Source: Paecilomyces variotii
Taxonomy: Eukaryota
Length of the DNA stretch: 64,000 bases
Direction: 5' to 3' (one strand)
Assembly (NCBI GenBank): GCA_004022145.1
Contig: RCNU01000009.1
Shown here: positions 1-64,000 of the stretch, piece after piece
How the letters are laid out: the number at the start of each line of letters is the position of its first letter
How positions within the stretch are numbered: position 1 is the first letter of the stretch
Made by a program: the position numbers and the translations under genes
The notes under the pieces: model-generated
Seen by the model: the letters and a program-made list of their open reading frames with translations, nothing else
Database searches by the model: none
Told to the model about the DNA's origin: nothing

Positions 1-70
1 ATTTGTTCTACGACTGGCCAAAATGAAGAATGTCTCGCCAAGACAAAGGGCTGCGCGGTGCACTGCTTAC

Positions 71-111
71 CTGTAGTGGGCATCTTCTTCTTCCTTGGTC
101 AAGATCTTCAT
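71..111 (-). CDS. RCF2: Exon 1 of respiratory supercomplex factor 2 (HIG1-domain mitochondrial protein); gene continues off the left edge
   Basis: Minus strand reads ACCGCCACC-ATG AAG ATC TTG ACC AAG GAA GAA GAA GAT GCC CAC TAC AG|GTAAGC = MKILTKEEEDAHY. Strong start context and canonical donor at 70. Resembles the yeast Rcf2 N-terminus (MKILTQDEIEAH). Not on the ORF track. Confidence 0.8.
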
Positions 112-1540
112 GGTGGCGGTTGTGTTGCTTCTCTGATAGTTGTTTGTTGTTGCAAATGTCCGCTAGTTCTATTGCGAATGGGAAGTTGAATTCGCACAAG
201 CGATCGTAGTTTTCTCTGGCGGTGCGGGTCGGGTCGATAGATATATAATATATCAATCACGTCGTCACCGGGTGTGGATCCACTGGCGTTTGGTCGTTTC
301 CTCCCCGTAAGTAATAATCAACACACGGTGTCTGCTTTTAACTATCTGCTGTTGTCTTTTCAGCGCAACCACACAGCAAACGAACAGCTTGTCGATTTCT
401 TGTGATAGCGACACTCGAGATGAGAGCAGGAATAATATGCAATCTGGATCAATTGGACATAAGGAAATACTCAGCACTGACGGTGACGAGGGGGTGAGGT
501 CAGGATTATATTTATTATCTATTATTGTACGGGGAAGCCGGAAGCGGGAAGCTGCTTGCGGTCAAACGCCGCCCCGTGACGTTGACTGGCGGAAGTGGTC
601 TTTTCTCGGGATTTGGAGAAGCAGACAGGGCAGTCTGGTACGCCTGCGTTACCGTCATTTTTACTCCCGGCCCACGCCACGTCGAGCATTGCGGTTTCCT
701 CCGCGTATTCAGCCGTACCGACCGCCCGAGAAAGCAGCAGCATTATTATTATTATCATTATTACTTCTCCTTGTCTTGCCGAAGCGGTCAATAATGAGAT
801 TATTAGATAAGCCAGCAAATAAATAAGTAACTAGTTTAAGAAGAACTAATTAAATAATAGAAATTGCAAAAGGCGACGTCCGATAGCCTGCAGAGCCTGG
901 AGAAAACTCGGGCCAGTCCCATGACGTCGGCTGACTCAGCCGTCCTCCTTCCATTCCGTCTGCTTTTCGTGCGATCCTGACTGGCCCGATTCCCGTCGTG
1001 AGGGGAAAGTAATCATGAGGGGAAATGCCTTCTCCTCTGAGGGGCTGGAGTAGAGATTACCATAATACCATAATAATATGGTATGTTCAGAGTAATAAAC
1101 ATCCAAGATATCTCCGAGACCTTGCAGGGGCAGAAACATGCAGGAAAAGTCGCTAGAGAAGAACTAACTACGTCATAGATGCTTTTTTTTCTATGGGATT
1201 TCCCTGATTTCGTGATGCTTCTCGAAGTAAATGAAACAGAACAGCTCATCTGCAAACACCGCCAGAATGAAGCTCCCTCGTTACTGCAGCGGGATGAACA
1301 TACTCATACACAAATGCAAGCATGGACGAGAATAGAAACAACCAGACTCCATGACCCGTAGACGCCACCGGAAATGCCCCAGAACGAGACCCATGCGGGT
1401 CCACATCGCAGAAAGATTAAAGTAACCCCAGTTCATCGCAGACAGGTGCCAGGTGGATTCTATCCCATAGGCCCCAGTGTTTGTGAATGATATAGAGTCG
1501 ATAGAGGGCGAAGAGACGGACAGAGCAAGACAGCCATGCT

Positions 1541-3047
1541 CTATCTCCGGGATCCCTTCTGAGCCGCAATCTGCCGCGCCTTCATACGGCGGAAACGATC
1601 CTCTCCGCTCGCACCCAGCGGACGGGCAAACTTGCTCTCCTGCACAACGGTCGAGCGCGGCACGACCGTGTACGACGTATGAGTCTGGTCCACCCGCGCG
1701 CGGTTCGCCAAGCGCGGCGGAAGGAGCTCGCGTGCACGTGCTTCCGCCGCCGTGGCCTGCGCATTTAGTACCTGCGGGCGCATTGCCAGCTTCCTGTAGT
1801 AGTCATTAGTGTATGCTCGACGAATGACGGAGAGAAAGAAGAGTAAGTGAAGAACATACGTAGGATCAAAGTCCGCCTCCTGGTACACACGCTTCGAGTA
1901 GTCATCGCTCCGCTGCAGGATCGGGCGAGTCCACTCCGCCAGCAGACGTTCCGCCTGGCGCTTGATGCCCGGTTCCGGTCTCTTGCTCTTGGTGTAGAAG
2001 ACAATGACCTTGCCGATACCACTGGCGATCAGAGCTTCCTTGTTGATAGGCAGCTTCGCCAGCGCGTTCATGAGGTCGCGCTGAATGTTGTATGCTGGCA
2101 GCGATCCGTCGTCCAGAGGCTCCAGGAAGAACTTTACCGCCTCGAGAAGGTTGATCTCGGGGTCAACCAGACTGTTGACATATTGATTGCGGTTCAGGAG
2201 CGACACCACTTCCGGGAGCATCCTGAGCTTGTGCATCGCAGGCTTACCTTCCCGGCGGTTAACGGCGTCCAGCTGGGCTGCCTGTGTCATGCGCTTGCGG
2301 ACATCCTCGATCTCAGCATCGGCCATCTGTTCCAGGTCCTGCAGAGACTTATTAGCACCCTCCGACTACACAAGTCAATTTCGGAAGCACTTACAATGCC
2401 ATCCGCTTTGCGAGCTCTTCTCTTAGTTGGCTTCTTCAGTGCCTCGTCCATAGCACGGTCGAGGGCTCGGCGGCGTCCTGTTCAGCGTCCATCAGTAACC
2501 GTTGACCCCAATCCCAGTAATACTAGAGAAACTCACTCGTAGCGGGATCCAAGTGCTCCTCGTCTTCTGGAGTGGCCTCCTTTCTCCTCCTGCGGTCACC
2601 ATCCCTTCTCCTGCGACCCTTTCCCTCCGCTTCCTCTCCGCCGACCTCCTCGTCGTCTCGTCGCTTCTTTCTCCGACCCTCCTTTCTCTTGGGTCTCTCT
2701 CCGTCCTCGCCATCTCGCTTGCGCTTGTGACGACCGATGAGCTTCAGGTTCTCCTCATCAATCGCCAGAGCAGGACGCTCTTCGATAGCGACATTGTCGG
2801 GATCGAAGTCTTCGAACTGCGCTTCATCGACTTCCGACAACACCGACTCGTCATCGGACAACAGATCGGCAGCAGCGTTATCATTCTCCTGCTCTTCATT
2901 CTCAATATTTGTCGCTTCCGCATCTTCATGGCCGTTCTCTTCATGACCGTTCTCTTCATGACCGTTCTCTTCATGACCGTTCTCTTCGTGGTGGTTATTC
3001 TCCTCAGCGACCGGCGAGCCGGGACGATCTTCCGGTGTAGCAGACAT
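1541..3047 (-). CDS. IWS1: Transcription elongation factor Iws1/Spn1 (TFIIS N-terminal-like domain)
   Basis: Acidic N-terminus plus conserved core (KFFLEPLDDGSLPAYNIQR, SGIGKVIVFY, LAEWTRPIL). GT-AG introns at 2478-2536, 2339-2394 and 1794-1859; ATG at 3047, TAG at 1541-1543. Confidence 0.93.
2923..2987. repeat. Coding 15-bp tandem repeat (CTCTTCATGACCGTT, about 4 copies) encoding (EENGH)n in Iws1
   Basis: Directly visible tandem units; translation reads HEENGHEENGHEENGHEENGHE. Confidence 0.9.
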
Positions 3048-3580
3048 TATCACAGCTTTATATCTCTGACCACTTCTCTAAATGGGGGAGATACAAAATC
3101 GAAATAGACAAGACGCGACTCGAGATTGTTGCTGATGTGAATAAAAAGACGTTATTCCTTGGCTCTCCGAGGCGCGCTTCCCGAGACTTTCGCGCAATGC
3201 TAAAGTGACCAGAAATCACCAAGCCTTGACTAGTATATGCGAACACCGTAAAACCGTTGATGCTGACTGCTGATCAGCCCACAAAATATGAGAAGATGAT
3301 GAATAGAGAAGTCAAGCTCCGTTGCACGACTTCTCGCGGGGTGGCTGGTTTGAAAGGGGACGACGTTGCGGCTCAAATAAATTCGGGCCCCAAAGACGCA
3401 GTTGGCCTGTGCGTCCGGCTGGTGAAAGCTTTCGAGAAAGTCCGGGCAGCGATAACTTAGCTCTCGAGAATATATTAATACATATCCCATTCAACAACGC
3501 TACATAGTACTGGACTCGCACGACTCTTGTTATAACCATACCTTACTTCTTCATTACAAGAATCACATAAAGCCGTCAAA

Positions 3581-4107
3581 ATGTTTATGCCAGGTACGCT
3601 CAACCTTCTTACACATTCCCAATCACCATCCTTCCAGTAATACTACATAAAGCTTTAAATCATGACCCTTGCTCTTTTACCGAAACATCACTCTTTCAAA
3701 CCAATATCACTGACTCAAATAAATCATAACAGGCCAGGAACCACAGCTCTCTAAGGAGGAGATCCGCGTATGTAACCCTCTCAGCACCCCAACTCCATCC
3801 TTCCATCCGCTGCTGCATCAACCACAAAACTCAAACAATAACGCAAAGATAATTACAAAAATCCCCAATTCTAATACATCTACACTTCACAGGCCGGAGA
3901 GTTCGAAGCCCAACAGACCGTCAACTCTGCCATCGTCGCCGGTATCCTCCTTTACCTCTGTAAGTCCCATTGCTCTTTCCATGCCATTGCATTTCGATCA
4001 CGCCCTTCTTTCTTTTTTTCATTCCCGGGAAAGCGAGAACTAACGAATTCGTTTCAAAAAAAACTATAGCTCCCTTCGCCGTCGACTTCGTCAAGAAGTT
4101 CTTGTAA
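3581..4107 (+). CDS. TOM5: Mitochondrial outer membrane translocase subunit Tom5, 50 aa, 4 exons
   Basis: Exons 3581-3593, 3733-3767, 3893-3959 and 4070-4107 (153 nt, all GT-AG) give MFMPGQEPQLSKEEIRAGEFEAQQTVNSAIVAGILLYLSPFAVDFVKKFL*. Size, SxEE motif and a TM segment ending SP..VKK match Tom5. Confidence 0.9.
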
Positions 4108-4802
4108 ATTTAGTCTATGCCGAATTTGTCCTTCTCCTTTCGTTACGCATAATGCTGGTTTTCGGAATCTGATCGGTTATGTATGCGATATGGGATATGG
4201 ACATGGACATGGCATAACTCTCACCTCACCTCACTTCACCTTCCCTACGTCATTCATCATGGGACGAATGCATTGATGGAGTCTGGAAAGATGATGGCAA
4301 ATTAAGTTTCCTCTTTTCGTTATCATGAGGTGGCTTTGGATATTGTCTCGTCTGTCTGTCTGTCTTGTCTGTTTTATTTTTGTTCTTTCTTAGATATGTC
4401 GTGTCGACAAAGAACTCGACATACATAGATGTATTGGTATTGTACATTCTTGATCCTTGATATTAGGGAAAAGGTAGAAAACGGAGATAAGAAGAAAAAC
4501 TTTGAAAAAGAAAAGAAACAAGACCAAGACGAGACCAGTGACGACCAGGCTGCTTTTTATGCTACCACAAAAACAGATTCCAAACAAAAACAGCTTGTCA
4601 TGTAAAAAAGGACCCGTCTTCCCGTATAACGCCGTCTCCCGAAAGAACATCAGACGTAGCTATCTTGGACCAAGGCCAGATGTTGCTCGAATCTCGAATC
4701 ATGCATGAGAAAATAATTTAAAGAGCTGAAAACGAAAAGAAATGCGTTCCGCCATTATCACCAAAGGTAGCTTAAACCGAAGAACTTTACTCCTGCATGG
4801 GT

Positions 4803-6319
4803 TCAGTTACCATTCGAGTTTTGGACCTCTTCAAAGTCTTTCTTCACCGCCTCTAACTCCTTGTGCAGGTGCTGGATTTGAGATGCGTAGTCCTCGAGAA
4901 TCTGGAACATAATATTAGTTTACGCTGTAAAAATGTTCAATGGAATTATAAGGGAGCGCACCTTCTTGGCAGTCTTCACTACAGACTCATCCAGTCCGTC
5001 ATCTGCTTCCTCGGCTGCAGCTGGTCCAGCCTTTTCAATTTCCAACTGTAGCAGCTTTGAACGCTCGCGGATGGCGAGCATTCTCGCCCAGATCTCCTCG
5101 GCGCGTCCGTTGAGCGAGGGGTCAAAGACAGCACGTTCCAGTTGCGTCAGCTTCTTCTTCAGCTCCTCCTCTGCGTCATCCATGGCATAACCACGGTTTC
5201 GCAGCACCTGCGTCTTGGCCGCCAGGGAGAGGCATCGCTGGCTCAACACGATGTGTTTTCGACGGCAGTCCGCAATCTTGACTGAGATCTTCAAGTCATG
5301 CCTCGAAAGCAAGTCGGTGAGGCAGTTGTTGATTTCGTGCAGTCGAGTCTGCATGATAGTCAGGAAGTCTTTCTGCCTCTGCGCCCGCTTGCCAATCTCC
5401 CAGAATCCTTTCACCAGAACTGGAACATAGCCCGCGTTGGGACGCTGGCGTAGCGCTTCTTCCCATTTCGACTCATCATCATCGGGTCCTGGCTGGAAGA
5501 ACGGTGCGGAATCTTCACCGACGTTGTTGTAGAGATATGTCCGGAAAGGAGACGTCCGGTTGACGGGTTCCCATTTGTCTTTGACGATCATCATCTGCAT
5601 AGGCACCGTTCGATGAACTATTTGCTATATTAACAACTTGATGCCTCAACGCTGATAACTCCAAACTCACCTCCGGTAGTCGCACGACCCGGAGACCACA
5701 AGCTAGATCCCAAGTTCTGCTGTTGAGTGCTCTGGCCGAGCTGGGGCTGCTGCTGTGGTTGTTGTTGTTGCTGCTGCCCAGCGATCAAAGAGCCACCAAA
5801 CAATGACGACTGCTGCTGAGGCTGTTGTTGCTGCTGCGTGTTTGATCCCAACCCACCGAACAATCCACCGGTCTGCTGCTGAGGCTGCTGTTGCTGCTGC
5901 TGTCCAAAGCCACCAAACAGACTGCCTTGGGGTTTCTGCTGGGTCGTGGAACCGAAGAGACCACCGGTCTGCGGTTGACTCTGGTTCTGAGTCGTCGATC
6001 CGAACAGTCCTCCACTCTGTTGCGGTTGCGATGTCGCAGCCGAGCCAAACAGGCCACCACCACCAGAGGTCTGGTTCTGCGTGTTCCCAAAGAGCCCTCC
6101 GCTGGGCTTGTTCTGTGTAGAGCCAAACAATCCTCCACCACTCTGCTGATTTTGCGCCGAGCCAAATAGACCACCTCCAGTTTGTGGAGTATTCTGCGTA
6201 GAGCCGAAAAGACCTCCTCCACTCTGCTGCTGCTGGTTTCCAGCCGTATTTGAGCCAAACCCACCGAACAGGCCGCCGCTCTGTTGCGGCTGTTGGGTCT
6301 GTCCTCCGAACAAAGACAT
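4803..6319 (-). CDS. NUP57: GLFG nucleoporin Nup57/Nup54
   Basis: N-terminal GGLFG/SLFG repeats with Q-rich spacers, then a Nup54 alpha-helical domain (WEEALRQRP, LRNRGYAM, GRAEEIWARM). Introns 5618-5670 and 4902-4961; TGA at 4803-4805. Confidence 0.92.
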
Positions 6320-6806
6320 TGCGAAAATAGACCCTGATAATTAACTGTATGGAATGATGGGACGTGGTAGACGTATTAAGAGGGAGGGGTGGGATAGCTC
6401 CCCAACGGAATTGTTTCTTGTTGAAGGATTGCAAGCTGCTAGGGCAGATAAAAGGTCAAAAGAGTGACGATTCGAGATCGCATGCCCAGGCCCGATAAGA
6501 TAGAGTCAGTAAAGCGACAGGGAGCTCTTTTGACTCGCGAGAAATCGTAGCAGCAGCGCGGCAGCTCCGAGCTCGATTTGGCGATTTGTTTTTCGAGTGG
6601 ACGTCCCGTCACGTGATTTTACTCTAGTTGCACCAACACCAGCAATGAATCTGCATTGAGGGACATCATCAATAAGAGAAATACAGTGAATAATCGACTT
6701 AAATCCCTTCCCATTAAGAAATCTCCAACCTGAGCATCTCATACTCCCATCCTGTCCAAAAGAGCGCATATCGCATTGCAAGGACGGCCTTACTTACATA
6801 AGCCAT

Positions 6807-6846
6807 CCAATCCCGGCCTCTGAGCGAGGCCCCGTCAGCCAATCAG
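6807..6846 (+). promoter_or_regulatory. Two CCAAT boxes (HAP/CBC sites) in the NUP57/NDUFA8 divergent promoter
   Basis: CCAAT at 6807-6811 and extended consensus AGCCAATCAG at 6837-6846, about 140-175 bp upstream of a respiratory-chain gene. Function is inferred. Confidence 0.45.
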
Positions 6847-6982
6847 AGCAATCTCGAAAGAACTGACCTTCAACCTCGCAAGCTGCCCTCTCGCTCCAAA
6901 CGGCCCTCGAAACGACTGTCCACCTCGCCCTCCGATTGCAAGCAGACCAGGCAGTTTCTCCAGCGCCTCAAATACCGCCAAG

Positions 6983-7712
6983 ATGTCTCGAAGACAGCCC
7001 CAGTATGGAATTGCCCTTCTCCGTCGTGGCTTTTCTGCGCGCTCAATTGCTGATGAATCGTAACATGACAGGTTCAATCAAACCCTCCTCATCGACCCGA
7101 CGCCGATGCCCGATGACATCCCCAAGGTCCAGGAGATCGGTGCTACGTCTGCTCCGCTGATGAGCGCGTCGTTCTTTATCGGCGATAAGTGCAAGGCCTA
7201 CAATGATGACTACATGAAGTGCAAGGCGGAGGCGAACGGACGGGGCGAGCTGGAGTGCCTGAAGGAGGGTCGGAAGGTCACACGTTGCGCCGCGAGCGTG
7301 TATGTATCACCAATGGGAAGAATGGGTTATATAGAAGGGAATCACGGATGCATGGATGACTGACCCGGTTTCGGTTTGTCTGCAGGATCAAGGACATCAA
7401 CACACACTGCCTGAAGCAGTTCACCGCGCACTGGGAGTGTCTGGAAAACAACAACCACCACATGTGGGAATGCCGCAAGCCCGAGATGGAATTGAACCAA
7501 TGCGTGTTCGAGAAGCTCGTACGTTTCCCAATTCCCCTACTCTCTCCTACCACAGTCCGCGCGGCTCTCTCTGCAATATCAAAAACCCATCTAACATGCA
7601 AAACACTATACAGGGCCTTAAGAAAACCATCCCCGGAACCCCAGAAGGTCAGACTCCCGTCCATCTGCGACCGAAGCAGCTATACGCGCAATTCCCTGGA
7701 CCTCAGTACTAG
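6983..7712 (+). CDS. NDUFA8: NADH:ubiquinone oxidoreductase NDUFA8-family subunit (twin CX9C)
   Basis: ATG at 6983 (MSRRQPQ). Spliced product contains EIGATSAPLMSASFFIGDKCKAYNDDYMKCK, CLKEGRKVTRCA, HCLKQFTAHWECL, CRKPEMELNQCV. Three GT-AG introns. Confidence 0.92.
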
Positions 7713-7915
7713 AAAACAAGGACCCCCCTCTGTACTTGTGTCACTTTTTTTATGGTCTCCCGTTATTTTTGAAAGAGAAGTGTTTCAGCACGAAACTCTG
7801 TGTTTGTACATATTAGCATCAGGAATGATCATGTGGTTTTCTGTACGCAAAAATCTGTGCTGTTATCGAGGTCGAGGGCTGTGGGCCTTATTTGCTTTCT
7901 GCAGCCAGTGGTCTG

Positions 7916-7946
7916 TCTGATCTGATCTGATCTAGTCTGATCTGGT
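7916..7946. repeat. Short (TCTGA)n microsatellite
   Basis: tctgatctgatctgatctagtctgatctgg is directly visible. Confidence 0.7.
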
Positions 7947-8701
7947 CTATGCGGGCGGAGTAATGTCTCCGATGGGATTTTTAAATCCATCTTATGATCC
8001 GCTCAAGCATGTATCGTTGGGTAAGGACTTCCAATGATATGCTTCAGATATATGAAATCAAGCATATACGACGGTTATTCGTACTCGGTTCTTTTCTCCA
8101 GTATAATACCGTGATGTGCTATAGCTGACTCGATCGATTGGGTTTATTTTAACCGGGTTGTATAAATATCCGTGAAGTGTCAAGATATATGCGATGGAAG
8201 TAGAAGACCTAGTGTCTGCCCTTTCGATTGATCCTGTCTTGTCACGAAAGCCAATAGGGACCGAGGCTGGAATTTACACGCAGGTATAGGGCCAATGGAT
8301 CACTTATACGGCTATTCCGAACTGATAGCTGATTTTTGATACTGGGTTTATTTTTTTTTTTCATTCTTGTATAAATCTCACCTATAGTCAGGAATATGTT
8401 TATTCCATACAAGTCTTCTAGAGACCCTAATCCCAACAGGAACTGTCCAATCATAACAGTTGAATTGAACCAGTTCTCCAAAAAAAAAAAAAAAAAAACC
8501 TCTTTTTCCTTTTCTATAGATCCCTCTCCCTAGACGCTTGCGAAATCTGATAATAACTTGGTTAGATAGACAAAGGAACAGGTGGCTGTCAAGAAGGTAT
8601 ACCTGAAATTTGTACACTATGTATATATATGCAAAGAAATCAAAACCAAATGTCGGCTTAGATCAGGGGGAAAAGAAAGATGGCAAGAGGGCGTGAACCG
8701 C

Positions 8702-10045
8702 TCATGGAAGAGACGGTGTCCGTCGCAGACGTGTGAGGAAGCGCAGCCTGAGTAGCCGCTTCTTCACCTCGGCCCATCCAACTTTTAGTTTGTGTTCTAC
8801 TCTCCGGTCACCTTTGAGTCTCATCCAGATAAGGATGCTCGCCAAGATGGCCATGTCCCAGAGGATCTGCCGTGCGACGACCCAGATGAGCCAGGTGAAC
8901 CACCGCCATAGATTCGATCGCCGTCGGTGGTGGATAGACTGCGTCTCTATCTGTTCACGCAGCGCGGCAACTTCAGCGGTCATCTTGGTCAAGGCCTGCT
9001 CGACGCGTCGCCGCCATTTACGGTGGTATATCTCTCTGCTGTCTGCTACGCCCCCGATTTCTCGAGGTTGCCGCAGGGCGTCGTCTGAGATGTCTTCCTC
9101 CTGCTCCTGCTCCTCTTCCTCCTCGTCCTCGTCGTAAGGCCCATCCCGGGCCTCTTGATACTCTTCATCTTCTTCATCCTCGTCGTCCTCTTGATCATAA
9201 TTCCTCCGCGCGTATATCTCATCGGGCTGACTGACCGGACTGAGGACCCGTAATCTTGAGTCCCTACCCGGACCTATCCGCATGTCCTCTTCATCATCGT
9301 CGCGACTTGAACCTACTAATCGTCCGCTAATACTACCGTAATTGGGCTGTTGCATCTGTGGCACCATCGGCACACTTGCTGTCCGAAACGGACTTGAAGA
9401 CGAGGAGGATGAAGGGTTCGACTTGATTTGATCCCAGACAAATTCCAGCTCTGATATAAGTTCCCGTGCCTCGGCCGTCTGAGAGGCATAACGGTGCATC
9501 GTTTCAATGAGGGTTGTGATATAGCGTCGCTTTGCTTCGGTGCGTGTCAGACCGCGCTGTGAATACCATGCATCCCTAATGAGAAAGACATCGGGTCAGA
9601 ACTAAAGATTCACAATTCGACATGTAAGCGATCGGGTGAAGTACCATTTCTGACGCTCTGCCTGAACTTCCGCACTGTCCCCTTCGGGGCGGTCCATCAC
9701 TCCTTCAACGTCCCCCTCTGCAATTGTGTCAACAACCGTCAGCATAATTCCCCCCGATGCTGACACATCACGAAGGGACCGACGCACCCATGCTCTGCTT
9801 GTACAATCCATATAGCTTCAGCCGATCCGCCGGCGGCGGCCTTGCGGAGCCTGTCCGCGGGATCTTCTTAACCGTATTAAGGGCATGGACAAAGACTCGA
9901 TCTAGATAGATAGAGAGAGCGGTTAGATTCTCGTTGTCAGACTCTCGGCGGAGAAGGACCGGGGACGGGGTTGTCGATAAGGATGTAACTCGTTCCCCGC
10001 ACATTCAGCAGGGGCCGGATGGTACGTACCAACAGAGTCCGACAT
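8702..10045 (-). CDS. Acyl-CoA-binding domain protein with C-terminal TM segment (Atg37/ACBD5-like)
   Basis: Short first exon MSDSV spliced to DRVFVHALNTVKKIP...LKLYGLYKQSMEGD...QKWDAW...EAKRRYI (ACB domain), followed by an acidic tract, coiled coil and hydrophobic C-terminal helix. Confidence 0.85.
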
Positions 10046-10775
10046 GGTCAGATATGTATTCCGTTCCTCATGAGACTCCGGTCAATCCCAACCCCTCCGA
10101 AGCGATACTCATATAGAAGCGAGCGGATAACGACGGAGCGGAGTTGCAGGAGTTGCGATTTTAGGGAAAAGTGCACGGTTCGACCGAGCTGGGCGAGTAA
10201 AAAAGGCTGTAAACGACCGGATGCGAAGAGATGTCCTGAACGCGAGGATAGGGCAGAAATGGGGTAATCGATTGCGGTTGATTGCGAAAGAGCAGCTTTC
10301 CCCGGATAGCTCCCTTGGCCGTTGATTCGCGAACACGCGAGCGAGAACAATGGGCGAGTTCGATGGATGAGTATAAGGTCTGTGACTCCGAAGTTATTCT
10401 CTCCGCACGGAGTTTGTCGGGAAGCTGTAGGGTTCAGGATAAAGTGACAAGCATTGTTGTGCTGCGAGAGATGCTCGTGGAGGTCGATGTCGGGACCGCG
10501 GTTGTTGTTCGGAGCTTGAACGCAGGGGGGTAGCCGTGCGGAGAAACCGCCTGTGATTCATCGTTTCAACTCTGGGACTTTGTCGACTCCACAGAGATTA
10601 ACTGCTAATGTCATAGCTATGGTTGTTATTATTGGGCCTGAGCAGCTGCTATTTCTGGTGTGGTTTCTACATTCAAGTTGCTATATAATATCATACATGA
10701 ACATCATCAAACGTTTACATGGTCTCTATATGAAAACTATAACAAGAATATCAAACAATACTCCTGGGAAGAGAC

Positions 10776-12506
10776 CTACTCATATACAGCGACACCATCC
10801 TGCTTTTTCGGCCCGTCAGATTCCAAATAGGGCATCTTCTCCGCATCCACGACTGCCTGCCCGGTCATGACACCAGCCTCTTCCCTCGCTTGGTCGTTGG
10901 TGGCGACCTGCGGACCCGTGAACTTCTTCCTCGCATAGACCAAGTACCACAATGCGCTGACGAATGCAAAACCAGCAAAAACAACACTGGCATAGTTCAT
11001 ACTAGAGGCAGTGACGGGCAGTGATACAGGCATGCAGAAAAGGACGATGGCGAGGACGATCCAGCAGATGGTCGCGATGTTAATCGCATATCCAAATCGG
11101 CCAAGCGAGAACGATGATCCCTTCACTGCCTGTCGGCCGCGAATGACATTGATCAGAATGGGGACGCCATACGAGGCAGACAAGCAGATGGTCGCGACGC
11201 CTGTGAAGGAGTTGAACGCAGCGGAAGAACCGAAATAGATCAGACCCAGCAAGCAGTCTACGAGGGTGGAGAGGATGATGCCCCAGAGCGGAACGTCGAG
11301 ACGCTTGTCGACCTTTCGCCAGAGCCGGAATCCCGGGATGGCGCCATCTCGAGCAAAGGCATAGGTGCAGCGACTGGCGGCCGTCAACGCTCCAACACCC
11401 GCGAACATGAGGATTCCCAGGATGAGGAAGAGAAGACCGAAACCGCCGCCAGCGGATCCAGTGACGGTCTTGAATAAGAGACCGATCGGTTGGCCGTTGG
11501 CCACATTCAGAAGCAGGTCGACGGGAGGAAGAACAAACATGATCGGGATGAGGTAGAAGAGACCGGTGATGCCAGCAGCCACCACGGACAGCACGATGGC
11601 CTTGGGCACCTCCCGATGCGGGTTCTGCACCTCCTCGCACATTGCAGCAACCATACCGTATCCCGTCAGCGTGTATGCAGCTTGCAGCAGTCCGACGAAG
11701 AAGGCCCAGCCGCTCGGCCTGGAAGAGAGGTCAGATCAGAAAAGAAACATACGAGACAGGTGAGATTAGCACTGACCAGCCGCTCTTGGAAGCATCATAA
11801 TGCCCAAAGACAAAGGCTCCGCTTCTTCGGTGGTCGGCCATCGTCAACAGGGTCACCAAGATGACGATGACACTGGCCGCAGTCCAATAGATGCACACTT
11901 TGTTGATCAGATCGAGATATTTGGAGCCGAATATGTTAATCAGCGCGCAGACCAGCATCACCGCCCAAAACATGAGAATCGTCTGCCATTCGTTGGGCAC
12001 GAAGTCCTCGTTCCAGAGCGAGATGGCGCTGAGGATGAGCTGGCCGCCAGAGAAGTTGATACTCAAGGTGACAGTCCAGTTTCCGACGAGAGTCAACCAG
12101 CCATCGATAAAGGACATCAGCGGCGCCCATTCCTTCGTAGAGAGCATCGCACTCCAATAGTAGACCCCTCCGGCTGTGGGGTAGACGGCGCAGATCTCCG
12201 CCAGAGACGCTGCAATGGCAATGGAGATCAGCGTTACTAGAACCCAACCCCAGATGACAGTCACGGCTTGTCCATCGGTGAGGGTGATGTATAATGTGGT
12301 GCTGAGACCGAACGGGGCCGCCATAATCGCGAACGAGCTGTAGAGAGCCAACCGGGTCAGTCATGTCGGCCGGAATCAACGTGATATCGAGCAATCATCA
12401 CGTACAGTCCCAGGATACTGAGCATACTCAAATTGCGAGGCAACTCGCTCTTGTATCCCATTCTCGCCAACGCCGCATCGGCGCTGGCATCGGCGGATCC
12501 TTGCAT
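10776..12506 (-). CDS. APC-superfamily amino acid permease (GABA/choline transporter, Uga4/Hnm1-like)
   Basis: MGYKSELPRNLS, SLAEICAVYPTAGGVYYW, MCEEVQNP, YAFARDGAIP and MNYASVV motifs; many TM helices; two introns. Exact start codon uncertain. Confidence 0.88.
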
Positions 12507-13595
12507 GGTAGGCCGTCACTGATGTGGTATAGAATGCTTCGCCACGCGACAGCTCCTATTGCCTTGGTCCGGAGTCTCTGAAGACCTTTTTGAGGCTGGC
12601 TACACCAGGGCAAAAAAGAAGAATATATATACATGAGCAATGGGGGAGGACATAGTGAGGAAACCCGAGGTTCGTATTATACAGGCTGAGGGGTCAGCGC
12701 GCGCCGGATGAGTGACACACCGAAATCACAGTTCAGAGCAGAGATAAGCTCCTGACGGGCTTTTTAGATCGCGCTGTCCCAGAAAGCGGAGGCGGGCCAA
12801 GTCAAGTCCACGCGGCGCCGATCTATCTTTGGTCGTGTGCGGTTCCTGAAGCCGTTCATATCTGGCCGGAAAAGATAAGTATAGCAGCAGCCCGTCAAGT
12901 AGGCGGTTTAAATATGAAATTACACCTTGAATATTGTGGCTGAGGTCTGTAGTCACCAGGAGAGATTATACGTTCACTCTGGGAAGGAGAAGCTAATTAG
13001 GTAGGTATTTTATTTGCCCTTGTCAATGCCATCACCTTAACTAGCTTTGGACAATCCACTAATTAGCACCAACTATAATCCTATCCTATCTCGGCCAGTG
13101 TCCGCGTTTGAAGTCCTGCGCATAGCGGCGGCAGAAGCATTTTGGAAGTAGCCCAGAAGAAAATCTTTATCAACTAGTTATTCTGCATGTCAGCAGTTAG
13201 TTACAGTAATACTGATAACGCTGCTGCTAAGGTTGAGTGCTCAGCATATCTGACATGTTATTCTGCCAACCTATGACGCACGTGACCAATTGGCTCTCGC
13301 GGATAAGTATCTTGGAGATTTGGATTCATCTAATAATATGTGTAAATGTATCTTTTCCGCTGTATTCCAGAATAAACGTGGTCGGTACAGCCCTACAACT
13401 CTTGGATTTTGAGATTCTGTTTATTTTTTCGCATCATGGGGCTCTGGAAACCAGTAGGCCCCGAAGCGGACGCTGGAATTGCTACCCCAGGGGCCAAAAT
13501 CCAGCATGAAAGCAATCTTCCATCCAAACAAATCCTTTTCTCAATAGCCAACGCCGTCTCCCGATAGCCATTGCAGATCGACCCAGTACCTAGGT

Positions 13596-15200
13596 ATGTC
13601 GAACACACTACCACTTTTGAATGGGAGAATCACGCTAGACCAGGCCTTGAATGACGACGACAACATACTTGCTCAAATCGGATATCCACGACAGAGACAA
13701 GAATTCTTTAGTTACTTGTCCGCCCGTAAGGCTGAGATCGAAGCTATTGTCTCATTCCACCTCGGTGCGAAGAAGTGCCGAGTTAGTGATGTCCAGACCT
13801 GGTTATCTGGCAGCTACAACGTTTGCATACCTGTCTACATCAGCCCACCCTCCAAGGTGCGTTCGGTGCTCGTTAGGATTCCACTGCCGTACAAAGTTGG
13901 AGAAGCAAAGTTTCCAGGCAACGTGGACGAGAAGCTTCGTTGCGAGGTTGCTTCGTACCTATGGATTCAAGAAAATTGTCCAGACGTTTCGATACCATAT
14001 CTATTTGGATTTGGGTTTCCTAATGGCCAGACTGTATGTTCAATAGAGCCTGTATCCATTTCTATTCCGATGTCTGCTAACCATCTCTCCTGTTAGTTCA
14101 CGGCTCCAGAACAAACACCTCTCTTCGCTCGATTAATGTGGCATGCAAGAAGGACCCTACTTTCGTGGCTTCGATTTCCAACTCCATGCCGGTACATCAG
14201 CAGAAGACCTCAAGACACCCTGAATACTGGCTATATCATCATAAGTAGGGTTTCACAGGGGAAAATGCTCTCCGAAACCTGGGAGACCTTCCGCCACGAC
14301 AAGACTCGCCGTTCGAACCTTTTCCATGGCTTGGCTCGGATCATTCTGTCGCTGAACAAGTCTCCTTTGGCAGCTATCGGGTCTCTGACTTTAAACGACC
14401 AAGGCTTCATAACCTTGACTAACCGTCCTCTGACTCTACAACTTCAGTCCTTGGAGAATGAAGGCGTTCCGACGGCCATCAGCAGAAGCTCTACCTATTC
14501 AGCTGTGGAACCTTACCTTCTTGATCTTTTGAGTTGTCACGATAATCGTATTTCCTTTCAGCCGAATTCTATCCACGACCAAGATGACGGTGAGCAGCAA
14601 ATGGCCGCTTTAACTGTAATGCGTGCAGTCCTTCATCACTTTTCTCCGCGCAATTCTCGTTACGGGCCTTTTGTTTTCACTCTTACAGATCTTCATCAGA
14701 GCAATATCTTTGTTGATGAGGACTGGCATATTACCTCTCTAATCGACCTGGAATGGGCATGTTCCCTGCCGATTCAACTACAATGCCCTCCATACTGGCT
14801 TTCCGGGCGGGCTATAGATCAGATGGAACCGGGTGAACATCTTGAGACATTTCATCAACTCGTTTTGGAATACCTCGAAGCTTTCGAACAAGAAGAGAGG
14901 GGCATGGTTGGAGAGACGTTATATCAAGCACCAATAATAAGGAAGTGTTGGGAGACTGGAAGCTTTTGGTACTTTCATGCGATCAATAGTCCAAAAGGAT
15001 TGTGTCGAGTCTTTACCGATCATATCCAACGACTGTTTTGTCCACAACACTGTGAAATGCGGATCTTTGATCAAGTTGTGGCCCCGTATTGGTGTGTTGG
15101 CGCAGCACGGGTGATCGAGGGGAAGATCGAGGAAGAGGAAAGGTACAAGGACCGATTAAGAGAAGCGTTCGATACTGAGGTGATTCTAACCAAGGCATAA
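13596..15200 (+). CDS. Aminoglycoside-phosphotransferase-like (protein kinase-like) protein
   Basis: WLSGSYNVCIP Gly-rich loop, RIPLPYK, DEKLRCEVASY, catalytic LTDLHQSNIFVD and LIDLEW. One intron 14034-14096 (GTATGT..CTAAC..TAG). Confidence 0.85.
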
Positions 15201-16383
15201 CCTGAGCTCTCATCACTCGACATGACAGATACAATCATGGTCGGGGAATCTAGGGGCGCAAGCTTCCGAATGATTTGGAAGAATCTTAGGAAATACTGGC
15301 TGCACCAATGAAGGCTAGGTCAAACAACGACCCCCATCAACCGAGGGCGTTATTGCAGCTATGATTCGCTGACCACAGCTGCACCTCGTCCAACTGAAAA
15401 GTAGTACGGAGCTCTCAGTGTTGGTGAGAGTACACTCAACGGGGGCATCTTCGTGGCTAACCAGAGCCGTGTGCTGCGTGGACTGTTTGTAGACCCTCAG
15501 TCCTTGCAGGTAGTTCCTTGAGAGTACGTCTGACTAAAGTCTTATTGTGATGGTGATCTGGTAGAGGTGATATGGGTAAAGCAATGCGGCATAGCTTGAA
15601 ATGTTGTTCGTAGAACTGTAACCTTTTTTTTTAGTTTCTTCCAATTCTCATTCTAATAGATGGCTGTGTTCTACAGTTCAGTCTCTATTTTTGAATAGAA
15701 GCAAGCAAGCAAGCAATTCAAGTTGTTCAGGTCTCAGTCAAGATTCGACAAAATCATGCTAATAACATACTTAGGAATCGGATAAATACGATTTTAAGCT
15801 ATACGGCATACTGTTCCAGAATAATCATGCGAAATTAACTTATCTCGATGTCCGTCCGGTCGATGGTTATGCGAACGAACACCAGACTAGCCTCGATAAT
15901 GTAAGTAGACTAGCATGAGAGTAACTTAGACTCTCTTTCTTGCATGTATATCACATCTCATATAATGCATTCTGCAGGGTGCATTAGGACGTGGATAATG
16001 TCCCTCTGCTAACTAGATGTTTCTGTTAGGAATAGGACCGATTCGAATGACATCATAAATCGATATTCTGTTCTTCTCCCCCAACAAATACCTTCTTCTG
16101 GGCAGTGAGATCACATAACTTACTTAGACAGACTTACTTCATAAGAATAGACGCAGTTCAACTATAGAATCCCATCCTCTCATCGGATTTTTTATACGTC
16201 ACGGATCTCATCTCCTGCGTTCCTGGCATCATCTTACTCCCAACCTCCTCCTACCCAGAACTAAACGGACATCGAAATGACTTATAGCTATCGCTACTAC
16301 GATAATCACGACGCCGATGTGGAATTGAAATCCAAAATCTGAAAATTCGATCCAATCGATAACTAAACACGTGCAATCCCGCC

Positions 16384-18235
16384 ATGTCTGTCTTTCGGAC
16401 TCGTCTACGAAACCACCAATTGACGTTTCGCATCTCTTCTTCCTCTCCGATCTGTCGTCGGGCGATGCCCATTTTTAACAACCATACTCATATTCATAAT
16501 CCCCCATCAGCAAGAACTGTCTCGTCAATCTCCATCCCTTCGACACGGCGCGAATTTCCCCAGTCTGGATTCAAAACGATACCACCCACGAAACGCATCG
16601 AAGAAGAACGGCTACCGTCGTACAGACCCGAGGACTATTATCCTGTCTATATCGGTGAGGTGTTTAGATCGCGATATCAAGTCGTGTGTAAATTGGGATA
16701 CGGCACGTCGTCCACTGTGTGGCTATGTCGGGATTTATGGTTCGTTTCTTTTTGGCCCTGTTCTAGCTTTTCTTCCTAAACACATAACTATTTATTTACC
16801 GGATATGATGTATATACATAGTATAGAACTCTCACACTGACAAGCAATTACTTCCAGGAACAACCAATACCTAACTCTCAAAGTCTGCGTGCGAGCCGGA
16901 CGCAAAAACCACGAAATCACCATCTCGAACTACCTCAAGAACCAGAACCGCGCCCTCAACCATCCAGGCAGGAAGCGCGTACGGATCGTTATCGATTGCT
17001 TCGACATTCACGGGCCCCACGGGACGCATAATTGTCTGCTCTATGAGACGCTCGGACAGAGTTATACGGATCTGATCAGCTCTCTGCCGGATGGGGACAG
17101 GAATAGCTTACCGAAGGATCTGCTTCAGAGGGGCATAACTTTGCTGCTTATGGCGTTGGATTATCTTCATGAAGCGGGGGTGGTTCATACAGGTTCGTCG
17201 TCGCTTTCTTCATATTATTCTATCAAAGATCAGTTATTGGATCTGGGTTCGCTCGGGATGGGAATGAGAAAAGCTAACGCATCACGATGCTGAAGACGTT
17301 TCCTCAAACAACCTCCTCCAAGGAATCGAAGACCCTTCAATCCTCTCACGGATGGAAGAAGACGAAATGAAACATCCCACAGCGCGAAAAATCCTCCCAG
17401 ATCGTCATATCTACTGTTCTCGCCAAATGCCTCCGAGCGCGGGATTCCCTGTCCTATGCGATTTAGACCAGGCCCGAATCGGCTGCGAGAAACAACACGG
17501 GGATATCATGCCGGGAATATACCGAGCGCCAGAAGTGATATTGGACATGGAATGGAATGAAAAGGTTGATATTTGGGCTGTTGGGATGACTGTGAGTTAC
17601 TCTCTCTTCTTGGATCAACTATATCTGTACTATTACATTTCTTTTTTTGCTACTTCTCCTCCAAGTCCGTTCTACAAGTTACGAAATCGGTCAACCAAAA
17701 GTTACAATCAGTGCTAATACTTCGGGGCGACCCGACTACTTACGTAGGCATGGGACCTCTTCGAAGGCAGCCAGATGTTCTTTGCGCGTCGAAACGGCCT
17801 CCTCAGCAACGAAGAACACCTCGCAGAAATGGTCTCCTTACTCGGTCCTCCCCCTGCTGACTTTCTTCGAAGAAGCGAGAGAAGTTGGCGCTATTTTGAC
17901 GATCGAGGTGTGTCCACACCCACCACACCAGATACATACAAATTAAACCCAGAAACAAGAAAGAAAGAAAAAAAAAAAACGAGAGATAGAAAGAAAAACA
18001 CACCTACTGATTTCCCACAGGAACATGGAAAGGAACCATCCCCATTCCGAACGAAACGCTTCAAAGTCGCGAACATAAACTCTACCCGAACGACCAGCAC
18101 CATTTCATCTCTTTTCTCCGAAAAATCCTCCGATGGAAGCCTGAAGAGAGGCCGTCGGCGGCAGAGCTCGTGACGGATGATTTCCTCCTCGCTGGGATCG
18201 GAGAGACGAGGGAGTCGATTATGAGAAGAAAGTGA
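16384..18235 (+). CDS. SRPK-like (CMGC) protein kinase, 5 exons
   Basis: IEEE..YYPVYIGEVF, RYQVVCKLGYGTSSTVWLCRD, GPHGTHNCL, spliced HTDVSSNN, YRAPEVIL, KVDIWAVG, HLAEMVSLLGPPP, WKPEERPSA. TGA at 18233-18235. Confidence 0.88.
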
Positions 18236-20301
18236 AGGAGGGCCTGCCAGATGAAGAAGGCTGGGGTTGTAATTTAGATAAAGATGTGGGTTGTAGATGT
18301 ATATACGAGTATAGTTGAAAGTATATACTGTAGGTAGCTATCTGCCTAGTGTAATCAATAAATGATTATTCGGACGGACTCGAGACGGGTGTGTATATAC
18401 ACAACTAGACATATCTTACCAAAAAAAAAAAAAAAAAAGAAGAAACGAATCAAATTCGCTAAAGGATAATGAAGCCACCGGCTATGGAGTAAATAAATAA
18501 ACCCAAATTCCCTCTTCTTAGAACTTCACCTAATTACCTACTTACTTATTTATATTACTTACTAGTCAGTCCATAGCTATTATGCTGTGATTGATTACTG
18601 AGCACATGCCAGCCTACCACAAAAAAAAGAAACCTCTTTCCCCCACTATAGTATGCATTCTCCCTTTTCTTTATATTATTACATACATGCAATGTGTCGA
18701 ATCCTAAAACAGCACGGAAGCAGAATCTGAATTGCTTGCTTAACTCTAGGTCTAGGAGGGATTTCATCCCATATTTTTATCTCTAGCATATAAAGAATCT
18801 AGATCCTAGTAATCTAGTAATCATCGAGCATAATCAGGATTCAAAGAATCTGCCACAAATAGATAATTGAGAGATCACCTGGCGTTTGCTTTGTACGCCG
18901 ATACAATGCATATATATATGCATGAGTTCATGCATGTAACTCAAGGAGAGGACCCCCTCTTTCCCCGGCCTGCTTTGCGGTATGCATCCTGCAGGTCAGA
19001 AATAGTACGAGGTAAACTACGTACTATGTACATACATATACCGACCAACTATGAAGGATCCCAGTCCAACCCCTCAAACTACGTACGTACCTCACAGCTT
19101 GGATACTTTACTCCCTCTGCGTCATTCAAGACTCCTCTCGGGGGGGGTTTCACTACCCTTCCTTTAGCTCGCCACACTTCACTCCCCTGACGGGAACCAT
19201 GGCACCCGCGAAAGTCAATCGAGGATTGTCTGCCGGGACTCGAAAAGTTTAAGCAAGTGGAAAAAGATTATTTTGACTTCTTGTCTCTTCTGTTTCTACT
19301 TCTGTCATGGTAAGATGGAAAAGTAATGCAGTGTTGGTCTATTTTCTTATTTTTATATCACTATTTTTTCTTATAAACAGGTATACAACATCACAAGTAC
19401 ATTGTTAAACGATCGTCTAGTATTTCGGAATTGTCTTTCCAACAAATGCATCCAAACGATAATATGGAGATCGCCGATCGTCAATCGAAATCAAGATCGA
19501 TCATCATCTCCATGTACATGGTTCTGCTCTCTCCGATCTGGAGAAGTGCTCAGCACATCATCAGTGCTAAGAAGGCGCTTTCCGCCTGTGCTTTCGAGTC
19601 TGGCTGCAGACTCCATAAGGACTGTTTCCTATGTAGTTTTGTCTTTGGATAATGTCAAGGGGAATAGCAAGTAAAAACACACGGGCAACGGGGGAATCGG
19701 GGGGTATCAAGGGCAGTGAAAATCATGTCAAGTTCCTTTTTGTTTTTATATCTAGTGTACGTGACGTGGTGGTGGTAAATCAATGGAGCGGTGGGGGAGA
19801 AGACATTTGTTGCGTGGAGGTGGAGAGGAGGAGGGAGCGAAAAGGTGATGATGGCGGGATAAAGCGTTGAACGAGGAAGTAAATTGTAAATTGCAAGAGA
19901 CCAATAAACAGCCCAATTGCAGGATCCTCGTGGCAGGAAGAAGAGGCGAAAGTAGTTCAAACCTGCCCATGCGAAACACCCGTACCATATCTTGGCCCCT
20001 GATGGTTATTGCTTTTTCTCTGTGCCACTTGCCACTTTTTCATCGACGTCTAGCCGTCGGTCATGGTACAAATCGTGAGATCCAACAAGAATTTAGAGGG
20101 GAAAAGAAAAGTCCAAAGCTGTGTCGTAATAGAAACCAGCTATCATCAACTCCGTCATAATCGGGTGGTAATAAAGAAGCCCAGAAGAACGCCCAGTCAT
20201 GCAGTCATCATCAGTCCGAACATGTCATCACATATAATGCAGTGGAGAACAGCGAAGGTAAGGGGGGGGGAGCGCTTGAAACAGAAAAGAGACTGCCCAA
20301 A

Positions 20302-24731
<4,430 letters not shown>

Positions 24732-25619
24732 GGGAGGGAGAACGGGTGGTGAAGACGAAAGCTGGCGAAGGTGGTTGCCGTCGTCGAGATTGCGACCGCT
24801 GATCGACGGCAGATGATAAAATTCCCAGCGGTCCGGGAAGGGTAGCGGGAGTGGTGGACGATGTGCTCCGGGGTGACCGCCGGTAGTGGTTTCGGAGAGT
24901 TGTTGTTGTTGTAGTGGTGGTAGGATTTCTAGATAGATAGCAATGAGATCAGTGACTGAGGACAGGGGAATTCTGTTATCGGCGATGAGCGCCAGCCCCT
25001 CTTCGCCGGTGTCGAGGGAAATCGAGGTGCTTTCCAAGAGGGGTGGTTGCAGGAGCAGCAAGCAGTAGCAGAGCAACGGCGGGCGCGGCAAAGACCAATG
25101 CAGTTGCGGTGTTCCAAGTGGACCACCGACGAGCCGGCTGCTGATGAGATAGATGCGAGTGGAGAAAGAAGTTCAGCAGCAGCTTCTGCTCAGGTCGGGT
25201 TGCGAGCCTGACAGCCTGATCTGGGCTCTGGCAACCAGAAGGCTGGCGAACAGAGGGCGAGAAGAGGCTGACTAGCAGCCGCTTAGTGGAATAATTGGAA
25301 TGAGCTGGGGCGGTGGGTGCATCGAGCGACGCGCGAGAAACAGAAGAAACAGAAACAGACTCAGACTGAGATCGTCTGAGACGGCCAGCGTCGGCACGCT
25401 AAACTGCTTCAGGCAAGGCAATGGCGTGTGCCGATCACAGCTCGACCTTGCACCATCCGATGTCGGGAAAGGGGGCCAGCTCCAGCTCCAATGGCCGACG
25501 GATCAGGGCGGGAGGCAACGCAAAGAGACTTACCGTGTGGACGGAGAGGGATCGGGTTGCGATAGAGGAACAATAACACGAGATAGACAGAGGGGAATTG
25601 ACTCCCTCTGGATGAAGGA

Positions 25620-25690
25620 TGAAAGAGAGAGAGAGAAAGGGAGAGGGAGAGGGAGAGAGATAGAGATAGAGAGATCGCAGACACAGAGAA
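25620..25690 (-). promoter_or_regulatory. CT-rich polypyrimidine tract (GA repeat on the + strand), probable kdmA core promoter element
   Basis: (GA)n/(GGGAGA)n run. CT boxes commonly precede transcription starts in filamentous fungi; a GTCACGTGA E-box lies near 25763. Confidence 0.45.
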
Positions 25691-27086
25691 AGGAGGACAG
25701 AATCAATGGAGAAGCCGTGACTGTGACGGATCGTAAATCACGGGATCTGCCGCTGAGGTCTGGTCACGTGAGAGCGGATGAGCGCTGGCCCGGTCGACTG
25801 ATGGTTTAGTTTGCTTATATTATGATGAATTATTATCTATGTTAACTAACTTACTTGCAAAGAGTTACTCATCATATCACCTGAAATAAAACTTCCTCTT
25901 TCTTTCTCATCTTACTATAAATCCACACTTCAGTTATTCAAGTTTACTGTTTAATTAAACTACTTATTAATCTCAAGTCTAAAGCTCCCTCAGGCAAAAA
26001 AACAAAAGGCAAAACAATACCATAGAACGAAAAAGAATCTCCCAACTTATTCTCATCATTGCTTACTGATCGTCGCCCAGGCTAGACTGCCAACCAACCA
26101 ACCAACCACCACAAGTAACCAACTGGAGCACTCCTAGAGTATTCCGTAGACTATGCAGCCAAAGCTGCCAAACAGACTGACAGACTGACATGCATAAAAA
26201 CCACAGCGATCAACATGCAGCTCCAGCCTTCTGATTTGTCTTACTTTACATGTCCCACCGATCTATCTCTCAGAATGGGGGGGAAGGCAAGGAAAAATAC
26301 AAAAAAAAGAAAAGAAAAGAAAATCTGCAAGCCCCTCCCTTCCCTTTACCCCTGCCCGCATCTTTTAGGCTGAAATCTGCTAGTTATCATTACTTACTTA
26401 CTTACTTGACCATAGACTATATATGTTGTCCTGGTCTGCGACGGAGTTTGAGGAATGAGACCTCAGAGAGGGATGCCAAGGTAGAGAGGAACTATCTATA
26501 GCAATAAGTAATTATCGTATACCGCCTCCTAGTCACCTAGGTATCATCATGTTACGACAGGTGTCACCGTACAGCGATAATATCGAACTCGAACTCGACA
26601 TGGCGGCTAAATGATTCTTGACCTCTCCACCGGGCGATCCACCCCATGGATAAGGCATGAAGCCAAGATTGCCCTTGATGTCCAAGCGGGGGAGCCAGCA
26701 TGTCTCCGATACGGAACCATCCGAAGATCTACCAGACTACGGGATCGCTTGGCCTAGGCGCCCGCCCATCCATGTCCGGAATACAAGAGAGAATAGTAGA
26801 AAGAAATCAATTGTTACCAGACGCTGCATAGATTCGCAGATACATATGACCGTCGCATATACATAGAGACCAAAAGACGTCATCAAAAGAGCTCCAGGTA
26901 TCCTAACCGAGCAGTATGAAAAAAGATGAGGAAGTATAACTCGCTAGAAACCAAAACAACAAACACAGCATGTAATCATCATACACGGGATCCATGCAAG
27001 CGCCATGCGAGAGATGCACGTGGTATCCATCACCGATAATGATCAGAGAAAAAGGCGTATATATACGTATGTATATATCAAGTAAA

Positions 27087-29658
27087 TCAATAATCCGTTA
27101 GCGACAGCTTCTTGCCGACTGGCCGTCGTCGCTGGGGCTTCTCGCCGCCCCGCTCCCGCTCGGCATGGAGCCCCTTGAGGGCGTGCAGCAGCATTCCCGC
27201 ATCGAAGAAGCCATCTGTGGGTCCAGTCAGTAAACTATTCTTATCTTTTATCATCGTCATGATCGTGAATAAACTTACATCCACCCATGCCATCCTCATC
27301 CATCTCCCCGCTGTCAGTCGTCGGCGTATCCGTACCCCGGACGTACACCTCGCCGCCCCGGATGATCCGGCCGCGTCGGTAATCGCCGTGGTAGCGCTCC
27401 GTCATCGATTCCATCTCGCGCGCACGGCTGGTCCGCGGGCTCATCGTCTTCCGGTTCGTCATGCGCAGCAGCTTCCGGATCTCCAGCAGGTACGACTCAA
27501 GCGTGTGCATCAGTCGGGCCGTCTGGCGGTGCTTAGACGAGGCGCAGATGGAGATCGAGTCGTCCTTGATGATGTATCCGATTCCGAACCCATCGCCCGA
27601 GGTCGGGCCGAAGCCGAAGTGGCGCAGACACGGGTTGCCGCAGTTGGAGGTCGAAATAATGGTGTTGTTGATCTTATCCCAGCCAGCATCGTTGAAAATC
27701 GCGGGGGTCATCGGCACGCTCCTCATGCCACGGACGCTGCCATAGCCGTTGGACGACGCACCGTCCTCCGACGGAGTCGACGACCGTTTCGGAGAATCGC
27801 CAATCGAGCCGTTCTCTAGAGGGCTGAAGGAGCCGTTCGAGCTGAGTTCCGCACTGTTGCTGACAGAGTGGGCCTCGTCGAACGAACGCTGCCAGACGCT
27901 GTAGAGCGCGTACAGGTGTCGGTCCTGACCCTGCCCCTTCGAGCATTCCTTCGTCAGAGCAGTGTGCTTCTCCGTGGCCTTCTTCAGCGCATCCACCTTC
28001 TGTTCGGGCGGGTTTTCGCCCCAGAAAGTCTTGACGAACTGCAGCGCCTCCGGCGTAACCGTACGGATAGCCTCCGTTCGGCCATGGAGGAAGACCTTGG
28101 TCATTGCCGGCTCATATGTGTTCTCCACGCGACCGTACAGACCGTAGTAGGCGGCCTGGAACGCCATCTGGACGAAAGCGTCAGGGGAGAATCCCATCGA
28201 CGTGATGAAGTTCTTTCCATATCCCTCGAAATCGAGGACCTGGAACTCGTGCTGCTGGAGGAGATCAGCCAGATGCGACTCGGCGAATCGCAAAGCAATG
28301 CTCAATTCCGGACCCATGTCCCACTCCAGCTTGCGAGGAGTGGTGCTGACATTGCCAAAGCTGCGCGGGTCACGCTTGGCTGGGTCGGGACTGGTGGTCG
28401 CCCACAGACTCGGTGCGTTTCCGTTGATAGTCTTTGCGAAGCGGAGGATGGTGTCGGTGTAGACATCACTTGCAAAACGCAGGACCGTATGGCCATCCAC
28501 GCCGGTGTGTTCAAAGTTGATGCCGGCGCTTCCATTCTTGCAGACAATGATCTGAAGCTTGTCGTACCATCGGTTGGTGCAGGTACCGATCTGAACGCCC
28601 TTGACAACCTCACTGGTTCCACATAGCATGTTCGCGCAAAGGTCTGCCATGTTCGATGGTTCCGTGTAATCAAGGCAGAGAACAAAGAGGGCACTGTCGA
28701 CAATGTTGAGGCATTCTGCGTTGTTGGATCCAGCATCCTTGGTAAGGATCTCTCGCAATCCCGACCACACCTTCCGGTTCTCCGTACTCAAAACACCAAG
28801 AGCACCCTTTGCGGCGTCTTGAATGGGCGTCTGCTGGGCATCGTTGATGATCACCTGCAGGTTCACAGCAACATCCTTCTCGCTCATGATCAAGTCGTTG
28901 TTGTCATCGAGCACATCGAACCAGTAGAACTGGCCGCGGCAGAGGACGACAATGTGTTTGGCAGCGGAATCTTGTCCAATGACACACCCATCCTGAGTAG
29001 GTACTCGCGCCGTTCCGAACAGACGAGAGTACTGGTACATGCAGAGAGGGGTGCCTCGGACCGTGTCAGGGGCGAGTTCCTCCCTTCGGACGGCTCGAAC
29101 GAAAGACAACGCCGAGACGACGAGGGATGCAGCTCGGGTGACCTGGTTGTTCCTTGCCGGAGTCGGGTCATCCTCGAGAAGGAAGAAGGGGTTGAGGTTC
29201 AGGACGACGGGGTTGTCGTAATTCAGGTAAGAATCATACCAGAACTGCTCGATATAACTCGTCTTGGAGGAAGCGTATTTCTTGAGCTTCTCCTGCAGCT
29301 CGGGGCCGTCTGTCTTGAGGAAGTCTTGCACAGCAGCCTTTGTTTCTTCATGTTCCTTTGGGCTCTGCAGGGGCTCTAGAACAGAAAGATACTTCTTGCA
29401 GGTGCTCTCAAGGTCCGGGATGGGAAGCTTGGGAAGCGAATCCTGATTGGCGAAGGTGATGCCTTTTTTCTGCGGCGTCTCGGTGCCGTTTGGTGTCTGA
29501 TTCTTCTCATTCTCGGTGAAAGTATCGACCTTGATGGCCGCTGACGTGTTGGAGACGGCCATCCTGTACTCGAGTGTTGATTGAGTGTTCCGGCCTAACG
29601 TCTCACCCAGAGGTTTCGGAGAAGTAAAACAGCGGACTGCCATTGAAGAGTAAGCCAT
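27087..29658 (-). CDS. facC: Carnitine O-acetyltransferase (FacC/Yat1 type)
   Basis: LPKLPIPDL, NRWYDK, catalytic FEHTGVDG, SPDAFVQMAFQ, TYEPAMT..F.HGRTEAIR, ISTSN, GFGP..DGFGIGY. Terminal intron 27215-27278 gives GMGGYGFFDAG. Confidence 0.93.
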
Positions 29659-29674
29659 GTCTTAGCACGTGCTT

Positions 29675-30281
29675 CGGTCTAACGGATATCAAGCGTAGAG
29701 ACAAGCGAGAAAAGTAGGAATTGATAGAAGACGCAGGGCGCTGCGGTAGAAGTAATGGCAATCCTGCAGGCAGTATGACGGCATGGAGATTGCAAAGGGG
29801 GGAAATAAGTCGATGCTCAAAGAGACATTGTAATGGGCAAGGGAGGAGAATCAGGGGATTCTTGAGTAAAAGTCCAGCAACGGTAAGAGCGAAAGCCCAG
29901 AGATATATATCTCCAGCGGGAAACGGATGATCATCTCCGAGTCTTCCTACCCCGCCGTCTGGGGGGGGTGGTGATCCTCACGGAAGCCCCATCTGGACCA
30001 TAAGGATGGAAAGACGTGCGCGTCGGTTTGAAGGGGAAAATAGTGCGCTGGAGGGGAAAAGGAAAACTTACAATTCGACCAAACTTCAAGAATGTTGCTT
30101 CAAGTGGAGTGGATCTCGGTTCTTGACTGGATATACTCTAGGCGTCCGAGGCTACGGAGCCAAAGGATGGTATCGGAGCAACGGAGGGCTTTTCCCTATA
30201 CTTCCTTCGTCAGCACCCAAAGGGCCGTTTGTGGACGGGCATATTTTAGGTCGTGCAAACCAGGACGAACGGTCCAACGGA
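29675..30281. promoter_or_regulatory. facC upstream region with CSRE-like (FacB/Cat8), FarA-type and CreA-type motifs
   Basis: CGGNYNAAYGGR matches at 29675-29686 (CGGTCTAACGGA) and 30270-30281 (CGGTCCAACGGA); one-mismatch copy at 30174-30185; CCGAGG at 30146-30151; SYGGRG sites near 29950-29965 and 30048. Confidence 0.55.
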
Positions 30282-31752
30282 TGACAGGAGAAAGTGTCAT
30301 GCACAAGACACACTAGCTGGGTATTATTGACTGCAATGCACTGTGCCGTTCCTGTACACCTGGGCGCCAGGGAGGAGTCGCAAAGGGCAGGGCAGACAAA
30401 ATGGAATAATGGAGATATGTGGGAATGATGCTGGGAGATAACGTACCCTCTTTTTTTTTCCCCTTTACAACAGACCCGCTGGCGTTTGTGACGCAAAGGA
30501 GGACTATTATTATACAGGGCAAGGGAGCGAAAAAAATGGAAAAGCAGCAGGACGGTCGAATATTGTACTGTCCCAGGAAATTTTGAATGCAGTCTTCGTA
30601 TGATTGATTCTTATAATGACTGCCTCAACGCCTCTCGCGTCTTAACCCCGGATCAGAGGAGGGAAATGTAAGATCAAATCAGCTGTCGAAGCGTTCGTTG
30701 GAGGGCTTCGTGGACGGCTTCGTTTGAATGTTCGCTTTCAGAAAGGCCTGTTCTTCAACCCGGGGGCAAGCGGATGCGGAGAAGGGTCAGTGGCAATTCC
30801 GGGTACGCGGGTTTCGATGATGACAACCTTGAACCCAGAGCGAACTTGGCGATAGCACTGGTCGCTGATGGTCCCTGACGCCGAACCGTTCGTTATGATT
30901 ATGGACGAACTAGCTGCCACGATGACGTCTCGGGCGAAGGGAGATCCTGGGGCCCCGGTGGGGAGTCACGTGGGGGACAAACTTCTTTCTAGAATCGCCG
31001 AAGCGCCGACTGGGGAACGAGTCTTTGCCGAATCTCGACCGCTCGGCCGATCTGACTGCGTTTGCCTGCAGCGGACATGACGATGAGCTGTACGAACGCA
31101 GTTAGATGCTACACCGGAGGACCCATTATTATTATTATTCGATTCGACCACACGCTACGTGACGAGAATGGCTCATGTTACGTATTATTCAGTCGCGAGG
31201 GAAAGCACTGCATATTCGTGACAAAGAACGAGCAACGAGCTCGGACATTTTAGCTAGACAATATAGACAGACGAAGCGAAGATGAACAGAACCATACGTC
31301 ACACATCAACCCGGACAATCCCCCGGCCGTCCCTGGATAGGCTTGGGCTGGTCACTGGTGGATGAATCCCCATGGGGGAGCCTCCGCCAAGTCTTGGCTA
31401 GGCACCTAGAACGGCGGCCGGGCGACCCTGTCGCGAAAGACGTTTCAAGACGCATGCCACACACAAAAAAGCTATGAGATGTGAAGACAAAAGATGTATA
31501 TCCACTGGAGATCTGGCGGCCAGCTTGCGCATACGCCGGAGACGAGATATGTTATTGGCAGTTGACGAGGCTCGCCTGCGGTCCAAATACTGATTCATGC
31601 AGGGTGTCCAGACACAGACCGGAACATCCTGGTACCCCCGAGAATAAATACGTGCCAAGAATGTGAACAACTGAAGGCTATGTATACCGAACTCGAGCGC
31701 AAGAACGAGAGGAGCGGGCCATCATGCAATGACGGCCTCAGGCCTGAGCAGT

Positions 31753-32838
31753 CTATGCGACAGCGTAGAAAGCGTGACCCAGAGGCCTGGCAATGTTGTC
31801 GGAGTACTCGCCCGCATAGTTTCCTAGGATCCAAGGTTAGTATCCGTGGTGCTCAGCTATCTCAACAGAAAAGGTGTCAAGACTCACCTGCAGGGCTGTA
31901 GTTGCAAACAGTGAAAGGAATGGGGCCATCCGAATCGACGTTCTGCAGAGTGTTGCAGACCTTGGTGTAGCAGCCAACCTCCTTGGTGCCCTTCCACACG
32001 ATCTGAGAGAAGTGGCCCCACTTCTCAAAGTTGGTCATGTCCGGGTTCGCCTCGCCGTACAGGTTGTTGAAGTAGTCGAACTCATCGTTGTACATCAGGT
32101 TGGTGATCATCATGCCGATATTCTGCGCGGAAATACCGTAACCGATGTTCTGACCGTAGCCACCACCACCGATCTGACTATAGCCAAGTTAGTCCAATTC
32201 TCCTTGCTGACATCTTCATCCCAGGCAACTCACGTGTTGTGCTCGTACACACAGCCGTCAGCCAGCTGCTGAGCAGTCGACTCAAGGTCCGTCGACCAAG
32301 CAAGGGCGGAAGCGGAGTGGTTGGAACGGTGGATGTTGTGGTTCTCCAGGATCATCGCCTGGTAGTCGTCGTTGGTGCTGGACTGGCTGGGGGCAGCAGA
32401 CGAGGTGGTAGCAGAAGAGGTGGTAACAGGAGCCGCGCTGGTGGTGGACGAAGTAGTAGGGGCCGGAGCGGTGGTGACCTCGGAGGAAGAAGAAGTCGTC
32501 GCAGGCTGGGGGGCTGCAGTTGTCGTGGTAGGCTCCGGAGCAGGAGCAGGAGCAGAGGTCGCAACGGGGTCAACCTCAGTTGCGGATGTCTGAGAAGACG
32601 TAGCAGTCACGGTGTACTCGTAGGCGGAGGTCACAGTCGTAGCTTGCTCCTGAGGCGCAGGCTCAGCGGCTTGCTTCTGCTCCACTGGAACGGGAGCTGC
32701 AGTGGCAGCCTGCTCTCCTCCAGTGACAGTGCTGGTGACCGTGACGATGCTGAGATCAGTCTCGTAAACACGCTTCTGGAGCGGCGAGCCCATGGCGCCC
32801 ACGGCGCAGAGAGCGCCGATAAGAACTGCGGCGCGCAT
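31753..32838 (-). CDS. Secreted CAP/SCP/PR-1 family protein with Ser/Thr-rich linker
   Basis: Signal peptide MRAAVLIGALCAVGAMGSP plus KR site; HNIHRSNH..LAW, YGQNI, WGHFSQIVWKGTKEVGC, FTVCNYSPAGNY. Two introns; TAG at 31753-31755. Confidence 0.92.
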
Positions 32839-35406
32839 TTTGTGATGGTGGTTTAGAAATGTTTTGACTATATCAGGGAATGACGGAGTTGTTCAGGGAT
32901 CGACTGGCAGGGCTTCCACAGGAAGTAGTTCGAATGCGACAGATACAGCTGTATAAGGAAAGACCAGAGTCCTGGATTGATTTTCCGAATCTTTTGCGAT
33001 ATTGCTCAGAAACCGATGGACTGGGAGACCGTGACTGACGCAGATCGACTGCTTGTTTGTTGGAGAGGCTGATGGACGAAAGCAAAAAGGAGTGACTGCT
33101 TCTGAAGCACTTTTGAAAGAGTGAAAAAGCGTACAAGAAGCGAGGCCGCGAGGAAGAAGAGCCGACAACGAAAGAAAGTCTTCTCGCAGAGACGAAGAGA
33201 GGTTGTAGATGAAGTCGCGCCAGGCAAGTGGGAAAGGGGAAAGGAACGGGAGCCGGGGCCCAAATGGCGGGACCGCTACGATATAGGGATGCGATATAAC
33301 GCGCTGTAATTTGCCGTGAAACCAGACGAGGAGCAATGGCCAATATGACACCGGCTTTGGTGCCGAACAAGCTCACGTTTAGTATAATTGCTGTTGAACC
33401 TGACGTCCGTTGGTGATATTCTCTCCAGAGTCCAGACATCCTCCTCCGTCCGGGGTGCTTCGTTTTGTATATGCGCCGGGATGCGCCCTTCCACGAAGCA
33501 ATATCACTCACTTCTCCTCCCGATGGGAACTGCCAGCATTCACATTCTGCTTGTCTACTCGTAGTCTCGTACATACTCGTGTACGGCGGGGTTATCACCA
33601 TCCTGCTCCCCGGCGCGACCACAGGTTGAGCGTGTAGCGAGAGCTACATGCCACCCGCGTAGATAGTGGACACACGCGCGATGCCTGGGAGACAGCCACC
33701 CGAATGCATTTTCAACCTGCTGGATCTCTCGTCCCAGGGCACTGTGGAGCCGCTGGATCTCAGATTCACCATTGCCCCTTGCCCTGCAGCGACAGCCAGT
33801 CGCCAGCAGCCACGGAGGGAGAATCAATTTCGCTGGTGGACACTATGATGGGGTGGCGGACGTTTTGGCGCGGGCGATCTGTGCTGGTGAGAGCGTTCAA
33901 CGACTCCAACCCCTGGCCTAGCGCGATGTCGATGCAGCCGTGCCAGGCACGATGGCGCTGTCATTTGGCGAGAAGGTCAAGCTAGCTGGCGCTGGACCCC
34001 TCATCTCCGTGATTTGAAGGGATATCCCGAGCGGTGCATCCACCAGGGCTGGCTCTCGAAGATCTTGGTCGAAAGATTGTGATGGACGCAGTACAGATGT
34101 ACTACTACTGAGATATGTTTGTCGTTTGTTATTGCGGTTCCTGGCGTTGGAACAAACAGCTTCATGAAATCATGTTTCTCAGCCAAACAATTCTACCATC
34201 CTAGCTTTGCCTCTGTTTAATTATGTGACTCTAACTAACTAGCTACTGTAATACTTACTTAAGCGCCAGGTCCATGCCCAATTTCCCAAGGCACGCACCA
34301 CCATGTCGGAGTTGTTGTTCCGCGGCTTCTCGGATGGCCAGACAGACTGTTCCAGACCGTTCTGATCGAGCAATTTCTCTCATCTACCTTCTCTCATCGT
34401 AAAACGATACTAATAAACAGTATTACTATTACCATTAACTACCATTACTCAACCAAGTTAGGTAGAAGGATCAAGATGCGATCCTCATCCCAGATCCTGC
34501 AGAAACAATTGGCTATCTCCCTCTCCAAATTCTCCGCAGGACAAGGACATTAGGTACCATACTTGCGTATATCGAATGCCACATTTACGCCATCTCATAG
34601 CACTCAATATATCTTAGTCGTTTCAGATCGTATGACTGTCCAGATTCGATTCGCAAACAACCAATCGACCTCCACGGCACCAAAAAGCCGCATCTGATCC
34701 AGTTCGAAGTTCGATGAAAAAAACAAACAACGTGAAACACGGTCCACTTGGCTGTCCCAAAGTTGGAGAAAGTATCAGAAATCCAATTGTGCGGTTTACA
34801 AGTCTTTTTTCTTTCGCCGCCTCCCGCTCTGCTCCTTCGGCAGCCAACGGGTCCAGCCGTTCCGGGCTATGGGACCAGTTCGACAATTCCTCTCAGGAAT
34901 GGAAACACGAACCAGAGAACGTTTGGAAGCGGTTCAACAACGAGCAGAAACAAACCACCATCAAGCAAGGTGTATGATATATTATTGTTTACCTACTCTA
35001 GATACTCGCTCTGACCAGCGTTCTCTGAAATAGTAATACGTAGTAAGAATAAATAACTAACTAACTAGCTACGAACACACAGTCCGTGTCCAACCCGCAC
35101 ATCCAGCAATAGATAGTATAGTGTGCAGATCAATCGATCTCGATCATCCAAGATCTACAGTACATCGTTCGATCAAGGCGGCCTGATTTTCAGAGCTTGA
35201 CTAGGACCTCCTCGATTCTTCGACTCATATCCATAACTTATCTACTGTAGAAAACCACCCATCATCCATCCATCCATCAATTCTTCCTCTAGAATTCCAA
35301 CAATCTTAGCTTTCTCAGAGACATACATATGTATCTTATTTCCCCCTCATTCCAATCCGTGGCACACTCCACGTGCTCTCAGTCACATTTAGAGTACGTA
35401 GATTAT

Positions 35407-35447
35407 GTACATACTACATACTACATACTACATACATACTACGTACT
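35407..35447. repeat. (TACATAC)n / TACA simple repeat
   Basis: tacatactacatactacatactacatacatactac is directly visible. Confidence 0.7.
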
Positions 35448-36341
35448 ATATAAAAAAACAAGACCCATCAATGACGTCGAAAGGAATGTATGAAAAAGTT
35501 CGCCTTTATCGCGTCTCGTTACCTTCTCTCTCCCCCGCCGCCGGGAAGATTATGTATGGGATCTACCGTAAGTAATGCTAACGCTAACTATGTATCTCCA
35601 CTCCTTGCAAATTGATCGTCTGTCGCGTAGTGCACGGAGTAGAAGCAAAAGCAAGCAAGCGATTCTGTAACATACCAGATATCCTACCATAGATAGATAG
35701 GTACATCGGTTTTTCCCCGCTTCCCAACCTCCTTTCTTTCGTCTGCTAGCCCTTCCTTATCAGTGGCGTATCTAGGATGACGGATTGGAGGGAGGGGTCC
35801 GTTATCGATCTCATATCGCTTCTTATGCTGTGGCATTCCAGGCATTTGGTTCTCAATGGGCTGGAGATGCTGCTGCTCTCTACTCTGGGTTGTGTTTCGT
35901 GTCGTCTGGTTACATGTACTGTATGTGGTATGAAGATGGGAGTTGAAGTTGATTCTATTCCTGTCCTTGATCGGTTGAGGGGAGCGACGAGGACTGAGAG
36001 AGACAGCAGCATGTAGGTAAGTCATAAAGATAAATGTCAAGATAAATGTCATTGGTGGAGCATGCATAAATATTCCGCAAGACAGACCTTCTAAAGTAGT
36101 CAAAGAAACCTCCATCTATGATGCTGAGATAGTAAATACAAAAATGTTACTCAAACAGATATAGCGACAAAATAAATCGCAATCCAATGCAATGCACACC
36201 AAACACCACTCAAAAATGCTCCAATCGCGCCACCATCGCAGCGCCTCGCCATAATGAACTGAACTAGATCCTTTTTTTCGACCTTCCCTTCTTTTTTTTT
36301 TCCTTTTCTTTTTTCCTCGCGCCCGGTTTCGCCCTTCAGCA

Positions 36342-38882
36342 TCATACATCGATCGTCCGACAGCTGCCGGTTTCGCAAACCAGCAAGAAGTTCTTCGGCG
36401 GCTGGCCCGGCTTTAGGTCCTTGAAGAGCGGATTCATCCCCTTCAGCCATATAGATGTGTTCGAAGCCATATCTTCCACGAAGGCGGGCCGGATGTCTAA
36501 GAGGGACACTGCAGCGGTCGATGTGGACGTCGCTGGTCCTGCTTCGTCTCGGGCTTTCTTGATCAACAAGTCTCGGGCGGAGACCGGCTCGTCGGATTTG
36601 CTGACCACTCCATCTCCACGTGGGATGGCGGACGAGGTGATATCTGCCGTGGATAAGATACCGGCAACGGTTCGGACACCGAGGTCTAGTCCGACCACGA
36701 CATCGAGGAGTCCCACAAAGAGGAACGGATGCTGCATTATCTCAACCGAAAATGCATTACACGTCTCGCGTGCAAGCTTGCGGTAGCTCTCTTCCTCGAG
36801 CAGCGCTGACAGGCGAAGAAGGTTCCGTGCGATGACCCCATTCACGGATGGCGTCGCAGCTTCCGTGCCTCCTTTAAGACGGAGGATAGGCCCAGGAACT
36901 CCCGGCGTCATATTTGCCGGCGTCGTGTAATAACCAGCAGACGAAGAATCAGGGCCCTCAGCGATGAAGTGTGTGTTGAGGTATTCTAGAAACTTGTCAG
37001 CAACCCATCAGGAAGGACGATATGAAAGTAGACTCACGTTGCAACTGCTGCGCAAACTGTAGGTAGCTGTCATCGAAGGTAGCTTCATACAAATGAAGAA
37101 GGCCTTCTGTTAGGTATGCATAATCATCTGCGAATCCTGGAGTATCTCCCCTGCTACCGTCGCGGTAAATGCGCCACAGTTGACCTGTCCTCTTCTCGAA
37201 GAGATTACCCTTGATGAAATTAACAGCTTTTACTGCTGCATCTCTACATTGGACCGCCCTTGCGTTGTCAAACTCGTCCAGTAGTATACTACACTTGGCG
37301 AGTGCGCCAATCGCAAGTCCGTTCCACGCGACAATGATTTTGTCGTCTAGATCAGGACGGACACGGGTCTTATCCCGGTATTCGCGGAGCTTTTGCCGCC
37401 CGGACTTGATGATCTTGACAACCTCCTCTTCGCTCAACCCGAAGTCTTTGGCTAGTTTGCTCGGGGTCACCTTGACAGAAAGGACGTTTTGATTCATGAA
37501 CTCATCGTGCGGGTCATTCTCAGGAGCGACGTTGCCATCCGGAAGGACGCCCCAGTGACGGGCACACACGCCAGCGTCTCGCTGCCCAAGAACTTGCTTG
37601 AACTCCTTCAACGTCCACACGTAAAAGGCACCCTCCCGTTTCTCTGTGTCGTTGGGGGTTGGGAAACTGTCAGCGTCCTCGGATGAGTAGAAACCGCCGG
37701 CTGCAGATTGGAGAGGAGGGCTCGTCAGATAAGTGACGAGATCATAGATGGCACCCAGTAACTCCGGTTCAGCCGTCACCCGAAATGCATCCACGTACAC
37801 ATCCAAGAGCTGTGCTTGATCATAGAGCATCTTCTCGAAATGGGGAAGGCCCCAGTCAGCCGTGACACTGTACCGCGCAAAGCCATGTCCGATATGATCG
37901 CGGATTCCTCCCCGAGCCATCTTAATGAGCGTATTAACCGCCATCGCCGTCGCCTGGGCGCATTCCGTCTCACCCACAATATCAGAGACCGCACTAGGAT
38001 ATAAACCAAGTCGTAGAAGGAAGCTTAGATTTGCTGGAGTGGGAAATTTTGGTGCTCTCGAGAATCCACCATTGGCAGAGTCGTATCTGGAGGCAAAGTG
38101 CTGGTAGGCTTCTTCCAAGAGCTCTATCTCCAGATCCTCGTCAGCCTCGCGAGGCTCATGCTGAGAATGTGTCCCTTCCTCCGCGAATTCCTTCAGCTGC
38201 CTCGTGATTTCCTTGGCACTCTCCAGACACCTTTGTTGTTGTGTCTGCCAAACGTCTCGAAGCTTTTCGAGGATATCTACGAAGCCGATGGGGCCATCTA
38301 CACTCCCACGAGGAGGAAGCGAGCTTGAGTTGGGTCCAGGCCAGTACGTGCCTCCAAACACGGGTTCGAGGTCCGGTGTCAGGAAGACGTTCAGTGGCCA
38401 GCCTCCAGAACCTGTGGTGGCCTGCACGTAGTTCATGTACACGTCGTCGACATCTGGTCTCTCCTCTCGGTCCACCTTAATAGGAATGAACGACTCGTTC
38501 AAGATCGCGGCTACCTCCGGAGACATGAACGATTCCTTTTCCATAACGTGACACCCTGGCAGTCTGTTAGTTTTCTGCTTGAGCATCTCATTCGGGGAAT
38601 TTGACAACGGACAGTGACATGCCGAATAGCCGATGCTCAGAAAGATCAGCCTGTTGTATCTCCTCGCCAAATCAATTGACTGCGAGTCCCAAAGCTGCCA
38701 GGCAACTGGATTGTGCATATGGCCTCTGACCTGTACGAGAGTGAGTGTGGCGGTTACACACAGCGGCCAACCGGGCTACTCACGTATGGTGACCTGCTTT
38801 CATGGAGCCGATTGACCAGGTTGGGCCCTTGTCCCGTTCCACCGCCTGGGTTGTCGATCTGCATGCTGGATAGAGTTGCCAT
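36342..38882 (-). CDS. YyaL/SPATA20-like protein (DUF255 thioredoxin-like domain plus alpha/alpha-barrel)
   Basis: NRLHESRSPYV..HMHNPVAWQ, spliced GYSACHWCHVMEKESF, IKVDREERPDVD, GGWPLNVFLTP, GFARYS..PHFEKMLYDQA, DDKIIVAWNGL, ATPSVN. Confidence 0.92.
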
Positions 38883-39581
38883 ATTCTTCTCTCCTTGTCA
38901 GTCGCCGGTTCCACGCGATCGTCTACAGTGTCTGGGACAGATAACAAGCAGCTATCACACAATGGTCGCGATGCGACGAGCACCGCAATTCTGGGAAGGG
39001 GCGTGGGGCAGATGAAGCACCCGTTAGTTAGTAATGCGACGGATCTGGAAGGCAGCCGCGGATGATGAGGCAGCTTCTCAGTCAATCACGGATGAAATTC
39101 GCAGCGCGCTCAGATTGTCTCTTTGAAGCTGCACAAACGACGTCTGAGAAACCAAGAGATCAGCCTCGAGACCGGCTCGTTATCGGACTGGCAAGGGAGT
39201 ATGTTAGTAGTTACTAGTATGTGTATGGAATATCGGATGTGGAGCCCGAGTCGGCCGGTCGATCGACGGCATGCGGGCGTCATTGTTAGTAACTGACATC
39301 AGGCACTCGTCACGTGGGTCAGCGTCGGCAGTATCGTAGTATCGTAGTATTCTAGTGTTAATATTCTAGTGTTCTAGTATTCTAGTATATTATAGTATGG
39401 ATTACTATTTATTTACTGCGATCTGGATGCAGGTTGCAGACTTATCAAAGACACTCCCGTCCGCGGGTATACGATCTTGCTATGTACTCGGTAGGTACGC
39501 GGGATACTTACTTATTTACCGGGGAGTTCCCGTACGCTCATCACATCATCTATCATCAAGAACAATATCCACTGAACCAAC

Positions 39582-40873
39582 TCAATCGTCATCCGCCATC
39601 AGTTCTGCAAGCTCGCGTTCCTCCTCCTCTGTGAGCATGGATTCCTGCTGAGGCGCTTCCTCACCCTCCGGCTTCTTTTTCTGGGACTCTTCCTTTGCCC
39701 GTTGGAGATCATCCGGTTTCAGGGACCATTGTCGGATCGTAGCATCAATGCTGACACTGACTACAGTAGTTCCGACAAGAAGCAGCCCAGTCACCTCCTC
39801 AAAGTGACCGGAGAATGTATGATAGAGCTCGCCCGTCTAAGCGTGTTAGGGGTAGTGATCATTCAAGAAGAGGGATAGAATAGAACATACCGCTTTATTC
39901 CACACTCGAACTTCTTCGTCTCTGCATGCTGTGATGACCCATGGGTCGTGAACCACAACATCCCTGACAAAGTCTGGATGCTGAAGAACCAGATCCGGTT
40001 TCCAGTCACTATCCCGGATGAGACATTTCGCAGTCTTGTCGGCAGACGCTGTCCATAGATCGCCGTCAGCGTCAAAAAACAGCTTGTAAACGCTGGTTTC
40101 ATGCGCAAGTAGAGCGTCCGCGTCGCTCAAATCACCTGTATGAGGAGGGATATTGAAACGGCGAATCTCCCGATTACTTCCAGCGCTAAAGAGGACCAGC
40201 TTGGAGCCATCAGACTCGAGAGAAACTGGGTCAATGGCTAGATCCTGGATTCCCCGAGCATGTCCCTTGAGGACGTGAAGCCGAGAGCCGCTGGCGATGT
40301 CGAAAACGATAATCTCTGCGTCAGATCCGCCGGATATGAGGACATCCTGGCCTCCGACTCTGGCAGCAGTAACAGACTTCACAAAGTCAGCGTGGCCCTG
40401 ATATCGGGTCCTTGGCTGTCTGGTAGCAATATCCCAGCTCCAGACTGTTTTGTCCCAGGACCCCGCAAAGAGTAGTTTCCCGTCAGGGCTGAAACAAAGA
40501 CTGGTAACAGGCGCAGTTGGCCCTCTGAACACAGCGTCACTTTCACCAGTCTATGCATGTGGTCAGATCAGCTGTATCCTCTTCTCTTCAGGGACACCGC
40601 GCTCCTACTTCTAATGCAACCCTCCTCACTGCACCGGCGCTTTCTGCCACATACACGAAGCCATTCCTCGTAGGATCCGCGGCCACAGCAAGAATCTTAC
40701 TCTGCAGTCTTATGGGATTCCCTGCGGTGTTGCGAGATTTCGCGGCCTTCCTATCACTTTCCTCGAGAGAGGCGCTGGACGATGAATTAGTACTAGCTCT
40801 ATAAAATAAGCGAGAGGCGGTCGCTAACGGACGTAGTCTGGAAAAAATCGTCTCGATGCGCGGAGCGAGACAT
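39582..40873 (-). CDS. WD40-repeat protein of unknown function
   Basis: ATG at 40873 (MSRSAHRDDFFQT), GSWDKTVWSWD, GHADFVKSV, GHARGIQDL, SADKTAK, SIDATIRQW; C-terminus LTEEEERELAELMADDD. Three introns. Confidence 0.85.
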
Positions 40874-41228
40874 CCTGAAGCAGCACAAAGGTCGATGTTG
40901 GTTGACACAGAGATGAAAGCCCACTTGGTATACGCAAGGAAACGTTTCCCTTGGTAAATAATTATTAATGACCAGTGTATACGCGCTTAGGCCGCACTAG
41001 TCCGTGTAGCTAAAGGTCCAACTATCTATCAATCAACCATTCCGGAACCGTGTCTCCAGACTGCTTGGCTGGTCTCTGCCGCCTGCCGTAGCACCGGTTC
41101 ATTTTGACCACAAACAGCTCAGCCCGAATTTGAACTCTCCATCCTTACTACACCTTCACGATTCCCACTTTCTTTCTTTTCCTTTCTCTCACCCCCTTCA
41201 CCCGCGCGACTTCGCGCAATCCGCCACC

Positions 41229-43258
41229 ATGGACATGAACCATCTAATAGGGTCAGTCTCTCGGATTCGCTGCGTGTGAATCTGGCATTGTGCGGCTGGG
41301 CTCGAGCTGACAGCAGGCAGTCAACGGTTCAACCTCATCTCCAAGAGTGACATCCGGTATGCTTACCTATTGGACTTCCATTCGCAATAGCACCTTTTAC
41401 TGACGATTCCTCCAGTTATGTGGGCACATTACATGAGATTAACCCCGAAGCTTCCACGATTGCCCTCGAGAATGTCATCTCTCATGGCACGGAAGGGCGA
41501 CGTGGAAACCCCGCAGAGGAGATCCCTGCGTCCACAAGTGTTTATGAATACATTGTCTTCCGAGGCAGCGATGTAAAAGACATCAGTGTAGCAGAGGACA
41601 ACAAGGAGAACAACCAGCCTGAGCCTCCTCAGGTGCCAAATGACCCTGCCATTCTAGGGGTAAGTCTCTGTCTCGTCCCTCCCAGCCTCACAATTTCCTT
41701 TTAATGGGATATCCCCTGGTCATATGATGAATCATTTCGGATGTAAACACAGACCTGTTCTGAATGCGCAAATCCTTGTTGATATTTCCGTTGCCTTCCT
41801 TCTGATGACCTCCATCCACATAACCTATGACTATCTGTTTCCATATGTTGCGACCTATGCTGACCTTTATTGAAGAGCATGTCCCGTCCAGGGCCTCCTC
41901 AGGCTCTGCCCCGGCCTCAGCAGCCCCAACAGTCTCCAGGCCCTCGCCAGCCTCCTCCTGGCTATCCTCAGCAACCGCAATTTCAAGGTTTCTATCCTCC
42001 TTATGGTCAGCGCTTTGGCCCCCCTGGTTACCCTCCTGGTCCGGGTTTCCCGGGTATGCCTTACGGTGCACCACCAGGATGGTATCCCCCTCCCGGGCAG
42101 GGTTTCCCTCAGCCACCAGGCCAGTTCCCACCCCAAATGCCGCTTGGAGCTCCGGGTCAGCGACCTGTTGGCCCCCGTGCTCCTGGAACACCCGGTTCTG
42201 CCCCTTCCATTCCTCAACCCACTTCTGAACTCCCAGGTGGTGACAAGGCCTCAAGCAAGCCTGTGACACCTGCTCCTGGCCAGGGCGCTGCCCCTCCACC
42301 GCCAGTAGAGTCGAAGCCCTCTGTGGCTGAGGCCGTCCAGGCTTCTGCGAAGCCCACCTCTGGACCTGCCCCTTCTGCTGCAGCTGGCCCCGCCACTCCA
42401 TCTAAAGTGCCACCTAATGGTCCTAAGAGTGGTCGGGTTGTCCCGGCTATTCCTCTTGCGAATCCTTCCGTGAAGCCAGTCATCCCGGCAGTGCCTAACA
42501 TCCCTGCTGGTAATGCTGCATCTCAGAGCTCGGCACAGGCTGCCATCACTGAAGCCACTCGCGCTGCGACTGCTGCTGTGGCTGCTGCCATGGCTAAACT
42601 GCCTCAGCCAAACGCGCAGAATAAGCCCCAGCAGACCAACGCTGCTGTTGACAACCTCACTAAGAAGATGAGTGAGGTCAAGGTTGACGGTAGCAACCGT
42701 GGCCAGCGCGGTGGATACCAGAATGCCAGAGGCGGACGTGGTGCTCACCGCGGACAGTTCCAGGGGCAGACCAAGAAGGTTGAGGTCCCAACTACCGACT
42801 ATGATTTCGAGTCTGCGAATGCCAAGTTCAACAAACAGGATCTCCTCAAGGAGGCTATTGCTTCCGGCTCTCCGGTGGCTGAGCCTGAAGACCATGTCAA
42901 CGGTACTGCTGAGGCGCAGACGGGGGCAGATGGCGCTGCTACTCTCGCCCAGGCTGCTTATAACAAGAAGTCGTCTTTCTTCGACAATATCTCTAGCGAA
43001 AGCCGTGACCGCGAGGAAGGCACCGGCAGAGGCCGGGAATGGCGTGGCGAGGAAGAGAAGAGGAACATCGAGACTTTCGGCCAGGGAAGTGTCGATGGCT
43101 ACCGTGGTGGATACAGAAACCGCGGTCGAGGAAGAGGCTACGGAGGCCAAAGAGGCCGAGGTGGCTACAACCGGGGCTATAACAACGCTCGTGGACGCGG
43201 CGGTATCAGGGGCGGTCGTGGTGCTTCTCAAGCCACCGGCGTTCCTACACAAAGCTAG
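41229..43258 (+). CDS. SCD6: Lsm14/Scd6/Sum2 decapping activator and P-body protein
   Basis: Lsm domain (LISKSDIRYVGTL..GTEGRR..YEYIVFRGSDVKDI), DYDFESANAKF (DFDF), SSFFDNIS (FFD), NIETFG (TFG) and RGG tail. Introns include 41660-41876. Confidence 0.93.
41718..41810 (+). ncRNA. Intronic box C/D snoRNA with two 18S rRNA guides (snR56-like and snR52-like targets)
   Basis: Terminal stem GGTCA(41718)/TGACC(41810); C box ATGATGA 41724-41730; D' CTGA 41760-41763; C' TGTTGA 41777-41782; D CTGA 41802-41805. D' guide CACAGACCTGTT complements 18S AACAGGUCUGUG. D guide GTTGCCTTCCTT complements 18S AAGGAAGGCAGC with one G-U pair. Confidence 0.9.
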
Positions 43259-44989
43259 ATACACCTCTAGTACCGTTTAAGTTCGATGATGTGTTGCTGA
43301 GCCGCGTTGTTTGTTATGTGATAATGTGAAGTTCCATCGAAACGTGCTGGCCTGCGGGCAGCTGGACTTCAGATATGATTCGCGATCTTTGGGAGCGGCA
43401 AGGAAGGTTCGTCTCCTACTTTATGTTTTGGGGCAGATATGGTCACGGATAATTAGCATGCTGTATTACACGAAATATCCACATACTATGTGGTACAATG
43501 GCGTTTTGCTTGACTGGTGGTCTGGGTTTGTTGTGATTGCTGGTTGCGTCATCTCTGTCTTTTGAGCGTCTTCTTCTCATGTCTTTGCCGGCGTCGTTGG
43601 ACAAGGAATGGACACGGTGGCATATATGGATGCTTGCAAGCCTGGGACTGCATTGCTCTGTTTGTACTGTCTCTGCTTTACATGGCCCTGACTTTGGGTC
43701 GAATGATTGTGCTTATGTGCAACTTTTCTCTTCAGCCACTATTCCCCAACGGCCTGGAGTTGTCACCTTTGTTTTCAAGTGCCTATATGGCACAACTGCA
43801 ACGGTTGCTCGCGATGGGCAACCGGGCAGGAGCATGACCTGTAACATAATCAGTCAAAACATAAAAGCGATAAGAAAAGAAAATAGCCCTTTTGCGGGGT
43901 CTATTTGCCCTTTTTCTTTCCAACTTCTGCTGAGTTACTATAACGATCATTAACCTACCCGCGTAATCATTCTAAACCACCAGTGCGGATCCGCAACTTA
44001 TCATCCTAGTGTAGATCATGTCTATTCAAAATACTCTGCTATGCCTGACGCATCGCTACTCGATCTGGACTATTCCCATTCATTCCAATCAGAGTGCAAA
44101 TTTCCGATCTGGCCCAGGCTTCCAGCACAGAGAACACAGCAAAGCTTGTTGCAACTTCGACCCGCCTGGAGACGACAAGAGAAGCTAAAACACGGAAACT
44201 GCCTGAATCTCGCTCACTGCGGCCCTGAGACGATTCGGTACTTTACAGATCGGGATCGCCACAGCTGTCACCTCGGTAAGTGATCCATGCTAAGTGCTGC
44301 TCTAGTTATCACTTGCGGGGTTGTTACTCCCCATCAAGCAGATCGTGGACCGAAATGGAAGACCTATCATCTTGAGTAGGTGACGTGGAGCATCACGACG
44401 TCAAAGAAGTCTCTCTTGCCCATCAATTGCTCTGCATAGGTCGGTTATCTGAATGACTCTTGTTATGAAGAATTGCGAGCTCGCGATCATCGATATCAGT
44501 TAGCAGTTGCAGTTCTTATCTGAACGGGATGGGTTAGAAAGCTACTAAGTACCTAGCTACTGAGATATGCTCTATCCAGGAAGGTCAGCACCTCGAATCT
44601 TCGAAGATCAGAACAATCCAATTCTTTGGGTTCGTTTGTAATTCTGCTACTGGTCACTCCTGATTACCTCGGCTTCGATATGCTACGTTTGTTCCCAGCG
44701 ACTCCCGGATATCCCCCGCGGGCCTGGATTCCGGCATCCTGGTATACGTACTTAGAGACAATGGTCTGATCGACCACCCCACACTCGGGTCTCGAGCCTG
44801 CAGCGTGCAGAATGCGGGGAGAGGTCAGCCGCCTGGATCTATTTAAAATGTGCGGGGGAGCTCCTTCGTCCTTCGACACAATTCAGATGTCATCTATGCG
44901 CTTGTTCTCTATCTGCTCAAGTTAACTTGGAACACCTTCCCTTTATATCACAATCCCTCCCTTCATATACCAGCATTATACCAGGCCTA

Positions 44990-46590
44990 ATGGCTGCTAC
45001 CATCAGTCGAAGACTGGGACAAGCCACCGGCTTCCTGAGAGGCGGTAATCAGTCTTCAGAACAATTGCCATGGAATCCAGATGCCACGAGATTTCCCACG
45101 CGCAAAGAGCTGCCCAAGATCCCAGGTGCTCCTGAGGGAGCTGCCTGGGTTTGGGGCAAAGACGACCAGGTACGTATCCGACTTTGCTTTCCGGCGGCGC
45201 AGTCAACAGATCGATGAGATCGTTGCTGATGAGTTGGAATTGTACTTTTGCTATAGATTGGAAGATTGAACCTCCTGACTCCTAAACGGGTAAAAGCCGC
45301 TTCTGCTGAGATCAAAACTGGAGAAGTCGTGCCGTTGAAGTGAGTTTTTTTTTTTTTTTTTTTTTTTCTCTCCTTTTCATTCACCGCAGAATCTCGCAGA
45401 TATCACTGCGCTCAGACCAGACTTCTTGCGAAATATGGATGTTTACGGGTGTGATATCTCAACAGTCTTCCACTGAACACCCCCGAAACGCCCGCATTCG
45501 GCCGCGAGAAGTTCGTGCATAAGATCAAGGTCCTAGTAGACAACGTCTGCTACGACGACCAGTACGAGCTCAACACACAGAGCGGCACCCAATGGGACGG
45601 GTTTAGACATGTAAGTTTATATTAATTACCGAGGTAGACTATCTCGAAGACCGCAAGCCACTGACATGGGTCAATGCTTACTCGTATATAGTTCGCACAC
45701 ATGCCGACGCAAACTTTCTACAACGGGGTAAATATCCCACACAATATTTAAAATAAAAAGGAAAAAGAAATGAAAATCCTAACTCGGGACAAAACTATCT
45801 AGGCCAAAGGAACCGACATTGTCGGCCCTACCGCCAACCACAAATGCAGCATCCACCACTGGGCCGAGCACGGCATTGCCGGCCGCGGCATCCTCCTCGA
45901 TTACTGGGGCTACTCCAAAGCCACAACTACGACCCGTACAAATCTCACGGCATCTCGTTCGCGGATCTCCAGAAATGCGGCCAGGCCCAGGGGATCGACA
46001 TCCGGCCCGAGGCCCAAGGCGGCGACATCAAAGTCGGCGATATCCTATTCATCCGCTCGGGATTCGTGGAACAATACCACAAACTAACTCCCGAGGAACG
46101 GACCGCGGGTGCTTTGCGCCCAATGCATCTCGAAAGCGACGATACGGATGCCAGCAAAGCCGCGGAGCAGGACCCCCATAGCCCGGAACTCGAATGGGCC
46201 GGTCTCAAGCAGGAAGAAGCCATAATCGACTGGCTCCATGATTGCTACTTCGCAGGCGTGGTGGGCGATGCACCTTCCTTCGAGGTCTGGCCCACCGCGC
46301 AACCATACTACCTACATGAATACATCCTCTCGCTATGGGGAATGCCGCTGGGTGAGATGTGGGATCTGGAACGGTTGACGAAGAAGGCTCGAGAGTTGAA
46401 ACGCTGGTCGTTCTTCGTTACGAGTGCTCCGGCGAATACTCCTGGTGTGTATAAAACATCCTATTTACCGAGGCATAGCATAGCATAGCATATCTTTGCT
46501 TTGCTTTGCTTCTCTACTATGATGTATACGCTAACTAACAAATAAACAGGCGGCGTCAGCTCCCACGCCAACGCAACTGCAATTTTCTAA
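44990..46590 (+). CDS. Putative cyclase / kynurenine formamidase-like family protein
   Basis: AWVWGKDDQIGRLNLLTP, PAFGR, DDQYELNTQSGTQWDGFRH, HGIAGRGILLDY, VGDILFIRSG, GDAPSFE, LHEYILSLWGMPLGEMWDL, C-terminal PGGVSSHANATAIF. Six exons. Confidence 0.85.
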
Positions 46591-47411
46591 AGCAGGACCA
46601 AATACAAATACGAATATCGATACGAACAGTTCCATATATACTATACCATACCTCTTCTTCCGAGCAACAAATGGCATGGTCGTCACTGTATTATCCTTCT
46701 TTTCTAAGGGTGGGGTGCCTTGATATATCATAAGTACTCATGGCAACATGGACAATACAATATCATGATTTAGTCTTGTTAGAGAGTAAATCACCGAGAC
46801 ATTCGTAGAGGGATTTCATCATAGTGGGAACTAGTAGTAGAGCTTAGGCACGTGTGAAAACGAGGACTCCGTATTTAGACTTGAACAAAGAATTCGAGTG
46901 CGTTGCTGATTTACTTCTAAAGATTAACTGCAAGCAGAACTTCAAGGACATGATCTATTATTGTTTTCTTGACAATAAGAGTGTGATCGGGGTGTGACAA
47001 AATGTGAGTGCCCACCTAAGTTAAAGCACTCAATACCATAATTATGCGTCTCCTGGGACGTCTGATCAGCCTTGTGCTCTGTCAGTACATAGAGCTCGAG
47101 ATGGGGGCGGTTCTAAATTTCCCCTTATGATAGACCTGCAACCTAACTTATCCTATTTCAAGCCTATTTCAGAACTGTACCTCCCTGCGGGTCCAGCCGA
47201 CACCCATAAGCAATATTATGTCAGACTGCGAGACTTCCAAGTCGTACTACTTTAATACCCTATCCTTTATTGCTTGTTTTGACTTCCGTTTTCTCTGTTG
47301 AAACCAACCATTGGTAGGTAACACTTCTCACGATTATCTTGAGAGTCTACTAGAATCATTCTGTCTTGTTACCTGACTATTCTTATCCCTATCGCACCGA
47401 TACGCTGAAAG

Positions 47412-47975
47412 ATGGGACGTATCCACAGTGCCTTTTTTCCTGTATCTAGTCTGCGCTGCTCCTCTGAGCAAAGAGGTCAGTCGTGTCTTTCCTCCCTCTT
47501 TCCCCTCCCTAGGCTTAGCTTAGCTCAAAGTCTGCAGGTCATGGATCGTTTTATTGAGAAAAATGACATGGATGAGGATGAATGGAACCTTGTATTTGTG
47601 GACAGCATTGACGACTATTATGATGAGGCATCAGAAGCACCAGTCGAGGATGGAAGCAGCCCAGATTCCCCATTTATCGGGAAAACGCCTCAAGAATGCC
47701 ACCAACTGCTCTTGAAGCTTGTCGAGGATACAGAGTCTGAAATCATAACTGAATACTTTGCCATTATGGATGAGAGGTCAACGAAAGACGACACTGTCCT
47801 GCTTGTGTGCGCAGAGAGGAATGATGAGGAAGAAGTTGTGGCCTGGCCGACTGTTCGTGCTACTTTTGAGGTTACAGCCGTCGCACTGAAGTGTTATCTT
47901 TCAGGACACAGTAGTATAGAGGAGGATTTGGAGCGTGCTCAACGTGAACATGACAATGTTTATCGTGCACGGTAA
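47412..47975 (+). CDS. Small acidic hypothetical protein (C-terminal half resembles DUF6924-type proteins); 5' structure uncertain
   Basis: Open frame with pattern YFAIMDERSTKDDTVLLV..TVRA..VAL..SIEE. Probable intron 47476-47537 (GTCAGT..CAG). Family resemblance is from memory only. Confidence 0.6.
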   Translation: MGRIHSAFFPVSSLRCSSEQRGQSCLSSLFPLPRLSLAQSLQVMDRFIEKNDMDEDEWNLVFVDSIDDYYDEASEAPVEDGSSPDSPFIGKTPQECHQLLLKLVEDTESEIITEYFAIMDERSTKDDTVLLVCAERNDEEEVVAWPTVRATFEVTAVALKCYLSGHSSIEEDLERAQREHDNVYRAR

Positions 47976-48314
47976 TCTACAGATACAGATACTGTAAGAG
48001 CGAGAAGCCGAGTTAAGGGGAGCAAAGTTGCGTCGAAACAGGAAATGTATGTAGTAGATATCACAATACGAGGTACATACTTGGTCGCTATATCTGCTAT
48101 AGATGGGGTTCCTGTCCTTTACAGGTTGTATGCTTTCGTTTGTTCCGGCCTAATATCTAAGGCATATGATGGCCGCAGGTATATTGAGGCATTATGCCGA
48201 AGCCACGGAAGGATGGCAGCAGGCAGGAGCAGCACCAGCAGGCGCTGAGGAAGGCGAAGACCAGCGAGGGCAGCTGAAAGGTCATATTTCCGGACAGTGC
48301 AAACTTCGATACGG

Positions 48315-48760
48315 GGCACTAATACCGGTATACTTGAAGAACGATTGCAGAGAATCTTCGCAACCACGAAACACTAGAATGCTCTCCTCTTACTTGACGA
48401 AGCAGAAGTGTTTCTCAAAACTCGGACCGAGAAGAACCATTTCATGAATGGTATCGTCGCCGTCTTCCTTCGAATGTTGGAATGGTTTGAAGGGGTGATG
48501 TTCCTCACCACCAATCGAGCTTCAAACTTCGACCCTGCGATTCTGAGTGGTATTCACATCACCATCGAGTATCCAGGTTTGAAGCAGGATCAGCGGATGG
48601 GGATCTGGAGAAGCTCACTTGATCCGGCTCGTACGGTCCGGGGTCCGTCAGACCTGAGCGATGAAGAGGTAGTCAAGCTAGCAAAATTAGATCTCAATGG
48701 TCGAAAGGTATGCTTGAACTAATGCTTTCTTCGACCGCAAATGCACTCATCAAGATGCTA
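48315..48760 (+). pseudogene. 5'-truncated fungal AAA+ ATPase relic with an in-frame stop
   Basis: GTNTGILEERLQRIFATTKH*NALLLLDEAEVFL..VAVFLRMLEWFEGVMFLTTNR..FDPAILS..LNGRK. Walker B is present, TAG at 48375-48377 replaces the usual Trp, and no Walker A is recognisable upstream. The 3' end coordinate is approximate. Confidence 0.8.
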
Positions 48761-49392
48761 ACCGGGAAATGTGGTCATCTAGGCTGCCAGATGTTCAGAG
48801 CCCCTGATCAGTCACGCTATCTTGGCGGATTGACCGGGTCGAATAGTTCGGCCGATCGGCTTCTGGTCCATGCATCTTTAGATATGTGTCGTACAGACCT
48901 GTCCGTTGGTGCACTTGCTGTCTCCTAGCTTTATGGGTGATCGACAACATTTCCGAAGTCCCTAGCAGGTGGAATGCGACCAAGGTCGTAAGGCGAGGTG
49001 TGTATGCTCAAGGCAGGTGATATGGTAGTACTCAATGTATCCTGCGATGTACATGAGAGGTCAGCATCATAGGTCCTTTTCTCTCATGGGGAATCAGTCG
49101 ATACCACCGCCATATAGATTAACCCCGCCTTTTAAAGCGAAGCGATAGTAGGAGGGAATAATCGGCTTGCGAGTCGTTACAAAAGCATATGACCTCATGA
49201 AACCGTTCTTGAGTTGTTTGGGGAGATATGCAGGTTTTCTCAGAAGCAATGTGGTTGGTCATGTTGCCCGTCAAAGAATATGCTTGCTGACTCAGATAAG
49301 CATTTGTCACAAGACAACTTACACAAGACAGATGCAGATCTATGCCCGCCGCCATAGGTCTCTTCACACCAGTTGCCAGTCTGGTGTCCCTG

Positions 49393-51291
49393 CTACACAT
49401 TGTCGTTTGAGTGAGAGGCTGCTTTAGCCTGGATCTGAGAATAGATGGAAATAGCTTGATCGTATGTTGCATGTGAGGTCCAGCCATCCCTTCCCATGAT
49501 TCCCGATACGGCGTCCCAGAAGTCCTGTACTTCATTCCAGCCTTCGCCATCCTCATGATGTTTGCGAATCTCTTCAGGAGAGAAGTTGACGGGGCACCTA
49601 GCTGTATGGCCTAATAAATCCCACTTCCTTCAAATATTTTTTAGTAAGCATAATCAGTCAGATATGTAGAAACATCACTTACTTCTGTACTCTTATTAGA
49701 GACTCTCGTAGCGGTAAGATATCTCCTTCCCATGTATTCCCGACAAAGCGGATGGGGTCTGTCAATGTCTTGCCATCTGGATATCGGAACACTCTGCTTA
49801 AGAGTGGGTTCCTTTCCGCCGTATATTTCTCGTAGAGATATAATAAGATCGACTTGGTGACTTTGTCCTTAACAGCAGTTTGCATATTTTCATCCAGCTG
49901 CTTGAAATTTTCAGGTAGTTCGAGTATCAAGTCACCGTTATAGTCGAGTAAGTGCGGATGGCGGCCTTCTAGAAACAAAGGACCAGCCCATGTGCTCTGC
50001 CAATCTATGATGCTAGTGATATGGCCAGTATCATCGACAAAAACATTAGGAGTGCGAAGGTCCGAGTGCCATAAGAACGACCCCAAAATATTTTCCCCCC
50101 GTGGAACTAGATGAGGAGCAACAGATAGATATCTCTGGAGAAGTGAAACGTGTTCAGCAGGGTTGTTCTGGCTGTGGGAAACGAATAACGGATCGTTGGG
50201 AGAACGCGGAGTTGCATGTTTCTGAATCCAAGCTACCTCTCGAAGGGCCAAAGCCTGTACGTAGTCTACCGCGGAAGTCCCTGTATAATTATCAGTTTAA
50301 ACCAGCGAAAAGGAAATGATGAAACAAGCGTACATGGTCCACGATCAATATCCATGTCGCCTCGCCCCTTACTCCAGAACGCCGTGTCCACCACTGGCCC
50401 AATAGAGAATTTCTCAGCAATGCTGTTCTTGTGTTCATGCAACAATTTATCTCCTTCGACTATTGCAGGGCAAGACCCAGGAGGTGCGTCTTTCCTATAG
50501 AAAAGGCACCCATATCTGCTCAAGTTAGACGTTATATTAAATTTCGTTCCTTAGTCATAAATATACATACTTGGGTAATTTCAACGACAACAATTTGTGC
50601 TGGATGGCCACTATATCCTCCATTGTCTGAACCTTATGTTCAAGGTCCATGTCTGTCCAAACGTCGGCGAGGTTTTTACCCGGAGCATGCTCCATGATAA
50701 TGTACTCAGCGCCTACACGATTCGTAGAGTCAACTGCAGAATTCCATGCAAGAATTTCGGGGACTGGAAGGTGGAGCATGTTTCTTAACTAAAGGTTATG
50801 TCAGATCACTAATATGCAAATCGAAAAAAGGTCAATTAGAATGATTGATGGCAGAAGCTACTCACAAAGTCCATTGTGGCCACCTCTGACGCTGTCGTCA
50901 AGAAAGCTGGTCCAGCATTCGGATTTGGAATCCGAGCAACAACTGCCTTCCCGTTTGCCATCGTGAGCTTGAAAGACTTGTTGTATGACCCTTCCCCTAA
51001 CTTTTCCATTCTAACACAGGGTCCAGAAGATGCTGATTCCACAGCGATTTTCTGCAGTTCAAGTATATCAAATTCACGATACCTCTCTTGAAGTTGCTGC
51101 CTTTCATCCCATATCCATCGTCCGCTTGTGTAGCTGAAGAAATCATGTGGATCTCCGACAATATTAGCCATATGAGACCGAGGGTGTTGATAGGAATAAT
51201 GTCGACTCGTGAAGGGCAACAGCCTGGCCTCTCTAGACAATATTGGCAAAGTACTCTGAATTCTGTTTATAATGCGCGGGAATATAGACAT
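49393..51291 (-). CDS. AIM9-like APH-family phosphotransferase with probable mitochondrial presequence, 5 exons
   Basis: FFSYTSGRW, KLGEGSYNK, VVARIPNP, TTASEVATMDF, VGAEYIIME, LWHSDLRTPNVFV, IIDWQ. Reading frame is intact across four GT-AG introns; TAG at 49393-49395. Confidence 0.87.
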
Positions 51292-51375
51292 GATTGTTGC
51301 ATACCTATACGAGAGAATCGGAGAAAGAATCTCGCAGGAGGCATAGCTTTCTGAGGATCTTTTTTGAGGGGGTGC

Positions 51376-51574
51376 CAGCTCGTCGTGGTTCCAAACTCTT
51401 GGCGCGGTTTTTACACCACTTCCATAACTGATCATATACCACAAAATAATTAGGGATTAGGGAATTAGGGTATTTAGGGTAATCAGGGGATTTTGGTATA
51501 TATTATTGTAGTTAAGTAGGTAAGTGAGAGTTGGTTTGGAACCACGCTGAGCGTTTTGGAACCACGCTGAGCTG
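51376..51574. mobile_element. MITE-like fold-back element (199 bp) with 20-bp terminal inverted repeats and a central TTAGGG array
   Basis: Left CAGCTCGTCGTGGTTCCAAA (51376-51395) and right TTTGGAACCACGCTGAGCTG (51555-51574) are 18/20 complementary. Extra direct copy at 51535-51552; TTAGGG at 51450, 51457, 51465 and 51474. No clear target-site duplication. Confidence 0.5.
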
Positions 51575-51802
51575 TAAGCCCTTTTTGTTATGACATTCGA
51601 ATAGTAGGTATGTGGGTGATTTGTATTATACTGCTGTTTGCTTCTTTGGATGAGATATTGGTTTGGATATATATGTGAAGAAATTCTTACCACAGCCAAG
51701 TTAAACAGATGTACAGTACAGTACATTCTCTGAATATTCAAGTAACGTGAGTGGTATCCTATTCATTATAGTCACAATCGCTGCAAGGACCAATCGATCC
51801 TT

Positions 51803-53460
51803 TCACCGTCCCTCGATGCTCCTGATGCCGCCCTTCCATATCTCAAATGAGACTTCATCCGTCATGATCGCTTTCTTCGTCTCTTCAGCGCCTGTTTCGC
51901 TTCTTTGCACCGCACCGGCTGCCCACGGGGCAAATGCCAGCTTCATTCGTCGTCTAGTGATTCTATCAGCCCTCTGAGAGAGTGAAAGCTGGCTTTCTTC
52001 CGTCTGTGCCTTCTTGGGTGTCTCCGTATCTGCTTCATGGGACCCTGTAGCTGTTTTTTCTTTCTGCGTGACAGGTATCCGATCGCCCGAGCTGGACGTG
52101 GTGGTTACTTCCTGGCTCAACGCCGCTATATCAGCAAGAGAAACCTCTTCGTCCTTCTTCAGTACAATACGACAAGCGATCTGCGCCGACCAGACAAATC
52201 CCAAAGCTGGGATTTTATTTGACGGTGTATGGTATGGGAACTCCGGATCCCAGACCGGCTGGGTATCCCCCCAACCAGTGAAGAATTGCTGCTGACGCGC
52301 GAGGCTCAAAATCTCATTCCGCACCGGATTCCCTATGGGATAGGAACCGTCCGCATTCTCTTCGTCCACGTATGGCGAGGATGGGATTGCAGGTGAAGAT
52401 GACGGAATGCCAGGGTTTATCTCCCCGTTTGCAATATCGAGCCTGCTCTTCTGCGACGCGAGCGCGCCGCCCGACTCGCGGAACGGGCTCGATATCTGGC
52501 CTACCCTTGTCCGGGAGTGTGCGTCTAGAGAATCGAACCTGTCAGAAACTTGATTCGCTACCACGATAGCAATGTCCTCCTTCGCGGCTAGGTTGCGCAG
52601 CATCTGGCCCAGTCTCGCGAGCTCTCCCGATCGCGCAGACAGGCCGAGCATGCTGTGCGACGTGTGTTCTGCGCGGTAGTTCGCTGCGATGGAGTCGATG
52701 ACCACAATCCCGACATTGTAGCGTGATATCGCCACGGGTAGCTGGTAGTTGAGGATGTGGTCCTGTGTCTCGAGGTCGATGGCGTTAATGGAGAGGATAT
52801 TCTGGAGAGAAGGGCGGCTCTTCTCTGGGAGAGCGGAAAGGTGAGGATGGGACTCGATTATTTGCGACAGTCGAGTCGTCGCCAACGGCGCTTCTGTGGA
52901 TATGTATATCGCTCGTTTCCCCAGACCGGTTGATGGAGGGAGCTGCACGGCGAGAAGCAGGTTCAGCAGGAATTGGGTTTTACCACTCGCACTAACGATG
53001 GAGATAAGCAATGGGTCCCTTAAATGAATATAAATAGAGGAATTGAATCCAGTAGTACGCACCTCTCCCCCGTCACCTCCGTTAGATATCCCGTGGGTAT
53101 CCCACCGCCCAAAAGCGCGTCTATGTCGGGATCAAGAGTGCTAATCGTCCTCCATCGCGACGGATCTAGCTTCGTCGAAGGTCCAGGCTTAACTCCCGTA
53201 TCTCGACCATTCACGTCCTCATTCCCGGTTGTTTCCCGCTGGTCGACTTCATCCTGGAACCCCAGATCCTGATGCAATGCCTGAAGTACTTGCGCGGAGA
53301 GACGACGGACGTCTCCGGGCGGGACATGCGCTCGCTTCGCGAGTTCGAGCGGCTCGACTGTGATGAGGTCGACGGTGGTGATGTGTTTCTTTTCCAGCGA
53401 CGGTAGGATATGATTGTAGGATTTTGTCGAGAATCCTGGTATGACTGATAGGAGATCCAT
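51803..53460 (-). CDS. RAD57: DNA repair protein Rad57 (Rad51 paralog)
   Basis: ISTLDPDIDALLGGGIPTGYLTEVTGE|SASGKTQF (Walker A across the intron), YISTE, VVIDSIAANYR (Walker B), VVANQVSDRF, PALGFVW. Confidence 0.92.
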
Positions 53461-56400
53461 GTGAATGGGCGAGAGTGGCATTCGCGGGGAGTCGCGAGAT
53501 GTCCTATTACGGGAAACCGAACGCGTTTAGTGGCTCGCGTCCCGATCGGGTGTGTGACTGACAGTAGTATAGCAATGTTGTGTCCATGATGAAGACAACA
53601 CATCTTATGGCAGTAATTGAATGATGATGAAGGTTTTTTATCTTGTTTTGAGGGATGTTATGGTGCAATGTTGAGAATTATACTCTTTGTATCCCTCCAT
53701 GTTGCGGATAAATAGATACAGTATATATATAATTAGACTGGCTAATTACCAGATCTTTCTATGTAGAATGTACATAAAGTCCAGGAAAGCTATTGAACTA
53801 AGACAAACCAGAATGAACATTATCCAAACAGAAAATCACTAGCAATATACAAAAATAGACCATCTGAGGATATGATACGGTTGAACCCACCGAGTCCTGG
53901 ATTATACATGCATCTACTAGCTAACGACACCATATTATTTGCTCTTAAAAACCCTCACCAAACGACATGGGCATCAGAAACATTAAAACCGAGAGACACC
54001 AGATATATCGACAACTATCTACTCTCACCAAAACCTTGCCGGTAAGAGGAACAATGTGCCGTGCATACATACAAGAGACTCTACACATGCAGTCACATCC
54101 CACAACCAATCCCCAATGGCAGGCGTATCCTTCCACGAGCGGCGTCTGACATTATAAATATACAGAGCCAAAAAGGGTCGTGATTGATAATATGCCTCCG
54201 TGGCAAGAACAGAGTACAGAAATTGATCCCTGTCGAAGAGGGGGATCATCTACAGCCTGTTGAATCTCTCGAGGAGCACAATTAAGCACCAACGTTAACT
54301 ATTGTATTGTCTGCTGCGGGAGATAACATGACTGGAAGGTGGACCAACGATTCATTGTGATGGGACGATTTGACAGTTCTACTAAAAAACTACCGGAAAG
54401 GTACTCATGGTGTCTATTTCAGTTGGATGTATTTCCCGGAAGGAATGATACTTGGTTCAGGCAGGCAACCAACTATCCGCATGGCGATGAAAAGGAGTAA
54501 CCGATCTGTCCGAATGTCGGTGTTTGATCGAAGAGCAAAAAAAGCAAGGCCATTGTACCCGACAGCAATAATCAGTACTCAGCATCAATAATAGCACTGT
54601 GTAACCGTCCTTACGCCCCCTGCCGTCCCAACTGCCGGCTCCTTGCTACGTTAGTTTGGACCCGACGCTCAGGATCCGAGCGCGACCGTTGCGAGACAGA
54701 TTAGTAACATGAGCGGGGGGGAGAAGCTGAGACGGAATGAATCGCAAAAGATATGTTATCTAGCCGGAAATGTCAGGGCTGCGGAAGATCGGTAATAATA
54801 ACTAAAATAGCCATGAAACGGCCCAAGCGACACGAGGCCCGTGTGTTCGTATCCTAGTCTATCCCAGACAAGACGTCGAGCCTAGTTAGTTGACCGCAGC
54901 AGAAAATCAATTTCCAAGAATGATCGACAAACATTCATTTTGGACGGAGAGGAGAAGAAGAAAAGAGAAGAGAAGAAACACATCATTCTTGACAGCGGTT
55001 GCGGATAAGCATGGCCAATGGCACATTCCACATGCCACATGCACGGATGGACCTTTCTTTTCACATGGCAGGGCCAGTGATACGTAGTGCCCAAGAACAT
55101 AAGCGTGGAATGCCAACCTAGTCCGTTGTTGCAGGAGCTGCCAGACATGAGACGAAGCTGGAATGCAAGAGCCACGAGGGCAGTGGAGACGATAACGTCC
55201 CTGCGTTGGGATAGAATAATAAAAAAAAAGGGTCAATAATGATGTAGACTCTAGAGTATGCAAGAGGGACACCCGCCAATCAGTCATAGCACATCGACTA
55301 TCAAAAGTCTCGATGCAAGGAGCTGTAAATAGATAGTAGTGCCTGCATACGATAGGAAGGGAAAAAAACGGTCGAAACTTGGCAATAGTTAGTGCTCTAT
55401 CGTATATGGCGCTCACTTGCACAGAGCCTGATTAGCGGTATCACATTGCACGAGAGGAGATCACGGAGGTATACCAGAAACGGAAATATATCCTTCTGCT
55501 ATGCACGATTAATAACTATATCCGTCTGACGGGGTAAAGTATGGGGTTTTCTGCAATTGCGCGACTGAGATAGCGGCATGTACGACATTTCGGACGCAGA
55601 GACCTAGAATGGCGAATGCTATGAAGGTGGGGGATTCGAGCTAGATCGCTGAGAAGCGACTTGAAGATGGAGAAAATGCAGGCTATGAAATGCAAGATCT
55701 TGTCATCTGCAACTTCAGCTTCTGTGGAAGCTTGTCAACCCATCAAACAAGGCTGTAGATACCTGGCAAGGGCGCACAACTGAGTAATCTCTCACAACAT
55801 CAATGCATCCATCCAGTCAATGTAGTAATATGCTGAGCAGACATTGCAAGTTTCCGGCGGTGTAGACGTCGTGTTGATGATTGGGTTTTTCATCAAACCC
55901 TGACGGAAAGTTGAATTTTGGATCAATCACATTTATGTGCCCTTTGATCTGGGTTTAGTCGTTCGATGGAGGACACGGTCCCCACGTGGACAGTGGAAAT
56001 CAATAGATCATGCTCAATCCAGCATCGTCCTTGAGACATGTGCATGCATACGTTGTTCAGATCGAGTACGAAGGAGGTAGAAGATGGATAAGTGAACGAA
56101 AACAGGCAAGAGAAGAGAGTGTATTCCTCCATCTAGTCTGCCGTCAACGGGATATTATCGGCTCATAAATTCGCCCTAGAGTAGAGCTGTCATCCGCGCC
56201 ATGCCCCTGTCCATCTCATGGCCGTCGGTGGCGCCAACACGGTTATTCCGTTAAGCCGTACATTGCAGTATTATTAGTCCACGGATGCTCGGAGATTTTG
56301 TAGCCATACATTTCGCCGGGTTCACAGGACGCTCGTCAATCCGGGAGATTCGCCTAGATAGATTATCGAATGCAGGCTTTTTATTGCATGTGGAACGCCC

Positions 56401-59400
56401 CTCAAGGCAGGGATCGCGCGAACTTGGTGGTGGGCCATTGCAACCCTCGATGAATACGACGTGATCACATACGTCGATTGAAGTCGTGGCCGAGAGAAGG
56501 GCGCAAGAGAAGCGTCCCAAAAGCGGGGTTGGATATCTGGGATAGATAGATACCTACAGAGGAGTCTTACGTACCGTTGGAGCTTCAGAGAGCAAAGCCA
56601 GCAGCCGGCCCAAGCGTGGGACATATCAATTATCTGGGTTAGTTACAACTTACAAGTTACAATGTTGAACATCCAGCAATTATGATTATTATTATTATCT
56701 GAGTCCCTGCAGACACCGTAGCGTTTCTAGATCGACGATCTTTTTCAGTTTCCAAAGTTAAAGCTACTACGAAAGAAGAAAGATTAAGTGAAAACCAAGA
56801 CCCAGAATAATACTGTAATAAGGATCATCTCTCCTAGGGAGAGGTATTATTTGCTCCGTGGTAGATGGTTTCATGTCCACCTGATCCTCTCGAAGGCGAG
56901 CATTGCCGCCTGCTGACAGCCACGGTAGACGAGGAACGATTACGTCGAAGGAGCGGGAAAGAATCGGACAGTTTTCTCGATAGCCTTTTGCGTCCCTTTT
57001 CGAGAGAAAAAAGAAAAAGAAAAAAACGTTTCTAGCGTGACTCTCTTATGGCATGACCTGTGGATGTCCGGTTACCAGGATTCCCTGGTGACAGTCTCGC
57101 ATCTCACAGATACTTAACGCTGGAGCAAGCGAAGGCAAGAATTGTATAGAACCGGGTTGGCCAATTACACGTATTATTATTAGCCACGGGAGAGAATACA
57201 TAGTTAGTTACTCTACTCTACGGTAGATACTCAGTGTTAATATAAATTGACTAATAATACATAATGCCACGAACTGGCCGTTGCGGCGCAGCAAGGCTAA
57301 CATCAACACCAAAAAAGAGCATCCGGACGACGCGCACGGCAAACCATGGGACTTGGTGGAGGCACTGGAGCTCCATCGAGGGGCCTGAGCGGGGGAAGAT
57401 CCACAACGGCCGGTCAGAAAAGGGTTCTGTGCTTGGTGTGCGGGTAGATCCGCCCTGGTGGATATACGGAAGTAATAATAGTGAAGGATGAAGATGGCCA
57501 AGCTCTCGAGCTTTACTTCAGACACATTATCATTGGATGAGTCTTTATCAGCCCGGAGAAAGTCATCTAAGTGACTATGACTCTAGAGTCCTAGACGATC
57601 GATGCTTCTGCTGATGCTCAAGCCTCATAGTCATCCTGTCCGTTGCGCAGCGGCACTTCATGCCAGGAACTGGGCACGGAACCGTTACTCTTCTGAGCAA
57701 TAGCTGTCTCCTTAGCTGCTTGCTGACCTTCACAAAGCCATCGTGCCAACCTCCCGGCACCTGCTCTCGAATCAGACAATAGTTCGTTTGTACTACTCGC
57801 GGTACCCCTGAAGCGAGCTCCTACGCCGCTGACACGCTGCATTCAGGAGAATCATCCGGGGTCGTGGAAGTGACAGGACCTATGGTATGCACCGAATATG
57901 GGAAGAAGGCATGCCAGGAAAGTTTCACGACGGCGGTTAGTGCTTCAGCCCGTGGATCGAGGCGATTGGGATCTGGTCCAGCTAGGAATTTTCATAGTAC
58001 GTACTCCAGTAACCGCAGCACGATTCCCAGAGCCAGACACCAGGTCATGCTGCCTGTGTTCCTAAGATAATTAAAATCATAACTAAACACATTTTGTGTG
58101 TGACAAATACTGACCTCGACTTAACTATCGCTGAAGTCAAAGGCAAAGTCTGAAAAGCGGGTAGGAAGATCCCATCCCCAGGATGAGTTTCTTGATGGCA
58201 GATGCCGTACCTATGGTAGCTTAATCCCCCCTGGAGATCCTTGGGACAACTTCTTCCGGGCCAGACAAAGAAACACGGCCTTACCTTCAGATTCCGCAGT
58301 GCGGAATTGGCCTACGCTATCATTCGGGAACGGATCGACATCTCCGACCGTGGCGCGCGTAGAAGAGTCGCACGAGATGCGCACAAGCCAGGTAGGGAAA
58401 TAATTTATCCCTAACATCAAGCCAGGAGTAAGATCTGGTAGAGGAAATGGAGTAATTGTAAACTAGATAGATAGATAGATAGTTACATTTCACAACTTCT
58501 GCATTGTGGACATTTCATTATGAACGTAGCAGGGTTGGGAGACTGCCTAGGCGAATCACCAATGATAGTAACAATAACAATAATACCATACTGCCCCAAA
58601 TGCTTGCCGGCAACGGTTGGTCGGGCCGTGTGGCGGACGACGCGCACGAGGTACATCTCACCGCCAGCGTAAAGCTCGTTTGGGAACTTTGGAGTGTGCC
58701 ATGATTCATGAAGATAAAGGGCAGCTCCAGCATAGACTGACTGATTTTAGTTTGTTAGTTAGTTAGAACTTTAGGTACTTGCTGGTACGGACACCACTTC
58801 CCCTCCTGCCGTGGTAAGCGCCGCGGCCCTTTTGGGAACCCGGACCGCAGAGAGCGAGACAGAGGACCGGTTCTTTCCGGGCACGACAGCCAACCAGCAG
58901 CGAGCCTGGAGGCTTGGCTGCAGCGCGCCGGCAGGTTCTGGGAAGGAACCGGCCCTGCTAGCAGGAGCCCAAGGTTGACCAGGTTGACAGCTTTATTCGT
59001 CCAGGCGAGGACAGATGGCTCGCCGTCGCATGCTGCGGATCCCATTTTCAGAGAATGCAAAGGCCGACTGGGACCAGTTTTCTTTTTGGTCCCGGACCCG
59101 GTGGTTAGATTGGCTTTTCCTACTACTCTTCTCGCCCGAATAATAATGGAGCTCAGCAGTGGGCACATCCGGCAGCAGCTTTTTCTTAGGATCAAAGTCT
59201 CTTCTGCTATCTAAATCTGCTAAACTGCTTTGGCACCTCACCCCGGACCAGAGACTAAGAAGGACTCCGTTAATGAGGCAGCGAAAGTGGCCGCGAGAAT
59301 AATTAATCGCTGCTTGTCACCCGTGGCACGACGGAACAGGCAGGCAGGACGACCGGCAGGAACGGCTGATGGTTTCCTGCAACCGCTGGTGCCGACCCCC

Positions 59401-60477
59401 TGGGTCCGGAGTCAGACCACGACCCGGCAGAGCAGTTACTGGGAGAAGGTGCGGAGTCGCCTTTTTCCTGGGATCCTGGGATTCTGGGATCTTGGTCGTT
59501 GGGCGGTTGGCCCCGGAGAGGCAGGGGTGGGTGGTTTAGTGTGCTGCAGAGCAACCACCCGAAGCAGCCAGACCGGTGGGGCCTGTCTGCCCAGGGCCCC
59601 AGTCGTCCCAGGTCGCGGCCTCGAGGATCGCCTGTGGTTTGTCCACGCACGGCCTCCCGTGTAGCTGGTGGGCACCTCCCCGAGCTTAGCTGCTGGGCAG
59701 GCGAGCCTATCAGGGGCGACGGCCAGTACAGGATCGGGACATGGCCCCAGGGCTGGGACCGCCGAGAGACGGGCGGCTAGCCGTTGATAGCCTAGGCTGC
59801 TCGCTTAGGCGCCCGCAGGCCGGAGGAGGGCGCACCGTCGCCCGCAGAAGCCCAGCAGACCCCCCTGTTCCTTCTAGTGCAGGATCCATCCCATATTTGC
59901 GCCCATCAGCCGGACTCGACCATGGGCCCAAAACCACCCTCCCCGCAGGCCACGGTCCGCGATCCACCGTCGCCGGCCATCCACGACGCAGGATTCTCGC
60001 GAGCTATACCAGGGTTGCCAACGACGGCGCCCGCTCTAAATGCGACTCTGTTGCGTTAGTAGGATCACTCTAGTACTCTACTGCCTCCGACGGCTGACTC
60101 GCCCGCCGTCACTAGGACATCCGTTCTCCTCTCCTATCCCCATACCTCAGTCCTACACTCGTTCTCTTCTCCATTGTCGACTTCACCTGCGTCCTTCCTC
60201 GTTCGGCCAGCGTATCGCCGTTGAGGTCGTTGCCGATTCACGCAGTCGACAGATACTGGACGCTCCAGCATTGAATTGGACTCGTCCCTTTTCACCGGCT
60301 TCCTTATTCGGCTTGAACCCTACAGCTTTCCCAACCGCTTGGGTCGGTTGGTTGCAGATACACTCGATACATCATTCTCGTGCTGGGAGGAAAGAAGGAA
60401 AGAAGGACGGAAAGAAGTACAGACAGCGGTCTTGGGACAGCAAGGAATCTGAGATTGATTGATCTGCCGGTTTGAGA

Positions 60478-60628
60478 GTACGTTGCACTTCGGGAGAATC
60501 AATGGCACCGGCCGTCCTGCGTCTGTTCACCACCGCGGAGACCAATGTTTCTGATCACCACAGAACGAGGCTTCTGGATCGTGTGCGGTATTCAACTCGG
60601 GGAGGTAGTCGCTGACAATTGAGCGCAG
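60478..60628 (+). promoter_or_regulatory. Candidate veA 5'-UTR intron containing a 37-codon uORF (60502-60615)
   Basis: Donor GTACGT at 60478, branch CTGAC at 60612-60616, acceptor CAG at 60626-60628, ending 59 nt before the veA ATG. The enclosed ATG..TGA encodes MAPAVLRLFTTAETNVSDHHRTRLLDRVRYSTRGGSR. Confidence 0.55.
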
Positions 60629-60687
60629 AGGTTCACCGTTCGGAATATTTTTTTCCTAATTGTATAAATAATATTGTCACATTCGCC

Positions 60688-62466
60688 ATGGCGACGACGA
60701 GACCACCCCTTATGCCTCCGTCCAATGAGACGGAGCATTCGATCAGCAGAATCACTCGCGAGGGAAAGAAGATCACATACAAGTTGTCGGTCATCCAGCA
60801 GCCAGAGCGTGCGAGAGCTTGCGGTGCCGGTGTTAAGTGTAGGTTTCTTGCGATTCGACAACACATGTAAACCGTCGCTGACTCTAGTCTTTGTCTGATA
60901 GCTTCTGCTGACCGTCGGCCTGTTGATCCTCCACCTGTGGTGGAACTACGTATCTACGAATCCGACCCGAATAATGACATGCACAAGACCGACATCACTT
61001 TTGCTTATAATGCCAATTTCTTCCTGTTCGCGACGTTGGATACCGCTCGTCCAATTGCTCAGGGGAGAGTATCAGGACATCCGCCAACATGCCCTGTGTT
61101 GACGGGTGTGCCTGTTGCGGGTATTGCATACCTCGATCGCCCTGCCCAAGCCGGTTATTTCATCTTCCCCGACCTGTCCGTTCGCCACGAGGGCCGATAC
61201 CGTTTGAACTTCAACCTATACGAGGAGGTGAAGGAGCCCAAGGATGCGGATAAGGATGCTCCGCTACCCCCTCAGGAGCCCATTCAGCCGTCGATGAAGG
61301 CGATCGCACCGCAGACATACCTTCATTTCCGTCTCGAAGTCAAGTCGATACCTTTCACCGTCTATAGCGCCAAGAAATTCCCGGGTCTCGCCACGAGTAC
61401 TTCGCTGAGCAGAGTTGTGGCGGAGCAAGGATGCAGGGTTCGAATCAGACGCGATGTCCGAATGAGACGCCGCGGCGACAAGCAGACCAAAGAGTACAAT
61501 GAATACGACGAGGAGAGGGTATATGCTCGCTCAGACAGATACTCGACCCCCGATGCCTATGTAGCCACTCCCATTGAACGTCCACGATCCACCAGCAACA
61601 GCACTATCGACGCACCTTTTGCTTATGTCCCTGATGGTCAACGGCGACCGTCAGTGCCTGAATATGGTTACCCGCAGCCATACCAACAACCTCCCCCTCC
61701 TACGCCTGCTCCCACTACCTACCAGTCACACCTGACGTTTGGCTCGACACAAACACAATACCAGACTCCTCAGCTACCACCCACGCCACAGCCTCCTGCG
61801 GCACCAGCAGCCGCATACTCCCCACACCCGGCCTACGCTCATGTCCGCAGACTGTCGAACGCAGCCGAGTCCGAGCCTCCTGTCCAAGGCTACCCTTACC
61901 AGCAGCCCCGGCCGCAGGTAGAACGCTTTGATTATCCCAAGACTTCTCTGCCTCCTCTGCGACTGGTTGACCCTCCCAGACCAGTCAACCCTCAACCGTA
62001 TGGCGAGCCCCGTTCATCCGACCCGAATGCCTATCAGTCTTCGACACAACCCTCCGTTCCTCGAGCCCGCACGCCAGCAGCCACCGAAATCCCACCATCT
62101 CTGCCGCCTTTGAAGACTCTTTCAGGGGAGTACACGAGCATGCCGCAGTCGATAAGTGCTCCGCAGGCGCGGAACTATGATCCAGTGACCGGCAAGAGGC
62201 TGCTCTATGATACAGAGGCAAAACTGACGAAACGCACACACGAGGATTCCTTTGGTCACCAGGAGCGGTCTCTGCAGAACGGCATGCGTCCTGATGCTGC
62301 GGATCTGAACGCATACCCTGGGCGTGGTCGCAATGGGAGAAAAACAGAACTGGAAACTGCCAAATTCTTCGAGGAACTAGGGATTGAGCGTGCGGCTATG
62401 GAATACAGACGTGCAGATGGAACAATGTCCACCAAAGTGACGCCTGTTCGTGGTAGCAAAGTCTGA
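60688..62466 (+). CDS. veA: Velvet protein VeA, global regulator of development and secondary metabolism (571 aa)
   Basis: SRITREGKKITYKLSVIQQPERARACGAG, SSADRRPVDPPPVVELRIYE, DITFAYNANFFLFATL, GYFIFPDLSVRHEG, VYSAKKFPGL..STSLSR..AEQGCRVRIRRDVRMRRR. Intron 60839-60901; Pro-rich C-terminus. Confidence 0.97.
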
Positions 62467-63277
62467 GAAAAAGATGTCAGGTTACTCTATTATTTAGATT
62501 CTCATTCCCATTTTCTTGCACATCATTGATTTTTTCTTTCCAGTCCTCTTTTGCGTGCTTTCCCGCAAGGAGTTCTTGTTCGGAGTTTCTGGCTGGGGGT
62601 TTTTTTTCCTGTGAGAGGGAATTGTATGGAGCTTTTTTTCTTGCGGAAGTCAAACACCAGAATATCTTTTTTTTGCTATATATGGTCTTTTTCTTTTCTT
62701 TTTTCTTCTTTTTCGCCTCGCATACGGTCCTGGTGTAGAGCACAGCCAACGTTCCTTTTTTTTACCCTTCGAAATTTTCCTTGTGTGTTGAAATTGGCCT
62801 ACCCTTATGCACATTTCTTCATTCACGGTGTGTGTGGATTTCTATTATATTCCCCGTTTGCTTCTGCGTCTTCCTGTTCTCAAGACTCGCTGCAGTGGCT
62901 GCGGCTACCTTCTCTCTTCTTTCTACGTCGACCACCCCTTTCTTAGACGGTACAATATACTCTCTGCCCACCATGCATTTCTGGATGGTGGCGGCAATTT
63001 TTTGAGTTCTATGTGAGGCGGTTTTTCTTCGCTTTTTTTTTTTTTTTTTTCTTCCCTTGGTAACCCGATTCTCTATTTCCATCTACGCATCGTGCGGCCA
63101 TTGTGATGTCAATTGCAAGAAGAAGCATTAAATGTGATTAGAGAGGCCGCCAATGGCTCTAAATTAGCTAGTTATTAACAAGCTAGCTAGCTAAATGGGC
63201 GATTTCCCCTTCAAAGGCATTGTTTATGTAGCGTAAAATTGTTTTTATTTTTTTTATTTTTTCATTTCGCTAGGTTA

Positions 63278-63818
63278 AGTACAGGCGACATTTCCACTGG
63301 CAATCTGATTGTCAACGAGGGGAAAGAAACCCAATCCTGGCCAGCGTTTCTAATCGACTTGGACCTTGCTATCAAGGAGCAACGAGAACGACCTTCTGGG
63401 GCGAGAGGTAAGACTGGGACCAGGGCTTTTATGGCTATTGGTCTCCTTTTGGGGGAAAGACACACTTTCAACCATGATTTGGAGTCTTTTTTTCTGGGTT
63501 CTCTTCTGGATTTGTATCCATTATAATGGACCAGGAAACAGGAGCAGGACGATGCCCGAATTCGAGAAATGGAATTATGTCGACATGGAAGAATTAGCTA
63601 AGCTTAAGCTGGGAACAATATCAGAGGAGGATGTCTTCAGGAGCACCGTAGAGGCGAATTTCACGGAATATCACGAGTCGTTAGTTCCGTGGGTTCTCGA
63701 GTTACGAAAAGTGGTATTCCCTAACGGAAGAATACGAAAGAAAGAAGACAGGGGGGTTTATTTGCGGATGCGCCAGATTCTTAGGAGTGCTCAACAGGAT
63801 GAAAAAGTCTTAGCCTGA
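63278..63818 (+). pseudogene. C-lobe relic of a FunK1-type fungal protein kinase, 5'-truncated, with a +1 frameshift
   Basis: GDISTGNL..FLIDLDLA..SGARGKTGTRAFMAIGLL..HTFNHDLESFF/WVLFWICIHY. The frame shifts at a T7 run (63487-63493); HRD is lost and there is no N-lobe between it and the veA 3' region. Confidence 0.8.
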
Positions 63819-64000
63819 CGTCTTATAAATCTAAGAAAGTCACGGTGTGGGCAAATTACTCTGCTGCAACAGAAAGTACATTCCAGTCATCATGTTATCT
63901 GTACTCGGGGATCAAACATGTCTACAGTCAATATTGTCAAGTATTACTTCTACAAGGGCATGGTCCCTAAAGGCCAAACCAGATTGCAAAAACCACTCAC

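Follow-up and report, generated by a model that had tools for sequence, protein, structure and literature searches.

The third intron of an SCD6-type gene in Paecilomyces variotii was proposed, from a reading of the letters by a model, to conceal a dual-guide box C/D small nucleolar RNA (snoRNA). The locus thus raises the questions of whether such an RNA is really encoded and made, which rRNA nucleotides it would select, and whether its residence in this host gene is shared by related RNAs. The analysis refers to a window of 64,000 nucleotides, the whole stretch of contig RCNU01000009.1 (assembly GCA_004022145.1) under study, and all coordinates count from its first letter.

The host gene and its third intron

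The exon-intron structure was read from the sequence, from Pfam domains and from the assembled contigs of four public RNA runs, which were placed on positions 41150-42250. The resulting features are as follows:

41229..41251, + strand: exon 1 of the SCD6-type gene, ATG at 41229 (sequence; spliced joint between 41251 and 41321, run X7)
41252..41320, + strand: intron 1, 69 nt, GT..AG (joint in one contig, run X7)
41321..41356, + strand: exon 2 (joints, runs X5 and X7)
41357..41415, + strand: intron 2, 59 nt, GT..AG (joint between 41356 and 41416, contigs of runs X5 and X7)
41416..41659, + strand: exon 3 with LSM14 (Scd6-like Sm) domain (Pfam PF12701, E 1.7e-22, on open frame 41420-41659)
41660..41875, + strand: intron 3, 216 nt, GT..AG, snoRNA host (joint between 41659 and 41876, contigs of runs X5 and X7)
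41860..41864, + strand: CTGAC, likely branch-point motif (sequence; CTGAC or CTAAC at the aligned place in relatives)
41876..43258, + strand: exon 4 with FDF domain, to the stop codon (Pfam PF09532, E 4.6e-23; open frame 41870-43258)

By its predicted domains, the host is a gene of Scd6/LSM14 architecture, with the LSM14 and FDF domains on either side of intron 3, and these domains agree with the spliced contigs in placing the candidate where the first-pass annotation had put it, in the third intron of SCD6. Intron 3 is defined by two of the four runs, and the shorter side of its joint measures 244 nt in the contigs of runs X5 and X7. Its length, given earlier as 217 nt, comes to 216 nt in the spliced contigs, and it is indeed much longer than introns 1 and 2 (69 and 59 nt), as had been claimed. 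Within it, 58 nt separate the snoRNA from the 5′ splice site and 65 nt from the 3′ one, and the likely branch-point motif follows about 53 nt past the snoRNA 3′ end. Two contigs were kept out of the evidence: the single unspliced contig of run X1 (41256-42250), which could represent pre-mRNA or DNA in the library, and a 152-nt contig of run X5 (41729-41874), which stops at the 3′ end of the intron and is possibly a fragment of the excised intron.

A complete box C/D snoRNA of the snR52/Z13 family

All the elements named for the C/D architecture (terminal stem, C, D′, C′ and D) were found in the intron, arranged as follows:

41718..41810, + strand: snR52/Z13-type box C/D snoRNA, about 91-94 nt when mature (Rfam RF00335 and RNA contigs)
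41718..41722, + strand: terminal stem, 5′ side, GGTCA (complementary to 41806-41810)
41724..41730, + strand: box C, ATGATGA (sequence; aligned with box C of the Rfam consensus)
41740..41745, + strand: conserved GGATGT, a candidate for accessory pairing with 18S ACAUCC (homologue conservation)
41748..41759, + strand: D′ guide CACAGACCTGTT (12-nt Watson-Crick match from position 1 upstream of D′)
41760..41763, + strand: box D′, CTGA, exact (sequence; abuts the D′ guide)
41776..41782, + strand: box C′, TTGTTGA, a degenerate box that agrees with RUGAUGA at 5 of 7 positions (sequence)
41790..41801, + strand: D guide GTTGCCTTCCTT (12-nt match with one G-U, from position 1 upstream of box D)
41802..41805, + strand: box D, CTGA (sequence; agrees with the Rfam alignment)
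41806..41810, + strand: terminal stem, 3′ side, TGACC (complementary to 41718-41722)

The locus thus combines C and D boxes, a 5-bp terminal stem, internal D′ and C′ boxes and at least 10 nt of antisense sequence at each guide. A cmscan search against Rfam, which had been suggested as a check on the first reading, assigned positions 41715-41815 of the plus strand to RF00335 (snoZ13_snr52) with 87.6 bits, far above the gathering score of 47 (E 2.9e-16); the alignment spans the whole model (positions 1-101 of 101), and this is the single Rfam match at gathering thresholds in the whole 64-kb window. Besides the score, the RNA has the D guide for the site equivalent to 18S Am420 that belongs to this family. 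The snoRNA is therefore confirmed as a real feature of the intron, far beyond chance.

Predicted target nucleotides in 18S rRNA

The guides were compared with an 18S reference, locus L138, which comes from prokaryote assemblies and is not this species' own rRNA. It was obtained by scanning such assemblies with an 18-nt motif of eukaryote 18S rRNA, which gave 51 loci, most of them rDNA of contaminating eukaryotes. L138 includes a full-length 18S (Rfam SSU_rRNA_eukarya, 1790 bits, 1278-3072), the 5.8S and the first 971 positions of the LSU model, and it is of fungal type: the surroundings of the motif are those of other ascomycete-like loci, and the ITS1F primer site is present with one mismatch.

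On this reference, the D′ guide forms 12 consecutive Watson-Crick pairs that bring its position 5 opposite G1423. The 12-nt duplex of the D guide includes one G-U, at position 11, and sets position 5 of this guide opposite A416. Under the rule that the fifth nucleotide upstream of box D or D′ pairs with the methylated nucleotide, the predicted sites are G1423 and A416 of L138, which correspond to yeast G1428 and A420. Both parts of the earlier reading are thereby borne out, namely that the guides are 12-nt complements of conserved 18S sequence and that D′ selects the yeast Gm1428 site and D the yeast Am420 site. When the guides were shuffled, a 12-nt run with at most one G-U was reached by 1 of 1000 12-mers for D′ and by 2 of 1000 for D; a laxer shuffle with unlimited G-U (15/2000 and 176/2000) was set aside as too permissive. 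In yeast, Gm1428 is guided by snR56 and Am420 by snR52, as listed in PMC5344495, and the corresponding Neurospora entries of PMC2780460 are 18S-Gm1423 for the snR56 homologues and 18S-Am417 for the snR52 homologue. The degenerate box C′ could weaken the D′-guided methylation. A second guide of the 25S-Um2921 type was not found, the only strong match of the D′ guide being 18S G1423 in a comparison that covered the first 941 nt of the LSU; the 25S-Um2921 guide is a trait of the yeast member and not of the RF00335 model.

A separate observation concerns the stretch that follows box C. GGATG stands there in all 110 homologues long enough to judge, among the matches listed, and in 18S rRNA the sequence ACAUCC adjoins the A target (context ACATCCAAGGAAGG in L138). 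From this complementarity, the invariant GGAUG may pair with 18S ACAUCC beside the A420 site and so aid the D guide. A literature search on snR52 and extra base-pairing returned nothing on the subject.

Short RNA contigs from two studies

We then considered whether a discrete RNA corresponds to the predicted element. The RNA evidence consists of assembled metatranscriptome contigs, from which ends, strand and level are not provable. In run X6 (study P3), a 91-nt contig covers exactly 41718-41808 at a word depth of 248, compared with 25-47 for the host-gene contigs of runs X6 and X7, and further short contigs of the same run end at 41808 and 41811 and then continue as runs of A. In run X7 (study P4), a contig covers 41718-41811 with homopolymer runs on its flanks. 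Homopolymer loose ends thus fall at 41718, 41808 and 41811 in the RNA contigs. Since the contigs are restricted to 41718-41808 or 41811 in two metatranscriptome studies (which may form one campaign, as studies of one year and habitat can), they give a moderate hint of a discrete RNA of 91-94 nt, and not proof. The size of 91-94 nt agrees with the 91-nt cDNA of the counterpart in Aspergillus fumigatus.

Conservation of the snoRNA among relatives

Homologues were sought in metagenome contigs with a pattern of 21 nt made up of the D guide and box D, which returned at least 114 loci; among the matches listed, these amount to at least 89 distinct 96-nt snoRNA bodies, with 4 incomplete. All 20 loci that were run against Rfam match RF00335 above threshold, and one of them (L020) carries two tandem copies. 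The closest relatives among the matches listed (L028, L056, L068 and L077) have LSM14 exons 82-86% identical to that of the window. Aligned with these four, the window's snoRNA has 70 invariant columns out of 93, compared with 2 of 58 and 5 of 65 in the intron flanks; 21 of the snoRNA columns (D guide and box D) are fixed by the search pattern, and 49 of 72 are invariant without them. The snoRNA is thus better conserved than the rest of the intron, in line with the conservation that the first-pass annotation had expected of a functional element. Strain differences in the contigs of runs X1 and X6 point the same way within intron 3, where they occur at 41675, 41704 and 41827 and none lies within 41718-41810.

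The terminal stems of the four closest relatives differ in sequence and are still complementary over 6-9 bp. Across all listed homologues, the covariation signal is weak (mean helix 2.36 bp versus 1.99 when permuted, with a maximum of 2.30 in 200 permutations), and clear stems of 5-9 bp are confined to close relatives. At the place of box C′, 108 of 110 homologues among the matches listed have NTGNNGA, and the homologue form [AG]TGT[GT]GA stands where the window has TTGTTGA.

The D′ guide is the variable part of the family. The G1428-type core ACAGACCTGT is present in 16 of 114 loci, or 13 of 89 distinct bodies, among the matches listed; in the same set, the core is followed by CTGA in 5 distinct bodies and by CCGA in 8. 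With the L138 18S, guides of this type form matches of 12-15 nt at G1423. The other D′ spacers of the family gave only runs of 9-12 nt with G-U, at noise level, against the partly incomplete rRNAs scanned (the L138 18S, the 5.8S and the first 941 nt of the LSU, plus eukaryote stretches downstream of the 18S motif). Some of these spacers resemble a decayed G1428-type guide, for example ..ACCTGTCTGA in L016, L024 and L060.

SCD6 as a host across fungi

Given this conservation, we asked whether the host gene is shared as well, using tblastn of the window's LSM14 exon against all listed loci. Among the matches listed, 77 loci have the LSM14 exon on the strand of the snoRNA, 60-500 nt upstream of it, 19 lack the exon although at least 450 nt of upstream sequence is present, and the other 18 do not extend far enough for a judgment. 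In terms of distinct bodies among the matches listed, 59 have the exon, 14 lack it and 16 are not assessable, which gives 59 of 73. Identity to the window's exon ranges from 42 to 86%. Most LSM14 matches end at the same query residue, so the intron position is the same, and the SCD6 intron that hosts the family comes immediately after the LSM14-domain exon. The host at L015, a divergent one, is an FDF protein, and the Atlas clusters closest to it are for the most part ascomycete.

When the search was repeated with 57 diverse LSM14 queries, it gave only weak matches, in 3 of the 21 loci scored as having none; at L114, the exon found in this pass comes after the snoRNA. In eight of these loci the neighbors are eRF1 (L005 and L019, both of the G1428 type), RPL6e (L034), the ATP synthase gamma subunit (L050), DUF5321 (L020), DUF2408 (L040), a dehydrogenase of the 3-beta-HSD type (L051) and Rot1 (L062).

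A literature search, outside the supplements of Canzler et al. 2018, returned no paper tying snR52 or snoRNAs to an SCD6 host, and the linkage to the same SCD6 intron (59 of 73 distinct bodies among the matches listed) may be unreported. With slightly more doubt than belief, we propose from these sequence comparisons that the snR52 family has been kept in one SCD6 intron across mostly ascomycete fungi, with its D′ slot decayed or turned to different targets and with an additional pairing between GGAUG and 18S rRNA. If this holds, the joint expression of an 18S methylation guide and a translational repressor would be of very long standing, and the free-standing SNR52 of yeast would be a derived state. 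The host linkage and the varying D′ guide are of modest interest for snoRNA evolution and bear on the fidelity of snoRNAs to their hosts.

Alternative explanations

The simplest objection is that box-like motifs arose by chance in a long intron that yields no stable RNA. In its favor is no more than the commonness of CTGA and TGATGA motifs in general. Against it stand the Rfam E value, the discrete RNA contigs in two studies, the conservation of the snoRNA as opposed to its intron flanks, and the cloning of the A. fumigatus counterpart as a cDNA (reported in PMC2377427); the Rfam match, the contigs and the conservation effectively refute such a chance origin, to which we attach next to no probability. 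A different idea is that the element mainly serves its host, a snoRNP on intron 3 modulating the splicing or expression of SCD6, with rRNA guidance secondary. The same SCD6 intron houses 59 of the 73 assessable distinct homologues, among the matches listed, and this linkage is tighter than simple hitch-hiking would need. Against this, 14 distinct homologues among the matches listed lie outside SCD6 and keep the boxes and the D guide, which indicates that the conserved function is tied to the RNA itself, whatever its host, and we regard a primary role in the host as quite improbable.

More weight is due to the suggestion that only the D guide (A420 site) matters and that the D′ guide is made redundant by one or more independent snR56-type snoRNAs encoded at other places in the genome. 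Neurospora is listed in PMC2780460 with two other 18S-Gm1423 snoRNAs (Nc CD19 and Nc CD41), and the entry there for its snR52 homologue, Nc CD42, gives an A target only; several homologues (L016, L024 and L060) have the apparently decayed D′ guides described above, and the window's box C′ is degenerate. On the other hand, the 10-nt D′ core is invariant in 13 distinct homologues whose LSM14 exons are just 57-86% identical to that of the host (among the matches listed), which argues for selection on the guide. The D′-guide 12-mer is also single-copy in the window, a count whose scope is the 64 kb alone and which implies nothing for the rest of the genome. We consider it unlikely, at roughly one part in three, that the D′ guide is dispensable in this way. 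Other guides for the G site may nevertheless exist elsewhere in the genome, judging from the Neurospora pair, so that the window's snoRNA is only possibly the sole guide for it.

Taken together, the Rfam match, the arrangement of the boxes, the residence in intron 3, the pairing with 18S rRNA, the conservation and the discrete RNA in the contigs lead us to conclude that the element is very probably an intron-encoded box C/D methylation-guide snoRNA, a member of RF00335 and the likely orthologue of A. fumigatus Afu-200. The first-pass interpretation is supported insofar as the anatomy, the host gene, the intron and both predicted targets agree with it.

Proposed biogenesis and function

Splicing, release and trimming are the established processing route of intronic snoRNAs, and Fibrillarin/Nop1 is the established enzyme of box C/D-guided methylation. 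Applied to this locus, the snoRNA would be transcribed within the SCD6-type pre-mRNA, and a snoRNP would assemble there on the C/D kink-turn. Splicing of intron 3 and debranching would release the snoRNA, which exonucleases would trim as far as the bound core snoRNP allows, leaving about 91-94 nt. The sequence before box D would then pair with 18S AAGGAAGGCAGC and direct the methyltransferase to the A (yeast A420), and the sequence before box D′ would pair with 18S AACAGGUCUGUG and direct it to the G (yeast G1428), Fibrillarin/Nop1 methylating in each case the 18S nucleotide opposite position 5 of the guide. That the two nucleotides are in fact methylated, and that this snoRNA is required for it, is an inference.

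Comparison with known systems

The gene Afu1g12390 of A. fumigatus is presumably the SCD6/Sum2 gene. Its intron 3 carries, in sense orientation, the snoRNA Afu-200, which is listed by Jöchl et al. 2008 (PMC2377427, Table 1) as a 91-nt cDNA in 2 copies (AM921928), with Am415 and Gm1422 in 18S as targets and n.d. in the column for the northern blot. Compared by this table entry, the RNA of the window resembles Afu-200 in its size of about 91 nt, in its position in intron 3 and in its targets, Am415/Gm1422 matching the A416/G1423 pair on L138; intron number, size and the two targets are the only support for the link to the Afu-200 host. A literature search on Afu1g12390, AFUA_1G12390 and Sum2 returned, besides Jöchl et al. 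2008, an expression table lacking annotation, and no host-gene identity. The suspicion that the RNA might already be catalogued among Aspergillus snoRNAs was thus justified, both by this table entry and by Rfam RF00335: the snoRNA is already known, its probable counterpart with the same two predicted targets having been cloned in 2008 from the sister species A. fumigatus, and it belongs to a curated Rfam family. The finding itself adds little beyond showing that an intronic snoRNA with two guides, together with its targets in rRNA, can be correctly identified by a reading of raw sequence.

In yeast, SNR52 is a gene of its own, outside any intron. Its product belongs to the same Rfam family, RF00335, and has the same D-type guide for 18S Am420, as listed in PMC5344495, where its second target is given as 25S-Um2921, whereas the D′ guide here is predicted to address the 18S G1428 site. 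The comparison with yeast drawn at first reading stands insofar as Am420 belongs to snR52 and Gm1428 to snR56 (PMC5344495); its conclusion that one RNA here replaces two does not, since yeast snR52 is itself a double guide (18S-Am420 and 25S-Um2921), and the difference lies in another second target in the D′ slot.

The same 18S G is addressed by a D′ guide in snR56, in Nc CD19 and Nc CD41 of Neurospora and in human U25 (entries of PMC2780460 and PMC5344495). As listed there, all of these are separate RNAs without an A420 guide, Nc CD19 and Nc CD41 measuring about 72-75 nt. Closer in form is Nc CD42, an intronic snR52 homologue of 92 nt with a D guide for 18S-Am417, for which the entry of PMC2780460 gives the A target and no D′ target, whereas both are predicted for the RNA of the window. 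Canzler et al. 2018 (PMC5824354) place snR52 and snR56 in one clan, CD_19, and in the account given there the two lineages are connected via target switches and the clan is among the few double-guide groups traceable across fungi.

Host gene and genomic neighbours

Among the matches listed, an LSM14-domain exon lies immediately 5′ of the snR52-family box C/D snoRNA, at the same SCD6 intron position, in 59 of the 73 assessable distinct homologues or, when the same placement is counted by locus, in 77 of the 96 that could be assessed among the metagenome loci L001–L114. The LSM14 exons of the SCD6-hosted metagenome loci share 42–86% identity with that of the window (compared region, 41416–41875), and our literature search found no published statement that SCD6 hosts this family. 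In the window itself, a 152-nt contig from the public RNA run X5 aligns to 41729–41874. It starts within the snoRNA, runs to the last bases of SCD6 intron 3, and may derive from the intron after its removal by splicing.

Eight metagenome loci carry an snR52-family snoRNA without adjoining SCD6, next to the following genes:

L005 and L019: eRF1
L020: DUF5321 (two tandem copies of RF00335, the Rfam snR52/Z13 family)
L034: RPL6e
L040: DUF2408
L050: ATP synthase gamma
L051: 3-beta-HSD-type gene
L062: Rot1

Given these neighbours, the family has therefore been relocated or duplicated in some lineages.

Conserved motifs and 18S rRNA pairing

Pairing was assessed with the 18S rRNA of L138, which comes from an assembly labelled Streptomyces and spans a complete 18S, the 5.8S and part of the LSU. 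Short eukaryote rDNA contigs of this kind, some of fungal type, occur in many assemblies of prokaryotes, both MAGs and isolate genomes (L115–L165, L138 among them), and are contaminants.

Among the matches listed, all 110 homologues of sufficient length contain GGATG about 9 nt 3′ of box C (GGATGT at 41740–41745 in the window). This motif is complementary to 18S ACAUCC, immediately 5′ of the D-guide target AAGGAAGG, and the two could possibly form an accessory pairing beside that target. Rfam, by contrast, shows an internal CGGA:UCCG stem here; the 3′ side of that stem was fixed by the search pattern in all homologues and so could not display covariation.

The same 110 homologues among the matches listed all carry GCG[CT] after box D′, and 84 of them have the longer form GCGCAA (window, GCGCAAA at 41766–41772). 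The 18S rRNA also contains GCGCGCAAA, a few nucleotides 3′ of the A target; because both run in the same sense, pairing would be restricted to the GCGC palindrome.

Finally, the D′ spacer ends in ..ACCTGTCTGA or ..ACTTGTCTGA in five metagenome loci (L016, L024, L060, L001, and L007). Judged by their sequence, these spacers look like a decayed G1428 guide, offset by one nucleotide, which is consistent with the Neurospora snR52 homologue, for which the A target alone is listed (PMC2780460).
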